64,000 nucleotides of DNA from NCBI GenBank assembly GCA_050633245.1, contig JBOEGD010000005.1:32001-96000 (forward strand). Direction: 5' to 3'. Below, piece after piece: positions 1 through 64,000 of this stretch; position 1 is the first letter of the stretch, and the number at the start of each line of letters is the position of its first letter. A model generated the notes under the pieces. The model was not told where the DNA came from. It saw only the letters and a program-made list of their open reading frames with translations, and searched no databases. The stretch is from Calditrichia bacterium. Its GTDB lineage: Bacteria > Calditrichota > Calditrichia > RBG-13-44-9 > J075. The position numbers and the translations under genes are program-made.

Positions 1-30
1 GAAATTTGAAGGGTTGGAGATTTTGATAAT

Positions 31-100
31 AAAAAACGGCAGCGAAGCAAATCTCGAGAGACTTTTAAATCTCTGTCGGAAAGGATTTGGCTGCTGCCGT
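31..100 (-). terminator. Long GC-closed hairpin followed by T-tract on the minus strand; probable intrinsic terminator
   Basis: ACGGCAGC (36-43) pairs with GCTGCCGT (93-100), inner CAAATC/GATTTG; the A6 at 31-36 reads as T6 after the stem on the minus strand. Confidence 0.5.
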
Positions 101-155
101 CTGAAGTGTGATGTTTTTTATTTAGATTTCAAAATTAGTCGTGTTATTTCTAAAA

Positions 156-283
156 AGACTGCTCCATTCTGACAATGCTCCAATGTGCTCTTTGAAAAAA
201 CAATTCAAAATTTGGCTCTTTTTTTCTAAGTAAGTACGTACGTTCTAGCTCCCAAGACTGCTCCATTCTGACAATGCTCCAGT
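156..283 (+). repeat. Dispersed repeat doublet, core AGACTGCTCCATTCTGACAATGCTCCA(A/G)T at 156-184 and 255-283
   Basis: Two near-identical 29-bp cores 99 bp apart; the same core recurs at 34913, 42585, 42685, 47197, 47297, 50376 and 50482. Confidence 0.95.
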
Positions 284-352
284 GTGGCCTTCGAAAAGTT
301 ATTCAAAACCACCCCCGTATATTTCCTTAATATCCATGCTTTCGTAAAAAAT

Positions 353-568
353 CTATTCATCATCAGACTTAACAGAACCAGATTCAGAACCCTGTGGCAT
401 GTCTCCACCCTCGCAGAGAATGAGCTCGATACTAATTCGCTCACTGATCAGCCTGGCGGTTTGCCAATTTGTTGCAGTCATAATCTGATATCCCTCCCGG
501 ACAAATAGTTCCCTTAGCTTGCGCAGGCGCTGCGAATCTTTATGCACAATCAGAACACGCTGTTTCAC
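353..568 (-). CDS. Small truncated/degenerate receiver (CheY-like) domain protein
   Basis: MKQRVLIVHKD...LRELFVREGYQIMTA...IELILCE resembles the first half of a REC domain without the acidic DD pair and phospho-Asp; AGGAG RBS before the GTG start. Confidence 0.65.
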   Translation of the reverse strand: MKQRVLIVHKDSQRLRKLRELFVREGYQIMTATNWQTARLISERISIELILCEGGDMPQGSESGSVKSDDE

Positions 569-595
569 TGAACAATCTCCTTTTTCTTCTTTATA

Positions 596-612
596 AACAA
601 TGATTGTGCCAG
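596..612 (-). promoter_or_regulatory. Sigma54-like -24/-12 promoter for the 353-568 gene
   Basis: Minus strand CTGGCAC-AATCA-TTGTT (GG-N10-GT, one mismatch to TGGCAC-N5-TTGC); IHF-like TAAGTATTTGTT at 673-684; sigma54 activator gene adjacent. Confidence 0.55.
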
Positions 613-824
613 TTCAGTCAGGTGGCGTGGGACGCAAGGCAGATCTGTAGATGTAATTGCTCTTTCTCTTTTTAAGTATTTGTTCTTTATTGTTTTGTCT
701 GGTTTTGGGGCAGGGCGTTCACCCGCCCAAAAAACTGGACGAGTAAATTCGGTACGAAGCTTAATAGGAGATGTTTGTCCGGGAAATCAGACGATTAAGC
801 TGGGATTGTCTTTTTGGGAAGACA

Positions 825-2564
825 CTATTCGTTGTTCAAGTCCAATTCGTCGAGAAGCTTGTAGAGATACGTTCTATTTACGCCCAGAATGCGTGCGACT
901 TCAGACCTTGATTTTGTCTGTAGCAGAACTCTTTTGATATGGTTTCTTCTAAACGCTTTCTCTGCTTCAGCCAATGTTCCATCTGATGGGAAAGAATCTT
1001 GAAGTGGGGCTCTTTCCAGAAGCTCTGGTGGCAAATCTGTGACGGCAATATTTTCACCTGCGGTTAAAACAACGCAGCGTTGCATCACGTTCTCGAGCTC
1101 GCGAATATTGCCTGGCCACTCGTACGTTTCCAATGCGGCGAGTGCTGCATCTGAAAGTGATAGTTGCTTGCTATCCATTGCGTGTTTTTTTAGAAAAAAC
1201 TCGGCTAATTCCCAAATATCGTCGCGGCGCTTGCGTAGCGGTGGAAGGGTTACTTCAATCACCTTCAAGCGATAATAGAGATCTTCGCGAAAGGTGCCTT
1301 CTGCAACGAGTGCTCCAAGGTTTTTGTTGGTCGCGGCAAGAATACGGATGTCAATCTTACGAGTTTTAATGCTGCCCAATCGCTCGACTTCTCTTTGCTG
1401 AAGCACGCGTAGTAGGCGCGTCTGTAGTGCGCTATCCATTTCACCAATCTCATCCAGAAATAGAGTACCGCCGTCTGCCATTTCTATCTTTCCGGGCTTG
1501 GCTTTCCGGGCACCGGTAAAAGCACCCTGATCGTAGCCGAAAAGCTCGGACTCGAGTAGATCCTTGGGAATAGCTCCGCAATTAATGGCAACAAATCGAC
1601 CGTCGGCCCGAGGGCTGTTTTGATGAATAGCCTGTGCAAAAAGCTCTTTTCCTGTTCCACTTTCCCCAAGGATTAATAAAGATGCCTCGGTTGGAGCAAT
1701 ACGCGAACCAAGACGTAGCAGCTCAAAAAGCACTCTGCTCGATCCAATAATCTCTTCACTCTTAAACTGTCCGCGGAGCTGTTCCAGGGTAAGCGTCGCA
1801 TCGGAGATAAGCTTCTTTTCCAATGCAGAGATTTCTTGCGAGACTTTCAAGCCCCGGCTTATCTGTTGTGCGAAGGATAGTAGGAAAGCTTGATCGGCTT
1901 GCGTAAACGGATTGTTTTTGTTCCGCCTATCTAAATAAACTGCGCCCAAGGTTTTAGAATTCAGCAAGAGTGGTGCGCAGAGAACAGCTTGTATATCCAG
2001 GTGCATAATGCTGTTTTGAGTTGCCAGCGATATATCGTTATGTGTATCATCGACGTGAATTGTTTGCGAATGTTGAGTGGACTGGCGAATGACCGTCATA
2101 CTCATATCGCGAGCGGCCTCGGATTCGGATTCGTCCATGTTTAGGCCAAAGGCATCCTGAAAAGCACCATCCTCGGTTGTTAAAACAATGTAGCCGGCGT
2201 CTGCCTGAAGCTCACGAGTTACGACTTCTATGGCCTTTTGAAGCAACGTGCTACGTTCGGTCTCACTCGAAAATAAGATTCCGGAAGCATAAAGTGTTTC
2301 AAGGCGTTTGTTTTCCGCTTTTAGTGCCTGAAGCTGCTGGCTATCGTTACCTTCAGAAAGTGCCAGCTGTTTTATACTTATATTAATATTGCGGTTTAGG
2401 CTTAAGACATCACTGTATAGCTCCTCAATTTGCTTTGCCGATTTTGCTGCCTGCTCTTCCTTAGCGCTATTTAAAAGGTCGGCAAAGCGAGCCGTCAGCT
2501 CTTTGAAGGATGAATCAACCTGTTGTTCCAACTCGCTACGGATGTCTTGGAAGGATTTTGCCAT
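825..2564 (-). CDS. GAF-domain sigma54-dependent transcriptional activator (bEBP) with N-terminal coiled coil and Fis-type HTH
   Basis: GESGTGKE Walker A, ESELFG, GAFTGA, LFLDEIG, FREDLYYRL, WPGNIREL; GAF motif LCAPL...LGAVYLD; C-terminal ARILGVNRTYLYKLL. Confidence 0.95.
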   Translation of the reverse strand: MAKSFQDIRSELEQQVDSSFKELTARFADLLNSAKEEQAAKSAKQIEELYSDVLSLNRNINISIKQLALSEGNDSQQLQALKAENKRLETLYASGILFSSETERSTLLQKAIEVVTRELQADAGYIVLTTEDGAFQDAFGLNMDESESEAARDMSMTVIRQSTQHSQTIHVDDTHNDISLATQNSIMHLDIQAVLCAPLLLNSKTLGAVYLDRRNKNNPFTQADQAFLLSFAQQISRGLKVSQEISALEKKLISDATLTLEQLRGQFKSEEIIGSSRVLFELLRLGSRIAPTEASLLILGESGTGKELFAQAIHQNSPRADGRFVAINCGAIPKDLLESELFGYDQGAFTGARKAKPGKIEMADGGTLFLDEIGEMDSALQTRLLRVLQQREVERLGSIKTRKIDIRILAATNKNLGALVAEGTFREDLYYRLKVIEVTLPPLRKRRDDIWELAEFFLKKHAMDSKQLSLSDAALAALETYEWPGNIRELENVMQRCVVLTAGENIAVTDLPPELLERAPLQDSFPSDGTLAEAEKAFRRNHIKRVLLQTKSRSEVARILGVNRTYLYKLLDELDLNNE

Positions 2565-2648
2565 AAGCTGTATTCCATTACGTTTTTAAAAGATACGGAC
2601 TGAGTTTTTGAAATCCAACGCCTTGTAGGACTGCCCAATCGTGCGGCT

Positions 2649-4628
2649 CTACAAGGCCTCTTCAACTTCAGCAATTGTCTGATAGCGATCATCAGGATTC
2701 TTCGCTAAACAACGCTCAATTATGGCGTCGAAAGATCCGGCGTCGTCATTGCGCAACAGAGATGCGGATGTTGGAGAATCATTGAAAATAGAATGCATAA
2801 TCGATATTTCATTATCCCCTCGAAAAGGCGACTGATTGGTCAGCAGCTCATAAAGGATGACGCCGAACGAGAAAATATCTGATCGACAGTCAATCTCGCG
2901 ATTGGTTATCTGTTCCGGTGCCGTATAACCAAGCGTGCCGATGATACCGCCGGATGATGTTTGGGTGCGAATTAAGGAAGACTTCGATAAACCAAAGTCC
3001 ATTACGCGAATAGAACCAGAACCATCAAGCATAATGTTTGCCGTTTTCAGATCGCGGTGAATAATATTGCGTCTGTGGATTTCCTTTAGTGCCGAGCAAA
3101 CTTGCAATACTATCTGACGAATTTGCGATAGCGATAGCGGGTGATTCTCCTTTAAGAAGTCGGCAAGTGTTCCACCGGACAAGTATTCCATGGCAATAAA
3201 CTTACGCCCAGCCGATTCTCCAACCTCAAATGCCCGCACAATATTAGGGTGATTGAAAGAGGACAAAATAAACCCCTCACTATTCAGTCGTCGTCTGTTT
3301 TCCTCATCTTCCAACAGTTCATTATGTAGGATTTTGATCGCTACTTCTTTATCAGAGTTTTTATCGGTAGCAAGAAAGACCTTCCCCATACCACCTTCGC
3401 CAAGCAGTTTCTCCAGCCGATAGTGGGAGATAACCTTTGCCTGCCGATCTGCTACATGCCTCCAATAAAGTCTTGATATAGCTGCAAGAATAAAACCGGA
3501 AAGCAAGGTGGTTGTTAACCCGGTTACCGGAACCCAGCTGCTTGTGATGGCAAAGTAGATGTAACAACTAATCCAGATTAGCAGCAATAGCAGCACTGTC
3601 AACAGTAAGCCGCGAGAAGGTCTGAGTAAAAGAGTGCCAAAGACGATCAGCAATGCGATTAGCAGGTAAAGCGCGTAGCTCCATAATTTACTGATATCTT
3701 CCAGATAATTGGTGTGCAGGAACATTAAAAATGAATTGGCATGAACTTCCACCCCCCGCATCAATCTTTCATCGAAAACCGCCGTTGCATAGGGTGTATA
3801 GAAGCGATCTTTTGCCGATTCAACACCTCCACCGATTAAGACCACTCGTTCGCGAAACAGTTCTTTCGGAAGCGGTGTCTTTCCGGTTAACAAGCTGCTG
3901 CGATAGGTTGGAATTGCGCCTTCTTCTGCCTGAATCCAGATGCCGGCAGATGTTCTTTCCCACTTACCCGGAGGACCGACATAGTTCAGCCTTAATTCAT
4001 TATGCATATCTGGCGGTCGAACCGAGCCTTTTCCTTTTCCTGAAAAATGCTGAGCCAGAATCAACCCAATTGCCGGAATGCTATCGCCAGAATCAATAAT
4101 CCATGGCTTGATACCTTTTACCCGACCGAACACACCGCCACCAACTTGTAGCATTGCATGTCCCATGTCATAGAGCTCATCAGCAAACAGTTTTGCGGGC
4201 TTTTGAATAACTGTCGTATCTTCACGGGTCTCTTCAAGACAGATTCCGACAACGTTGTCAGCTCGGCGGAGCGAAGTAGCCAGTAGACTATCACCGGCCG
4301 GATCGGGAACAAAGCGATTTAATAGCGAGATATCCAGCGCGATAACCGCCGCTTTGTATCCATTCAGGCTGTCAATAAGATTTGCGAGATAGCGTCGTGG
4401 AATCGGATCATAATAACCGTACGGGGCAATTGCCGCTTCGTCTACCAGGACAATTGCTGCTTCGTCTACTGATTTCTCCCCAGTGATGGTGCGGAGGGCA
4501 ATGAAGTAGTCCAGTGCTCTGTCGTCATAGCGGCGGGTTGTGTTGTTGGCAAGACTATATAGGCCAAAGAGAATAGCGAGGGCACTTAAAAGCAGGCCTG
4601 TGAGTAAGATTCTAGCCGGACGATTCAT
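2649..4628 (-). CDS. CHASE2 sensor, membrane helices and Hanks-type Ser/Thr kinase
   Basis: CHASE2 motifs IVLVDE, PRRYLANLI, IALDI, DRFYTP, GVEVHAN; three TM helices; kinase motifs LGEGGMGKV, VAIK, HRDLKTAN, DFG, APE. Confidence 0.93.
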   Translation of the reverse strand: MNRPARILLTGLLLSALAILFGLYSLANNTTRRYDDRALDYFIALRTITGEKSVDEAAIVLVDEAAIAPYGYYDPIPRRYLANLIDSLNGYKAAVIALDISLLNRFVPDPAGDSLLATSLRRADNVVGICLEETREDTTVIQKPAKLFADELYDMGHAMLQVGGGVFGRVKGIKPWIIDSGDSIPAIGLILAQHFSGKGKGSVRPPDMHNELRLNYVGPPGKWERTSAGIWIQAEEGAIPTYRSSLLTGKTPLPKELFRERVVLIGGGVESAKDRFYTPYATAVFDERLMRGVEVHANSFLMFLHTNYLEDISKLWSYALYLLIALLIVFGTLLLRPSRGLLLTVLLLLLIWISCYIYFAITSSWVPVTGLTTTLLSGFILAAISRLYWRHVADRQAKVISHYRLEKLLGEGGMGKVFLATDKNSDKEVAIKILHNELLEDEENRRRLNSEGFILSSFNHPNIVRAFEVGESAGRKFIAMEYLSGGTLADFLKENHPLSLSQIRQIVLQVCSALKEIHRRNIIHRDLKTANIMLDGSGSIRVMDFGLSKSSLIRTQTSSGGIIGTLGYTAPEQITNREIDCRSDIFSFGVILYELLTNQSPFRGDNEISIMHSIFNDSPTSASLLRNDDAGSFDAIIERCLAKNPDDRYQTIAEVEEAL

Positions 4629-4636
4629 TTAATAAT

Positions 4637-5572
4637 TTAATCTTCTACAGACACTTTGGCAAACTCTCTGGCATTGAGTGCTGCCGCAGATTTATTTCCC
4701 AGTCTTGTGTTTAGCGTTTCGAGTATCGTATAAACGCCGGGCATTTCGGGATGAGAAACGGCTGCTTGTTGAGCATGATCGAGAGCTGAGTGAAACAAGT
4801 TATAGCGATAATACGCTGCGCTGAGCAAAAAATTAGTCGTCACAAGCTCTCCATTAGCAGGTTTTAGCGACTCGACTTCAAGAATATCCTGTTTTAGATT
4901 GGCGTGTTCTTCGTCTCCCATAATTGAAAAATATACCTTCGCCGATTGACGGCCACTGCTATCACTAATGAACCAGAGATATTGATCTTCTGAGTCTAGC
5001 TTAGGTGCGTTTGATGGATAGGCGAACCAGGTGCCATTAGCCTGTGTTGTGTAAAAAAAGTCACTTACTTCACTTTCTATCGTCAGCGTAAAGGAGCGGC
5101 CATGTATGGTATCAATCCAGCGGAATATCGGTCGAGATTCAAGGATCTTACTTCGCCTCGGGTAGACCGTCGATAGCGTTGTGTCCTCATCCGCAGTCTG
5201 CCAGCGAGTGGTTCCGGCCACAGATTTGGATTTCTCCTTTCCCCAAAGCAAATCGGACACGACTTTGCCGAGTCCGCTTGCCTGCGAATTCTTCTTGCTC
5301 TTTGAGCTGCGAATTTTATGGCTGCCGTTATTTCGCAACACGACTTCCTTCCCGGAATAATAAATAATAACGGCTTTGCCGCTACTCCCGGCCTTAATGT
5401 GATCTCCGTTTTTAAGCTTGCTGCTACTACGGGCTTTGCTCATTATGCCGCCAGATCTAATAGTTACATCGCCCTTGATGGATGAAAAAGCTGCGACGGA
5501 CTGCGCAGAAAGCTCGGCTGGTAATCCCAGAGCCAGGAGCATTATGAAGAATGTCTTGAGTTGTATTCTCAT
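4637..5572 (-). CDS. Exported protein with FecR-like N-terminus, DUF928-like central region and C-terminal TPR
   Basis: Signal peptide ending LSA-Q; IKGDVTI...LKNGDHIKAGSSGKAVI FecR-like; AGTTR linker; P.FRW and Y.W motifs as in DUF928; ORF could start at TTG 5584. Confidence 0.6.
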   Translation of the reverse strand: MRIQLKTFFIMLLALGLPAELSAQSVAAFSSIKGDVTIRSGGIMSKARSSSKLKNGDHIKAGSSGKAVIIYYSGKEVVLRNNGSHKIRSSKSKKNSQASGLGKVVSDLLWGKEKSKSVAGTTRWQTADEDTTLSTVYPRRSKILESRPIFRWIDTIHGRSFTLTIESEVSDFFYTTQANGTWFAYPSNAPKLDSEDQYLWFISDSSGRQSAKVYFSIMGDEEHANLKQDILEVESLKPANGELVTTNFLLSAAYYRYNLFHSALDHAQQAAVSHPEMPGVYTILETLNTRLGNKSAAALNAREFAKVSVED

Positions 5573-5610
5573 CTTGGATCTCAATTATTTCTTTTATTGA
5601 TAGAATGCCT

Positions 5611-8577
5611 TTATTTGCCGATTAGGATGAAAGGAGACCAATAAAATGGTGATGCATACTGTTCATCTTCAATAAGCTTTTGCTTGGCTCGCCGCAGCGA
5701 ATCGGACAATTTCTTCCCTTTGGCAACACGCTCGAAAAAATTAGTCATTAATATTGCTGTAGACTGATCGGAAACCTGCCAGAGTGAGACAGTTAGGTTT
5801 TTTGCCCCCGCATATAAAAATCCGCGGGTTAAGCCAATAATTCCTTCACCACGCACGAGCTTGCCAAGGCCGGTTTCGCACGCACTTAAGACAACCAGTT
5901 CGGCATTTAGATTCAGATTATATACTTCGGAAGAATATAATACAGCATCTTCCTCTGAAGAACTGTCTGCAGCAAGAAGAAGCCCGGAAAGCTGAGGTTG
6001 TTTTTCATTCACAAATCCATGTGTCGCAAAGTGAAGATAACGATATGATGATATATCTGCCGCTTTTATTTTATCCTCATTTGCCTGTTTGTTAAGCAGT
6101 AAGGTACTGCGTTTCTTTTTACGTTTAAAGATATTAGCAACTGCCGATGTTTCTTCTCTTGTCGCAGGTAGTGGTATTACCTTGCCATCACCGCGAAATA
6201 CTGCTGATGAATCCAGTGAGCGAACAGCTGCCAGAAAGTTGTTTTTGGATTGGAGTGTATCCGATTCATCCTCAAAGCCGGGTGCGAAGGCTAAATATCC
6301 AGAGGTCTTTTCTTGTCGACGCTGTTGGGTTTCTATCATCAGTCTCGCAGAGTAGCCATAGCCAATTGTTACCTCATGAATCAGATAGTCCAACGAAGTA
6401 AATTCTGCGTTCCGTTTGGCCGGTTGTGTTAGCAGTGCTTCAAATGGTAAATAGCCAAGAATGCCATCCGGAATAATTTGAAGGTGCTTTTTCTTTTTGA
6501 GGAGCGGCTGAAGAGGTTTGAGCAAGGTGGTGTAAAGCCGATTAGCGTAGCGGGCATATAAATTAATATCGTCGCGCACTAATCCGGAACGCATGAGTTT
6601 AACCTGTTTATCCAGATCTGCCGGCTTTTTAAGCTGAAATGCTTCGACGTTTTTGCGAGTAATTACAAAGGCGTAAATTGTACTGTCGCCAAGCATATAT
6701 TCAATCAGTGCGTCTTTTTTCCCGACCAGGTGTTTTCTTACATCGGAAACTTTCACATCGTTTGTCTGATATTTTAAATTATAGTACTGCGGATATTCTT
6801 TCTCCAGCCTGGCGGTCAATTTATCCAAGTCCAGCTTCAGCTTAAAGAGGCGGTCTTTCCATCCCGGTAATCGCAGCGAATCTACTTTGGCGCCTTTTTC
6901 CTGAGACTGCAAGACCCGTTGATTGAGTGCAGCCAGTTCGAAACGAATGGTTCGTTCTTTTTCAAGTAAAGTGTCTGGAATATTGGCAAAGCGCTTTGCT
7001 TCTACATCACTCAGTGCTTCAAGAAGTGTCCCCGACTTATTCTTTTCTGCGAACAGAAAGGCCTTTTCAGTAAAAGAATCGTCATTCGTAACCTGCGCTA
7101 ATTCAAGGGCCGTTTGTAATGCGCCATCGAAGGTCGTAGCAGATTGTTTTCCCAAAAACAGTTTAGAACCTTCTGCCTTAAAACCACTTCGCAGCGATTC
7201 TACAAAACCTCCTATGCGCTCATAGGTTGCGAGTGAAAGACGAAGATCCGGTAGATTCTGTGTCTCTTTATAACGCTTTCGAAGAAGAGTGGCCTTTTGT
7301 GTCATGTTTTCCAGCACCTTTTGTTCAGAAATAGTTTCTTCTTCGCCGGGGTTTTTTGCCAAATCCATATCGTCAAAGGAATAGGACAACGCACCAAGTG
7401 CTTTTTGATACTCTACCAGGGCTTCATCGAGTTTTCCCTGATGTTCGTACATCTCCCCGTATTTTTCAAACCCTTCAGCAATAAGCTCATGAACCGATCC
7501 ATAAAGCTCATCACGCATGCTTTTTGCCAGTTCAAAGTAGTGTGTCGCACTATCATAATCTGATTGGTGATAGGCAATAGCACCTAAACTAAGTTGAGCA
7601 TAAGAGACATATGGATGGTCTTCTCCGTAGGTGTCACTGTACCGTTTAAGAGCTTCGGTAAAATAAACTTTTGCAGTATCGTATTTAGCCATATCGTAAT
7701 AGACAATGCCAAGATTATAGTGCCCTGATGATCCGCTCGCCGAATTACCATAGACATCCAATGCAATTTTGAAATGGGAAATTGCTTTTTTGAACTCGCC
7801 CATTTCGCGATAGGTATTAGCAAAATTATTGTTGATGTAACCGACGTAGGGGTGTTTGTCGCCAAAATTTATCTTAATAAGCTCAAGCGTCTTTCCGTAA
7901 TAGTCCAGGGCGCGGTTGTAGTCACCACGATTATAGCTGACAATACCCAGGTTGTTATAGCTGGCCATGATATGCGGATGGGTTTCCGGTAGTGCATTTA
8001 TTCTGATCTCTAACGCTTTCTCGAAATAGACCAGCGCATTCGTAAAGTCATCCATATCGCCATAGCTTACCCCGATATTGTTCATTACCGCCGCTACATC
8101 AACGTGATTCTCTCCATAGGCTTTGCGCCGGATTGCCAGAGCTTTGTTTAAATACTCAAAGGATGTGGCGTAATCAGCCCAGTCTTGATAGAGAGAACCG
8201 ATGTTATTATACGCTGTCCCCAGCTGAATATGATCTTCTCCCAGAAGAGGAATAGCTTCTTCTATTGATTCCAGCAATACCTGCTCGGAAGAATCCAGTT
8301 TCTGCACCATTTGCAAATTCCCGCCGACAAAAATTTTGCATTGCATATAGGGCGACCATGCTTCAGTAAGGCCTTTTTCTGCAGCCTGTTTAAAAAGATC
8401 TCGAGCTTCGAAATAGAGCATGTTAGAGCTATCCATTTTTGATGCGCTTGCTAAAGCTTTGGCCTGTTTAAATAACGACCATGCTTTTGCTGTATCAGCG
8501 GCAGCTTCGTCCGCCTGGCAAATTGTCGAAGAGAACAAAACGGCAGATAACAAGAGAAGCAATGTCGATCGAATCAT
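5611..8577 (-). CDS. Exported TPR-repeat CHAT (caspase-like) protease
   Basis: Signal peptide; repeated TPRs (HPHIMASYNNLGIV...ALDYY); CHAT motifs IIPDGILGYLPFEAL, HFATHG (His), LSACETG (Cys), SLWQVSD, PFYWSPF. Confidence 0.95.
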   Translation of the reverse strand: MIRSTLLLLLSAVLFSSTICQADEAAADTAKAWSLFKQAKALASASKMDSSNMLYFEARDLFKQAAEKGLTEAWSPYMQCKIFVGGNLQMVQKLDSSEQVLLESIEEAIPLLGEDHIQLGTAYNNIGSLYQDWADYATSFEYLNKALAIRRKAYGENHVDVAAVMNNIGVSYGDMDDFTNALVYFEKALEIRINALPETHPHIMASYNNLGIVSYNRGDYNRALDYYGKTLELIKINFGDKHPYVGYINNNFANTYREMGEFKKAISHFKIALDVYGNSASGSSGHYNLGIVYYDMAKYDTAKVYFTEALKRYSDTYGEDHPYVSYAQLSLGAIAYHQSDYDSATHYFELAKSMRDELYGSVHELIAEGFEKYGEMYEHQGKLDEALVEYQKALGALSYSFDDMDLAKNPGEEETISEQKVLENMTQKATLLRKRYKETQNLPDLRLSLATYERIGGFVESLRSGFKAEGSKLFLGKQSATTFDGALQTALELAQVTNDDSFTEKAFLFAEKNKSGTLLEALSDVEAKRFANIPDTLLEKERTIRFELAALNQRVLQSQEKGAKVDSLRLPGWKDRLFKLKLDLDKLTARLEKEYPQYYNLKYQTNDVKVSDVRKHLVGKKDALIEYMLGDSTIYAFVITRKNVEAFQLKKPADLDKQVKLMRSGLVRDDINLYARYANRLYTTLLKPLQPLLKKKKHLQIIPDGILGYLPFEALLTQPAKRNAEFTSLDYLIHEVTIGYGYSARLMIETQQRRQEKTSGYLAFAPGFEDESDTLQSKNNFLAAVRSLDSSAVFRGDGKVIPLPATREETSAVANIFKRKKKRSTLLLNKQANEDKIKAADISSYRYLHFATHGFVNEKQPQLSGLLLAADSSSEEDAVLYSSEVYNLNLNAELVVLSACETGLGKLVRGEGIIGLTRGFLYAGAKNLTVSLWQVSDQSTAILMTNFFERVAKGKKLSDSLRRAKQKLIEDEQYASPFYWSPFILIGK

Positions 8578-9015
8578 GAGAACACTTCCTTTCTGATAAA
8601 ACGCATAACGGCACCTTTCATGCGGTGAAAAACAAGTTGCCTGATATCAAGATCAAACATTGTACCAAAAAAATAAAACAAACGCGTCAAGAAATAATGG
8701 CGAGGTTTTAGTCTTTGCCATTGTAAATAAACGACTTATAGAAGATGTGTTGCCGGGTTCCAGGTTGAACGGCTCTGCAGTCGGGGCGTACTGCTGAGAG
8801 ATTGTCGCAAAAAACGGACAGTTTGTCTTTTCCATAAGACACTAAAGCGAAATACAGGTATCCTCACACAATAAATTATACGATTTCTGAATCACTTATT
8901 CAAGTCGGTAGGCTCTATATGGTTTCGTTTCAAACCGTACGGCGGGTTATGTGATCCGCGCAACTACAACAGAGACGCTCAGCGACTTTATTTTTAACAG
9001 GTCTTAAGAACAAGT

Positions 9016-9117
9016 CTGTCCGGCACCGACCTCCCGCACGGACAGCACCGGGGACACGGAGCGTCCCTCATTCAATACGCAGCACAAAAGAGCATTGGGA
9101 CATGAAGGGTCCCCGGT
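9016..9117. repeat. Cluster of GC-rich hairpins, including a GGGACAYGRAGSGTCCC doublet; REP-like
   Basis: CTGTCCG/CGGACAG stem 9016-9045; ACCGGGGAC 9047-9055 pairs with GTCCCCGGT 9109-9117. Confidence 0.5.
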
Positions 9118-9236
9118 AGTTCTTTTTAGACCTGAAAAACCCGTCCTGTTGCTCCGTAATTATTTCAGATTGTAGCCAGTGATTTTTGGTGCTATTTTTA
9201 GCGCCACAAACGAATCACTTATATCATTGGCAGACT

Positions 9237-10475
9237 ATGAACTCACTTTTGCTCGTTCTTCCCTCTTCAACCTATCGTACAAATGCCTTTATGGAAGCGG
9301 CAGCACGTCTTGACGTGACGGTTCTTGTTGCATCAGACCATCGTCAGGCAATGGCAGCGCTGGTTCCTGATACAACACTTGCGCTAAACTTTCGTAAGCC
9401 GGAACAAATTCGCGAGAAGATTGCGTCCTATTTTGAAAAGAATCCTTTTTTAACTGCCATCGGAGTAGATGATCAATCTGCGCATGTTGCCGCGCAAATT
9501 AATGAGACATTGGGCCTGCCGGGTATCCCAGTTGAAGCGACAGCCGCAGCTCGCAACAAATATCTAATGCGCCAAAAGCTGGCGGCAGCGGATGTGAATG
9601 TTCCAAACTTCGATCTCCATTCTTTGGAAAAACCACAACCAGATAAACCGGTGTACCCCTGCGTGTTAAAACCGACTTTTTTGTCAGCCAGTCGTGGCGT
9701 TACGCGCGCTAATAAACCGGGAGAATTTTCACAAGCCTTTTCAGCGCTAAGGGAATTGATTCGCACGCCGGAAATTTCAGCGCGAGCCCATGATGGCGAA
9801 GCTGCGAGTATTCTGGTGGAAGATTATGTGCCGGGAATGGAGGTGGCGCTGGAAGGAATTCTAACAGACGGCGATTTTAAAAGCCTGGCCATTTTTGATA
9901 AGCCTGACCCGCTGGAAGGCCCGCATTTTGTTGAAACAATCTATGTAACACCATCTCGGCTTCCTGCCTACGTGCAGCGTGAATTGATTCATGAGACACA
10001 TAAGGCAGCGCTTGCACTTGGTATCGACAACGGACCGGTGCACGCCGAGTTGCGAGTAAATGAGCAGGGCGCCTGGATTATTGAAATTGCCGCCAGATCG
10101 ATTGGCGGGCTTTGTTCACGCGTTTTGCGCTTCTCGGAAAAGCTGGTGTTAGAAGATCTGATCTTGCGTCAGGCAATTGGTGTGGATATCTCCGAAGTGC
10201 AGCGAGAGCGGCAGGCAGCAGCGGTGATGATGGTGCCGATTCCTTCTGCCGGACGGTTAAAACGAGTGGGTGGCGTTGACGAGGCGAGTGCCGTTGAAGG
10301 TGTGGAAGACGTGATTATCTCGATCCCCAATGGGCAGGAGGTTTTGCCCATGCCTTTTGGCGGGCGCTATTTAGGATTTATCTTTGCACGCGCGGATATG
10401 CCGGAAGAAGCTGAAGATTCAATACGACGAGCGCATGCCTGCTTGAAGATCGAGATTGACGACGGTACTGCATGA
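9237..10475 (+). CDS. ATP-grasp domain ligase (L-amino acid ligase-like)
   Basis: RNKYLMRQKL, YPCVLKP, SASRGV, LVEDYVPG, HAELR, IEIAARSIGG; ATG at 9237 preferred over 9186. Confidence 0.85.
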   Translation: MNSLLLVLPSSTYRTNAFMEAAARLDVTVLVASDHRQAMAALVPDTTLALNFRKPEQIREKIASYFEKNPFLTAIGVDDQSAHVAAQINETLGLPGIPVEATAAARNKYLMRQKLAAADVNVPNFDLHSLEKPQPDKPVYPCVLKPTFLSASRGVTRANKPGEFSQAFSALRELIRTPEISARAHDGEAASILVEDYVPGMEVALEGILTDGDFKSLAIFDKPDPLEGPHFVETIYVTPSRLPAYVQRELIHETHKAALALGIDNGPVHAELRVNEQGAWIIEIAARSIGGLCSRVLRFSEKLVLEDLILRQAIGVDISEVQRERQAAAVMMVPIPSAGRLKRVGGVDEASAVEGVEDVIISIPNGQEVLPMPFGGRYLGFIFARADMPEEAEDSIRRAHACLKIEIDDGTA

Positions 10476-11608
10476 TGACATCCGGCGATCTGCGTTTGCA
10501 GCTTGGCGTATTCGCACTCTCTTTTGCAGCTTTTGTGAATGTGTATCTCCCGCAACCCGTACTTCCTGTTATGCAGGAAGATTTATACTCCAACACTGTT
10601 TATACATCTCTGATTATCTCTGTACTATTCCTCGGTATTGCCTTTGGTAATATTCCTTTTGGGATGGCTATCGATCGCTTACCGATTCGTCCGATTGTTT
10701 TAGCCGGTGGGTCTGTTGTTGCTGTTACCGGGGCAATTTGCTGGCAATCGTCGGATTTACGAGTGATCATCGCAGCGCGTTTTTTACAGGGATTTTTTCT
10801 TCCGGCCATTACCAGTTGCCTGGCCGCATATCTTTCCCGAACGTTACCGCGTGAGCGTCTTAATCAGGTCCTGGGTGGATATGTTGCCGCGACCGTTGCC
10901 GGCGGCCTTGTTGGCCGCATGATTTCCGGACTTTTGCTACCGGCCGAAGAATGGCGAACGGCCTTCCTGATAGGGGTGACCATAACGATTATTGCACTAG
11001 CTATCTCGTATCACTCTTTTGATAACAAGCCTCTGTCTTCGTTGGAAGTAGCAGTTGTGAGCTTTAGCGAGCTATTGCGTCAAAAGGATGTAAGACTAAT
11101 TTTAATTTCGGCGGGTTTTGGAATGGCGGCGTTTGCTTCTGTGTTTAACTTCCTGCCATATCGTTTACAGTCTCCTCCGTTTACTTTGCCGGTGCGAACA
11201 TCGACGCTGTTCTATTTGCCTTATTTGATTGGCACGGTGGCAGCCTCTTTTGCCGGCTGGATGAGTAACCGGTTTAGCAATGGCATAACCATTCTCGCTG
11301 CAACCGGTTTACTCGTCTGTTCTATGATGTTGATTATGATGCCCAGCCTGACACTTACGGTTGTTGCGTTATTGGGAATGTGTGCAGGTTTCTTTGCATT
11401 GCATTCGGCGATGCTTGCAACCCTGAACAGGAAGTTGAACTCTGGCCATGGCAGGGCAAATGCCCTCTATGTATTATTCTATTATGTTGGCGCGTGGCTG
11501 GGAATAACAGTTGCCGGATTAGTCTACGAATCTGAAGGTTGGAATAGCATGGTTGCTATTTTAACTGCACTGCTGATTGTGCCTCTGTCGTTGGGACTGA
11601 AGAGGTAG
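10472..11608 (+). CDS. MFS transporter (YnfM-like)
   Basis: About 12 TM segments, QPVLP, ARFLQG, ANALYVLFYYVG; overlaps the ATP-grasp stop (coupled). Confidence 0.85.
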   Translation: MMTSGDLRLQLGVFALSFAAFVNVYLPQPVLPVMQEDLYSNTVYTSLIISVLFLGIAFGNIPFGMAIDRLPIRPIVLAGGSVVAVTGAICWQSSDLRVIIAARFLQGFFLPAITSCLAAYLSRTLPRERLNQVLGGYVAATVAGGLVGRMISGLLLPAEEWRTAFLIGVTITIIALAISYHSFDNKPLSSLEVAVVSFSELLRQKDVRLILISAGFGMAAFASVFNFLPYRLQSPPFTLPVRTSTLFYLPYLIGTVAASFAGWMSNRFSNGITILAATGLLVCSMMLIMMPSLTLTVVALLGMCAGFFALHSAMLATLNRKLNSGHGRANALYVLFYYVGAWLGITVAGLVYESEGWNSMVAILTALLIVPLSLGLKR

Positions 11609-11939
11609 ATGTGGCATAAACATTTATTTTACAAAGAAACTATGTCTAACTGTTTTAAAGCTTCTGTTGCGAAATTCTTCTCGGGGGCAAAATAACGTTA
11701 ATTCTATTACTACCATAAAGTCGTTATTGATACTCAAAGGCTGGTCCAGCAAATTCAAACTAAGCGCGGTATTTCAAAACCATCTGGAATATAAAGTCGA
11801 GAGACTGAGTGGCCGTAGCGGCTACATTATTACTCAGGAGAAGTTGTATCGGTTGTTGAGTGATATTGAGAGTGATTGGTTAAAATAAACAAAAACAGCA
11901 GGCTATTTATTTCAATATGGGAAACCTATAAATATTGTT

Positions 11940-12062
11940 TTAGGTAAGCGGCCACACCATAAAGATGTTGCTTGCCCCCAGTGCGATTAAAACCTCCGCT
12001 ATTGAAGCGGACAAAAGACAAATATAGTATTTTAACCTGCTATAAAAATCTGCTCTCTTCAT
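11940..12062 (-). CDS. Possible 40-aa hydrophobic peptide
   Basis: AGGAGG 7 nt upstream of ATG; MKRADFYSRLKYYICLLSASIAEVLIALGASNIFMVWPLT has a basic N-terminus and one hydrophobic stretch. Confidence 0.4.
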   Translation of the reverse strand: MKRADFYSRLKYYICLLSASIAEVLIALGASNIFMVWPLT

Positions 12063-12217
12063 ATTGCTATCCTCCTTCTCGGGCTGTTGACCCGTGTTTA
12101 TTACATTTAGTAGGTGATTTTTTACACATGAAAAAACCACAAAGACGACAGCACCAAAGACAAGCATAAGGGATTCTACACCTTTACAGCTAGCCGCAAG
12201 CCTAAAACAGCACTATT

Positions 12218-12466
12218 TCAATTTTCCTTATCTTTCGGTGGATTTGGATCGTTTCCTGGTTTCACAGTATCCTTACTTCGGATTTTACCATCACGACCTT
12301 TCGTAATACGCTCGCCACCACCTTGACTTTGCAACATTTGGGTCGCAGCCTTTTCAGCTTCTTTCTGAGTATCGTGAACAGAAGAAGCCTTTGTAGCGCC
12401 CAGTTTTTTGTTTGCCCATGTTCCGTCAGGACGACGAAAAATGATGCGATCTCTTTCTTTACTCAT
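12218..12466 (-). CDS. DUF2188 family protein
   Basis: DGTWANKKLGATKASSVHDTQKEA...GRDGKIRSKDT..GNDPNPPKD matches the DUF2188 pattern. Confidence 0.85.
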   Translation of the reverse strand: MSKERDRIIFRRPDGTWANKKLGATKASSVHDTQKEAEKAATQMLQSQGGGERITKGRDGKIRSKDTVKPGNDPNPPKDKEN

Positions 12467-12610
12467 TTTTAATTCCCCTAAAGTCTGTTAAGTGGTTCGA
12501 AATTGATACAGCAAAAAACATTCCAAAACAGTACACACGTATATACGTCATTCGCCAGCGCGCCATAACTGTCTATAACAGCCCTTTTGTATATTTTTGA
12601 CACACAATCG

Positions 12611-13993
12611 TTAAGCAGCTCTGCTTAGTCCGGCCAATCCCAGCAACGGAACAACATCCCCCCGGCCGACGTATCGCAACAGTGCTTCGCACGGCTCATC
12701 GTACGGGTCCAGAAATTCTTCATTCTGTGCGAGATTGAAACGCTGTTGGGCGTAATTCGAGTTTGGCTCATCTCGGAACGGGTGTAAGCGGGCTAAAATT
12801 TCGTTAAGCAATTTAGATGCAAAATATGCATTAGCGCTGACAACCGCCAGCTGCTCTTCCTTCACGCCTATAATATAACCGGCCCGGCGCTGCTCTTCAT
12901 ATCCTGCTGGGTCAGACTGCTTTAGTGATTCCGCTCGAACCCCTTCCATGGATACGGCTCCCCGGCTAAGCACGCTTGAACCGCCCGGCTGCAAGTAGTG
13001 AATTGCTCCCCAAACACTCTCAACACCGCCTTTACCGTCCGGATCGATACGAACACCGACATCGAAATAAGGGATTGAATAGTAAGTTGCCAGGCGATTG
13101 AGCGTGTGGCGACCACTATGGGAATCGACACAACCGACCACGATATCGCATTCCGACAACGCTTCTATCGTCCCCGCCTCACCCAGTAAATGCGGAAAAG
13201 TTTTTACATCGGTGCCGAAACCGATTCGGTCAACAGCGTCGGCAGCGACATCGACTTTTAAGCGATTGTCCTGTGCATCCTGAAGAGTCGAATTGATAAT
13301 TCGGTTCAGGTTTCTTTCTTCAACCCGATCCGGATCGACCAGAACCAATCCTCCAACACCCTGGCGTGCTAGCAGCTCTACAACGAAGCTACCGGTTCCA
13401 GAACAGCCGACTACTCCTATCGTCAACTCGGATAGAAGATCACGGGTGCCGCGCGCAAACAGTTGTCCTGTTGTGGGTTTGAAATTAGACGAGACCCGCC
13501 AAATATTGATATCGTCTCCGGCAACGGATATTGAAGCCAGTGGCGTAAAATTACCCGAGACATCTACAACCCGGCCGATCAGACGACCATCAGGCAACAG
13601 AATAACGCTGGCATGGGGATCATCCGTATCCAGCCAACTATATACCGAACCGAAAAAGCTCCGATCCGCTTTGTCGTCGAGAATTGAAAAATCTTCCCAG
13701 CCTCCCGGGTGGCTATGCAGCTTCAAAATTCCACCACCACAGGCCTCTGCTTCTTCCAGCAAGGGAATAAGTAAATCGGTCGGCCATATCAGCAAGTCGT
13801 TTTCCCTGGCCCGGCAGGTATCGTACGGAACGAGCACCAGTTTTCGAATCATAATGCAGGTCTTATTCTTACCGGTTAACCGGCCACATAACGCTATTGC
13901 TGCCGCCTCTTTGCCGTCTTCCGGAAGCAGGTGCTTCATTAAAGCCTCATGCTGCTTACCGCTCATTCGCAAATGTAAGTTGTTCGTTCTCAT
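12611..13993 (-). CDS. JAB/JAMM peptidase fused to ThiF/E1-like adenylating enzyme (BubCD-like)
   Basis: JAMM motif E...HSHPGGWEDFSILD (HxH-x7-S-x2-D); E1 motifs GCSGTGS, DPDRVEERNLNR, GCVD, DVGV; AGGAG RBS supports ATG at 13993. Confidence 0.9.
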   Translation of the reverse strand: MRTNNLHLRMSGKQHEALMKHLLPEDGKEAAAIALCGRLTGKNKTCIMIRKLVLVPYDTCRARENDLLIWPTDLLIPLLEEAEACGGGILKLHSHPGGWEDFSILDDKADRSFFGSVYSWLDTDDPHASVILLPDGRLIGRVVDVSGNFTPLASISVAGDDINIWRVSSNFKPTTGQLFARGTRDLLSELTIGVVGCSGTGSFVVELLARQGVGGLVLVDPDRVEERNLNRIINSTLQDAQDNRLKVDVAADAVDRIGFGTDVKTFPHLLGEAGTIEALSECDIVVGCVDSHSGRHTLNRLATYYSIPYFDVGVRIDPDGKGGVESVWGAIHYLQPGGSSVLSRGAVSMEGVRAESLKQSDPAGYEEQRRAGYIIGVKEEQLAVVSANAYFASKLLNEILARLHPFRDEPNSNYAQQRFNLAQNEEFLDPYDEPCEALLRYVGRGDVVPLLGLAGLSRAA

Positions 13994-14004
13994 TATTAAG
14001 GCTC

Positions 14005-14691
14005 CTATTTGTTCAATTCCCTTTGAAACCAATCGCTAATCGCCAGCAGGTGCGTTGAAATGTTGTCGATTCCCGGACGCCATGGATTTTGGGGAGTGCG
14101 ATGTCTGGACCAGCGCTGCCAGTTTTTGCCATCAAGGTTATGACCGGCAAGCGCATCAATCGGTTTGCCGTCTTTACGAGCAAGTCCGGGATTAAAATAC
14201 GCCATATCGATCTGGACACCGGGATAACCGGCTTCGATTTTCAAAGCAACATCGACATTGTCGACATTATATCCGGAGCAAACTGGGTAATCACGAATGA
14301 TTACCCAGTTACCGTTATCACGGATGGTCTCCCAGTTTACACCGAGGTTGTCCAGATCAACTATATCTTCTTCGCTCAACTCAAATGTCTTGCGAAGCGT
14401 CTCACCGTCTTTGATTTCCAAAGGAAGGGTGATAAACCGCTCGACTCCCGGTTTGGTAAAATCCACCTTCTCATCGTAACCGACTTCGATCTTCTCACCC
14501 CGAACCCGCTGATACAGACGATAACAATCCGCCGGTTTCTTACCGGCGAGTTCCAGGATTTCGCGACCGGTCATACACTCTACCCGTACGACATACTTCT
14601 CGCGATCGACGCGGATGCGATAACGGCACCCGTGAGGCGGTACTTTTTCTGTTTTTGCATAGCTCTCGATATCGATAATGCGATCTTGCAT
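14005..14691 (-). CDS. Multi-ubiquitin-type Ubl domain fused to prokaryotic E2 family E domain (BubAB-like)
   Basis: YRIRVDRE...MTGREILELAGK...EKVDFTKPGVERFIT beta-grasp ending ...EIKDG; then E2_E-like GYPGVQIDMAYF and WQRWSRH...WRPGIDNISTHL; AAGGAG RBS. Confidence 0.88.
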   Translation of the reverse strand: MQDRIIDIESYAKTEKVPPHGCRYRIRVDREKYVVRVECMTGREILELAGKKPADCYRLYQRVRGEKIEVGYDEKVDFTKPGVERFITLPLEIKDGETLRKTFELSEEDIVDLDNLGVNWETIRDNGNWVIIRDYPVCSGYNVDNVDVALKIEAGYPGVQIDMAYFNPGLARKDGKPIDALAGHNLDGKNWQRWSRHRTPQNPWRPGIDNISTHLLAISDWFQRELNK

Positions 14692-14728
14692 AGCCATCTC
14701 CTTTCGTTTATTTTGGCTTTCGCTTATC

Positions 14729-14800
14729 AATACGATAAATCGTGACATCAAGAAGCATATATGGAATCAATCGGTCAAACCTGTCACGCTTGATCGTATT
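14729..14800. promoter_or_regulatory. Two mirror-image 19-bp boxes TGTCACG(A/C)TT(T/G)ATCGTATT pointing at the two divergent operons
   Basis: Minus strand 14747-14729 TGTCACGATTTATCGTATT versus plus strand 14782-14800 TGTCACGCTTGATCGTATT, 17/19 identical. Confidence 0.7.
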
Positions 14801-14864
14801 AGATATTGAGGGGACTATTAAAACGGGTTTTGACCTTACTTAATTCATAGGATGTTATACTAAA

Positions 14865-15551
14865 ATGAACAAACAATTTTCGCAAGAAAGCGATGATGAT
14901 CTACTTATCTATATGTGTTTACAAAAGGATGCCCGTGTGGTTGCCGAAGAAGCGCTTGTAGAGTTTTATCACCGTCACAAGGATTATGTATTTAATATTT
15001 TAAAAAATAAGCTGGGAAGCTTCGTGAAGTCAGGTATCATTGAAGAAATTCATAATGATATTTTTCTGAAAGTTTTTTTAAAAGCGGATACATATAAACC
15101 AAGCTCCAATTCCAATGTTAGATCATGGCTTGGAAGGATAGCACAAAACTCTGCGTTTGATTGGGGGGCGAAGCATAAGCGAGAATCAAACGAGATAGCA
15201 TTGGAGATTGAAGAATGGAATGGTATTGAATTAGGTAAAAAGAATAATGCTGTTCGAGTCGACCACAGAAAAGGTGCTTTAACAAATGCCTTATTGAAAT
15301 TATCCGACCGCGATAGAGAGATTCTTTTAATATCTATGGATCACTACGATCCAGAAAAGCAGAATATTGATATACCACCTGCTATACTGGAAGAATTGTG
15401 TAAACGTCACAAAACTACTCGCGAGAATATCCGGCAAATTCGCAATAGAGCAAAAAAGAAAGTCGAAAAATACTTGAAGGAACATACTCCCCATTTGCAG
15501 ACAGAATCACCTAACTCAGAACCTGGCCCTCGAGTTGTTTCCAAAGACTGA
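14865..15551 (+). CDS. ECF-like sigma-70 family RNA polymerase sigma factor
   Basis: Region 2 EEIHNDIFLKVF...RSWLGRIAQNSAFD; region 4 ALLKLSDRDREIL...TRENIRQIRNRAKKKV. Confidence 0.8.
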   Translation: MNKQFSQESDDDLLIYMCLQKDARVVAEEALVEFYHRHKDYVFNILKNKLGSFVKSGIIEEIHNDIFLKVFLKADTYKPSSNSNVRSWLGRIAQNSAFDWGAKHKRESNEIALEIEEWNGIELGKKNNAVRVDHRKGALTNALLKLSDRDREILLISMDHYDPEKQNIDIPPAILEELCKRHKTTRENIRQIRNRAKKKVEKYLKEHTPHLQTESPNSEPGPRVVSKD

Positions 15552-15671
15552 ATATTAGAAAAACAGCTTCAATGAAAAGTCTATCTCGTTAGTATAAAAA
15601 ACTGACGAGAATTAGTTATGCACCGTGTATTTCATAACTTCAATTATGATTACCAGGCAGGAGAAGATTCC

Positions 15672-16034
15672 ATGAGATATTCCAAAAAAGGTCCTATAGT
15701 AAAATCACCCATTTCCGAGAAAAAACTTTATGAGTTGTTTCAAAATGAAAATCTGGTTTTTCCAAAAAACAAAGAAGAAGTCGCCAAGGCAGAGAGGCGA
15801 ATGGAGGAGAAAAAGTACACTTTGCCTACAGATTTACAAGAACCGACTAAACTACTTCGGCTATTAAGGAACAACACTAGGCAAGATAAATGTTTGAAAT
15901 CAGAAACAACTCCGAACCCTGAGGTTGAAGAAAATATGGCAAGAGCTGCGAGAGAAGGCGGAAATATTTCGCCTGAGATAGAAGCTATAATGCAAAGAGA
16001 TAGAGCTAAAGCTGAAAGTAAATCAACAAAATGA
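15672..16034 (+). CDS. Small soluble protein, candidate anti-sigma factor / protease substrate
   Basis: GGAG RBS before ATG 15672; sits between sigma and peptidase; stop overlaps the peptidase start (ATGA); C-terminal MARAAREGG. Confidence 0.6.
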   Translation: MRYSKKGPIVKSPISEKKLYELFQNENLVFPKNKEEVAKAERRMEEKKYTLPTDLQEPTKLLRLLRNNTRQDKCLKSETTPNPEVEENMARAAREGGNISPEIEAIMQRDRAKAESKSTK

Positions 16035-16879
16035 AACGAACTATTTCTAAGGCGAAAGAACAAGATATCTGTGATTTAGCGGAGGCTGTAGCCGAAGAAT
16101 ATACTACCGAGAGTTCCGATAAGGCAAACCTTGAGTTAATTGCTGAACAAAACGATATAACATATAGTTATGGACATTACGGCGAATCTTTTGATGGAAT
16201 GCTCGAGCATAAAAGCTCCCGCTTTCATATTTATTGTAACCTTGATAGACTCAAAAAATCGAATTCACCGAGATCGCGATTTACTTTTGCACATGAATTA
16301 GGACATTATTATATAGACGATCACAGAAATGCATTGGAAAGTGGAAAGGTTCCGGCCCACCCATCGATTTGTGAGTATCAATCAAAGAATATAGTAGAGC
16401 AAGAAGCAGACTTATTCGCGTCTAATTTACTTATGCCCGCTTCAAGGTTCAGCTCTTTGGTCGATTCGACACCTATTGGAGCAGAAAGTATATTTAAAGC
16501 GGCAAATCAGTTCAAAGTTTCTCTTTCAAGTGCAGCTGTCAGATATTGCAAAAGTGATATCGTTCCCTGTACTATTATTAAGTGGAGTCAAAGAGGCTAT
16601 GACTGGAAATTAATTTCTCTATCTACTTATAAAGCGACCCTAAGGAAAACAATAGAAAAAATTGGGGACATTCCCAGAGACTCTCCAACGTTTCGGATAT
16701 TAAATGAGGAGAGGCCTAAGGAAGGTTTTTTCGAAGCGGGCACGACAGTCGCACACTGGTTTCCGTATATTGATCATTCCTCGCAAAAAAAATCAATATT
16801 AATCGAGCAAGCTATCTCGCTTGGTTCCTATGGCGCTATTACCATTCTCTTCCCGGAATCCGGTCAGTATTCGAGTTAG
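16031..16879 (+). CDS. ImmA/IrrE family Zn metallo-endopeptidase
   Basis: RSRFTFAHELGHY (HExxH), EQEADLFASNLLMP, HTH-like AANQFKVSLSSAAVRY, C-terminal GAF-like region. Confidence 0.92.
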   Translation: MKRTISKAKEQDICDLAEAVAEEYTTESSDKANLELIAEQNDITYSYGHYGESFDGMLEHKSSRFHIYCNLDRLKKSNSPRSRFTFAHELGHYYIDDHRNALESGKVPAHPSICEYQSKNIVEQEADLFASNLLMPASRFSSLVDSTPIGAESIFKAANQFKVSLSSAAVRYCKSDIVPCTIIKWSQRGYDWKLISLSTYKATLRKTIEKIGDIPRDSPTFRILNEERPKEGFFEAGTTVAHWFPYIDHSSQKKSILIEQAISLGSYGAITILFPESGQYSS

Positions 16880-17122
16880 CCTATACACAAAGCGGTCAAC
16901 TGGATCTGCTGATCGGCGTGTATGTACTGGAGATGGACCGTCAGACTCCACAGCACGATTTGCCATGATGATGTGTATAGGCGGGGGAAATAGAAACATC
17001 AAAAACTTTGCCGCAACAAAAAGTAGATGAGAATAAAGCTAAGAAATAGTATTATATAGGTTTCTTGTATAATTTATTGCTGAAAATGTCATTGTTAGAA
17101 TTGAAACTCTTGAGAGAATTTT

Positions 17123-18121
17123 ATGCCTAAAAAAAAGATGGTTAAAAATATTCAAGAATCTTTTAAGACCAACAAATTCCTAACCCAAGTAGTAACCAGT
17201 ACTATAGCATCTGCGATCGTCTCTGTTGGAACCATGTTTTTTTTCATCCTTCCCAATCAACTTGCAGATATAGAGAAGAAGTTAGACAGCCTAATTTTGG
17301 TACAAAGTGACTCGACAACTGATTTTCAAATAGGTTCAAGAGGCAATCGCAAAGTTGACATAAAAGAGAGCGGTGATCTTAAAGGGGTAAATATCGTACA
17401 GGGTGACAATAACGCGATAGGTTCATCCCCGCAAGAATTAAAAGAGGCTATTGTTAATGATGAATTTAAGGGAATGTTGTATGAAGCAATTCAAGGACAA
17501 CCCATACCGAAAGATTTTAACATCACAAACAAGTACATAACTGTAAAAAAGTTTGAATTTATTCCTGATGCTGACAACGAGACGCCTGAAACTTCGGGAT
17601 ATAATAATTATCTAAAATCAATGCAAGCTCAAGTTAAGACAAAGCAGCAAATAACAGAAGAAGTTCTAGCCGAAGTAGATTCGGGAAACCTTAAGGGATT
17701 TGAATACACACAAAAAGAGATAGATGACAAGATTTCTTATCGCTTAAATCAAAGCAAACAAACATACGACAGACTCAAACTCGCTCAACGAAGTTTGGCG
17801 GGCAATATGATGCGTAATAGTAGTTCAGATATGAATTTGGATGAAGTTCCGGGAAAAATAGATTACGCAATAGAAAACCTTACAAACGAGCCCTATATGA
17901 TCATATACATAACTTATTCATGTTTAAACAAACAAGGGATAAGAATAGGTAAAGGCAGTATATCACTCGAAAACATACCTCCAAAGGCGACTGTCAAAGG
18001 TATTATACCTTTAGAAGATGTAAAACTTTCAAAAGCTGATCTGACAGACAAAGTGCAGATCGATGGAATTTATGACGCGCAGACAATCATGCAATATGCA
18101 AGAAGGTTAAACATTAGATAG
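17123..18121 (+). CDS. Membrane-anchored hypothetical protein with C-terminal FxLYD-like beta-sandwich
   Basis: One N-terminal TM; C-terminal IENLTNEPYMIIYITYSCLNKQGIRIG...LENIPPK; AT-rich. Confidence 0.55.
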   Translation: MPKKKMVKNIQESFKTNKFLTQVVTSTIASAIVSVGTMFFFILPNQLADIEKKLDSLILVQSDSTTDFQIGSRGNRKVDIKESGDLKGVNIVQGDNNAIGSSPQELKEAIVNDEFKGMLYEAIQGQPIPKDFNITNKYITVKKFEFIPDADNETPETSGYNNYLKSMQAQVKTKQQITEEVLAEVDSGNLKGFEYTQKEIDDKISYRLNQSKQTYDRLKLAQRSLAGNMMRNSSSDMNLDEVPGKIDYAIENLTNEPYMIIYITYSCLNKQGIRIGKGSISLENIPPKATVKGIIPLEDVKLSKADLTDKVQIDGIYDAQTIMQYARRLNIR

Positions 18122-18368
18122 CCTGAATCTTAAAACTACTCTTCACCGGCACCGTACTCAGCTTCTCTCCAAAACCCAGCACATGCTCGCCGGTGTAGAG
18201 AACAATCCCACGCACGAAGCGATCGCCCAGCGATTCGGAAAGGTTTCGCAGCCCGCGAAAGTCGCCGCTCTTGACGTCGGAGCTTCCCTTTACCTCAATG
18301 CCGACGACGTTGCTAGCAGTGTCTTCCAGCAGAATATCCACTTCCAAACCGTTCCGGGTGCGGAAATT
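18114..18368 (-). pseudogene. C-terminal remnant of an AAA_14/DUF4143 ATPase-nuclease gene
   Basis: FRTRNGLEVDILLE...GIEVK...RGIVLYTG is the DUF4143 PD-(D/E)xK end; in-frame stops directly upstream and no ATPase half. Confidence 0.8.
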
Positions 18369-18377
18369 TTATCAAAT

Positions 18378-19643
18378 CTACTCCGCCAAACGAAATCCTT
18401 TAAACTGCCAGCGCTTACTCGTTTGGAAAAAGTTGCGGTAGGTTATCCTTGCATGATTCTTCGAGGTTGCGCATGATGAGCCGCGCAGTACCATCTGATC
18501 GATCATAAACTTTCCGTTGTACTCGCCAAGTGGACCGCCAGTGCGTTTGTAGCCGGGATAAGGCAGATAGCTGCTGCCGGTCCATTCCCAAACGTCGCCC
18601 ATCATTTGAAACAGACGTCCATCTCCTTGAACAGACGACTTGGTTGCCGGTTGTGGATGATACGCCTCGCTGTCAAAGTAATTGCCTTCTGCTCCTTCAA
18701 CGTTGCAACGTCTTGCTGCAACTTCCCACTCTGCTTCCGTCGGCAATCGCTTGCCGGCCCAAATTGCGTAGGCGTCCGCTTCATAGTAGCTTACGTGGCA
18801 AACCGGCGCCTGCAGGTTTAGTTTGCGCAATCCACCGAGAGTAAACTCATACCACTGATTATCTACCTTTTGCCAATAAAAGGGCGTTTGCAGAGTTCCA
18901 TTCTTAACCTGTTCCCAGGCATCCGACAGCCAAAATCGAAAGTCATTATAGCCACCGTCCTCAACGAATCTTAGATAATCGCCATTTGTTACCAGGCGAT
19001 TTTGCAGCTTGAAATCAGCGAGATACTGTTTGTGGACAGGACGCTCATTATCGTAGTAAAATCCATTACCCTGATAACCGATTTCGACCACACCACCGGC
19101 GAATTCAATAAATTGGGATGTAAGTGCCGGACCGTCATTGTCGGGAAGATTTTCGCGATAAGCCGGCTGAAGCGGATTACTGGCAAAAATGTATTTTATA
19201 TCGGTGATTAACAATTCCTGATGCTGTTGCTCGTGGTTGAGCGCAAGGACGAGCGTATCGCAAAACTCGCCCCATTTTGCATCATCTACATTGTCAATTA
19301 AGTCGCACATATGGTTGGTAATGTGCGCACGATAGGCCATTACCTCGCCAACTGTCGGACGCGAGAGGCTGCCACGCATATCGCGGTTTACGCGGGTGCC
19401 GAAAGATTCATAGTAGGAGTTGAATACGAACGCATACTCGGGATGGTAAGGTGTATATCCGGAAATGTATTTGTCGAGAAAAATAGCTTCATAGAACCAG
19501 CTGGTGTGTCCAAGGTGCCATTTGGGCGGGCTCACATCTAAAATAGGCTGAATAACATAGTCTTCTACACTTAGCGGAGCACAAATGTCTTCGGTTGTTT
19601 GACGCACTGCGAGAAAAAAGCGGGTTAGTTCTGCGCGATTCAT
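18378..19643 (-). CDS. egtB: Ergothioneine biosynthesis sulfoxide synthase EgtB
   Basis: SPPKWHLGHTSWF, FNSYY, HEQQHQEL, RLPTEAEWE, GEYNGKFM, YRNFF. Confidence 0.92.
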   Translation of the reverse strand: MNRAELTRFFLAVRQTTEDICAPLSVEDYVIQPILDVSPPKWHLGHTSWFYEAIFLDKYISGYTPYHPEYAFVFNSYYESFGTRVNRDMRGSLSRPTVGEVMAYRAHITNHMCDLIDNVDDAKWGEFCDTLVLALNHEQQHQELLITDIKYIFASNPLQPAYRENLPDNDGPALTSQFIEFAGGVVEIGYQGNGFYYDNERPVHKQYLADFKLQNRLVTNGDYLRFVEDGGYNDFRFWLSDAWEQVKNGTLQTPFYWQKVDNQWYEFTLGGLRKLNLQAPVCHVSYYEADAYAIWAGKRLPTEAEWEVAARRCNVEGAEGNYFDSEAYHPQPATKSSVQGDGRLFQMMGDVWEWTGSSYLPYPGYKRTGGPLGEYNGKFMIDQMVLRGSSCATSKNHARITYRNFFQTSKRWQFKGFRLAE

Positions 19644-19809
19644 TTACTCTCCTTTAAAATTGGACGCGTCTTTTCGGACGTTATTAAAATTGGGTCTTTT
19701 AACTTAGCCCAAGACAACGCCCTTTTCAAATGGATAAAGGAAAAAGTATCTACATTCAAATTAAAGATAGAGCATTGTCTCTATGGATATGAATGGCTAT
19801 TATTGACGC

Positions 19810-20601
19810 ATGAATAACTCGTTTAAAAGCAGGATTGCATCGCCGCTGATACACTACTTTGGCAGAAGAAAGGAGCGGCGAAAGTTTACCAAACCGCCTG
19901 TTATTATTGGCGGGTGTGGGCGTTCCGGTACCACCCTGTTGCTGTCTATACTTTCTGCGCATCCGGCGATCCACGTCTTGCCCTGGGAATCTCGCATCTT
20001 TGCACAGTGGAATAAGGTAGATCAGTCTGAGGAGAGCTGTGGACTGGAGTATCTGCCGAAGCGCCTTGACAGGCTTTACCGAAATTTTTTGGGAAATCGC
20101 ATTCCTCCTTCCGTCGATCGATGGTGTGAAAAAACACCTTCAAACATATTATTTCTTCCGCAGACGCTGGCCTGGTTTAACAATCGCGTCAAATTTATAC
20201 ATATTATCCGGGATGGCAGGGATGTAATGACCTCAATTCATCCTGACGATCCGGCAAAATACTGGGTAGAGCCGGAGCGCTGGGTGCGCGATACGCGAGC
20301 GGGTTTGGTCTATCGTGAACATCCAAGTGTACTGACTATCAAGTATGAAGATCTGATGACAGATCATCAACAGAGCTTGCAAAAAATATGCGAGTTTATT
20401 GAAGCTGACTTTGTTGAGGAAATTCGTTCCTGGCATGAGCATGCGACACTGCGAAAAAACCAGGCCTGGTTTGACCGTCTGAAAAAACCACATACGAATT
20501 CGATTCGCAAATGGGAAAAACCGGAACATGCGGATCGTTTGAAAATACTGCTGGGGAATGATGAGGTTGTTGCGCTATTGGAAGAGCTGAAATACGTTTA
20601 G
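19810..20601 (+). CDS. Sulfotransferase family protein
   Basis: GCGRSGTTLL PAPS loop, EKTP, IIRDGRDV, IKYEDL. Confidence 0.9.
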   Translation: MNNSFKSRIASPLIHYFGRRKERRKFTKPPVIIGGCGRSGTTLLLSILSAHPAIHVLPWESRIFAQWNKVDQSEESCGLEYLPKRLDRLYRNFLGNRIPPSVDRWCEKTPSNILFLPQTLAWFNNRVKFIHIIRDGRDVMTSIHPDDPAKYWVEPERWVRDTRAGLVYREHPSVLTIKYEDLMTDHQQSLQKICEFIEADFVEEIRSWHEHATLRKNQAWFDRLKKPHTNSIRKWEKPEHADRLKILLGNDEVVALLEELKYV

Positions 20602-20602
20602 G

Positions 20603-20722
20603 CGGTGAACGGTGAACGGTGAATGGTGAACGGTGAACGGGCAGAAAAGGAAGTGAGAAACGAAAGTGAGAAACGAAAGTGAGAAACGAAAGTGAGAAAA
20701 GAAGGTGAGAAACGGTGAGAAG
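20603..20722 (+). repeat. Tandem microsatellites: (CGGTGAA)x5 then (AAGTGAGAAACGA)x3 plus degenerate copies
   Basis: Read directly at 20603-20640 and 20651-20722, between convergent genes. Confidence 0.95.
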
Positions 20723-20819
20723 CAGTCAGAAAGACCCATAAGCACCGTAGGTGTGCCCCATTGAGTGAAGCGCCCAATCAATGAGCGCTCCTCGAAAATA
20801 ATCACTCATATATCACCAA

Positions 20820-21698
20820 TTACTTCAACAATACCAACTTTCTGGTCTGCACAAAGCCATCCGTCTCAAGCTGGTAGAAATAAATTCCACCGGAAAGATC
20901 CTGCGGCTGCCACTCGGCCTTATAGCTTCCGGGAGTCAGCTCTTCATTTACCAGCGTTTCAACTTCCTGCCCAAGTGGATTAAAAATCGTCAGCTTTACG
21001 TTGCTGGTTTTGGTGGTTGAAAATTCAATGGTCGTCGATGGATTGAACGGATTTGGATAGTTCTGCATCAGCTTGAAGGATTCGGCTACTCCGGCATCTT
21101 CAAGTGGTTCTACTCCTGTGGCGAACGCAAACTCCAGGTCATCAACCTGAATCGTAGCAAATGTTGTTTGTTCTGGAGATGCGGATGCGGTAATCCCCAT
21201 AATTATACTGGCAAAAGCGGCATCTCCGCTTCCAAAGTAAACAATAGGTACATTAAATGGCAAATAGCTTTGAGTGAGTTGGCTGAAACTCCCGCTTCCG
21301 GTTGCGATCGGTGTCCTTCCAGCATCACTGATGATAATACTAACGGCTAACGCAACGCCAAAAGAACCCTCCAGGCTGTCCAATTTGTAAAACCCGTTGA
21401 GTGAGCTGTAGTTTTGGGTGATCGGAAAAAAATTGTCGATTTCGTTCCCGGTCCCAATTATTGGAGGGATGGGATCATCTGGCCCGGAAATGAGTTCTCC
21501 AAGAATAGCGGATGAACCACTATTTGCGTCTCCTGTTTCCGTGACATTTGTAAGGATACCCGGAAGGTTGCTGGTAAACCATCCGTTAGGTTCTCCACCC
21601 GTCCAATTTTCGAATCCGGGGTTGGGGATTTCGTTTTGCGCTGATAATAGTGTTGTGAATGCCACAATACATAGCATACTGTAAAGAAAAATTTTCAT
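20820..21698 (-). CDS. Secreted protein with carbohydrate-binding-like domain and T9SS-type C-terminal sorting domain
   Basis: Signal peptide, IPNPGFENW...VDDL, QNYPNPFNPSTTI...GIYFYQL...RKLVLLK. Confidence 0.8.
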   Translation of the reverse strand: MKIFLYSMLCIVAFTTLLSAQNEIPNPGFENWTGGEPNGWFTSNLPGILTNVTETGDANSGSSAILGELISGPDDPIPPIIGTGNEIDNFFPITQNYSSLNGFYKLDSLEGSFGVALAVSIIISDAGRTPIATGSGSFSQLTQSYLPFNVPIVYFGSGDAAFASIIMGITASASPEQTTFATIQVDDLEFAFATGVEPLEDAGVAESFKLMQNYPNPFNPSTTIEFSTTKTSNVKLTIFNPLGQEVETLVNEELTPGSYKAEWQPQDLSGGIYFYQLETDGFVQTRKLVLLK

Positions 21699-21815
21699 TT
21701 TTCCTCCTGGAAAGGATAGTTAAGGGGAGTTCTTATCCAAAATTAGCAGGATTTTCGGTGCAAAGCTGTGAGTACCGTCAGAATGTTTTGCAAATGAGGA
21801 AGTATGTAGGAGTAA

Positions 21816-21860
21816 CCAGATGAAAACCCGGTTGATCTGGTTGACCGGATTTTCATCTGG
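21816..21860. terminator. Hairpin directly downstream of the S8 protease gene
   Basis: CCAGATGAAAACCCGGT pairs with ACCGGATTTTCATCTGG. Confidence 0.55.
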
Positions 21861-21870
21861 AATCAAATAG

Positions 21871-24177
21871 TTACTTCAGTAGCATCATTTTGCGAACGAT
21901 ACTGTTGCTTCCAGCTTCAAGCTGATAATAGTAAACACCACTCGGAAGCTGATCTGCCTGGAACTGTGTTGTGTAGCTTCCAGCAGGTTGCTGCTCGTTA
22001 ACCAAGACCGAAACGGTTTGCCCCAACGTGTTGTAAATCTTCAGAGTCACATCGCTGCTCTCAGGAAGCCGGTAGGATATCGTCGTTGAGGGATTGAACG
22101 GATTCGGATAGTTTTGATCCAGCTCGAAGTACGTGATGCCAGCTGTTGACCCATCACTGATTCCTGTTATTACAGATGTAACTGCACCAACGGCATCAAT
22201 CTTACCATTGCCCCAAACAACATTTGGTGTTCCCACCGGACGTGCACTGCTCGCCAGAATGGAGCGTACATCAGCGACATTCAGTCCGGGATTGCGTTCA
22301 AGCATTAGCCCGATAACGCCGGCAACGTGTGGTGCGGCCATGCTGGTGCCCTGCTGCTTAATAAGCTCTCCACTTACGTGAATATTTTCTGCCTGAACGC
22401 CAACGCCGATAGTTAAATCGAAAGAGGCGGCAGACAATATTGCTTCACCCGGTGCAGTGATGTCTGGTTTAAGACGACCATCGCGGGATGGGCCGATGCT
22501 GGAAAAGCTGGAAATATTTCCAATTGTCGGGTTGCCCGGCTGGTTCTGAGTTGTGCCGTTTAGATCGACCCACTGGTTTTTTGTTACATAAGAACCGACC
22601 GTTATTATATCATTAGCCGTGCCGGGAACACCGATAGTGAGGTTAGAATCACCAGGACGAAAAAAGGTGCCTGAATCCTGTGTAAATGCACCGCCAACAA
22701 CCATCCAGGCGTCAAAGGTGCCACTGCCAAATGTATAGAGAGACCAGAAGACCTGATCAATCGGCCAGGAACCGTTTTGGCTGTCAATAAGAATCTGAAC
22801 GCGGCTGGCGCCATTTTGCGGATCGCTTGTTACAGAAGCATCGATGCTAACGATACCGAGCGTTCCGGTGCCCGGGTCGAAATTAATGTTCTGAGCGTTT
22901 TGTCCCGGAGCAACCGGGTTGGTAAATCCGAGTAGAGTGCCATATAGATCGTATGCTGCTAACCCAACACTGATGCTTCCGCTATCATACCACATATCGA
23001 CCAGAGAAACCTGTGAACCTTGATTAACGGTCCAGACTGTTTCCAGAGCATCATTATAGCTGGTGCCGGCTTGCGTGGCATAGCTCGCATGAATAATGCT
23101 GCTGCCTTCATTTCCACCTGCCGCGACAATAATACGTCCGGAGCCGGTGAGCGCATCCAGCGCTTGTTCGTAAAGAGACGTACCGTCGTGTGGACCATAC
23201 TGTCCACCAAGGCTTAAATTGATTACAGCTGCTTCATTCAATTCAGACGCTTTACTGAAAATATAAGCACAACCATTCACCACATCGGTGTCGGAAAAAC
23301 CACCAGCGCTATTATGGTCGCGAATGCCTTTTACAAAAACAATATCTGACTCAGGGGCGGTTCCGACATAGCCGTTTACCGCAGAGCCATTTCCGGCTGC
23401 GGTTCCGGTTACGTGCGTACCATGTCCGCCTCCGCCATTACCATCAATTTGCGTGGCGCTGCCGTTCTGCATTTCGGCATCTGTCCATTCACTGCCATAA
23501 TTATAGCCAGCCGGTGGATTTCCAGTGCCGGACATGTCCCACAAATATTTTATACGAATAGATCCGTTTGCCCAAAAGTCTGAGTGAGCAAAGTGGAGAC
23601 CGCTATCCAGAACGCCTACGACAACCCCATCACCTGTATAAGCCACCGGTAGACCGGCATTTCCGGTATGAACCAGATTGGCACCAATTTCTATGTGGCT
23701 TTCATTCAACATCGGCTGATTTATGGAGCTTAATGCAATATGTGAAACAGTGTTTTTGGAAGCTACTGCATAGACTTTGTCGAGTGGCAATTCGACAACT
23801 AAAATGTCTTCGATAATTGTAGCGACACTACCGCCAAGGCTTGTTACATCGGCGCTGGTTGCCGAGGTCGTGGAACTCTCTATAAATAGTTGAACGGTAG
23901 CGAGATTGGTATAGTCCAGCTGAATTGCAGCGACGTCTGCGAAGCGGGCCATTTCTACATCTACAGCTTTGTTGGTTCTAATGGCTCCTTCATATGAACG
24001 AACCATAGAGCGCAGTAGCGGATCGATCTTGTTGTCATACTGCTTGGCAGATTCCAGATTGTCAGAGATATTGATGCGCTTATTTGCATCAGCTTTTTGT
24101 TTTTCAAAACGCGATTCAGCAAACAAAAAACCGCTTGCCAAAAAGCTCAGAATAATAAATCGTATAAGAAAATTCAT
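21871..24177 (-). CDS. S8 subtilisin-family serine peptidase with prodomain and C-terminal sorting domain
   Basis: Triad VLDSG, HGTHVTG, GTSMAAPHVAG; INLSLG; KPDITAPG; QNYPNPFNP tail. Confidence 0.95.
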   Translation of the reverse strand: MNFLIRFIILSFLASGFLFAESRFEKQKADANKRINISDNLESAKQYDNKIDPLLRSMVRSYEGAIRTNKAVDVEMARFADVAAIQLDYTNLATVQLFIESSTTSATSADVTSLGGSVATIIEDILVVELPLDKVYAVASKNTVSHIALSSINQPMLNESHIEIGANLVHTGNAGLPVAYTGDGVVVGVLDSGLHFAHSDFWANGSIRIKYLWDMSGTGNPPAGYNYGSEWTDAEMQNGSATQIDGNGGGGHGTHVTGTAAGNGSAVNGYVGTAPESDIVFVKGIRDHNSAGGFSDTDVVNGCAYIFSKASELNEAAVINLSLGGQYGPHDGTSLYEQALDALTGSGRIIVAAGGNEGSSIIHASYATQAGTSYNDALETVWTVNQGSQVSLVDMWYDSGSISVGLAAYDLYGTLLGFTNPVAPGQNAQNINFDPGTGTLGIVSIDASVTSDPQNGASRVQILIDSQNGSWPIDQVFWSLYTFGSGTFDAWMVVGGAFTQDSGTFFRPGDSNLTIGVPGTANDIITVGSYVTKNQWVDLNGTTQNQPGNPTIGNISSFSSIGPSRDGRLKPDITAPGEAILSAASFDLTIGVGVQAENIHVSGELIKQQGTSMAAPHVAGVIGLMLERNPGLNVADVRSILASSARPVGTPNVVWGNGKIDAVGAVTSVITGISDGSTAGITYFELDQNYPNPFNPSTTISYRLPESSDVTLKIYNTLGQTVSVLVNEQQPAGSYTTQFQADQLPSGVYYYQLEAGSNSIVRKMMLLK

Positions 24178-24240
24178 CTTTTATTCCTTTGTAAACGGTA
24201 TAACATTGGTTCATTTGGTAATAATTTAAAATCGAACGGA

Positions 24241-24579
24241 TTAGCGATTAAGCATGTTCCTTTCTTGCGAAAGCTGAAGAGTTTCTACGATTTCCATCGA
24301 TGCCAACTCCGAAATGGCATTCGCAGAACCGCTGGCTGTCATGATAGAGCCAGCCATGGTTTCCACCGTAACACCCATCCTTTGCATTGCTTCTTTTAGT
24401 TCCGTAGCCGGTGCTTCACTGAGCTTGGCCAGAACCTGAATTTTGGTGTCGCTATTACTTTCAGATAATTCATTGATACGCTTTTGAAGCGCAGAGTCCA
24501 TTTTAGGATAGCCTGCCATATTTTGACTTCCGCAAGATGCGAATGCCAGAAAAGCAGCTATTAGCAGCAGTAGCTTCAT
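24241..24579 (-). CDS. Lipoprotein resembling a stand-alone subtilisin propeptide/inhibitor domain
   Basis: Lipobox FASC; KMDSALQ and GVTVETMAGSIMTA...ELASMEIVETLQLS echo the neighbour's prodomain KIDPLLR and GGSVATIIEDILVV...VASKNTVSHIALS. Confidence 0.6.
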   Translation of the reverse strand: MKLLLLIAAFLAFASCGSQNMAGYPKMDSALQKRINELSESNSDTKIQVLAKLSEAPATELKEAMQRMGVTVETMAGSIMTASGSANAISELASMEIVETLQLSQERNMLNR

Positions 24580-24929
24580 TTTTCCCCCTGATGTTATGTG
24601 AATGTGCTATCATATACGGCATGTTGATGTGTCTTTTCAACAATTTATGCTTTTATTCTATTCTTGTCTTTGTCCGTCAGCACTCTTTGGGCTAAGAACG
24701 ATTCGACTTTTTATTGCTCTCATCAGGGCAAAAACTGGGTTATTTGCTTTAATCTTAAGGCAAAGTAAATTAATACAACTCGGATTTCGGAGAGATGTCT
24801 TGCAAATAACTTACTTGAAATGAATATTTTTTATTCTTAGATTCAGCGGATTCATTAATCTCGATTCAATTCTTTAGAAAATCATCAGGTACTAATTTAT
24901 TATTAGTCTAATATCTTTTCGGAGGTTCT

Positions 24930-25586
24930 ATGAAAACATGGATTTACATGTTTGTGGTTACTGCAATGGCATTAATGCTTACCAATTGTGGTGAAGATGC
25001 AATGTCACCCGAACCCAACCAAAGCCCGACAATTACATCAGTTACTGCCGCTCTTTTAACCCTCTCACCGGGACAAACAACTACCGTTACAGTTGCGGCA
25101 AGTGACCCGGATGGTGATAACCTAAGCTATTCCTACACGGCTACAGGTGGGACGGTAGTTGGAAATACCAATTCTGCTACATTCACTGCCGGACCAAATG
25201 CCGGTAATGCGTCGGTAACCGTTTTGGTTAGTGACGGACAGGGCGGTAGCGTTAATGGTTCTGTTTCCTTAAATATTGCTCAATTGGCTCCAACGGTAAA
25301 TATTTCTGCGCAGTCCGTACCGGCAGGTGGTGGTGGAGAGTGTCTTTTGTTCACGGGTGTTCCTCAGGAAGAACTGGTTTTTAACAGCGTTAAAATTACC
25401 AATCCGATCAGTGAGTTTGTAACTTTTAATATTGGTGGTGTTACTGTTGTTGCCAACCAGCCGGTAGATTTGCAGGCTGCAGGTTCATGTTATACGAAGC
25501 GTAGCGGTGTGTATACCTTTGAGTTTACCGGAACTCGCCCTGGTGGCGGCGCGTTTACAGCGACTTCCAGCTATACTCAGCAGTAG
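24930..25586 (+). CDS. Lipoprotein with Ig-like (PKD/cadherin-like) domain
   Basis: GGAGG RBS, lipobox LTNC, NQSP...ASDPDGDNLSYSY...VSDGQGG. Confidence 0.8.
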   Translation: MKTWIYMFVVTAMALMLTNCGEDAMSPEPNQSPTITSVTAALLTLSPGQTTTVTVAASDPDGDNLSYSYTATGGTVVGNTNSATFTAGPNAGNASVTVLVSDGQGGSVNGSVSLNIAQLAPTVNISAQSVPAGGGGECLLFTGVPQEELVFNSVKITNPISEFVTFNIGGVTVVANQPVDLQAAGSCYTKRSGVYTFEFTGTRPGGGAFTATSSYTQQ

Positions 25587-25644
25587 GTAGTGCAAGCTGC
25601 GAAGCTGTTTGGAAACGATTGGCTTGTTAAATATCAATTTATCG

Positions 25645-25684
25645 AAGAGTCCTCATTGATAATATCTATGAGGACTCTTTTTTT
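25645..25684 (+). terminator. Intrinsic terminator
   Basis: AAGAGTCCTCAT...ATGAGGACTCTT followed by T-run. Confidence 0.85.
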
Positions 25685-25755
25685 ACTTTTTTCTATGTGA
25701 GAATTGACATTTGATAAAGGGATTTGAGTAACTCCTTTGCATTTTATGGTGGGAG

Positions 25756-26304
25756 TTACTTCTCGTTTGAGCCTAATCGTGTATCGGCTTCTGTTAAATT
25801 GCGCAGGTGGGCAACGATTTGTCCAAGCTCTTCCTCATCTAACTCGGTTACAGCTGTTTGATAAACAGCTTGGCCGTCGTCACTAAATAGAATGATATTG
25901 CAGGATTTTTCAACCTGCTGATACGTCTTTGCAAACTCCCCTTTCCAATCCAATAAAATCCAAACTGCCGGATCTTTGGGAAAAAAGCGCTTTACGATTC
26001 CCCGCACAAAGAACGGTACTTTACGCATATCTGCAACGGGCAGAAAACGCACTTTTTCCGTATCATCACCAAGCGAATCCAAAATAGCCATAGACCAACG
26101 CTCATTGTAGTCGCTTCCCTTTTTGTCGCTAAGAACAGCAATCAGCACTTGCCCCTCAAAATCCTGATGTGTATAGGTGCTGTCAAACTGATCGTTTAGT
26201 TTGAACGGGATAAGTTGATCCTGGCCCAATGCCGGTGCGGTTAGCAAAAACGTACCGCTTAAAAGAAAAATTTGCAGAAAAAAGGTAAATTTTACACAGT
26301 TCAT
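25756..26304 (-). CDS. Exported thioredoxin-fold (AhpC/YtfJ-like) protein without CxxC
   Basis: Signal peptide; FKLNDQFD, ILLDWKGE; start could be upstream (26364). Confidence 0.6.
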   Translation of the reverse strand: MNCVKFTFFLQIFLLSGTFLLTAPALGQDQLIPFKLNDQFDSTYTHQDFEGQVLIAVLSDKKGSDYNERWSMAILDSLGDDTEKVRFLPVADMRKVPFFVRGIVKRFFPKDPAVWILLDWKGEFAKTYQQVEKSCNIILFSDDGQAVYQTAVTELDEEELGQIVAHLRNLTEADTRLGSNEK

Positions 26305-26452
26305 TTGGTATTTTCCGTATTTTTTAAGCACAATCAGCATAATGCAATTTTGCTTCCATGACAATGTATATCGTCATGACTTTGCATATGTTCCGCGAAT
26401 TTACGAAGTTCGTTTATAACAAATCCACTATGTTTTTATTTCTGGAGTTGGT

Positions 26453-27733
26453 GTGACTAAGCGGGAAACCATTTCAGTTTCGGGAAGCGATGTTCGTCAG
26501 CGCAATATTTTTATTGCCGGCGCGCGCGCAAAGAAACCACTTGTTCCTATCGATATGGCAGAGCTTGCAGACGCTGCACGTAAGAAGTTGCCATTACCGG
26601 CGTTCGCTTATATTGCCGGTGGCGCTGGCAATGAAGAGACGATGTTGGCGAATCGGGAAGGTTTTTCTCGTTGGCGAATTGTTCCACGCATGCTCCGCGA
26701 TGTTTCCCAACGTGATACATCTATTGAGCTATTCGGTAAGCGCTTGCCTTCCCCGCTGTTGTTTTCCCCCATTGGCGTCCTTGAACTGGCTCATCAAGAG
26801 GCTGATGTGGCTGTTGCCAAAGCAGCCGCAGAAGAAGGTGTCCCGATGATTTTCTCAAATCAGGCAAGCCGCTCAATGGAAGACTGTGCAGATGCGATGG
26901 GGAATGCCGATCGTTGGTTTCAGCTGTATTGGAGCAAGTCGGATGACCTGGTTCGCAGCCTTGTAAAGCGTGCGGAGAACTGTGGTTGTAAGGCAATTGT
27001 TGTTACGCTCGATACCATGTTGCTCGGCTGGCGAACTCGCGATCTGGATTTGGCCTACCTGCCTTTTTTGCAGGGCAAAGGTATTGCCCAGTATACCAGC
27101 GATCCTGTTTTTTTGAAAATGCTGGATGAACCTATGGAAACATCGGCAGCAGGCCCGATTAATTTGGCTGCCATAAAAACGCTGTTGCAAATGACACGAG
27201 CATTTCCCGGCGGATTTTTGGAAAACTTGCGTTCGGGTAAACCGCGTGCTGCAGTTCAAAAGTTTATTCAAATCTTTGCCCGCCCCTCACTTACCTGGGA
27301 AAACCTGGCCTTTCTCCGAGACATTACCGGGCTACCGATTTTACTTAAGGGCATTCTTCATCAGGGTGATGCGCGGCGAGCTTTAGAATATGGGATTGAC
27401 GGAATTATTGTCTCGAACCATGGTGGTCGGCAGATCGATGGCTCAATCTCGTCCATTGCAGCACTGCCGGGTGTTGTGGATGCGGTGGATGGGAAAATTC
27501 CAGTAATTTTTGATAGCGGTGTTCGTGGCGGAGCAGATATATTCAAAGCTCTTGCTCTCGGTGCTACCGGAGTATGTATTGGAAGACCGTATGTGTATGG
27601 GCTCGCACTTGCAGGCTCAGCCGGAGTTGCAGAAGTTATACAAAATCTTAAAGCAGATTTTGAAATAACCATGGCCTTAAGCGGTTGTCGAAATACGTCT
27701 GAGATTGTGCGGGAGTGTTTGGTTGAGCAGTAA
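26453..27733 (+). CDS. FMN-dependent alpha-hydroxy acid oxidase (lactate 2-monooxygenase-like)
   Basis: YIAGGAG, WFQLYW, VVTLDT, LKGI, SNHGGRQ, DSGVRGGADIFKALALGA, GRPY. Confidence 0.92.
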   Translation: MTKRETISVSGSDVRQRNIFIAGARAKKPLVPIDMAELADAARKKLPLPAFAYIAGGAGNEETMLANREGFSRWRIVPRMLRDVSQRDTSIELFGKRLPSPLLFSPIGVLELAHQEADVAVAKAAAEEGVPMIFSNQASRSMEDCADAMGNADRWFQLYWSKSDDLVRSLVKRAENCGCKAIVVTLDTMLLGWRTRDLDLAYLPFLQGKGIAQYTSDPVFLKMLDEPMETSAAGPINLAAIKTLLQMTRAFPGGFLENLRSGKPRAAVQKFIQIFARPSLTWENLAFLRDITGLPILLKGILHQGDARRALEYGIDGIIVSNHGGRQIDGSISSIAALPGVVDAVDGKIPVIFDSGVRGGADIFKALALGATGVCIGRPYVYGLALAGSAGVAEVIQNLKADFEITMALSGCRNTSEIVRECLVEQ

Positions 27734-27745
27734 GGCAGTGAGTGA

Positions 27746-27767
27746 GCCCATAACTTTAGTCGTGGGT
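27746..27767. repeat. REP / IS200-IS605-end-like hairpin GCCCATAACTTTAGTCGTGGGT
   Basis: Imperfect palindrome of the CCCACGACTTTAGTCGTGGG type between convergent genes. Confidence 0.5.
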
Positions 27768-27853
27768 GAACAGGTTAGGTGTCAAGTGCCCGATTAGCGA
27801 AACGCCCAATAAACACCACAGTTGCCCCCATTTATACTATCACTCATCATGCA

Positions 27854-28927
27854 TCAATTCACTGGCGGCATTGTCTCGATTAAAATACGTTGTGTTTGAT
27901 TCGTCGTCAGTGCGCTCATACTGCGGGTATAGTCGCTCGACAGAACCCATCCCCCGTTTAGATCTATTTCTATGTTTGCTCGATCGGAAATGTTGAAGCT
28001 GGGCAGCTCTTCTAAATCCAATGGTTTGCCGGTGCTCATAGTAAGCTGCTTCAAAAATGTAACGACAAAATTTCTGGCTTCCTCCGGATCGACATCTTGC
28101 CCCCAATTGATTTTTGCTCGATTTGCCGTTTGATCATAGTCCACCAAGACAATAAATCCATACCCCTTCATGGGGTCTCCACCGAGAAAGTTGGGTAAAG
28201 TAGTTTCAAAGCGGATGGTGTCTCCAATAGCAAAGACGCCGCCACTGGCAATGTGCATTAAAGTAAGTGGTTCTGATAATTCAGAGCGAATAAATTCTGG
28301 CGATATCATTTTGCTCATTAAAGCACGAAAGGTCTTTTTTTCCTTGGCAGTCTTAAATTCCTTACTCGCATTGGCTGCAAGCCTGTCGACCAAAAGCTCG
28401 ATACTGCTTATAAGTTCATCGGAATTTAGCAAGCGAAGTGGGCTGCCAGTGCTATCGACCTGAAAAAGTATGCTTTCGTGCTGGACCAGATTTCCCAGCT
28501 TACTTACTCGTTTTGAAATGGCTCCCGGTGAGTTGGAGTCTGTGTTGCGATAAACCCATTCCATCACATATCCTTCAGCGTTGCCTTCTTTTATCAGAAC
28601 GTCTATGTTTGAAACGCTATTTTCATCGGTTTTTATCTTTCCGGCATCGGTCTTTTTACGCTCTTCGGTAATTCGAATCGTATACTTCTGTCCCTGCGTA
28701 CGTTTGAACGGGAGAGCGAATACTTCTTTAACCTCATTTGTGCTACTGTCAATTATGGAGTCTACTCTGGGAAAGCTGTCATTCGCTTTTACTGTATGTG
28801 TAAGACTGTCTGCTTGCGCACCAAACAGATCCGAAATGTCGGTTGCGACACGTCTTTCAGAATTTGCGGGATTGCAGCCGCACAGAATCAAATAGCTGAA
28901 AAAGCAAAGAACACGAGAGAAAGTCAT
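27854..28927 (-). CDS. Hypothetical lipoprotein
   Basis: Long ORF with lipobox-like LCGC; no recognised domain. Confidence 0.65.
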   Translation of the reverse strand: MTFSRVLCFFSYLILCGCNPANSERRVATDISDLFGAQADSLTHTVKANDSFPRVDSIIDSSTNEVKEVFALPFKRTQGQKYTIRITEERKKTDAGKIKTDENSVSNIDVLIKEGNAEGYVMEWVYRNTDSNSPGAISKRVSKLGNLVQHESILFQVDSTGSPLRLLNSDELISSIELLVDRLAANASKEFKTAKEKKTFRALMSKMISPEFIRSELSEPLTLMHIASGGVFAIGDTIRFETTLPNFLGGDPMKGYGFIVLVDYDQTANRAKINWGQDVDPEEARNFVVTFLKQLTMSTGKPLDLEELPSFNISDRANIEIDLNGGWVLSSDYTRSMSALTTNQTQRILIETMPPVN

Positions 28928-29001
28928 TAATAAGGTCCCGAGGTTAAAAAGGAATTGGAATAAACATAGCATCTAAGAAGTAGATTTGCAATTCGGGGCA
29001 T

Positions 29002-29034
29002 AAAAAAAGCTCCCCGCATAATTGCAGGGAGCTT
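29002..29034 (-). terminator. Intrinsic terminator of the OmpA gene
   Basis: AAGCTCCC...GGGAGCTT stem with A7 on the plus strand (T7 on minus). Confidence 0.85.
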
Positions 29035-29055
29035 AAAAGCCAAAGCAGATAAAGA

Positions 29056-29721
29056 TTAGTTGTTGGTTGCTTTCTCAGCAGCCTTCTTCAGATCTTCATT
29101 TGCAAAAATAGCAACTTCTACGCGACGGTTAGTTGCGCGGCCAGCGTCAGTGCTATTGTCAGCAACTGGCTGAGCTTCGCCAAAACCATTAACGGTAAAG
29201 CGACTTGCGTCTACTTCAAGAGCGGACAGATAGCCATATACAGACTCAGCACGCTTCTTGGAAAGCTCAAGATTGTACTCTTCACGACCTGTGTCGTCAG
29301 TGTGACCTTCAAGAACGATGTTAGTGTCCGGATACTTCTGCAGAATTGTCGCCATATTCGTCAAGTTGTCCTTGCTGGCCTGCTTCAGATTCGAGCTGTT
29401 TACGTCGAACAGTAAACCGGAGTCAAAAGTAATTTTGATACCTTCGCCAACACGTTCGATTTTAGCACCTTCGATATCGCGCTGCATCTCTTCAGACTGC
29501 TTGTCCATGTAGTTACCGATATATGCACCAGCGGAACCACCAACAGCAGCACCAACAATTGCACCAACTGCAGTGTTACCGGCAGCTTTACCAATAAGAC
29601 CACCAATTACAGCTCCGGCAGTACCACCGATACCGGCACCTTTTTTGGTGTTGCTCATATTACAGCCAACGCTTAGCATCAGCAATGAGGTAGCCATTAC
29701 AGCAATAAGAATCTTCTTCAT
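29056..29721 (-). CDS. OmpA family lipoprotein with glycine zipper (YiaD-like)
   Basis: Lipobox VGC, Gly zipper, GHTDDTG, NLELSKKRAESV, NRRVEV. Confidence 0.95.
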   Translation of the reverse strand: MKKILIAVMATSLLMLSVGCNMSNTKKGAGIGGTAGAVIGGLIGKAAGNTAVGAIVGAAVGGSAGAYIGNYMDKQSEEMQRDIEGAKIERVGEGIKITFDSGLLFDVNSSNLKQASKDNLTNMATILQKYPDTNIVLEGHTDDTGREEYNLELSKKRAESVYGYLSALEVDASRFTVNGFGEAQPVADNSTDAGRATNRRVEVAIFANEDLKKAAEKATNN

Positions 29722-30107
29722 TATACATCCTCCTTAAGAATGAATTAATTATCAAATAATAATTAGTAAATATGCTCTATTGAAATTGACCAGAATTCTG
29801 GCCGATTAAAATGTCTTAACAATGCATACTTTACTGAAAGTTGATGAACCGAACGCATAATATGGTGAAAAATGCTGCGACAATAAACCAAAAAAATAAA
29901 AATCTTGCATTCATATATCTGCGTTTTTTGTTCCGGTTTTTTAGACTGACAGGTTGTTAAAAAGTCACTTATGTTCAAAAACAAAGCGATTGCAAAAACT
30001 GTAAGGGAAAAATATATTGCTTTGGGTTGCGACCAATAGTGTTCGACCCTGTCTGAAAAGACAAATGATAGTATACTACATCTTTTAGCTGCAGGCGGAA
30101 TTTACAT

Positions 30108-32528
30108 ATGAGCGTTTTCGAAAAACTTGGGCAGTTTTATCTCGGTAAAGTCTACGATAGTAAAAAAGAAGAAACGACCGATAACTATTTATTGTACGAT
30201 TCGAAAGATCTTGTCACACATGCGATGTGTGTCGGAATGACCGGAAGTGGCAAGACCGGGCTATGTATCGGTTTACTGGAAGAAGCCGCAATTGATAATA
30301 TTCCTGCTATTATTATTGATCCCAAAGGCGATATGGGAAATCTGTTACTCGGTTTTCCGGGGCTTAGCAAGAAAGAGTTTTTGCCTTGGGTGAACCCGGA
30401 TGAAGCCTCTCAGAAAAATTTATCCACTGAAGAGTTTGCAGATAAACAAGCTGCGCTTTGGAAGAAAGGACTTGCCGGTTGGGGGCAAGACGGTAAACGG
30501 ATAAAGAAGCTGCACGATACAGCAGAATTTACAATCTACACTCCTGGAAGTAGTGCCGGATTACCCGTTTCTATTGTGCGGTCTTTTGCTGCGCCATCCG
30601 CCCAGGATCTGGGCGATATGGATTTGTTGCGCGATCGGGTGCAAACTACCGCGTCTGGATTGCTGCAATTATTGGGAATAAAGGGCGATCCGCTTCAAAG
30701 CCGTGAGCATATCTTATTGGCATCGATTATCGAGACGTCCTGGCTGGCGGGAAAAGATCTCGGACTCGCGGATATTATCCAGATGATTCAAAATCCACCA
30801 ATGAAGCAAATCGGTGTTTTTGACATAGAGTCTTTTTATCCGTCCAAAGAACGTTTTAAACTCGCGATGACGCTCAACAACTTGCTTGCCGCGCCAGGGT
30901 TTAAGCCCTGGATGGAAGGAGAAGCATTAGAAATAGACAGCATGCTGTTTTCTCCTGAAGGTAAACCTAAAATAAGCATCTTTTCGATTGCGCACTTGTC
31001 CGATTCCGAACGCATGTTTTTTGTAACGCTGTTGTTGAATCAATTACTTGGATGGATGCGTCGTCAATCTGGTACTACAAGTTTGCGCGCATTACTTTAT
31101 ATGGATGAGGTGTTTGGCTACTTACCGCCGATTGGCGAGCCACCATCAAAAAAACCGCTACTTACATTGTTGAAGCAGGCTCGAGCATTTGGATTAGGCG
31201 TGGTGCTTTCTACTCAGAATCCGGTTGACCTCGATTACAAAGGCTTGTCCAATATGGGAACCTGGTTTATCGGGCGCCTTCAGTCTGAAAATGATAAAAA
31301 TCGATTAATTGAGGGACTTACCAGTGCCCGCGGAAGCGGTTTGGACAAAAAGACCCTTATGTCGCTGATTTCTAATCTGCAAAAGCGAGTCTTTCTAATG
31401 AACAATGTGCATGAGAAAGAACCGGTGTTGTTTAGCACCCGTTGGGTAATGTCCTATCTGCGTGGGCCGTTAACGCGTGACCATATTAAAGTGTTAATGG
31501 ACGATAAAAAAGCGAGTAAAGTGGAGAAGCCAAAGAAGAGCTCTGGCAAGGTAAAGAATGTTGCTGCCACTGCTTCAACTCCCGGGGGGCGCCCGAATTT
31601 ACCTCCGGACATCAATCAATATTTTTCGCCGATTTATAAGAGAATAACCGGAACTGTCACTTATCATCCCTATTTGTTTGCCGGTGGTGATGTTCACGTC
31701 ATGAATGCCCGCTACAATGTCTCGCAGAAAGGTGAGGTTGCGCATATCCTGGCTATCGGCGACGATGTTGGTCTGCCGGTTTGGGATGAGTCGGAGACGT
31801 TTACTTTCCATACCGACATTCTTCATACCGAACCGGAGCATGGCGCCTCCTATCTTGCGCCGGGCTCTGCGATTTTGAAAACAGCGACTTATAATAAGTT
31901 GGATAAACAATACGAGTCTTATGTATATCGTAACTATTCGCTACGCCTGTTTCAAAGTAAGTTGTTTAAGCTAACGTCTCAGCCTCATGAAACGGAAGGT
32001 GATTTTCGCAGACGGTTACGCGAAGCGGCGCACGAGAAACGCGACTTGGAAATGGAAAGACTGCGCAGAACATATGGCAAAAAAATTACGTCTCTCGAAA
32101 AGCAATTGCACACTGCTCAGCAGCGGGTAGATAGAGAGTCTGATCAGTATTCTCAGAAAAAAATGAATACCGCGATTTCTGTTGGATCTACGATTTTGGG
32201 CATGTTCCTTGGTGGGCGTGCTTCCCGAACTGGTGTTTCAAGAGCAGCACGATCTGCATCCAGCATGTCTAAAGAAAAACGAGATATCGAACGCGCTCAG
32301 CAAAAGCTTGCCCAGGTTGAAGCGCGAATCGTAGAGATGGAGCAGATCATGGAAGATGAATTAAATGCGCTCGCAGAAAAGTTTGACCCGGACCTCGAAG
32401 AGTTGAAAGAAGTGAGTGTTCGCGCGAAGAAAAGTAACATTTTGCAGCGTTATTATGGAATTCTTTGGTTGCCTTATATTCACTCTGAAGACGGGCAAAT
32501 TACTCCCCTTTTCGAGGAGCAGGACTAA
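30108..32528 (+). CDS. HerA/FtsK-like ATPase with C-terminal coiled coil
   Basis: Walker A GMTGSGKT, IIDPKGD, Walker B YMDE, ARAFGLGVVLSTQNP, GRLQ. Confidence 0.88.
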   Translation: MSVFEKLGQFYLGKVYDSKKEETTDNYLLYDSKDLVTHAMCVGMTGSGKTGLCIGLLEEAAIDNIPAIIIDPKGDMGNLLLGFPGLSKKEFLPWVNPDEASQKNLSTEEFADKQAALWKKGLAGWGQDGKRIKKLHDTAEFTIYTPGSSAGLPVSIVRSFAAPSAQDLGDMDLLRDRVQTTASGLLQLLGIKGDPLQSREHILLASIIETSWLAGKDLGLADIIQMIQNPPMKQIGVFDIESFYPSKERFKLAMTLNNLLAAPGFKPWMEGEALEIDSMLFSPEGKPKISIFSIAHLSDSERMFFVTLLLNQLLGWMRRQSGTTSLRALLYMDEVFGYLPPIGEPPSKKPLLTLLKQARAFGLGVVLSTQNPVDLDYKGLSNMGTWFIGRLQSENDKNRLIEGLTSARGSGLDKKTLMSLISNLQKRVFLMNNVHEKEPVLFSTRWVMSYLRGPLTRDHIKVLMDDKKASKVEKPKKSSGKVKNVAATASTPGGRPNLPPDINQYFSPIYKRITGTVTYHPYLFAGGDVHVMNARYNVSQKGEVAHILAIGDDVGLPVWDESETFTFHTDILHTEPEHGASYLAPGSAILKTATYNKLDKQYESYVYRNYSLRLFQSKLFKLTSQPHETEGDFRRRLREAAHEKRDLEMERLRRTYGKKITSLEKQLHTAQQRVDRESDQYSQKKMNTAISVGSTILGMFLGGRASRTGVSRAARSASSMSKEKRDIERAQQKLAQVEARIVEMEQIMEDELNALAEKFDPDLEELKEVSVRAKKSNILQRYYGILWLPYIHSEDGQITPLFEEQD

Positions 32529-32532
32529 GACG

Positions 32533-33042
32533 ATGACGATTGAAGAACTCATACTGCAAATTGGCTCCAATCCCAGCATTATTTTATGCGTATTGATTGG
32601 TGTTCCTTTGCTGGCATTCTTATATGGTCGGCTTGTCTCTCCTGCGAGTCGATTAGAGAGCCCGCATAAAAATGTCTACAGTGCTTTGGTATATGCCGCC
32701 TGTATTCCTGGTGGTTTCGCTGCGGTGTTAACTGCTTACAGCTTGTTGTTCTTGCAAAGTAACTTATTGCAGGTAAATCCGCTTATTTACTTCCTTCCCA
32801 TTCTTTCTATGGTCGCCACCATCGTAATTATCAAGCGCGACGTAGTAATGGATGCCATTCCGGGGTTTGATCGTCTTTTTGGGCTCCTCGCAATTATCGG
32901 GGTTAGCTTCTTGCTGGCTTTCTTGCTGGTTCGCACGCGCGTTTGGTTTTTTCTCGGTGGCTCATTTATGGCATTGATAATTATTGCCGTCGGTTCTTTT
33001 GTGCTCTTGCGGTGGGGCAGTGCTCGCCTTTTTCGCGGGTAG
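32533..33042 (+). CDS. Conserved multi-pass membrane protein
   Basis: Five hydrophobic segments; ATG 4 nt after the ATPase stop. Confidence 0.75.
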   Translation: MTIEELILQIGSNPSIILCVLIGVPLLAFLYGRLVSPASRLESPHKNVYSALVYAACIPGGFAAVLTAYSLLFLQSNLLQVNPLIYFLPILSMVATIVIIKRDVVMDAIPGFDRLFGLLAIIGVSFLLAFLLVRTRVWFFLGGSFMALIIIAVGSFVLLRWGSARLFRG

Positions 33043-33123
33043 TTGTTGCATCGAAGATCTGTCACAGCTAATTTGCGTCAAAACACACACAACTGATTAT
33101 TAAATCACTATCGTTTATAAAAT

Positions 33124-33139
33124 TGGCAGCATTATTGCA
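33124..33139 (+). promoter_or_regulatory. Sigma54 -24/-12 promoter
   Basis: TGGCAGCATTATTGCA (GG-N10-GC) about 95 nt upstream of the operon start; AT-rich IHF-like tract upstream. Confidence 0.7.
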
Positions 33140-33235
33140 ATTGCATCTGTTTGAAGTTTGGTTGAGAGAATCGATTCTATATTTCTCTCCTGTTAATTGT
33201 AACGCCTGTTGCTAAACGTTATTAGGAGGTTGGCT

Positions 33236-33685
33236 TTGATCCTATCTCAAGGTCGTGCGAAGGTATTGCTTTTCTTCTTTAGCACACTTTTGCTTGTGCT
33301 GAGTAGCTGTACACCGCAGTTGATTTCAACGTATGATGAAAAGGTTGAAAACTCCCTGATGGATTTACATGGGAAGTTGGAAACGTTTTTTATCGATATG
33401 GAAGATAAAGTCGGCACGCCTGCTGCGGACTATTTTGTTCACAAAGAATTCTATAACGATCTGAAGCTGAACCTCAGTTATCTCTCGATACGTTGTCGGG
33501 CAAAGAGTCATAATGAACGCACAGTCGAGCAGCTTGAACTATTAGAAAAGAGCCTGCATAATCTGGAAGAAATTCATAAAGATGGCATTGCTACCTATGA
33601 GCTTATCCGCACACTGCGTGATCAGTTTACGATCGCGATGACGGCGATATTACAGCTTGAACTGGCAAAAAAACGTGGTCTTTAG
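33236..33685 (+). CDS. Helical lipoprotein of unknown function
   Basis: AGGAGG RBS before TTG 33236; lipobox LSSC; C-terminal LELAKKRG. Confidence 0.75.
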   Translation: MILSQGRAKVLLFFFSTLLLVLSSCTPQLISTYDEKVENSLMDLHGKLETFFIDMEDKVGTPAADYFVHKEFYNDLKLNLSYLSIRCRAKSHNERTVEQLELLEKSLHNLEEIHKDGIATYELIRTLRDQFTIAMTAILQLELAKKRGL

Positions 33686-33701
33686 TGAAGGAGTTGACGC
33701 T

Positions 33702-34025
33702 ATGAATACTACAGAAATATTAAAGCAAATGACCGGCGCTGCGAAAGTCAGCTTTGGCGACAAATGGCCCGAGATAAAATCGTACGCCGAGAGCGAGTTA
33801 AAAAAACTGGCTGAAACCATGTCGATGATCCAAAAGCTCAGCATGAGTGATAGCATTACTCCTAAGCAGGCGAAGCTATTGTTGGAGATTCAGAAAAATA
33901 CGGCTCGCACCGTGATGTTGACAATGGAAGGTCTTGGGATATTGACGGTCGAAAAGGCTCTTGACAACGCATTTGCGGTGGTTAAGGCGCCGATTAATAC
34001 GCTGCTTGGCTGGAAACTGCTTTAG
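33702..34025 (+). CDS. Small amphipathic helical protein of unknown function
   Basis: AAGGAG RBS before ATG 33702; C-terminal INTLLGWKLL. Confidence 0.75.
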   Translation: MNTTEILKQMTGAAKVSFGDKWPEIKSYAESELKKLAETMSMIQKLSMSDSITPKQAKLLLEIQKNTARTVMLTMEGLGILTVEKALDNAFAVVKAPINTLLGWKLL

Positions 34026-34054
34026 TTACCAATTGAAATTGAATCGGGGGAAGT

Positions 34055-34849
34055 ATGAGTGAGTGCATAAGATCATCAGATATACCATATGGTTGGATTC
34101 GTCGTGAGCTGATTCTTGACAAAACGTATAAGCTTGGCGATAATGGAAAGCGCGTTCGAACAATTCAGGAATGGATGTGTTTGCACAGATTAGGACTTTC
34201 AGTTGATGGTGACTATGGCCCCGTTACTAAAAGTGCCATTGCCGAATTTCAGACGGCTAACGGATTACCGGTAAGTGGTATGACGACTCAGGCCACGTTT
34301 GATGAACTCGCCAAGCCAATGCGTATGGCTTTAACTCCGATTGATCCTACCGGCAAGACGTATAATGATCTGATTGTAGCTTATGCAGAACAGCATCTGA
34401 AACAGCATCCGCGTGAAATAGGCGGAGAAAATCGCGGTCCCTGGGTTCGTCTATATATGAATGGTAAGGAAGGGCCGGAGTGGCTTTGGTGTGCCGGTTT
34501 CTCCTGCATGATTTTGCAGCAGGCCGCGGATACACTCGGGCAACGCATGCCGTTTAAACGCTCGGTTTCTTGTGATGTGCTTGCGACCCAGGCAAAAGCT
34601 GCCGGTACATTCATCTCCCAAGGTAAACTAAATAACGATAATCCGCGAAAACAGGACATGCCACCGGGAAGTCTTTTTTTGGTGCGCAGAACCTCAAATG
34701 ACTGGGTGCATGTCGGCATTGTTTTAAGCTTTGAAGAGGATCGTATCAATACCATCGAGGGAAATACGAATGACGACGGAAATCGCGAGGGTTATGAAGT
34801 CTGCTTGCGAGCCCGTGGCTATTCGAAGAAGGACTTTATTCGGGTTTAA
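34055..34849 (+). CDS. Peptidoglycan-binding domain plus CHAP amidase
   Basis: VDGDYGPVTKSAIAEFQ...GLPVSG PG_binding_1; CHAP WCAGF (Cys), HVGIV (His), TIEGNT. Confidence 0.9.
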   Translation: MSECIRSSDIPYGWIRRELILDKTYKLGDNGKRVRTIQEWMCLHRLGLSVDGDYGPVTKSAIAEFQTANGLPVSGMTTQATFDELAKPMRMALTPIDPTGKTYNDLIVAYAEQHLKQHPREIGGENRGPWVRLYMNGKEGPEWLWCAGFSCMILQQAADTLGQRMPFKRSVSCDVLATQAKAAGTFISQGKLNNDNPRKQDMPPGSLFLVRRTSNDWVHVGIVLSFEEDRINTIEGNTNDDGNREGYEVCLRARGYSKKDFIRV

Positions 34850-34912
34850 CGTGAAATAGGCGCAGTTTTCTTTTAAAATAAAATTCAAAATTTTGCCTGT
34901 TTTTTCTAAGAA

Positions 34913-34941
34913 AGACTGCTCCATTCTAACAATGCTCCAGT
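34913..34941 (+). repeat. Single copy of the dispersed repeat core
   Basis: AGACTGCTCCATTCTAACAATGCTCCAGT with the same TTCAAAATTTTG...TTTTTCTAA upstream flank. Confidence 0.95.
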
Positions 34942-35100
34942 CTGTCGGTAAAAAAACGATTTAAGTTTATTTTATATAGCAGTTTGAGCCCTTTTTAGCG
35001 TTTTGCCATCTCCCAAGCGGCTTTCCGAAGTTTGAATTATCCCCCTTCTTGCTTACATTACGGCAAATCTATTCCACTTTTACATTTATCGGATTATACT

Positions 35101-36267
35101 ATGACTACAGAACTTTTCAAACCGCTGGTATTTCTTGCCATAAGCTCCGTTTTAGCCGTTATTTTTCTCGCTAGCTGTAATCCTGAAACTCCCCCGGAGA
35201 TTGCTGCTTCCAATGATGTGTTGCTTTATGTCGGGACCTATACGGGTGGCGAAAGCGAAGGCATTTATGTTTACAATATGAACCTGGATAGCGGAGAGCT
35301 CAGCTTAAAGCATACCGTAAGTGGAGTAGAGAATCCGTCGTATTTGGCCATTCATCCGGACAATAAGATGCTTTATGCTGTCAATGAGTTGATGGAGCTG
35401 GATGGTGTCCCTGGTGGTGGAGTCAGCGCGTTCAGCATCGATCCTGAAAATGGGAACTTGAGTTTCCAAAATCAGGTTAGCTCTAACGGTGGTGCACCAT
35501 GCTACCTTTCTGTTTCCAACGATAAACGCTGGCTGTATGTCGCCAATTATATGGGCGGAAACGTTTCTGCGCATGCGTTGGATAAAAATGGTGGATTGAA
35601 TGCTGTCGCTACCGTTATGCAGCATGAGGGGACAGGGCCAAGCTCACGTCAGGAGGCACCACATGCGCATTCAATTATGCCAGTTCCGGGAACCCCAATC
35701 GTCCTGTCTGCAGATCTTGGAGCAGATAAGGTGATAATCTATCGCGCAGACTCTGAAAAGGGATTCGCCGATCCAAAGGTATTAGCTGTCGAGTCTGGTG
35801 CCGGGCCACGACATATGGCCTTCCATCCAACGCACAATCAGCTGTTTGTTATCAACGAGTTAAATGCAACGATAAACTCCTATCAAATTGATGTTGAGAG
35901 CGCGGAGTTTACGCTACAGCAAAGCGTGCCGACGCTACCTGCCGACTTTGCTGGTGAGAATACCTGTGCCGATCTAGATGTTTCTCCGGATGGTAAGTTC
36001 CTGTATGGAACGAATCGCGGACATAACAGCTTGGTCGTTTATGCCATTGATGCGAGCGGCAGATTGAGCTATGTTGAGCACATAAGCTGTGGTGGAGATT
36101 GGCCACGTAATTTTACAATGACACCAGACGGTAATTACCTGCTCGTTGCCAACAAAAAAAGTAACTCTATCGTTGTTTTTAAGAGAGACATGGTTAGCGG
36201 TAAGTTGAAGAACACCGGTATTTCAACAACCGTTCCCGCTCCGGTTTGCCTGGCATTTTTGGAATAA
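35101..36267 (+). CDS. pgl: 6-phosphogluconolactonase-like beta-propeller lactonase (lipoprotein)
   Basis: YVGTYT, NPSYL, VANYMGG, HAH, GPRH, NRGHNS, WPRNF; lipobox LASC. Confidence 0.85.
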   Translation: MTTELFKPLVFLAISSVLAVIFLASCNPETPPEIAASNDVLLYVGTYTGGESEGIYVYNMNLDSGELSLKHTVSGVENPSYLAIHPDNKMLYAVNELMELDGVPGGGVSAFSIDPENGNLSFQNQVSSNGGAPCYLSVSNDKRWLYVANYMGGNVSAHALDKNGGLNAVATVMQHEGTGPSSRQEAPHAHSIMPVPGTPIVLSADLGADKVIIYRADSEKGFADPKVLAVESGAGPRHMAFHPTHNQLFVINELNATINSYQIDVESAEFTLQQSVPTLPADFAGENTCADLDVSPDGKFLYGTNRGHNSLVVYAIDASGRLSYVEHISCGGDWPRNFTMTPDGNYLLVANKKSNSIVVFKRDMVSGKLKNTGISTTVPAPVCLAFLE

Positions 36268-36350
36268 TCAATGAAAATCAGGTTCCAGCTGTTTTTTCCC
36301 ATTGTTTTTGCTTATTTTAGCCACTGGGATAACGAACAGGCTTCTTGACT

Positions 36351-37601
36351 ATGTCCATGACTAAAACTGCCAACCATCTTAGCGGGCTTCTTGCCAAGCC
36401 TGCCAAGCCGTCTGTGGATGAAGAAGCATTCGGTACGGCGCATCGAGAGATAACGAAAATTGATGGTAAATCATATACTCGCTTTGTTGGCGAGTTTTGG
36501 ACGTCCCGACAGCGTCAAGCATCGTCATTGCAAGAAGTTTCCTACCGCGCCTGTTTTAAGCCTCAGCTACCGCGCTTTTTTATTAATCGATTCTCCAAAG
36601 AAGGCGATGTTGTATACGATCCCTTTTCCGGACGCGGCACCACTGCACTTGAATCCGGTTTTCTAAACCGCCGGGTAATTGCTAATGACGTGAATCCACT
36701 AAGCAGCATTCTTTGTAAACCACGATTCTTTGTCCCTACATTAGAATTGCTTGCTGAACGCTTAAAAGTTATCCCACGCGAGTCTTCGGCTACTGCCGGT
36801 CTTGATTTATCTATGTTCTATCACTCTCGAACAGAAAAAGAGCTGGTTGCCTTGCGGCAATATTTAATTGGACGTGGTGACTCTGCCGATGTTCTTGACG
36901 ACTGGATTCGCATGGTCGCTACAAATCGCCTTACTGGCCATTCACCAGGCTTTTTCTCTGTCTATACGTTGCCGCCGAATCAGGCTGTTTCGCAAAAGCG
37001 GCAGATAAAGATTAATGAGAAGCGAAATCAGGCGCCGGAATACCGCGATATTCATCAACTGATATTAAAAAAGTCACGACGTTTGATTAATGCGCTTGCA
37101 CCGGAAACAGTTGTCCAGTTACGCAAGGTTGGCAGGTCTGCTCTTTTTCTAACGGATGATGCGCGGCAAACGCCTGAAATTAAATCGTCCAGTGTTCAGC
37201 TTACTATTACCTCCCCTCCGTTTCTTAATATTGTGCAATATGCGCAGGACAATTGGCTACGTTGTTGGTTCAACGGCATTGATGCACAAACGGTAGCCGA
37301 TAATTTGACAATCGCCACCAGCTTGCCCAAGTGGATTGATATTATGCAGGATGTCTTTTCTGAACTTGCCAGGATAACGAAGAAAAATGGCTGGGTTGCT
37401 TTTGAGGTCGGTGAAATAAATAACGGCCGTATCCGTCTGGATGAACATGTTGTTCCGTTGGGAATCAATGCTGGCTTCACCTGCCATGGTATTGTTATCA
37501 ATGAGCAGGAGTTTACGAAAACGGCCAACATTTGGGGCGTGAAAAACAACAGTCGCGGCACCAATACAAACCGCATTGTCCTTTTCCAAAAACGTAAATA
37601 A
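36351..37601 (+). CDS. Orphan amino-DNA methyltransferase (N4C/N6A type)
   Basis: Motif I YDPFSGRGTT precedes motif IV TSPPF; no nuclease gene adjacent. Confidence 0.8.
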   Translation: MSMTKTANHLSGLLAKPAKPSVDEEAFGTAHREITKIDGKSYTRFVGEFWTSRQRQASSLQEVSYRACFKPQLPRFFINRFSKEGDVVYDPFSGRGTTALESGFLNRRVIANDVNPLSSILCKPRFFVPTLELLAERLKVIPRESSATAGLDLSMFYHSRTEKELVALRQYLIGRGDSADVLDDWIRMVATNRLTGHSPGFFSVYTLPPNQAVSQKRQIKINEKRNQAPEYRDIHQLILKKSRRLINALAPETVVQLRKVGRSALFLTDDARQTPEIKSSSVQLTITSPPFLNIVQYAQDNWLRCWFNGIDAQTVADNLTIATSLPKWIDIMQDVFSELARITKKNGWVAFEVGEINNGRIRLDEHVVPLGINAGFTCHGIVINEQEFTKTANIWGVKNNSRGTNTNRIVLFQKRK

Positions 37602-37666
37602 TTTTCTCCCCTTCTAGAAGCGTTGAATTTTAGAAACTATTCAGCGCAGACTTCGTCGATACATTT

Positions 37667-38794
37667 ATGAGATCACGACACTATTACCAACGACAATTTT
37701 GGCGAAACATGCCGCTCGGCTCTCTTGCTGTGCTAATGCTCGCGATCTTTTTTACTTTTGCGACGATTGGATTTGCCACAGATATCATGTCTGGAGGACA
37801 GTATCCGGCGCAGCACCTTTTCATTTCAATAATATATTCCGGCCTAATTGCTGTGGCCTATGTTCTTGCCTCAACCCGTAATCCATGGCTTTTCACCATC
37901 GTTATTCCGCTTCATATAGGATTTCACGTGATATACAGACCCAATTTTGAACCGACACCACTTGCGGCCCCACTTGAGAACCGCCTTTTTCTCGATGCCT
38001 TCGGGATCGTTTTTTTGATTGCCCTTGGATACTTCTTTTTTATTTTTTTTATCGGACTTCAGGGGACGAAATCATTAAAACTGGCCACTGAAATGGAGCT
38101 TGCTCAGCAGATGCATGATGTTCTGGTTCCCGATATTCAATTTGAAAACGCCGAGCTAAAGGTGTTAGCAAAGTCCATTCCGGCAACAGAAGTTGGCGGT
38201 GATCTTGTAGATCTCTATGAAGTAGACGACTCCTGTATTTGTTATATTGCAGATATCTCCGGACATGGTGTGGCTGCTTCTCTTTTGATGGGGATGTTCA
38301 AAAGCGCTATGCATACCGAGTTACAACAGGGGGCGTCTTTGCAAAAAACGCTGCAGGAGGTAAACAGGGCATTATACAGATTAAAAAAGCGAACCATGTT
38401 TCTTACAGCTGCACTCATGCGTTTTTCATCCGATAAGACAGTAGAGTTTGCAGTAGCAGGACACCTGCCAATTTTACACTATGGTCATTCAACGAATGCT
38501 TTATCTCAACTTAGTCAGAAGCAAATTCCCCTGGCAGCGCAGAAAGATTATGTTTTTAACACGGAGACTGTTCCGTTCGAGGTGGGTGATCGCTTTATTC
38601 TGTTAACCGATGGAATTACTGAGACTTCTACAAAAAAAGATGTTGAGCTGGGATTTGAAGCGGTTGAGCAGGTTCTTCGCAATACTATGATGTTGCCTCT
38701 GGAACAGCAGATTGAGGCTGTCTATGAAGCTGCAGACGCACACGGTTCTCGCAATGATGATCAAACCATAATGATTATAGAAGTGGTTGCTTAA
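37667..38794 (+). CDS. Membrane-bound PP2C/SpoIIE-type Ser/Thr phosphatase
   Basis: N-terminal TMs; VGGDL, IADISGHG, AGH, LTDGITE, DDQT. Confidence 0.9.
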   Translation: MRSRHYYQRQFWRNMPLGSLAVLMLAIFFTFATIGFATDIMSGGQYPAQHLFISIIYSGLIAVAYVLASTRNPWLFTIVIPLHIGFHVIYRPNFEPTPLAAPLENRLFLDAFGIVFLIALGYFFFIFFIGLQGTKSLKLATEMELAQQMHDVLVPDIQFENAELKVLAKSIPATEVGGDLVDLYEVDDSCICYIADISGHGVAASLLMGMFKSAMHTELQQGASLQKTLQEVNRALYRLKKRTMFLTAALMRFSSDKTVEFAVAGHLPILHYGHSTNALSQLSQKQIPLAAQKDYVFNTETVPFEVGDRFILLTDGITETSTKKDVELGFEAVEQVLRNTMMLPLEQQIEAVYEAADAHGSRNDDQTIMIIEVVA

Positions 38795-38818
38795 ATAAGT
38801 ACTGTATTGTTTAAACTT

Positions 38819-39466
38819 TTAGCCTTCAAGCGTCTCTTCTGGATTATTCAAAAGGCTCTGCAGCCGCTCAAAATACCTTCCCACATGCAGCCCATCCATT
38901 AACGAATGATGTACTTCAACCGATACAGGCATCATTATCTTCAGACCGTCGCTTTCATATTTTCCCATGACAATTTTAGGTATGGAATCTGTCTCATCAA
39001 ACCTACGTGCGTGCGAGAAACTCGTAAAACGAACCCATGGAATGACTGAGTAATGGATTAAATCATGACGATCAACTTCCGGATTGACGTTGGAATGTCC
39101 TTCTTTGAACCGTTTGAGGATTTGCATGGAATCGGTATGGAACGCTCGGAAACCCGGCTGATAGTTGAAGTAGCTGAAACTGAAGGTCTCGTCGGTGTTG
39201 AGAACAGTGGAGCTTGGGTGAATCGTTTCATAAATGCGAACTCTATCTTCTTCTAATCGATAGCGAAAGTTTTCGATTTCATTCGTTACCAGAGTGGATA
39301 AATAAAGCAACGTGATAAAAAATGATAGCTCATGTGCCTGCGTATAGGTAATGGTCTTGCTTATATCAACTTCAGCACACATATTAAAAAATGGATTGTC
39401 ATATTGTTTAAAAAGATGAAAGTGTTCACGGCGTTTCCATTTTTCAATATCCAGGTAATCAGACAT
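38819..39466 (-). CDS. Type A chloramphenicol acetyltransferase family protein
   Basis: WKRREHF, SVIPWVRFTS, catalytic VHHSLMDGLH; GGAGG RBS before ATG 39466. Confidence 0.85.
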   Translation of the reverse strand: MSDYLDIEKWKRREHFHLFKQYDNPFFNMCAEVDISKTITYTQAHELSFFITLLYLSTLVTNEIENFRYRLEEDRVRIYETIHPSSTVLNTDETFSFSYFNYQPGFRAFHTDSMQILKRFKEGHSNVNPEVDRHDLIHYSVIPWVRFTSFSHARRFDETDSIPKIVMGKYESDGLKIMMPVSVEVHHSLMDGLHVGRYFERLQSLLNNPEETLEG

Positions 39467-39543
39467 TATTCTTCCTCCGAGCAAATGAAGTGTTTTCTGA
39501 CAGGTATTTTAAATAATGCTTACAAAAAAAGCATGAGGTTTTT

Positions 39544-40689
39544 GTGAAGCTCGAACAAGTGCTGACTTTTTGTATTGTGATTTCCTTGTTTCCGGTATTC
39601 GGACAGAATAGCATTCGCGTTGATATGGAATTAAACCAAACATATCGACAAACTTTATATCCTGGATGGATTAGTATGCCTGAACGAGATTTTCTTCAGC
39701 AACAAATTGTCTACGGCCCCGATAGTATTATCGTAGCGATAAAAAAGTCTGTTTCCGAAAACAATACCTATTCCATAACCGTCGACGAGGGAAATAACGG
39801 AACTCTGGATGATGATAAAAAAATGATGCTGAAGATTGACTCAACCATTGTGTTTCAGGTTAGGAGATCTTGGAAGAATAAGACAGACAAGGTACTTACC
39901 TATTATTTGGGTTATTTAACGAGTGTAAATAAATCCGCGGTAAAAGTTAGTACCTTCTTTTGGGCAAGTCATTATCGGGCTGAGGGGAAATTGTTAATTA
40001 ATGGGACTGAGTATCTAGTCGCTTTTTTAGATTCTGATGGCAACGGTAAATTCGATAAAAACGATTTCAGAAGCATGACGTCCCTGCAATTCGACACAAA
40101 TAAAGATGGCAAAATATGGGGTAAAGACGAGTATTTTCGCGGGTATCAAACTCTACCATTTGAAAATCAAACTTTCCTTCTCGCGGAGCTCGCAGTAGAC
40201 GGTTCTTACGCGGTGTTTGAGCGAACTGATTTAATTATTCCAAAGGTCGGAGAAAAAATTCCTGGATTTGAACTCACTACAACCGGGGAAAACGTGTTTT
40301 CCGATGAGAGTCTGTTAGGTGAAAACTATTTGTTGGATTTTTGGGCCTCTTGGTGTGCCCCTTGCGTGGCGGCTTTTCCGGAACTTAAACAGTTAGAGAC
40401 GGATTATCGTGATAAGCTTCAGCTTATTTCAATAAACATCGATTCTGCAAAGCGAGTAAATAAGGCGGAGAGCATTATTGAAGAGTATGAACTTCCCTGG
40501 CCGCAGGTTATTCGTAGAAAAGGTAGTGACGATGATTTATGGAAATTATATGGAGGTACGGCCGAAGCTCGCTTTGGTATTCCACTTTATGTCGTGGTTG
40601 ATTCTAATGGTGTGATACAGTATTTGGGAAAAGGTGGTATAAATCAGGTGGAGTTAAAAGCTGCGGTTGCTGCATTGCAAATACCGTGA
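39544..40689 (+). CDS. TlpA-like redoxin with extended N-terminal domain
   Basis: LLDFWASWCAPC, GIP cis-Pro loop; DSDGNG and DTNKDG Ca-loop-like repeats; signal peptide. Confidence 0.85.
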   Translation: MKLEQVLTFCIVISLFPVFGQNSIRVDMELNQTYRQTLYPGWISMPERDFLQQQIVYGPDSIIVAIKKSVSENNTYSITVDEGNNGTLDDDKKMMLKIDSTIVFQVRRSWKNKTDKVLTYYLGYLTSVNKSAVKVSTFFWASHYRAEGKLLINGTEYLVAFLDSDGNGKFDKNDFRSMTSLQFDTNKDGKIWGKDEYFRGYQTLPFENQTFLLAELAVDGSYAVFERTDLIIPKVGEKIPGFELTTTGENVFSDESLLGENYLLDFWASWCAPCVAAFPELKQLETDYRDKLQLISINIDSAKRVNKAESIIEEYELPWPQVIRRKGSDDDLWKLYGGTAEARFGIPLYVVVDSNGVIQYLGKGGINQVELKAAVAALQIP

Positions 40690-40741
40690 TACAACTATTG
40701 AAATAAAATATGTAGTATTGTAAAAATGAAAGAAGGCAAAC

Positions 40742-41950
40742 ATGGTTATTGGCGTTGGCGGTTCCACCGCGGAAAAAGAACTTGGTAAATTATCCGATAT
40801 GACGGCTGGCGTTAAGCCGATTCAATCTGAAGAATTTGAGGCTCGTCTGGCAAAAGCACGAAATCTAATGAAGCAGGAAGGTTTTGCTGCAGTGTATTTG
40901 CATGCTGGTACAAACCTGTACTATTTCACTGGAATGAAGTGGAATGCCTCCGAGCGTATGGTTGGTGTTCTTGTAACCGCTGATGGCCTCGATTATATCG
41001 CGCCTGCTTTCGAGCATGGCACGGTTATGGGATTTATGAAAATCTCAGGAGATTTACACTGTTGGGAAGAACATGAGAGTCCATACGAGCTTTTTGGTGT
41101 TGTTCTTAAACAGCATAATATTCACGATGGCAAGATTGGAATGGATGAGAGTGCGCCCTTTTTTATTACAGATGGTTTGAGGTTGGCAAACCCGGGATAT
41201 TTGTGGGAGAATGCAAAAGCGGTGACTGCCGGTTGTCGCGCGTTTAAGTCTGACAGCGAGATTGCTATTATTCAGCGCGCAAAAGAAATGACGATGGCGG
41301 TTCAAAAGTCAGCAGCAAAAATTCTCTACCCGGGCATCTCCGCTAAAGAAATGGTCGACTTTATCCATGCAGCTCATAAGAAAGTTGGTGCACCCGCAGG
41401 CTCTTACTTTTGCATTATCCTATTTGGTGAAGATACACAGTATCCACACGGTGTCCCCGTGCCGCGGGATATGCGGGAAGGTGATGTGGTACTGGTTGAT
41501 ACCGGATGTCAACTGCATGGCTATATATCAGATATTACCCGAACCTATGTGTATGGCGAACCGACCGATCGGCAGCGCGAGATCTGGGATCTGGAAAAGA
41601 AGGTTCAACAGGCGGCATTTGATGCATCACAGCTTGGGGCATCATGCTCGGAAGTGGATGACGCGTCTAGAGCAGTGTTGGTTAAGGCCGGGCTAGGACC
41701 GGACTATAAGCTCCCTGGATTGGCTCATCGCACCGGGCATGGAACAGGTCTGGACATTCATGAATATCCGTATATAGTGCGTGGAAACTCTACCCTTTTG
41801 GAATCCGGAATGGTGTTTAGTAACGAGCCGATGATCTGCGTGCCGGGTGAGTTCGGTATTCGTCTGGAAGACCACATATATATGACTGATGCTGGTCCGC
41901 GCTGGTTCACGCAGCCAATGAAGAGTATTGATGATCCATTTGGTGAGTGA
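40742..41950 (+). CDS. Xaa-Pro dipeptidase (M24B)
   Basis: VDTG, SDITRT, HRTGHG, HEYP, SNEP, GIRLED. Confidence 0.93.
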   Translation: MVIGVGGSTAEKELGKLSDMTAGVKPIQSEEFEARLAKARNLMKQEGFAAVYLHAGTNLYYFTGMKWNASERMVGVLVTADGLDYIAPAFEHGTVMGFMKISGDLHCWEEHESPYELFGVVLKQHNIHDGKIGMDESAPFFITDGLRLANPGYLWENAKAVTAGCRAFKSDSEIAIIQRAKEMTMAVQKSAAKILYPGISAKEMVDFIHAAHKKVGAPAGSYFCIILFGEDTQYPHGVPVPRDMREGDVVLVDTGCQLHGYISDITRTYVYGEPTDRQREIWDLEKKVQQAAFDASQLGASCSEVDDASRAVLVKAGLGPDYKLPGLAHRTGHGTGLDIHEYPYIVRGNSTLLESGMVFSNEPMICVPGEFGIRLEDHIYMTDAGPRWFTQPMKSIDDPFGE

Positions 41951-41995
41951 ATTTTAAACTTACGTCGTAATCCACCTTAGGCGCACTTCGCTTTT

Positions 41996-42021
41996 GCTCA
42001 GCGGGATAAGTCCCGCTGAGC
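41996..42021. terminator. GC-rich hairpin downstream of the peptidase (terminator or REP)
   Basis: GCTCAGCGGGA-TAAG-TCCCGCTGAGC perfect 11-bp stem. Confidence 0.55.
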
Positions 42022-42159
42022 CTGGCCGGCACGTGAAACGGACTGTATTATAATACCTTTCGATATGAATAGTAAATATTGATCCGTGCAACGATGTCGA
42101 CAAACTTTCGTATGGATTAACAAATTGAAGATGATTAATTCAACGGAGTTCGATACAAA

Positions 42160-42372
42160 ATGATGAGTATGATGGCGAAGTTTTGGCTACGACGTTTTGT
42201 AACCGTTGCAGGAATTGTATGCGCTGCTCTTCTGATAATAGAATTTGCGAAGAATGGTGGAAACGTGGAAATTGGAGCGGTATTAATTTGGGCACTGGTG
42301 AGCGGAGCGATTGCCGCGACGACCGGTACATGGTGGGCGCGTAACAGAGGATGTGGACTTCCTCAGAAGTAA
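42160..42372 (+). CDS. Small two-TM membrane protein
   Basis: Two hydrophobic helices; GGAG upstream. Confidence 0.55.
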   Translation: MMSMMAKFWLRRFVTVAGIVCAALLIIEFAKNGGNVEIGAVLIWALVSGAIAATTGTWWARNRGCGLPQK

Positions 42373-42584
42373 CAGAACTAATGTGTGTCTTCTATATTAA
42401 TGAGGATGTTTTTTGAATCGAAGAAAAGCCCTCCCCGTATTCTTTGTGCTATTCCTACGATTGTATCTTGCTATTTTATTCAGCTTTCACCTTATATACT
42501 TATTTGGGGTGTTGGGTCTTTTTTGAGCTGTGTTTGGGAGTAAAAAATAAAAGTTTTCAAAAAAGGGTGTCTTTTTTATAAAAA

Positions 42585-42787
42585 AGACTGCTCCATTCTG
42601 ACAATGCTCCAGTTGTCATGTTAAAAATAAAATTCAAAATTTTGCGTCTTTTCTATAATATAGTACAGACACTGAAAGTCCGTCAGACTGCTCCATTCTG
42701 ACAATGCTCCAGTTGTCATGTTAAAAATAAAATTCAAAATTTTGCGTCTTTTCCAAAACTGGAGCAGTTCTCAAAACTGCTCCAGTT
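42585..42787 (+). repeat. Repeat doublet (69-bp exact duplication, 100-bp period) followed by a perfect-palindrome variant
   Basis: 42585-42653 equals 42685-42753; then AACTGGAGCAGTT-CTCAA-AACTGCTCCAGTT at 42757-42787. Confidence 0.95.
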
Positions 42788-42828
42788 GGCAAATTCCCTC
42801 AGGTAAAGTTGAAAAACAGGAGATCGCT

Positions 42829-43212
42829 ATGTTCACCCGCACCGGATTTATTCTCTACGTTCGCAAATACCCAGAATGCGTCGCTTTCTATCGCGAGAAG
42901 CTTGAGCTTCCGATTATGTTTAATACTCCGGAAATCACCTGCTTTAAGTTTAATGAAAGTTATCTGATGGTTGAGATGGATGATCAGGTACCGGCACCAC
43001 TGCGCGGAGAGACTTATACCACTTGCTTACGCATGAACGTGCCGAACGTGAAAGCATTCGCAGATGGGTTAACTGCCAAGGGAGTGACGGTAGACTATCA
43101 AAAGCACGAATGGGGAAGCGTGGCAAAGTTTAATGATCCCGACGGTAATCTCTGTGCCTTCAAAGATGATGAAAAATTTGAGCAGCAGGTTGAAAAGGGA
43201 TTGGTTATATAA
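42829..43212 (+). CDS. VOC/glyoxalase family protein
   Basis: CVAFYREKL...WGSVAKFNDPDGN; AGGAG RBS before ATG 42829 (the upstream ORF extension runs through the repeat). Confidence 0.88.
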   Translation: MFTRTGFILYVRKYPECVAFYREKLELPIMFNTPEITCFKFNESYLMVEMDDQVPAPLRGETYTTCLRMNVPNVKAFADGLTAKGVTVDYQKHEWGSVAKFNDPDGNLCAFKDDEKFEQQVEKGLVI

Positions 43213-43665
43213 ATGACCCCATTTCTGCAAATTTCGACTATTAAAGATCTTGACACCCTAGTTCCACTGGTGAAATCCTATCATCAATTTGAAGGAATCA
43301 GCAAAACAAATGAAGAGCGAAATGAAGCTATACTTCCATTACTACAGGCAGACTCGTCCTACGGGAAAGTATACCTTATTCAACTCGGACAAGAAGCTGT
43401 CGGCTATATAGCACTCTGCTATGGATACAGTATTGAATTCGGTGGTCGCGACGCTTTTATTGATGAGTTTTATCTTGTCGAAAAGATACGCGGCAAAAAG
43501 ATCGGAAGTCGGGTGCTTGAACTGATTAAAATTGAGGCTGCCAGGTTAAACATCAAAGCACTACATTTAGAGGTGGCAAATTCTAATCAGAGAGCGAAAA
43601 AGCTGTATCAGTCCTTTGGATTAAAACCTCGCGAACGCTTTCAGTTGCTCTCCTGTGAACTGTAA
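43213..43665 (+). CDS. GNAT N-acetyltransferase
   Basis: FIDEFYL...RGKKIGS, LEVANSNQRAKKLYQSFG. Confidence 0.88.
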   Translation: MTPFLQISTIKDLDTLVPLVKSYHQFEGISKTNEERNEAILPLLQADSSYGKVYLIQLGQEAVGYIALCYGYSIEFGGRDAFIDEFYLVEKIRGKKIGSRVLELIKIEAARLNIKALHLEVANSNQRAKKLYQSFGLKPRERFQLLSCEL

Positions 43666-43691
43666 TCTCTATGACTCTGAAAAGGGAATGA

Positions 43692-44489
43692 ATGACCAGA
43701 TTAAAAGATAAAGTTGCTCTTGTAACGGGAGCATCTCGTGGTATTGGATTGGCGACTGCTCAATTGTTTGCAAAACATGGAGCGCAAGTGATCATGTCCG
43801 ATGTGCTGGACGAGTCGGGGCAGAAAGAAGCAGATGTTATTGGGGCAGAGTACTTACATCTCGACGTTTCTAAAGAAAGTGAATGGCGGCAGGTTGCCGA
43901 AGTCATTGAGAATAAATACGGGCATCTGGACGTATTGATAAATAATGCCGGCATTACCGGATTTCTCGAGGCCTCGGGGCCGCATGATCCTGAAAACCTG
44001 GATATGGCAAGTTGGCAGACAGTTCACGCAACCAATATGGACGGTGTGGCGCTCGGCTGTAAATACGGAATTCGGCTGATGAAGAATTCCTCTTCTGCCA
44101 GTATTGTGAACATCTCATCCCGTTCGGGAATGATTGGTATTCCTGCTGCTGCCGCGTACGCTTCCAGCAAGGCAGCTGTCCGAAATCATACCAAATCTGT
44201 TGCGCTGTACTGTGCCGGGAAAAAGTATCCGATTCGCTGTAATTCACTACATCCGGGTGCTATTCTTACGCCTATGTGGGAAGCAATGCTTGGTGAAGGC
44301 GAGCAGCGCGAGGCTGGTATTAAAGCAGTCTCGGCCGATGTGCCGCTAGGCCGAATGGGCGAGCCGAATGATGTAGCATATGCTGCACTGTATCTTGCCT
44401 CTGATGAGTCAAAATATCTCACCGGCATCGAAATTACAATTGACGGTGGAATTCTTGCCGGAAGTGCCGCTCTGCCACCCGAAAATTAG
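43692..44489 (+). CDS. Short-chain dehydrogenase/reductase
   Basis: TGASRGIG, NNAG, NISS, YASSK. Confidence 0.93.
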   Translation: MTRLKDKVALVTGASRGIGLATAQLFAKHGAQVIMSDVLDESGQKEADVIGAEYLHLDVSKESEWRQVAEVIENKYGHLDVLINNAGITGFLEASGPHDPENLDMASWQTVHATNMDGVALGCKYGIRLMKNSSSASIVNISSRSGMIGIPAAAAYASSKAAVRNHTKSVALYCAGKKYPIRCNSLHPGAILTPMWEAMLGEGEQREAGIKAVSADVPLGRMGEPNDVAYAALYLASDESKYLTGIEITIDGGILAGSAALPPEN

Positions 44490-44550
44490 TCATTGCTTTG
44501 TGGTGCGTCGCGATAGTCGAGACAAGAAACATGAACGATGTGGAGATAAA

Positions 44551-46020
44551 GTGAGCAAAGATCGGCAAGTAATTCTCGTTACCGGAGCAACAGGATATAT
44601 TGGTGGGCGTCTTGTACCAAAACTCCTGGAGCTCGGCTATAAAGTGCGCTGCTTAGTACGCGATGCTTCCAGGCTGCAGGGGCGACCATGGCAGTCTGAG
44701 GTGCAAATTGTAACCGGCGACGTACTGCAGCCGGAATCACTTGATGCGGCTATGAAACACGTTTCGGTTGCATATTATCTAATCCATAGCTTGGGAAGTG
44801 GAGATGATTTTCACCACCGTGATATGACTGCCGCAACCAACTTCTCTGCAGCTTCTGCCACAGCTGGTGTGCAACGGATTATCTATCTTGGTGGATTAGC
44901 AAAAGAAGACGCCGAACTTTCTGAACATTTACAATCCAGACAGCAAACGGGAAATGCTTTACGTAAAGCAGGTGTGCCGGTAACTGAGTTTCGGGCTGGT
45001 GTTATTGTCGGCTCAGGCAGCTTATCCTTCGAGATGATTCGCTATTTAACCGAACGAGTGCCGGTGATGGTTTGTCCGCGCTGGGTATATACGCGTGCCC
45101 AACCGATAGGTGTTCGTGACGTGCTCGATTATCTAACTGCTACACTAACTGTCGATGAAAGTGTCGGCCAAACAATTGAAATCGGGGAACCCGATGTGAT
45201 TACCTATGGTGAGATGATGACGACTTATGCCGAGGTGCGCGGTTTACGCCGTTGGCTGGTTCCCGTACCGGTGCTGACGCCATATTTGTCTTCTCATTGG
45301 GTAAATTTAGTAACGCCGATTCCCGGTGCTATTGCTCGTCCGTTAATTGAAGGATTGCGTAACGAGAATGTTGTTTCCGATTATTCTGCGCAAGAGATTT
45401 TTCCTGACATTAAACCGGCTAGCTATAAGGTCTCGGTAGAACGTGCCTTAGCAAGGCTTGAGGCAGCCGATATTGAATCAGCCTGGAGCGATGCGCTTAT
45501 CACCAGTCAGGGAGACATTCCACCGGTTGTTTTCACTACTCAGGAAGGTTTGGTTCTGGAGCATCGTCAGCGAGTGGTAGAAACCACTAAAGCGAATGCG
45601 TTTCGTATCTTTACCGGGATTGGCGGCAAACGTGGTTGGCTTTATATGGACTGGGCCTGGAAAATTAGAGGCTTCCTTGATCGCATGATCGGAGGGGTGG
45701 GCCTACGTCGTGGCAGACGTGACCCCGATGAACTGCGTGTCGGTGATGCACTTGACTTCTGGCGCGTAGAAGCAGTTGAACCTGATAAACTTCTTCGTCT
45801 GCGTGCTGAAATGATGGTGCCGGGAAAAGCCTGGTTGCAGTATCAGGTGCAGGATCATAAAAACGATAATGTGCTGTTATTACAAACAGCCTTTTTTGCT
45901 CCCAAAGGATTATTTGGCTTTGTATATTGGTACGCACTTTATCCTATTCATGGACTAATATTTAGCGGAATGATAAACCGAATTTCCAAACTTGCCAAAC
46001 AAGGCCATTTTGATGCCTGA
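44551..46020 (+). CDS. Atypical SDR with C-terminal DUF2867 (YbjT-like)
   Basis: TGATGYIG, SEHLQSR, GDALDFWRV, GKAWLQ; GGAG RBS before GTG 44551. Confidence 0.88.
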   Translation: MSKDRQVILVTGATGYIGGRLVPKLLELGYKVRCLVRDASRLQGRPWQSEVQIVTGDVLQPESLDAAMKHVSVAYYLIHSLGSGDDFHHRDMTAATNFSAASATAGVQRIIYLGGLAKEDAELSEHLQSRQQTGNALRKAGVPVTEFRAGVIVGSGSLSFEMIRYLTERVPVMVCPRWVYTRAQPIGVRDVLDYLTATLTVDESVGQTIEIGEPDVITYGEMMTTYAEVRGLRRWLVPVPVLTPYLSSHWVNLVTPIPGAIARPLIEGLRNENVVSDYSAQEIFPDIKPASYKVSVERALARLEAADIESAWSDALITSQGDIPPVVFTTQEGLVLEHRQRVVETTKANAFRIFTGIGGKRGWLYMDWAWKIRGFLDRMIGGVGLRRGRRDPDELRVGDALDFWRVEAVEPDKLLRLRAEMMVPGKAWLQYQVQDHKNDNVLLLQTAFFAPKGLFGFVYWYALYPIHGLIFSGMINRISKLAKQGHFDA

Positions 46021-47086
46021 CATGCCATATCAAAAAACAATTGCGCACATTAATAAGCAGATTGAAAAAACAGAATCGGCATTATCTAACTGGAATTGTG
46101 AGCCGGAAGAGCTGAAAAGTTATCGCCCGCAAAATGGTGGATGGACAATCAATGAGATTTTGGAACATATTTCTTTAACCAGCTTTTTCCTGCTGAAGAT
46201 CATTCGAAAACACGTTGAGCGCGCTGAAAAACGGGCTGTAGCTGGTCAGACAATCCAGAATGCCGAGAGTGATTTACAAAAGCTTAAGCCGGTTGGTATT
46301 CGCGGAACCTCAAGCTGGATTCGCCCGGAGCATATGGAACCGAGCGGAAGTGCGGACATGAATGTGGTGTATGAAACGATTCGCGAACAGTTTGCGGAAT
46401 GTCGCTCTTTTCTAGAGCGTATGAATAATGGTTGTGGGTCGTTGGCCACCGTTAACATGAGTGTGGGAAACCTTGGTAAGATGGATATGTATCAGTGGAT
46501 CTATTTTCTTACCCTTCACGCCTGGCGGCATCATATTCAGATAAAAGAGATTAACGAAGAATATGTTACTGAACAGATGACTTTGACAGAGGTCTCCGGT
46601 AATGACATTGCAACTCTACAGAAAATAAGTATCGATACCTTCCGCGAGACCTACGAGCAGCATAATGAAGCGACTGAAATAGAAGTGCATATTAAGAAGC
46701 GCTTTAGTAAAAGTGCGTTGTTGGATGAAATACAAAACTCGGAATCTCAATTTTTTCTGGCCTGTTTTGATGCTACACCTATCGGTTACTTGAAGCTGAA
46801 TTGGGGGAGCTCTCAAACAGAACAACAACTTAAAGCGGCTTTGGAAATTGAGCGTATTTACGTTGTGAATGCTTTCCACGGAAAGGGAATTGGAAAAGTT
46901 CTATTTCAAAAGTCCGTTGATATCGCAAAGGCTCGAGGGTTTCGGCAGCTCTGGCTAGGTGTCTGGGAGAAAAACCCGCGGGCGATTCGTTTCTATGAGA
47001 AGAGTGGGTTAAAAGTTTTCGATACACATTTTTTTGTTTTGGGAGAAGAGAAGCAGAAGGACTATTTGATGAAGATGGACCTCTAA
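46013..47086 (+). CDS. DinB-like domain fused to PaiA-like GNAT acetyltransferase
   Basis: WTINEILEH...HAWRH (DinB); IGYLKLN, LEIERIYV, GKGIGK, WLGVWEKNPRAIRFYEK (GNAT). Confidence 0.85.
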   Translation: MPDMPYQKTIAHINKQIEKTESALSNWNCEPEELKSYRPQNGGWTINEILEHISLTSFFLLKIIRKHVERAEKRAVAGQTIQNAESDLQKLKPVGIRGTSSWIRPEHMEPSGSADMNVVYETIREQFAECRSFLERMNNGCGSLATVNMSVGNLGKMDMYQWIYFLTLHAWRHHIQIKEINEEYVTEQMTLTEVSGNDIATLQKISIDTFRETYEQHNEATEIEVHIKKRFSKSALLDEIQNSESQFFLACFDATPIGYLKLNWGSSQTEQQLKAALEIERIYVVNAFHGKGIGKVLFQKSVDIAKARGFRQLWLGVWEKNPRAIRFYEKSGLKVFDTHFFVLGEEKQKDYLMKMDL

Positions 47087-47196
47087 TGACTAATGCGAGA
47101 AATTGGCGTAGTTTTAAAAGCTGCTTAAATTGTTCACGTTGTCCGGTTTTCGTTAATTTTAAAATATTTCAAAATTTCTTCTGTTTTTCAGAATAA

Positions 47197-47325
47197 AGAC
47201 TGCTCCATTCTAACAATGCTCCAATTTGAACTTTTTAAAAAACATTTCAAAATCAGGTTCTTTTTTTATAATAAAGTACACAGGTTCTAGCTCACCAGAC
47301 TGCTCCATTCTGACAATGCTCCAGT
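47197..47325 (+). repeat. Dispersed repeat doublet
   Basis: Cores at 47197-47225 and 47297-47325, 100 bp apart. Confidence 0.95.
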
Positions 47326-47460
47326 CTGACCTCTAAAAAATCAGAATTGAGTACTATTCCCAGATTGAGTCTGTTTTCTAAACTACACTTTTTATGTGAC
47401 TTCAAGCAGCTATTCCAAGCCCCGGCTATACTTCAACCTGATTTTGGAGTTATCAATACT

Positions 47461-47982
47461 ATGCGAAATACGTATCAAAAGCTGGCTCTGATTTTAGGCG
47501 TATCGTTTGCAATTTTATTCTGGATTGCCGTTTGGTTCAAGTTAAACTGGTTCTCGCAGCAGACTACCGGCTACGTTTCACCGCACCTGTTTAGCTATAA
47601 TATTCCTATCACAACAATTTTTGCCGTTTACGCATTAGAACTTTTTTTCTCGGTATTTTTTCCGCCGTCTCGAAAATCACTCTTGGAACATGCGCCTTAT
47701 CTGATTATTTGGGGAGTCGGGTTTGTCCAGCTTTATTTGCGTCTGGTAACGCACTCCATCGATATAAGTGGGCACATGACATGGGCCGGACTGATGGTTG
47801 CTCATAGTGTTTTACGCAAGTTTCCCAGGTGGATGCATCTGTGCGCAATGGCTGTTTGGCTACATGCGGCATATTTCAATTACATACTCTGGGGAACCAG
47901 CAGCGGTGTAAATGGGACTATCTTGGGTATAGTTTTAAGCGTGCTATTAATCGTGTTAAATCGGTTGCGGAATGGCCGATAA
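47461..47982 (+). CDS. Hypothetical membrane protein
   Basis: Five to six TM segments with SGH motif; GGAG RBS before ATG 47461. Confidence 0.65.
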   Translation: MRNTYQKLALILGVSFAILFWIAVWFKLNWFSQQTTGYVSPHLFSYNIPITTIFAVYALELFFSVFFPPSRKSLLEHAPYLIIWGVGFVQLYLRLVTHSIDISGHMTWAGLMVAHSVLRKFPRWMHLCAMAVWLHAAYFNYILWGTSSGVNGTILGIVLSVLLIVLNRLRNGR

Positions 47983-48225
47983 TTGACTTTTGGGAGAAAG
48001 CATGCTTACGTTACTTTGGCTCGTGGCAGCGTTAGGTCTTTTTGCTCTCGCAGTTCGGGCGAGAGATGATCGTTCTTTTCTACTATCTTGTGGCTTTGGA
48101 GTCCTTGGCGCAATTTTTTACACTAATTACCACTCCCAGGTTTAGGAGGCTAAAGTTGATTCCTGCTTAGCATCTATTTAGGGCAAAAGTTCAGAACTTT
48201 ATTCTAAAACGTAAATTCTGAATAA

Positions 48226-48789
48226 ATGATAGATATAGCCATAGCTAAAAGGAAATTTCAGATGTCGTTTTTGGGACTATTAACCATGGTTGCACTAATC
48301 GGTTGTGCGCTATTCTTGCTACTGACATCAAATAATAGTGTCTTTGATGGCGCTGCCGGAGGGCCTGAAAGGACTTCGGGAAATCTAACAAATTTAGAAG
48401 AATATATTGCCAGATTGATTGCAGCGTCTTCGAATGCGGAAGAGATCTCGGATGATACTTTCTTGATAGGAATTGTAAAAGAAACAGATGATTTCTTGCA
48501 GTTTACATCCGATAAGGGTTCCGTGATGATGGATTTCCCGCTTCTTACTGATCGCCAAAAAAGCTACGAGGATAAATTGAAAAGCATCTGCGCAAAGTTG
48601 GGTGTTTTACCTGCTCAGTATATTCACGAGAGCACCACCGAGTTTGGAACAGCTGCTGATGAAGATCGATTGGCATACCACCTTACTGGCGCACCGGAAA
48701 AAATATCTGCCATGATTGCTGTAATTTATACTAACTTGTTCGAAATCGAGCCGGATACCGAAATGCATTTTGTTGCGAATGGCTTTTAG
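48226..48789 (+). CDS. Hypothetical membrane-anchored protein
   Basis: One N-terminal TM, soluble remainder; start uncertain. Confidence 0.6.
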   Translation: MIDIAIAKRKFQMSFLGLLTMVALIGCALFLLLTSNNSVFDGAAGGPERTSGNLTNLEEYIARLIAASSNAEEISDDTFLIGIVKETDDFLQFTSDKGSVMMDFPLLTDRQKSYEDKLKSICAKLGVLPAQYIHESTTEFGTAADEDRLAYHLTGAPEKISAMIAVIYTNLFEIEPDTEMHFVANGF

Positions 48790-48809
48790 AAGCTTTTTGA
48801 CTATATAGG

Positions 48810-49649
48810 ATGTTTACAATGAGCTATAAAATAAAATTCATAATCTACCTCATGTCTACTTGCTTCATTTCAACTGTTACTTTTGCCCAAACTCCTATTG
48901 CAATTGATCGTTTTGTAGAGTCATATAACGTACAGCAATTTGCTGCTGCGGTCTCAAATTTTCATATCGCAGATGGGTTTTCTAAATCTGAGCGCGACGA
49001 GGAGATTGAAGGACTTGTTGCTTCATTTAAGATCCTTTTTAGTGAGTTTGGACAAATTAGAAATCTTAAGAAGTCGTCACAGCAAGCTGAGAGTGCAGAT
49101 AACCTTACGGATATAAACATCTTTAGCATGTCTGAAGCATATTGGGCTGAGCGACAAGGTTTTCAAATAGAGCAATTTGTCTGTAAGTTTCAGAACGCCG
49201 GCGTCGGTCAACTTGATTTTATGTTGTACGATGAAGCGGGGAAAACATTGCTGCGCTCTGTTAACTTTGCACTCCCCAAATCAGCCACTGCCTCTCAAGC
49301 TGTTATTAGCCAGGTTGGTAAGAAATTACATACGTTCTACGAGGACAGATCACTTCGTAGGGATGCGCTTTCCGGACAAGTGCGCTTATCAATTTTAATC
49401 ACTTCGACCAAGAAGGCAGCTGAAGCAGCCAAGGAAATGCTACAAAGCGGTATGACCTTCGCCGATGCCGTAAAGAAGTACTCTATTGAGCAATCGTCTA
49501 ACCAGGCTGGTGATACGGGATATGTGTTCCCTGACGATATTTTGCCTACCCTCCAGCCAGCGGCGATAAACCTTGTTGTTGGTGAAATCAGTGATGTTTT
49601 ACAGCTGAATGAGAGATTTGTGCTTGTTCAAAAAACGGATCAAAAATAA
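48810..49649 (+). CDS. Exported protein with C-terminal parvulin (PpiC-like) PPIase domain
   Basis: GMTFADAVKKYSIEQSSNQAGDTGY...GEISD. Confidence 0.7.
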   Translation: MFTMSYKIKFIIYLMSTCFISTVTFAQTPIAIDRFVESYNVQQFAAAVSNFHIADGFSKSERDEEIEGLVASFKILFSEFGQIRNLKKSSQQAESADNLTDINIFSMSEAYWAERQGFQIEQFVCKFQNAGVGQLDFMLYDEAGKTLLRSVNFALPKSATASQAVISQVGKKLHTFYEDRSLRRDALSGQVRLSILITSTKKAAEAAKEMLQSGMTFADAVKKYSIEQSSNQAGDTGYVFPDDILPTLQPAAINLVVGEISDVLQLNERFVLVQKTDQK

Positions 49650-49654
49650 TCTCT

Positions 49655-50281
49655 ATGGAAAACTATCTGTTTTTTATCGGGGCCAGCATTTTGCTATGCA
49701 TTGCGCCCGGTCCTGATATGGTGTATCTACTGGGACGGAGTATAGCCCAAGGGAGGCTCGCAGGTATTGTAGCTGCTATTGGTATTAACGTTGGAGCTTA
49801 CGTTCACCTCGTGGCAGCAATCCTGGGGCTTTCTGCTATTCTGATGACATCTGCGATTGCGTTTGCTATTGTCAAGTGGATCGGAGCAGCCTACCTGATC
49901 TATATCGGTCTACAAGTTCTTCTGTCTTCCACCAGCGTAATTGATGCGAATTCGACCAGCAAGTCTCAACTGTCTCTTAAGGCGGTCTTCTGGCAGGGTT
50001 TCTTAAGTGACGTCCTGAATCCGAAGGTTGCAGTCTTTTATCTTGCCTTTCTTCCGCAATTTGTTGATACGAATGTAGGCAGTGAAATCTCCCAGCTGAT
50101 TTTCCTTGGTGTGACGGTAAATATGGTCGCGATCTTTATCAATATTCCTCTCGTGCTATGTGCCAGTTATCTGACAGCTAAACTTCGTAAGAATGAAGTG
50201 ATATCTAAGTGGCTTTCCAAAGCAATGGGAATTGTTTTTGTTTATTTAGGGATTCGGTTATCACGGGAATCGTTCTCGTAA
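49655..50281 (+). CDS. LysE/RhtB family exporter
   Basis: PGPDM, GAAYLIYIG, LNPKV...FLPQF. Confidence 0.92.
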   Translation: MENYLFFIGASILLCIAPGPDMVYLLGRSIAQGRLAGIVAAIGINVGAYVHLVAAILGLSAILMTSAIAFAIVKWIGAAYLIYIGLQVLLSSTSVIDANSTSKSQLSLKAVFWQGFLSDVLNPKVAVFYLAFLPQFVDTNVGSEISQLIFLGVTVNMVAIFINIPLVLCASYLTAKLRKNEVISKWLSKAMGIVFVYLGIRLSRESFS

Positions 50282-50375
50282 ACTAATCGTTAATTAGTGG
50301 CAAAAATCGATTTAACAGTTGGTTATAATTGCCCAATTAAAAAGAAATCAAAATTATTCATATTTTTTATAATAA

Positions 50376-50510
50376 AGACTGCTCCATTCTAACAATGCTC
50401 CAGTCTGATTAAAAAAAATAGTAATATTCAAAATCTCTGTCTTTTTTTCTAATTAAGTACGTGGGTTCGTTCGAGCTCACCAGACTGCTCCATTCTGACA
50501 ATGCTCCAGT
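50376..50510 (+). repeat. Dispersed repeat doublet
   Basis: Cores at 50376-50404 and 50482-50510, 106 bp apart. Confidence 0.95.
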
Positions 50511-50534
50511 CTGGCCGTAAAAATCGGAAAAATT

Positions 50535-51610
50535 ATGCCTCAACTGAAAATCCCTTGTATGCTTATGCGTGGCGGCACATCAAAAGGCCCCTTCTTTGAT
50601 CTTCGGGATTTACCGTCCTATGAAGAGCAGCGCAGTAAACTTCTCTTGCGCCTGATGGGATCACCGGATGTGAGTCAAATCGATGGGCTGGGTGGGGCAA
50701 AGACGGTGACAAGCAAAGTGGTAATGGTGCGACCGTCTTCGCGGACAGGAATAGATGTAGATTTTCTCTTTGCTCAGGTTGAAATCGAAAACTCGATTGT
50801 TGATACCGGGCCAACCTGTGGAAATATGATGACGGGAGTTGCTCCGTTTGCAATTGAGCGCAGAATGGTAATTTCTGAACACCCGGAGACGAAAGTCCGA
50901 ATCTACAATATCAATACCGATTCTACGAGTGAAGCAATTGTTCAAACGCCAAAAGGCATCGTTCAATATGATGGTGAAACAACTATTGATGGAGTACCCG
51001 GAACAGCAGCTCCGATTCAAATGAATCTCTTTGATCAGCATGGTGTTAAAACGGGAAAACTCTTCCCATCGGGAAAAACTCGCGAGCAGATAGGTGGAGT
51101 TGAAGTAAGTCTGGTAGACTCGTGTACGGCATTGATGCTTCTAAAGGCAGAAGATATTGGGCTTTCAGGTGAAGAAGGGAAAGAATTCTTTTTACAGAAT
51201 CCGGATGTAATGAAAAGCTATCCGATATGCGATTGGAAGCAGGCAAGCGAATGGGGTTGGGAAATGTTGAAGATCGTGTGTTACCGAGAATTGGTGTCCT
51301 ATCTCCGTCACAGCGCGGCGGCGCGCTAAAATCTCAATACTTTACGCCACACACCTTTCATCATACGCATGCAGTCTCAGGGGCTATTTGTATTGGTACC
51401 GCAGCAAAAATTAAAGGCACTGTTGCGAATGATGTTGCGAAAGTAAAGGATCGTTTGGCTGAAAAACTGGTTATAGAACATATTGCAGGTAAAATTTCTG
51501 TTTATCTCGAATTGGTGAAAAATGCCTCTGAGTGGGAAGTTAAGAAGGTGTCGACGATTCGAACGGCGCGCAAAATAATGGATGGTTTTGTTTTCATCCC
51601 GACAAAATGA
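50535..51610 (+). pseudogene. PrpF/FldA family isomerase (4-oxalomesaconate tautomerase-like), frameshifted
   Basis: MRGGTSKG, QIDGLGG, CGN in the first frame; HHTHAVSGA and RTARKIMDG in the second; one extra A in the A4 at 51213-51216 would restore MKKLSDMRLEAG. Confidence 0.85.
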
Positions 51611-51623
51611 GGTAAAGTTTGAT

Positions 51624-52130
51624 ATGACAAGACGGGCCTTCATTCGAGAACAATTCGATTGGGTTGACAACTGGACTATTGGATTGCTTGAAAAACATAA
51701 TGAAAAGCATTGGGAAATGATACCGGCACTTAGTACTAGTATGAATTGGCAGGTTGGGCATATCATTATCTCTAAATATTTTCACGCTGTTCAATCTATT
51801 GTGGAAGATTCTAATAACCTTATGCAAGAACTTTGTGGCGAGTTTTCTGCTGAAGATTTTTTTAGTCATTATTTTGCCGGAAGCGACCCGACGGCAGAAT
51901 GGGAGAATAGACCGAAAAAAGATAGGTTGCTTCGATTGTTTGTTCTCCTAAATGCAAAAACGAATAACCTCCTCGACAGCCTTACTGACGCTGATTTGGA
52001 CGATGCCACTTGTATTGCCAACCCCATTGCGAAAACTAAATATGATGCGCTTACCTTTTGCTTCAAACATCAAATGTGGCATAATGGGCAAATTGCTATG
52101 ATTAGCCGAATACAGCAATCTGAAAAGTAG
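51624..52130 (+). CDS. DinB family protein
   Basis: WQVGH...HQMWHNGQI. Confidence 0.85.
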   Translation: MTRRAFIREQFDWVDNWTIGLLEKHNEKHWEMIPALSTSMNWQVGHIIISKYFHAVQSIVEDSNNLMQELCGEFSAEDFFSHYFAGSDPTAEWENRPKKDRLLRLFVLLNAKTNNLLDSLTDADLDDATCIANPIAKTKYDALTFCFKHQMWHNGQIAMISRIQQSEK

Positions 52131-52149
52131 TATACTTTGAAAATGTGAT

Positions 52150-52626
52150 ATGCCCTTAATTTATCTTAAATACGAAATAAAAGCTCCAATCACGCGCGTC
52201 TTCGACCTTTCTCGCAGCATCGACCTGCATATAGCAAGCGCCGGGTTTACCGGCGAAAAAGCTGTTGCCGGGCGAACATCCGGCCTAATTGAACCAGGCG
52301 AAGAAGTAACTTGGCGCGCGAAACATTTTGGTGTATGGCAGCATCTAACCAGTAAAATTGATGTCTTTGACTATCCGAATCGCTTCCGCGATAACATGGT
52401 TACGGGAGCCTTCAAGTCGTTTCAGCACGATCATCTCTTTCAAGAAAAAAACGGCATAACCGTAGTGGAAGACCATTTTGCTTTTGAAGCACCTCTGGGT
52501 GTTTTGGGAAAAATGGCGAACCATCTGTTTTTAACTGCGTATATGAAGAAATTTCTGCTCGAACGCAATCAGGTGATTAAACGCGTTGCCGAAAGTGATG
52601 AGTGGAAAAGATATTTAAACAAGTAA
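52150..52626 (+). CDS. SRPBCC family protein
   Basis: IKAPITRVFDLSRSIDLH, VTWRAKHFG, GAFKSFQHDH. Confidence 0.88.
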   Translation: MPLIYLKYEIKAPITRVFDLSRSIDLHIASAGFTGEKAVAGRTSGLIEPGEEVTWRAKHFGVWQHLTSKIDVFDYPNRFRDNMVTGAFKSFQHDHLFQEKNGITVVEDHFAFEAPLGVLGKMANHLFLTAYMKKFLLERNQVIKRVAESDEWKRYLNK

Positions 52627-52646
52627 ACAGGAAAGTGAAATTTTCG

Positions 52647-53165
52647 ATGTCTTTAAACTCCAGACTACAGTCGAATGAGAAATCGTTGCTTCAGCGCGCG
52701 CTCGCAAGTGACCCGTTTGTGAACTACTACAAATGGGGAGCGCTGATGTACCTGCTATTTTCTCTCTTCCTGCTAATGTGGCCATTCGGTTTCTTTCTTG
52801 GCGGTACGCTTTCGCATAAACCCTTTTTAATGAACCTGCCGTATGGACTCGTATCGCTGGAACCAATATTTCTGTTCGATATTATCGGCAACGTTATTTT
52901 CTTTGTGCCTTTGGGATTTCTCCTCAGCGGAATGTTGAGTAAATCCAGCAGATTACCTTTTTTACGCCGGCTTCTTTACTGCACAGCATTTGGGTTTGGT
53001 TTATCGTTTACGGTCGAATTTGTACAGATGTGGTCTCCGGTTCGCTATTCTTCCATCCTGGATCTAATGACCAATACAGCCGGTACGGCTATCGGAGTAT
53101 TTGCATATTGGCTCTATAGCCAGGTATTAAAGCAGCATGCGAAGCGAATTATTTCAAGTTTATAG
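52647..53165 (+). CDS. VanZ family membrane protein
   Basis: NVIFFVPLG, VEFVQ, R...DLMTNTAG. Confidence 0.85.
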   Translation: MSLNSRLQSNEKSLLQRALASDPFVNYYKWGALMYLLFSLFLLMWPFGFFLGGTLSHKPFLMNLPYGLVSLEPIFLFDIIGNVIFFVPLGFLLSGMLSKSSRLPFLRRLLYCTAFGFGLSFTVEFVQMWSPVRYSSILDLMTNTAGTAIGVFAYWLYSQVLKQHAKRIISSL

Positions 53166-53192
53166 AGTCGCATAATGGTGCGACTCTATAAA
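53159..53192. repeat. REP-like perfect hairpin overlapping the VanZ stop
   Basis: TTTATAGAGTCGCA-TAATGG-TGCGACTCTATAAA. Confidence 0.7.
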
Positions 53193-53219
53193 TTGAAATA
53201 ATACAACACTATACTTATT

Positions 53220-53492
53220 ATGAAAAAAAACCATTCTAAAAGACAGCGAAAAAGGCGCGAAAAAGAGGCGAAGCGCAAAAGCGAAAAACAATTTCATAAG
53301 AAAAAGCGCATAACTGGTATACAGCGTTCTGGTAGTTCGAAGACGTGGGATTATAAATCTCTATTGTTAGCTTTAGGAGTTGTTGCCTTTGTTTGTCTCT
53401 TCATTTATCTTGAGCTCTTTGATGGAACCTCTAATACATCTTCTAGAGGATATGGAAGACTTTTTGAGGGAATCCTTCGCAGACTATTTTGA
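53220..53492 (+). CDS. Small basic protein with one TM helix
   Basis: K/R-rich N-terminus followed by a hydrophobic helix. Confidence 0.55.
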   Translation: MKKNHSKRQRKRREKEAKRKSEKQFHKKKRITGIQRSGSSKTWDYKSLLLALGVVAFVCLFIYLELFDGTSNTSSRGYGRLFEGILRRLF

Positions 53493-53657
53493 TTGTTGAG
53501 GCGCTGGTTAATTGTGCAACTCTACAAGTTATGTCTTTCTCTCCCTCCTTATATCTTGCAAGAAATCCCCAGCAACATTGTCCAATAATAAAACCGCCTT
53601 CTGATAACGTTAATGTCAGATATGTAAACCTTTAATGCTTCAAAGCCGGAAAGTATT

Positions 53658-55958
53658 ATGAAAAAACAACTATTTACAGCAATCGCTCTTATCCTGTCAC
53701 TCACAACGATTCACTCACAGGATTTTTATGATGTCAGCAACGTAAACTCAATTGAGATAACATTTTCAGAGTCGAATTGGGATCAAATTTTAGATTCCTA
53801 CTATGCGGCGGGAAATGAACAAAGACTTGTTGGCAGTGTCGTTCTCAATGGGGTACAATACGACAGTGTCGGCGTTCGCTATAAAGGCAACAGCACCTAT
53901 AGCGCAAACAGGGTAAAAAACCCGCTGAATATTAAGCTCGACCATATCATTGATTATCAAACCATTGATGGATACGGCACATTAAAGCTCGCCAATGTTT
54001 TCAAGGATCCCAGTTTTGTTCGAGAGGTTCTCAGTTATGAGATTGCCCGAAAGTATATGCCAGCCAGTCAGGCAAACTTTATAAATGTTACCATAAACGG
54101 AACGCTAATCGGACTCTATTCCAGTGTTCAGGATGTTGATAAGTTGTTTATGGGAACAAACTTTTTTAGCAATGACAATCCTACATTTAAGGGAGAAGTC
54201 GCTCAGAGTGGACCGCCAACATTTCTGCCAATCTGGACATATCTCGGTACCGATTCTTCACAGTATGCCAGCTTTTTCGAAATAGATTCAGACTATGGGT
54301 GGGCAGAACTAATCAACTTTTTGGATGTGCTGAACAACTCGCCGGCCTCGGTTGAGGATGTTCTCAATGTAGACCGGCATCTTTGGATGTTAGCTTATGA
54401 TATTCTGATGGTGAACCTCGATGCACCAATAAATTTTGCGCACAACTATTATCTCTACCAGGATGACGCGGGCCGGTTTAATCCGATAATCTGGGACCTG
54501 AATGAAAATTTCGGCGGGTTTACCAGACTTCTTGCCGGAGGTAATCTTGGCACAACACAGATGCAACAGCTGGATCCGTTTCTTTATGCTACGAACTCCA
54601 GCCTTCCGATCATTAGCAAATTTCTTTCCGATCCAACGTATCGGAAAATTTATGTTGCGCATATGAAAACGATTATTGAAGAGAACTTTTCCAACGATTG
54701 GTATCAAACCAGAGCGCTCGATATTCAAAGTGTTATTGATGCTGATGTTCAAGCAGACCAGAACAAGTTTTTTACCTACAGTGATTTCCTTGCAAATATT
54801 AATAACACCGTTGGGACTGGCGGTCCGGGAAGTCAACCGTCCGTTGGATTAACTCAGCTTATGGATGCGCGGGTAAACTATATAATTTCTCAGAGCGAGT
54901 TTCAGGCTACTGCACCAGTGATAAGTAATGTCGGTACTTCTTCACTTGCCGTGCAGCCATTCACCAGTGCCGTGTTTAACGCTGAGGTTGCTTCAGCGAA
55001 TCAGGTGATGCTTGCCTATCGGGATAATGAAGTTAACCGTTTCGAAAAGGTTGAGATGTTCGACGATGGAAATAATGGCGATGGTGCTGCAGGCGACGGT
55101 GTCTATGGCGTTTCCATCACTGCCGGTGCTTCTCCCGTTCAATATTATATTTACGCAGAAAATAATGATGCGGCGGCTCTCTCCCCAGCGCGTGCAGAAT
55201 ATGAATTTTATCTGCTTCCGGTTGCTACAGGAGATTTGGTCATCAATGAGTTTATGGCAGATAACGATAGTACTGCGATGGATCAGGATGGAGAGTTCGA
55301 CGACTGGGTAGAGTTATATAATAATAGCGGGTCCGAAATTTCACTTGCCGGTCTTTATCTTTCGGATGATGAGACTGAATTGACAAAGTGGGCATTTCCT
55401 GATACCTCGATTGCCGCGAATGGCTATCTGATAGTTTGGACCGATAACGATAGTGGTCAGGTTGGACTGCATGCAAATTTTGCCCTTTCACGCAGCGGCG
55501 AAGCGGTCTGTCTCACGGATTCGGATGGTATCACAAGTTTGGATCAGGTCGTGTTTGGTACTCAGACAACCGATGTTAGTACCGGACGTTTTCCAAATGG
55601 CACGGGAGACTTTGCTGAAATGCCGCCATCTTTTGCCGCAGAAAACACCAATGGCATTACCGGTATTGAAGACGTTGTGAATAATACCATTCCTCAACAG
55701 TATGGACTGGAGCAGAATTATCCGAATCCATTTAACCCGTCGACAACCTTCAGGTTTACTTTGGCTCAGGCGAGTCGCGTGTCTTTAACCGTTTACAACC
55801 TCGTTGGTCAAAAAATTCAGACTGTTTTTGCAGATAACCTTGCAGCAGGTGAGCATCAGTATGTTTGGCGGGGTGAAGGTCAGGCGTCGGGTGTGTATTT
55901 ATACACCTTACAGACAGAATTTGGTTCGGAAAGTAAGAAGATGGTATTGATGAAATAA
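53658..55958 (+). CDS. CotH kinase family protein with lamin-tail domain and C-terminal sorting domain
   Basis: VGVRYKGNS, HNYYLY, WDLNENFG; MFDDGNNGDGAAGDGVY; LVINEFMA...DWVELYN; QNYPNPFNP. Confidence 0.92.
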   Translation: MKKQLFTAIALILSLTTIHSQDFYDVSNVNSIEITFSESNWDQILDSYYAAGNEQRLVGSVVLNGVQYDSVGVRYKGNSTYSANRVKNPLNIKLDHIIDYQTIDGYGTLKLANVFKDPSFVREVLSYEIARKYMPASQANFINVTINGTLIGLYSSVQDVDKLFMGTNFFSNDNPTFKGEVAQSGPPTFLPIWTYLGTDSSQYASFFEIDSDYGWAELINFLDVLNNSPASVEDVLNVDRHLWMLAYDILMVNLDAPINFAHNYYLYQDDAGRFNPIIWDLNENFGGFTRLLAGGNLGTTQMQQLDPFLYATNSSLPIISKFLSDPTYRKIYVAHMKTIIEENFSNDWYQTRALDIQSVIDADVQADQNKFFTYSDFLANINNTVGTGGPGSQPSVGLTQLMDARVNYIISQSEFQATAPVISNVGTSSLAVQPFTSAVFNAEVASANQVMLAYRDNEVNRFEKVEMFDDGNNGDGAAGDGVYGVSITAGASPVQYYIYAENNDAAALSPARAEYEFYLLPVATGDLVINEFMADNDSTAMDQDGEFDDWVELYNNSGSEISLAGLYLSDDETELTKWAFPDTSIAANGYLIVWTDNDSGQVGLHANFALSRSGEAVCLTDSDGITSLDQVVFGTQTTDVSTGRFPNGTGDFAEMPPSFAAENTNGITGIEDVVNNTIPQQYGLEQNYPNPFNPSTTFRFTLAQASRVSLTVYNLVGQKIQTVFADNLAAGEHQYVWRGEGQASGVYLYTLQTEFGSESKKMVLMK

Positions 55959-55966
55959 GCTATATT

Positions 55967-55999
55967 AGACTGGAGCAGTTTTCAAAACTGCTCCAGTCT
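55967..55999. terminator. Perfect-palindrome variant of the dispersed repeat, probably a terminator between convergent genes
   Basis: AGACTGGAGCAGTTTT-C-AAAACTGCTCCAGTCT followed by T-run. Confidence 0.75.
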
Positions 56000-56014
56000 T
56001 TTTTTCAAAACAAT

Positions 56015-59000
56015 TTATTTTCTAACCGGAATGGCTACCCGGAACATCATCTTATAAACTGCCGGAACAAATAGCAGCGTGATAACCGTTGCGAAGAACA
56101 GTCCGAAGATAATGCCTATCGCCATCGGTGTCCACATAACGCCTCCACCCAACCAAAGAGGAATTAATCCAAAAGATGTTGTAAAAGTGGTCAACAAAAT
56201 CGGGCGAAACCGTTCGAAGCCAGCGGCGACAATCGCATCATACGGCTCTTTATTGTTCTCGTCACGTTCGATGTTAATACGGTCAATCAACACAATTGCA
56301 TTGTTTATCACAATTCCTGCCAGAGAAATCAATCCCAGAAATCCGGTAAAACTGAAGTTCGTACCGGTAAGTAGCAAGCCTGCGACAATTCCGATAAATC
56401 CTAATGGAATGGTAATGAGTACCAGTGCGGTTTTGCGAATCGAGTTAAACTGAATGACCAAGAGCAATAAAATGATGAAGAAGGACAGCGGCAACTTTTC
56501 GATGACTGCCTGCATGGCCTTTCCACTGGATTCTGACTCACCACCATATTCATAAAGGTAGTTGTCTTTCCAACTCGCAGATTGCTCTTCCAGCCATGGT
56601 GTGAGTATTCCGGTAATATCTCCAGCGGTGTACCCTTCGCGCAGATCGCTCTCTACAGTTACGGTTCTGGTTAGATCGCGACGTAGCACCTTCGCAAATT
56701 GCCATTCGGGAATAACCGTTGCTACCTGAGCCAGCGGCACGTTTTGACCGCTGCTTTGCGAGAAAATGCTCAGCGTTTCCATGTCATCATAGGTGATGGT
56801 TTTACTGCCTTCTTCTCGCATGACAATCGGAATAGTGTTAACATCTTCGCGAAACTCGCCAACTTCCTTTCCGGAAAGCACCGTATTTAGTGAAATAGCG
56901 ACGTCTTGATTGCTTACACCAGCACTGCTTAGGCGAGAAGGATCGATATCGACATAGAACTTCTTTATCTTTTGTCCCCAATTGTCATCGATTCCCTTAG
57001 TTCCGGGGATGGTGAGAAGCTTTTTCTTTATATTGTCTACTATTTTGAAAAGCTCTATCGGGTCATCTCCGGAAATACGTACTTGTATTGGAACTGCTGC
57101 CCCACCACCTGAAGTTAGTCGCCCAATTGTAAACTCGGCATCCGGGACTTCCGAGAAAGCAAATGCTTCAAGTTTATTGATAATCATCTGATTGTCATTG
57201 CCCGAACTGGTATTCAAAAGCATGTGAGCATAGCCGGAATTTTGTTCGCCGGCAGAATATCCAAGGTCGTAGGCATTTGGTCCTTTGCCAATAAAGGCAG
57301 ACCAGTCTGAGATGCCTTTTGTACGCTGCTCCCCAACCATTAGTGAATCGGCGATATAGCGTTCGATACGCTTCACCGATGCTTCGGTTTTCTCAATATT
57401 CGTACCCAGCGGATAGTTCATATCCAATGTCACCAGATTTCGCTCACTGTCCGGCATAAAGACGAAAGGTAGAAAAGTGAAACCGTAGAGTGAGACAAAA
57501 AACAGGGTTATGATCAGCCCAATAAGCATGATTGGGCGTCGGAGGCAAATCTCCAGAAGTCGACTGTAGTACACGGCCATTTTGTCGAAGATGGAAGCTT
57601 TATTTTCTTTCGCTTTTTTCGAGACCTTAAAAAATGCTACAGCAAACATTGGAACGACCGTGAGTGCCATCAGCCAGGAAGACAGCAGCGCCATTGTAAT
57701 TACCGAAAACAACGGCCCCATAATCTCACCCATGCTGGATTCCGCCAGATAAAATGCCAGGAAGGCCGCCGAGGTTGTAAGTGAGGAAATAAGCAGCGGA
57801 ACGATAAGTTCTTTGCTCGAGGCGATAGCTGAATCTAATGCTTTTTCACCACGCTCCATTTTTACCATAATCGATTCTGCAACAACAATCGCATTATCTA
57901 CCAGCATACCGAGAGCCATAATCAACCCGGCCAAAGAAACCTGATTAAGACCTACGCCGAACCAGTTCATCAATAGCAGCGTCATAATGGTTGCGGAGGG
58001 AATCAGACTTGCAACAACTAATCCCGTGCGCAGGCCAAGGAATACCAGCATTACAAGTAGTACGATAATGACTGACTGTACAACATTGGATACAAAGTCG
58101 CTGATGTTATTGTCAACGTCAAAATCTTGTGAGGCGATGCGCATAGCGTTCATGCCAACTGGCAGACCCGGGTTGTATTTTGCCAGTAGGATGTCTACAT
58201 CTTCCCCCAGGGAAATGATATTTGCGCCGTCTTTCAGAGAGATATAGAGTGCAAGGCCTTCATTTCCGTTGACACTGACAATCGACTCACGGGGTGAAAT
58301 GTAATCGCGGTACACGTTGGTAATGTCACCTAAATAGACGGTCTCACCATTGCCTACATTAATTAGCAAGCGCCGCAAAGATTCCAGCTCTTCCAAATTA
58401 CCGGACGGTTCCAGAATGATGCGCTCATCACCATAGTTCACTTCTCCAGCTGGAATAATGATGTTTGTTGCGCTGATAATGCCTTGAAGCTGACTACTGG
58501 ATATTCCCAGATTTGCCAGTTTGGAATTATCGAACTCTACAAAAATGCGCTCTTCAATGATGCCGCCGATCTCGACTTTTGCAGCATCAGGCAGTTTTAT
58601 AAGCTGATCTCGTAAATCTTCGGCATACACTTTCTGCTCGGCGTAGCTGAACCCGTCAGATTCCAGCCCGATCATTATTCCGTAGACCACACCAATGTCG
58701 TCATCCTTCACTTCCGGGCCTTTGATGCCATCGGGCAGTTCACCTTTGATTGTGTCGATTTTGCGTCGTAAGAGATCCCAGATCGGCTGCAGCTTGGCTG
58801 GCGGAACATCTTCCTTGAGGCTCACCGAAACCACTGAAAGACCGGTGCGAGACGTACTCGAGATATAATCTACCTCGGCAATCTCCTGAGCAACTTCCTC
58901 AATTTTGTCTGTGATCAGTGATTCAACGCGGTCTGGACTGGCACCGGGAAAGTTTGTTACCACAGTTGCAACGCGAATGGTGAATGGTGGCATGCTGTTT

Positions 59001-59101
59001 CTTGGCAGGCTATTGTAGCCTGCAAGGCCGATGACAAATATCATCATCAGAAGCATGTAGGTGACACGATTGTTTTTTATAGCTAAGGCGGTAATATTCA
59101 C
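56015..59101 (-). CDS. RND efflux permease (AcrB family)
   Basis: FPGASP, GMLVDNAIVV, GIVINNAIVLID, RFRPILLTT. Confidence 0.95.
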   Translation of the reverse strand: MNITALAIKNNRVTYMLLMMIFVIGLAGYNSLPRNSMPPFTIRVATVVTNFPGASPDRVESLITDKIEEVAQEIAEVDYISSTSRTGLSVVSVSLKEDVPPAKLQPIWDLLRRKIDTIKGELPDGIKGPEVKDDDIGVVYGIMIGLESDGFSYAEQKVYAEDLRDQLIKLPDAAKVEIGGIIEERIFVEFDNSKLANLGISSSQLQGIISATNIIIPAGEVNYGDERIILEPSGNLEELESLRRLLINVGNGETVYLGDITNVYRDYISPRESIVSVNGNEGLALYISLKDGANIISLGEDVDILLAKYNPGLPVGMNAMRIASQDFDVDNNISDFVSNVVQSVIIVLLVMLVFLGLRTGLVVASLIPSATIMTLLLMNWFGVGLNQVSLAGLIMALGMLVDNAIVVAESIMVKMERGEKALDSAIASSKELIVPLLISSLTTSAAFLAFYLAESSMGEIMGPLFSVITMALLSSWLMALTVVPMFAVAFFKVSKKAKENKASIFDKMAVYYSRLLEICLRRPIMLIGLIITLFFVSLYGFTFLPFVFMPDSERNLVTLDMNYPLGTNIEKTEASVKRIERYIADSLMVGEQRTKGISDWSAFIGKGPNAYDLGYSAGEQNSGYAHMLLNTSSGNDNQMIINKLEAFAFSEVPDAEFTIGRLTSGGGAAVPIQVRISGDDPIELFKIVDNIKKKLLTIPGTKGIDDNWGQKIKKFYVDIDPSRLSSAGVSNQDVAISLNTVLSGKEVGEFREDVNTIPIVMREEGSKTITYDDMETLSIFSQSSGQNVPLAQVATVIPEWQFAKVLRRDLTRTVTVESDLREGYTAGDITGILTPWLEEQSASWKDNYLYEYGGESESSGKAMQAVIEKLPLSFFIILLLLVIQFNSIRKTALVLITIPLGFIGIVAGLLLTGTNFSFTGFLGLISLAGIVINNAIVLIDRINIERDENNKEPYDAIVAAGFERFRPILLTTFTTSFGLIPLWLGGGVMWTPMAIGIIFGLFFATVITLLFVPAVYKMMFRVAIPVRK

Positions 59102-59110
59102 GGTAGATTC

Positions 59111-60196
59111 CTAATTCTGCAGGAGTTTAACTTTGCGGCCGTCGTAAAGCGAGCCGAGTCCGGCTGTTGCAACGAATGCACCATCTTTCAGACCATCTAC
59201 TACCTCAAACCCACCAGGCAATAGTTGTCCAACAGTTACATAAACTTTTTCGGAGCTGTAAATATTATTCTCTTCCGGATTGAGGCGAAAAACAAAATTA
59301 CCTTGCGTATCTTCACCTACCGATTGAAATGGCACTAATAAGCGTGGCGTGTCAGACTTTTCACCAAATGTAAATGCCACTTTAGCCGGCATTCCCGGGC
59401 GAATTGCTTCGGTGGGATTTTGAACGGTGATGATTACCGGATAGGTTGCTGAATTAACTGTGGAAAACCCAACCTCAGAAACAGCGCCTGCAAAAGAAGC
59501 GCCATTCACAGAAGGGAAAGAAATCTGTACCAAATCGCTTTGGCTAATTTGAGTAATGTAGCGCTCCGGCATACCAACGCTGATTTCAATGTCATTCGTA
59601 CCTGAGTTGATAACAATGATTGGATTACCGGCCTGTGCGAACTCATTAATTTTGGCATTTACGGCGGTAATCACACCAGCTGTTGCTGCGACAATCTTTG
59701 AGTATTGAAAATTGGAGGCTTCAAGGTTCAGATTCTTCTTAGCGCTTTGATAGTTTGCACTACTGGCGGCGTAATTGTTCTTTGCCGCTTCGTAATCACT
59801 CAGCGAGGCATTGTTTGCCTGATACAGGCTTTTTGTGCGATCGAGGCTACTTTTGGTCGTTTGTAGCTGGATCTCAGTGCTTTGCAATGCCGCTTTGGCT
59901 TTTTCATAAGATAACCCAATATCCTTTTGATCGAGCTGTGCCAGCACTTGGCCTTTTCGGACGCGATCACCAACTTTGACGTTCACCTTAACGATTTGGC
60001 CTGAGATACGAAAGCTCAGATTGGCCTCAGAGCCCGATTGTGAAGTGCCGTTAAAATTGCGTATTTGCTCGCCACCGCTTAGTAATGCCTCGGCATACTT
60101 AACGGGTTTTACCGCATCTACAATTTGTTTAGAATCGTCTCCTCCACAAGCTAACAGAAATGCCAGGGAGAGTAGAAAAATAGAATTTACTTTCAT
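59111..60196 (-). CDS. RND periplasmic adaptor (MFP) lipoprotein
   Basis: Lipobox LLAC, LSFRISGQI..VNVKVGDRVRKGQVLAQLD, RPGM. Confidence 0.93.
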   Translation of the reverse strand: MKVNSIFLLSLAFLLACGGDDSKQIVDAVKPVKYAEALLSGGEQIRNFNGTSQSGSEANLSFRISGQIVKVNVKVGDRVRKGQVLAQLDQKDIGLSYEKAKAALQSTEIQLQTTKSSLDRTKSLYQANNASLSDYEAAKNNYAASSANYQSAKKNLNLEASNFQYSKIVAATAGVITAVNAKINEFAQAGNPIIVINSGTNDIEISVGMPERYITQISQSDLVQISFPSVNGASFAGAVSEVGFSTVNSATYPVIITVQNPTEAIRPGMPAKVAFTFGEKSDTPRLLVPFQSVGEDTQGNFVFRLNPEENNIYSSEKVYVTVGQLLPGGFEVVDGLKDGAFVATAGLGSLYDGRKVKLLQN

Positions 60197-62565
60197 TGTT
60201 GACCTTCTTCGTTCTTTATAAATGATTCGAAGCGAGTATTAAACGCCGCGTTTTCTTCTTGTGTTGCCAAAAGGCCATATCGACCCAGGCTATTTTCCAA
60301 ACCGATAAATGCTGTCAGGTATTGATAAACAGAATTCGCATAACCCTGTTTAGCTTGTAGAGCTGCTTCTTGTGCGTCAATTAGTTGGATTACCGAAACC
60401 GTTCCGTTGCGATAGTAGTCCTGCACCAGTTCAAAGTTCTTCTGGGAATTCTCCTCGGCAATTTTTGAGAATCTAATATTTGTTTTAGCAGTCAAAAGAT
60501 CAATGGCGCTAGAGGTGACCAACAGCTGCAGGTTTTGATCCAGGCTACCCAATTGGTATTCCAGCTGTCGCTTTTGCAGTGTGCTTTTTTGCACATCAAT
60601 TCGTCTTCTATTGCCCTCAAAAAGAGGAATGGATAGATTGACGCCAACGCTCCAGTTCAGATCCTGAAACTCAACACCGGTTGCCGGTACACTGCCGTTA
60701 CCGGCTCGCCAAAAGTTATTATTGCCGCTACCGCTTAGAGAAAGTGTTGGAAGAAAAAAACGACGTTTGTTCGAGCTGATTTGTCTTTTTGTTGCCTGCA
60801 GGTTTGCGTGAAGCTGTTTTTTGGAAAAGCTGTGCTGTTGCGCTTCTACAACAAAAAAGTTGATGAGTTTGTTGAACCTGTCCGGACTGTTTATATGACT
60901 GTCAATAAAGCTGGAAGACAACGTTTGGTACACCTGTGCATCGATGCCAACTTCTTCAACATCGAATTCAGTGCCAAGCTTGCCATTCAAATAGCTGTTT
61001 AGCTGCGTCTGCGAAAACGCAACCAGTCCGTAGGCTTCAACAACGCTTTGTTGCGCAGTTGCTACTTCGCTTTCCCAACGGTAGATGTCTGCACGATTAC
61101 TTGCACCAAGACTTACACTAAGGCGAGCAAGCTCGAGGTTGGTCTTCGAAACGTCTAAATTCTCTGATTGAATACGCAGGTTGGTTTTGGCCTGGAGAAG
61201 ATTGAAGTAGCCCGTAAAGGTATCGAGAATGATATCCAGCGCTGTTTGTTTTGCCGCTGCCTCATCTGCTTTCTTTAGATAGGCTTGAATGCGGGATCCT
61301 GCGAGTGCTTCTTCAGAAAATAGCAGTTGTTGCAGACTAAGAACTCCGGTTATTGAGCGTTCAGCTTGTCCGGTTAGTGGACTCGTTTGTTCTTCATTAA
61401 CCAATGACATAGACCCACTGGCATCTATTGTTGGTAGAAATTGAGACTTCGCAGTGCGAAGATCTTGCTGTGCCAGCTCAACATCAAGGTCGCTGATCTT
61501 GATGTCCAGATTCTCTTCGAGTGCCCAGCCTATAATATCTTCAAGATTATGGCGCTCGCCCTTTACGATCGGATCATCCCCGATAAACTTGGCGGTGAAC
61601 AATGTTTCGAATGTTGGATCGACGCCAATTTTGTCCATAACCATACGGTTCAGATGCAGTTCTTCGCGAAAGTTTAATGAGACTGGCATATCGGCCAATG
61701 CAACACCAGAAATTGCTTCGTCGGACATGATTGCAGCTTTGCGCAGAATCTGATTCAAATCATTATCGGTGGACATGCATCCCATGATACCGCTATCCAC
61801 GTCGCGTCGATTCATTGTGAAGGATGGAATCTTTTTAGCGTTCAGATAATCAGCAACCTGCTGAATTTCTTCCGGTGTGCGTCCGTACGGAATAACGAGA
61901 TATACGGCATCAGTAGATTCCGATAGTTTAGACATAGATCCTACGATATCATCATCCAACGTAATGCGCTCGATATTTGTACCTAACTGCTTCCCGAGGC
62001 TTTGCATGCGCTGTAGCGCTATGTTGTCATTAAATAGCGGGGCAAACCGGCGGTCTAAGACGAGCGTTACGTTTTTATAGGGTACAATTTGCTGAAAGCG
62101 AGCGAGTTCGCGTTCAATATCCTGTGAAGATAAAATGTAGGAGAAGTTTTTGACGCCGGACGTACCGTTCTCCGTTAAGGGAACGTTTTGCATCTCCGGG
62201 TCAAAGACGCCGAGGCCAATTGTTGGTTTTGGAAAGTCGCCTTGTTCCAGAACGGAATGAATACTGCCGGAGCCGAGCAGAAGGACGAGGTCGCAGCGTT
62301 TAACCAGTGCATTGTAATAGCCTGTCGCCTTTGAGTAATCCCAGTCCATTGTCAAAACGTCGCTGTCTTTTAGCTGCAGGGTCTTTCGACTGCCAATGGT
62401 TTTGCCTATTTCTTCCTTGAACTGCTGAATGAAGACATCAGCGCGTTCATTCTCCGGAAAGTCTGCTACAATGCCAAGGCGGACAGTTTGAGCCATTGAA
62501 ATAGAACTTGTTAGCATGACTAAAAAAATCATGCGCGTCAATGTAGATAGAGTTTGTTGTTTCAT
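60193..62565 (-). CDS. TolC-family outer membrane factor with N-terminal substrate-binding-like domain
   Basis: C-terminal two OEP repeats (ALEENLDI, FLPTI, LSIPLFEG, LIDAQ); N-terminal about 330 aa periplasmic-binding-protein-like. Confidence 0.85.
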   Translation of the reverse strand: MKQQTLSTLTRMIFLVMLTSSISMAQTVRLGIVADFPENERADVFIQQFKEEIGKTIGSRKTLQLKDSDVLTMDWDYSKATGYYNALVKRCDLVLLLGSGSIHSVLEQGDFPKPTIGLGVFDPEMQNVPLTENGTSGVKNFSYILSSQDIERELARFQQIVPYKNVTLVLDRRFAPLFNDNIALQRMQSLGKQLGTNIERITLDDDIVGSMSKLSESTDAVYLVIPYGRTPEEIQQVADYLNAKKIPSFTMNRRDVDSGIMGCMSTDNDLNQILRKAAIMSDEAISGVALADMPVSLNFREELHLNRMVMDKIGVDPTFETLFTAKFIGDDPIVKGERHNLEDIIGWALEENLDIKISDLDVELAQQDLRTAKSQFLPTIDASGSMSLVNEEQTSPLTGQAERSITGVLSLQQLLFSEEALAGSRIQAYLKKADEAAAKQTALDIILDTFTGYFNLLQAKTNLRIQSENLDVSKTNLELARLSVSLGASNRADIYRWESEVATAQQSVVEAYGLVAFSQTQLNSYLNGKLGTEFDVEEVGIDAQVYQTLSSSFIDSHINSPDRFNKLINFFVVEAQQHSFSKKQLHANLQATKRQISSNKRRFFLPTLSLSGSGNNNFWRAGNGSVPATGVEFQDLNWSVGVNLSIPLFEGNRRRIDVQKSTLQKRQLEYQLGSLDQNLQLLVTSSAIDLLTAKTNIRFSKIAEENSQKNFELVQDYYRNGTVSVIQLIDAQEAALQAKQGYANSVYQYLTAFIGLENSLGRYGLLATQEENAAFNTRFESFIKNEEGQQ

Positions 62566-62724
62566 AGTACTCGTCGTGTATTGGTGTGTCTTATTGAAAT
62601 ATTTTGCAATACAAATTAGTTGTGGAGCAGATTCTTTGAATAGATGGATATTTGTAAAACATATTGAGAATTGAGTTCGGGGTCAAGGAAAGTATGGAAA
62701 TATCAAGAATTTCAGTAGACCGCG

Positions 62725-62762
62725 ATATAGTAGAACCGCAATGCATTGCGGTTCTACTATAT
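62725..62762. repeat. 38-bp perfect palindrome, GTAG-type REP-like, just after the icd stop
   Basis: ATATAGTAGAACCGCAATG|CATTGCGGTTCTACTATAT. Confidence 0.8.
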
Positions 62763-62765
62763 TAT

Positions 62766-64000
<1,235 letters not shown>

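What the first reader, a model, noticed from the sequence alone, without database searches (positions are those of the whole stretch)
14865..16879. ECF sigma / small protein / IrrE-type protease trio as the apparent switch of a ubiquitination-like operon
Seen: sigma factor, 120-aa soluble protein and HExxH peptidase are co-oriented (the last two coupled by ATGA) and back to back with the Ubl operon; no HTH repressor is present. Known: ImmA/IrrE/CapP peptidases normally cleave an HTH repressor (ImmR, DdrO, CapH) after DNA damage and often sit beside defence operons. Inference: here the peptidase would cleave an anti-sigma (candidate site near MARAAREGG) and release a dedicated sigma factor, giving positive rather than de-repressive control. 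I do not know of a described system with this layout.
Basis: partly seen in the sequence, partly recalled or inferred. Interest (0 to 1): 0.88.

Follow-up and report, generated by a model that had tools for sequence, protein, structure and literature searches.

The report
Protease-controlled sigma switch for defence operons
A sigma factor, a small protein predicted to hold it inactive, and a DNA-damage-type protease form a conserved three-gene cassette that appears to switch on a neighbouring ubiquitin-like defence operon by activation rather than by removing a repressor.

Summary
Window 14865-16879 encodes an ECF-type sigma (TIGR02937 above cut-off), a 120-aa protein with no HTH and no Pfam or PDB relative, and a full-length CapP-family M78 peptidase whose start overlaps the small gene's stop (ATGA). 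They lie back to back with a Type I Bub (6E.1)-like operon. The 120-aa protein belongs to an unnamed family (188 cluster representatives). In loci found through it, a sigma lies directly upstream in 30 of 31 and a CapP downstream in 36 of 37. A complex prediction puts its N-terminal half between sigma regions 2 and 4 (ipSAE 0.82, best control 0.00). Its C-terminal LARAA-R-EGG..M..DR module stays free and has an invariant Ala-Arg, like the Phe82|Arg83 site that CapP cuts in CapH. A directional 18-bp element, TGTCACGC-N5-CGTAT, stands once before the sigma operon and once, inverted, before the cargo. These are the only two exact copies in the 6.3-Mb genome. Cleavage, release and promoter use are inferred, not shown. 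The element's 7-nt spacing is unexplained. Lau et al. 2022 mention a sigma beside capH+capP in one sentence, and CalpL-CalpT-CalpS is a working analogue. I call it a new variant of a known kind.

The parts
14865..15551 (+). ECF-type sigma-70 family sigma factor, 228 aa
   Evidence: TIGR02937 53.7 bits (cut-off 42.9); Sigma70_r2 1.9e-7; Sigma70_r4 0.0061, below cut-off. Orthologues stand in the same position in 30 of 31 loci. Alignment A3.
15672..16034 (+). 120-aa small protein, candidate cleavable anti-sigma factor (the ORF is open from 15618, 138 aa)
   Evidence: No Pfam, NCBIfam or PDB relative. Family of 188 cluster representatives. Five predicted helices, mean pLDDT 83.8. Predicted to bind the sigma.
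15705..15878 (+). N-terminal module of the small protein (residues 12-69; motifs GW..P.T.EEV..AE and LP..L.DP), the predicted sigma-binding part
   Evidence: Interface residues 12-69 touch sigma residues 24-94 and 137-204. ipSAE 0.82/0.82/0.83, best of 3 controls 0.00. Conservation.
15924..16025 (+). C-terminal two-helix module (residues 85-118, EENMARAAREGG..PEIE..M..DR..AE) with the candidate CapP cleavage site Ala93|Arg94
   Evidence: A93 and R94 are invariant in 148 of 148 family members; A92, G96, M107, D110 and R111 are nearly so. The module is not in the predicted sigma interface. Helices 83-95 and 101-119. CapP cuts CapH at F82|R83 in the first helix of a two-helix C-terminal domain.
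16031..16879 (+). CapP-family (ImmA/IrrE, M78) Zn-metallopeptidase, 282 aa
   Evidence: PADLOC capP 2.9e-47 over profile 2-238 of 242. Peptidase_M78 8.4e-12. The only PDB hit is 7t5t_A CapP, 1.6e-9. HELGH at 88-92.
14782..14799 (+). Directional element TGTCACGCTTGATCGTAT facing the sigma operon, 65 nt before the sigma ATG
   Evidence: One of only two exact matches to TGTCACG-N6-CGTAT in the 6.35-Mb genome. The same element stands before sigma genes in other loci.
14730..14747 (-). Same element, inverted (TGTCACGATTTATCGTAT), facing the Ubl-E2/E1 operon, 32 nt before the probable ATG at 14697
   Evidence: Back-to-back pairs of the element are seen in other loci with a divergent cargo.
14005..14697 (-). 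BubAB-like Ubl-E2 fusion (Multi_ubiq + Prok-E2_E); the ORF is open to 14751
   Evidence: Prok-E2_E 1.9e-34, Multi_ubiq 3.2e-14. Start inferred from the ribosome site and the position of the element.
12611..14032 (-). BubCD-like JAB peptidase-E1 fusion, 473 aa
   Evidence: ThiF 2.1e-27; Prok-JAB 1.6e-4, below cut-off. PADLOC E1-E2 models.
12218..12466 (-). DUF2188 protein, 82 aa, same strand after the E1; possibly the third gene of the cargo
   Evidence: DUF2188 1.5e-18. PADLOC PDC-S16 3e-20. It is the only DUF2188 among the 51 cargo ORFs scanned.

Best explanation
The three genes form a stress-activated sigma / anti-sigma / protease switch, a rewired relative of the CapH+CapP module. In the resting state the 120-aa protein clamps its cognate ECF-type sigma between sigma regions 2 and 4 with its N-terminal three-helix module (predicted). 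This keeps the sigma off RNA polymerase (inferred). The CapP-family peptidase is activated as its characterised relatives are, by single-stranded DNA that arises from DNA damage or phage replication (inferred from the family). It then cuts the small protein in its conserved C-terminal module, most likely between Ala93 and Arg94 (inferred). The cut would leave an N-terminal fragment ending in ...LARAA, an Ala-Ala C-terminal degron of the kind that hands RseA and CalpT to ClpXP-type proteases (inferred). Degradation would free the sigma. The freed sigma would drive the two divergent transcription units that each carry the directional element TGTCACGC-N5-CGTAT. One is its own operon, giving positive feedback. 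The other is the Bub-like Ubl-E2 / JAB-E1 / DUF2188 operon. The control is therefore positive rather than by de-repression. Shown here: the gene identities, the conservation of the trio, the family and its invariant residues, the paired element and its uniqueness in the genome, and a passing complex prediction. Inferred: cleavage and its site, the degron, the ssDNA trigger, and that the element is the sigma's promoter.
For: 1. Identities: sigma; CapP over the full profile and the PDB CapP hit; no HTH in the small protein, and no HTH family listed among those matched by the 97 family members scanned, where no family was matched by more than 2.
2. Conserved order: in loci found through the small-protein profile alone, a sigma lies directly upstream on the same strand in 30 of 31 loci with at least 650 bp of room, and a CapP directly downstream in 36 of 37 with at least 900 bp. 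The trio also stands in annotated Chryseobacterium, Segatella and Isosphaeraceae plasmids.
3. Binding: ipSAE 0.82, best of 3 controls 0.00. That mark was reached by 58 of 80 solved complexes and 2 of 110 mismatched pairs. The runs agree in at least 72% of contacts and the partner's pLDDT is at least 66. The small protein's residues 12-69 touch sigma residues 24-94 and 137-204. The lowest-error contacts join the small protein's most conserved N-terminal motif (residues 30-41) to the sigma's most conserved motif around invariant W88. The small protein has no PDB relative by sequence or fold.
4. Cleavage module: A93-R94 is invariant in 148 of 148 members. The module is a two-helix unit outside the sigma interface. 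CapP cuts CapH at F82|R83 in the first helix of a two-helix C-terminal domain, and R83A blocks the cut. A natural fusion of the small protein with an M78 peptidase exists (P0152).
5. Degron precedent: the CalpT fragment ending ...LQLAA and RseA ending VAA (passages read).
6. Cis element: there were 31 strict instances in 329,591 bp of loci, and 28 of them lie within about 350 bp of the sigma start, typically as a back-to-back pair with each copy pointing at one operon. The only two exact copies in the own genome lie 35 bp apart in this intergenic region, and the reversed-pattern control gave 1. The element is not a palindrome.
7. Same cargo, other regulator: a Methylobacterium plasmid has multiubiquitin+ThiF beside a canonical HTH CapH+CapP.
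Against: No experiment and no expression data exist, and no sequencing run was listed. The complex score is a model's confidence, and my own alignments were used, so the calibration counts hold only roughly.

The element has only 7 nt between TGTCAC and CGTAT, and nothing is conserved upstream of it. This does not fit the 16-17-nt spacing of -35 and -10 in known ECF promoters (recalled). Direct recognition by this sigma in a standard holoenzyme geometry is therefore doubtful.

A cut at residue 93/94 leaves the predicted sigma-binding module intact, so release needs a second step (degradation) that I only infer.

Homology of the C-terminal module to the CapH C-terminal domain is not established. 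hhalign of the family against one canonical CapH gave probability 0.08%. The PADLOC capH hits to the window's protein are weak (E 0.045).

The CapP:small-protein contact was not tested. The fold of the natural fusion was too poor to read (pTM 0.31, active-site region pLDDT below 50).

There are exceptions: L034 has the small protein and CapP without a detectable sigma, and L017 has a sigma and a truncated small protein without CapP. Several loci have no divergent cargo.
Confidence: 0.65

Rival explanations
1. The sigma-like protein is not used as a classical initiation factor. It binds the compact 18-bp element as a sequence-specific DNA-binding protein, either as an activator or repressor on its own or in an unusual geometry on the polymerase. 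The small protein is its antagonist and CapP the trigger.
For: The two conserved blocks are about 12 bp apart centre to centre, with no conserved -35 further upstream. That spacing suits a two-domain DNA binder on one face of the helix better than -35/-10 at 16-17 nt (recalled norm). Sigma70_r4 scores below cut-off, and region 4 carries an insertion relative to typical ECF sigmas.
Against: The protein reaches the ECF superfamily model over its whole length. The predicted antagonist covers regions 2 and 4 as anti-sigmas do. The element is directional and stands 30-65 nt before start codons, as a promoter would.
Confidence: 0.15
2. The small protein is simply a divergent CapH: a repressor that binds the element itself and is cut by CapP. 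The sigma is an accessory or a cargo gene.
For: It occupies the CapH slot directly before CapP, with overlapping codons. The PADLOC capH model hits Bacteroidota members end to end (5.3e-11) and others weakly. There is a non-significant local likeness to helix 3 of a LacI-type headpiece (3jvd_A, E 0.022).
Against: No HTH family was listed among those matched by the 97 members scanned. There is no PDB relative, although CapH structures are deposited according to Lau et al.. hhalign against a canonical CapH gave probability 0.08%. The element is not palindromic, whereas canonical CapH acts as a dimer or tetramer. The sigma accompanies it in 30 of 31 loci, and the complex prediction with the sigma is strong.
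Confidence: 0.07
3. The trio is a self-contained stress or abortive-infection module whose output is the freed sigma itself, through global transcription change or growth arrest. Its position beside the Bub operon reflects defence-island clustering rather than regulation.
For: Some loci lack a divergent cargo next to the trio (L005, L006, L021, L027). Freed CalpS arrests growth in E. coli.
Against: A second, inverted copy of the element faces the cargo in the window and in the other Bub-linked loci. Further copies stand before other nearby genes, for example the SNF2-PglZ-BrxA array in L019. A ThiF E1 is in the divergent array of 11 of 21 loci scanned.
Confidence: 0.08

Closest known systems
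CapH + CapP (with ImmR/ImmA and DdrO/IrrE): an HTH repressor cut by an ssDNA-activated M78 peptidase (Lau et al. 2022, bioRxiv 10.1101/2022.04.27.489752; passages read)
   Same: The peptidase is a full-length CapP-family member. The partner gene lies directly upstream with overlapping codons. The module sits divergent to a defence operon, including Bub/6E operons. The partner has a two-helix C-terminal module with an invariant Arg after a small or hydrophobic residue, like the F82|R83 site.
   Different: The partner has no HTH and no detectable likeness to a canonical CapH. A dedicated sigma gene is always added. The cis element is directional, not a palindromic operator. The predicted logic is activation, not de-repression. 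Lau et al. mention a sigma beside capH+capP in 24 systems in one sentence. Their Table S1, which might show whether those 'CapH' proteins belong to this family, could not be opened.
CalpL-CalpT-CalpS of type III CRISPR (and Csx30/CASP-sigma of type III-E): protease, anti-sigma and ECF-like sigma (bioRxiv 10.1101/2024.05.08.593097; abstract and passages read)
   Same: There are three parts: a signal-activated protease, a soluble anti-sigma and an ECF-like sigma in a defence context. A cut away from the sigma interface exposes an Ala-Ala C-terminus (...LQLAA there...LARAA predicted here) that is needed for release.
   Different: There the protease is a SAVED-Lon activated by cA4; here it is an M78/GAF peptidase presumably activated by ssDNA. 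Homology of the sigma or anti-sigma to CalpS/CalpT was not tested here. Here the sigma's likely targets are identifiable from a conserved element next to the cassette.
RseA/sigma-E and RsiW/sigma-W regulated proteolysis (recalled; RseA VAA degron as cited)
   Same: The anti-sigma is removed by a site-specific cut followed by degradation through an alanine-rich C-terminal degron. The sigma operon is autoregulated.
   Different: Those anti-sigmas are membrane proteins cut by site-1 and site-2 proteases in response to envelope signals. This one is soluble and paired with a cytoplasmic DNA-damage-type peptidase.
DdvS/DdvA, an ECF sigma with a transmembrane anti-sigma controlling a CBASS-CRISPR island in Myxococcus (PMC11506125; search listing and abstract start only)
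   Same: A dedicated ECF sigma switches on defence operons.
   Different: That anti-sigma is transmembrane and the cassette has no peptidase gene. It was not compared by sequence here.

Membership tests
CapH/CapP-type regulator (ImmR/ImmA, DdrO/IrrE) | M78 HExxH metallopeptidase with the CapP/IrrE architecture | tested here: met
   PADLOC capP 2.9e-47, profile 2-238 of 242. Peptidase_M78 8.4e-12. 7t5t_A CapP 1.6e-9. HELGH at 88-92.
CapH/CapP-type regulator (ImmR/ImmA, DdrO/IrrE) | The partner is an XRE-type helix-turn-helix DNA-binding repressor | tested here: not met
   No Pfam or NCBIfam family in the window's protein. No HTH family was listed among those matched by the 97 members scanned, and none was matched by more than 2 members. 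hhalign against a canonical CapH gave probability 0.08%.
CapH/CapP-type regulator (ImmR/ImmA, DdrO/IrrE) | The partner gene lies directly upstream of the peptidase on the same strand | tested here: met
   ATGA overlap. CapP is adjacent in 36 of 37 loci.
CapH/CapP-type regulator (ImmR/ImmA, DdrO/IrrE) | The partner is cut by the peptidase; the peptidase is activated by ssDNA | not testable with these tools
   There is only the invariant A93-R94 and the analogy to F82|R83. The fold of the natural fusion was unreadable.
CapH/CapP-type regulator (ImmR/ImmA, DdrO/IrrE) | A symmetric operator in the controlled promoter | tested here: not met
   The conserved element is asymmetric and oriented towards each gene. 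The canonical loci L062 and L063 show repeated or inverted sequences by eye only.
ECF sigma / anti-sigma pair | The sigma has regions 2 and 4 | tested here: met
   TIGR02937 over residues 29-204, 53.7 bits (cut-off 42.9). Sigma70_r2 is above cut-off and Sigma70_r4 below.
ECF sigma / anti-sigma pair | The anti-sigma is encoded directly after the sigma and binds regions 2 and 4 | tested here: met
   Gene order holds in 30 of 31 loci. Binding is in silico only: ipSAE 0.82, best control 0.00; the mark was reached by 58 of 80 solved and 2 of 110 mismatched pairs. The model supports binding but does not show it.
ECF sigma / anti-sigma pair | An autoregulated promoter with -35 and -10 elements 16-17 nt apart (recalled norm) | tested here: not met
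   A conserved element stands before the sigma operon, but its two blocks are 7 nt apart and nothing is conserved upstream.
ECF sigma / anti-sigma pair | A zinc-binding anti-sigma domain (HxxxCxxC; recalled) | tested here: not met
   There is no such motif in the sequence or in the family consensus.
CalpL-CalpT-CalpS-like cascades | SAVED-Lon (or CHAT) protease; homology of the sigma and anti-sigma to CalpS and CalpT | not tested
   The protease here is M78, so it is not a member by that part. No CalpS or CalpT sequence was compared.
Type I Bub (6E.1) operon (definition read) | Ubl-E2 fusion (BubAB) and JAB-E1 fusion (BubCD) | tested here: met
   Multi_ubiq+Prok-E2_E in one ORF. Prok-JAB (E 1.6e-4, below cut-off)+ThiF in the next.
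Type I Bub (6E.1) operon (definition read) | DUF6527 protein (BubE) | tested here: not met
   There is no DUF6527 among the ORFs of at least 70 aa scanned between 11.9 and 18.1 kb. A DUF2188 protein holds the third position. Smaller ORFs and the rest of the window were not scanned for it.

The most novel reading that the evidence does not exclude
A CapP-type DNA-damage peptidase does not act on a repressor here. It acts on a dedicated soluble anti-sigma of a large unnamed family, and its cut creates an Ala-Ala degron. The sigma it frees is a sigma-70-family protein that reads a compact, -24/-12-like bipartite promoter (TGTCACG-N6-CGTAT) with no -35 at canonical distance. That promoter architecture is not known for this family.
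Probability: 0.3. Interest if true: 0.85.

Novelty: new variant of a known kind. Interest (0 to 1): 0.72.

Why it matters
How defence operons that can kill the cell are kept silent and then switched on is an open question. The three described DNA-damage regulators (CapW/BrxR, CapH+CapP, CapK+CapS) all work by relieving repression. This cassette would add an activating route: protease, then anti-sigma, then sigma. It has built-in positive feedback and an identifiable target element.

It would also give a function to an unnamed family of about 120-aa proteins (188 cluster representatives). It would explain part of the CapP-linked Bub, Pycsar and BREX-like loci. It offers a portable, orthogonal stress-inducible sigma/promoter pair. 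The odd promoter spacing, if it is read directly by the sigma, would bear on how sigma-70-family factors recognise DNA.

Tried and rejected
- Word-index searches with the small protein and with the sigma found only the window's own proteins. The exhaustive HMMER search was what found the family.
- The PDB sequence search with the family profile gave only non-significant hits (best 0.022). Foldseek of the AF2 model against PDB gave 0 matches. The ESM Atlas gave no usable hit.
A 24-row subset sharing NLARAAREGG was used instead, which biases the metagenome loci towards that motif.
- I folded the natural small-protein/M78 fusion P0152, with the small-protein rows as a partial alignment, to see the cleavage module docked. 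The model had mean pLDDT 65.9 and pTM 0.31, with the peptidase core below 50, so it is not interpretable.
CapP:small was not tested.
- No sequencing run was listed for window 12000-18200, so no expression or start-site data could be laid.
- I considered and rejected the element as a sigma-54 promoter. It resembles TGGCACG-N4-TTGC (recalled), but most copies have GT where sigma-54 needs GG, the spacing differs, and there is no enhancer-binding ATPase in the cassette.
- I considered and rejected it as a LexA or RDRM box: it is asymmetric and travels with the cassette across phyla.
- The 332-aa ORF at 17123-18121 was checked as a possible fourth gene. It has no family and no relative in any other locus, and no element stands before it.
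The supplementary tables of Lau 2022 and of the Bub preprint could not be opened. They may show whether the sigma-linked 'CapH' proteins are this family. The journal version of Lau et al. is not held.
- Literature searches for a CapP/ImmA/IrrE peptidase acting on an anti-sigma found none.
Full report
**What is there.** Three co-oriented ORFs lie at 14865-15551, 15618-16034 and 16031-16879 on the + strand.
- The first is a sigma-70-family factor of ECF type. It reaches NCBIfam TIGR02937 with 53.7 bits against a cut-off of 42.9, over residues 29-204. Pfam Sigma70_r2 is above its cut-off and Sigma70_r4 is below.
- The third is a CapP-family peptidase. It matches PADLOC capP at 2.9e-47 over profile positions 2-238 of 242 and Pfam Peptidase_M78 at 8.4e-12. 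Its only match among solved structures is the CapP chain 7t5t_A (1.6e-9), and it carries HELGH at residues 88-92.
- The middle ORF has no Pfam or NCBIfam family. Its likely start is the ATG at 15672, behind GGAGAA, which gives 120 aa. Its stop overlaps the peptidase start as ATGA.

On the other strand lie a Multi_ubiq+Prok-E2_E fusion, a JAB+ThiF fusion and a DUF2188 protein. By the definition in the Bub preprint this is a Type I Bub (6E.1)-like operon without a detected DUF6527 BubE.

**The small protein is a family.** The word-index search found only the window's own copy. The exhaustive HMMER search of 1.84 billion cluster representatives found 188 proteins at E up to 0.001, nearly all 113-130 aa long. 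Of the 150 listed I analysed 148, leaving out a 613-aa repeat protein and a 215-aa fusion.
- They share an N-terminal block (GW..P.T.EEV..AE, then LP..L.DP), a variable linker, and a C-terminal block (ENLARAAREGG.I.PE.E..M..DR..AE).
- Ala93 and Arg94 are invariant in 148 of 148. Pro31, Pro52, Leu89, Ala92, Gly96, Met107, Asp110 and Arg111 are at 90% or more.
- No HTH family was listed among those matched by the 97 members scanned, and no family was matched by more than two members. The profile has no significant relative among solved structures.
- AlphaFold2 with the family alignment gives five helices (16-25, 34-46, 58-71, 83-95, 101-119) at mean pLDDT 83.8. Foldseek found no match in the PDB.

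**The trio is conserved.** I collected loci through the small-protein profile alone. There were 32 metagenome loci (from a 24-row subset sharing NLARAAREGG). A further 8 places lie in 7 of 401 sampled genomes of the phylum Planctomycetota (widened).
- With HMMs built from the session's alignments, a sigma of the same subfamily lies directly upstream on the same strand in 30 of 31 loci with at least 650 bp of room. The exception is L034.
- A CapP lies directly downstream in 36 of 37 loci with at least 900 bp of room. The exception is L017, where the small protein is also truncated.
- Three loci are near-duplicates of others: L033 of L032, L044 of L042, and L048 of L003.
- Two loci have a nucleotidyltransferase ORF inserted between the small gene and capP.
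- The loci span 34-70% G+C.

In the window's own phylum only this genome has the family (1 of 86). CapP was found in none of 40 relatives. The cassette is therefore sporadic and probably acquired.

Divergent forms stand on annotated plasmids.
- In Chryseobacterium pA2BH1 a 'sigma-70 family RNA polymerase sigma factor', a 116-aa hypothetical protein and an 'ImmA/IrrE family metallo-endopeptidase' lie divergent to a Pycsar effector and cyclase.
- Similar arrangements occur in Segatella copri and in an Isosphaeraceae plasmid. The Bacteroidota small proteins keep ...M[VA]AR..., and one aligns to the family profile at 79% probability.
- In the same Planctomycetota sample capP is in 35 of 401 genomes, so the sigma-linked form is a minority of CapP modules there.

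**Cargo.** I hand-picked 51 ORFs on the divergent side of 21 loci. Among them ThiF occurs in 11, Prok-E2_E in 7, DUF6527 in 4, Multi_ubiq in 4, Prok-JAB in 4 and DUF6791 in 3. So Bub operons of both types are the commonest partner. Others carry ankyrin repeats, unknown proteins, or nothing on the divergent side. A Methylobacterium plasmid has multiubiquitin+ThiF beside a canonical HTH CapH+CapP. The same cargo can therefore be served by either regulator type.

**Binding to the sigma.** The complex prediction used my alignments of 27 sigmas and 97 small proteins.
- It scored ipSAE 0.82, 0.82 and 0.83, against 0.00 for the best of three controls. That mark was reached by 58 of 80 solved complexes and 2 of 110 mismatched pairs. 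The runs share at least 72% of contacts, and the partner's pLDDT is at least 66.
- The model supports binding but does not show it, and the calibration holds only roughly with my own alignments.
- The interface uses small-protein residues 12-69, sigma residues 24-94 (region 2) and sigma residues 137-204 (region 4). That is the sandwich mode of ECF anti-sigmas (recalled).
- The lowest-error contacts join the small protein's conserved P31-E41 stretch to the sigma's conserved RVRAWLG.IA motif, which holds the invariant W88.
- The C-terminal module is not in the interface.

**The likely cut.**
- According to Lau et al. (passages read), CapP cuts CapH between Phe82 and Arg83, in the first helix of a two-helix C-terminal domain. 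R83A blocks the cut, and ssDNA activates the peptidase.
- The small protein's C-terminal module is also two helices, with the invariant Ala93-Arg94 near the end of the first. I therefore place the cut at AA|R.
- This is inference. hhalign does not relate the family to a canonical CapH (probability 0.08%).
- The PADLOC capH model hits both canonical CapH (4e-28 and 4e-20) and the Bacteroidota small proteins (5.3e-11 and 3.2e-5), but hits the window's protein only at E 0.045. That pattern may mean the model was seeded with both kinds.
- A cut at 93/94 would leave the sigma-binding part intact. The new end...LARAA, resembles the ...LQLAA end of cleaved CalpT and the VAA end of RseA. Both direct the anti-sigma fragment to cellular proteases and are needed to free the sigma (passages read).
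- A natural fusion of the small protein with an M78 peptidase (P0152) links the two functionally. Its fold was too poor to show docking.

**The cis element.** Upstream of the sigma genes there is a conserved asymmetric block, TGTCACG[C/G]-N5-CGTAT.
- A strict pattern found 31 instances in 329,591 bp of non-redundant loci. Of these, 28 lie within about 350 bp of the sigma start.
- Where a divergent cargo exists there are two copies back to back, each pointing at one operon. Three further copies stand before other nearby genes. One of them, in L019, stands before an SNF2 helicase-PglZ-BrxA array.
- In the window's 6.35-Mb genome the only two exact matches to TGTCACG-N6-CGTAT are at 14730-14747(-) and 14782-14799(+). 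The reversed-pattern control gave one match.
- The cargo-facing copy lies 32 nt before an ATG at 14697 that has an AAAGGAG site.
- The orientation and distances suit a promoter, and CGTA is a common ECF -10 motif (recalled).
- However, only 7 nt separate the two blocks and nothing upstream is conserved. This does not fit a standard -35/-10 and remains unexplained.

**Comparison and novelty.**
- The peptidase is a CapP. The module as a whole fails two defining features of CapH+CapP: an HTH partner and a symmetric operator. It meets the gene-order and predicted-binding features of an ECF sigma/anti-sigma pair.
- It works most like CalpL-CalpT-CalpS, with a different protease and presumably a different signal.
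- In print I found one sentence noting a sigma beside capH and capP in 24 CBASS systems. The Bub preprint gives counts of Bub operons with 'CapH+CapP' without mention of a sigma. The CapK/CapS paper lists only repressor-based regulators.
- Five searches found no paper on a CapP/ImmA/IrrE peptidase acting on an anti-sigma. The supplementary tables were closed.
- I rate it a new variant of a known kind. The main reading has confidence 0.65, and interest is 0.72.

Noticed in passing
window 15584-15610 (+): A 10-bp stem-loop followed by a T-poor tail lies in the gap between the sigma and the small gene. In most other loci the two genes abut or overlap. It might tune the sigma:anti-sigma ratio.
   Followed up: no
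L019 16880-16950 and 11256-16883 (-): A third copy of the element stands before a convergent array of an SNF2-family helicase (930 aa), PglZ (PADLOC 9.4e-288) and BrxA (6.1e-80) downstream of capP. One cassette may therefore drive a Bub operon and a BREX-like operon.
   Followed up: partly
P0148 and P0152 (proteins): P0148 (215 aa) joins the first ~90 residues of a cassette-type sigma to a complete small protein. This could be a deletion or an assembly artefact. P0152 (466 aa) is a small protein fused to an M78 peptidase of another subfamily.
   Followed up: partly
PADLOC model PDLC04142 (capH): The model scores canonical HTH CapH proteins (4e-28, 4e-20). It also scores, end to end, the non-HTH small protein of the Chryseobacterium cassette (5.3e-11). 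A 'capH' call by this model therefore does not imply an HTH repressor.
   Followed up: yes
window 16370-16372 (CapP Cys114): A cysteine conserved in the cassette-type CapPs (..S.C[ED][YH][EQ]S..) lies seven alignment positions after the cysteine in the Thauera CapP chain. It may or may not act as a cysteine switch.
   Followed up: no
L026 and L027 (between the small gene and capP): A 226-aa nucleotidyltransferase-domain ORF is inserted between the small gene and capP. In L027 a second, nearly identical copy of the element stands before the gene upstream of the sigma.
   Followed up: no
window 12218-12466 (-): A DUF2188 protein (PADLOC PDC-S16) holds the place where Type I Bub operons have DUF6527 BubE. 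Lau et al. list DUF2188 operons among CapH/CapP partners.
   Followed up: no
window 5611-8577 (-): A 988-aa TPR + CHAT-domain protein lies 3.6 kb from the Bub operon, separated by ATP-grasp and MFS genes. CHAT proteases occur in defence cascades.
   Followed up: no
window 17123-18121 (+): A 332-aa ORF after capP has no family and no relative in any of the related loci. No element stands before it. It is probably not part of the cassette.
   Followed up: partly
window 20820-24177 (-): Two proteins carry type IX secretion sorting domains (Por_Secre_tail), one of them a subtilase. This suggests a host of the Fibrobacteres-Chlorobi-Bacteroidetes group, whereas the closest cassette relatives are in Planctomycetota.
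   Followed up: no
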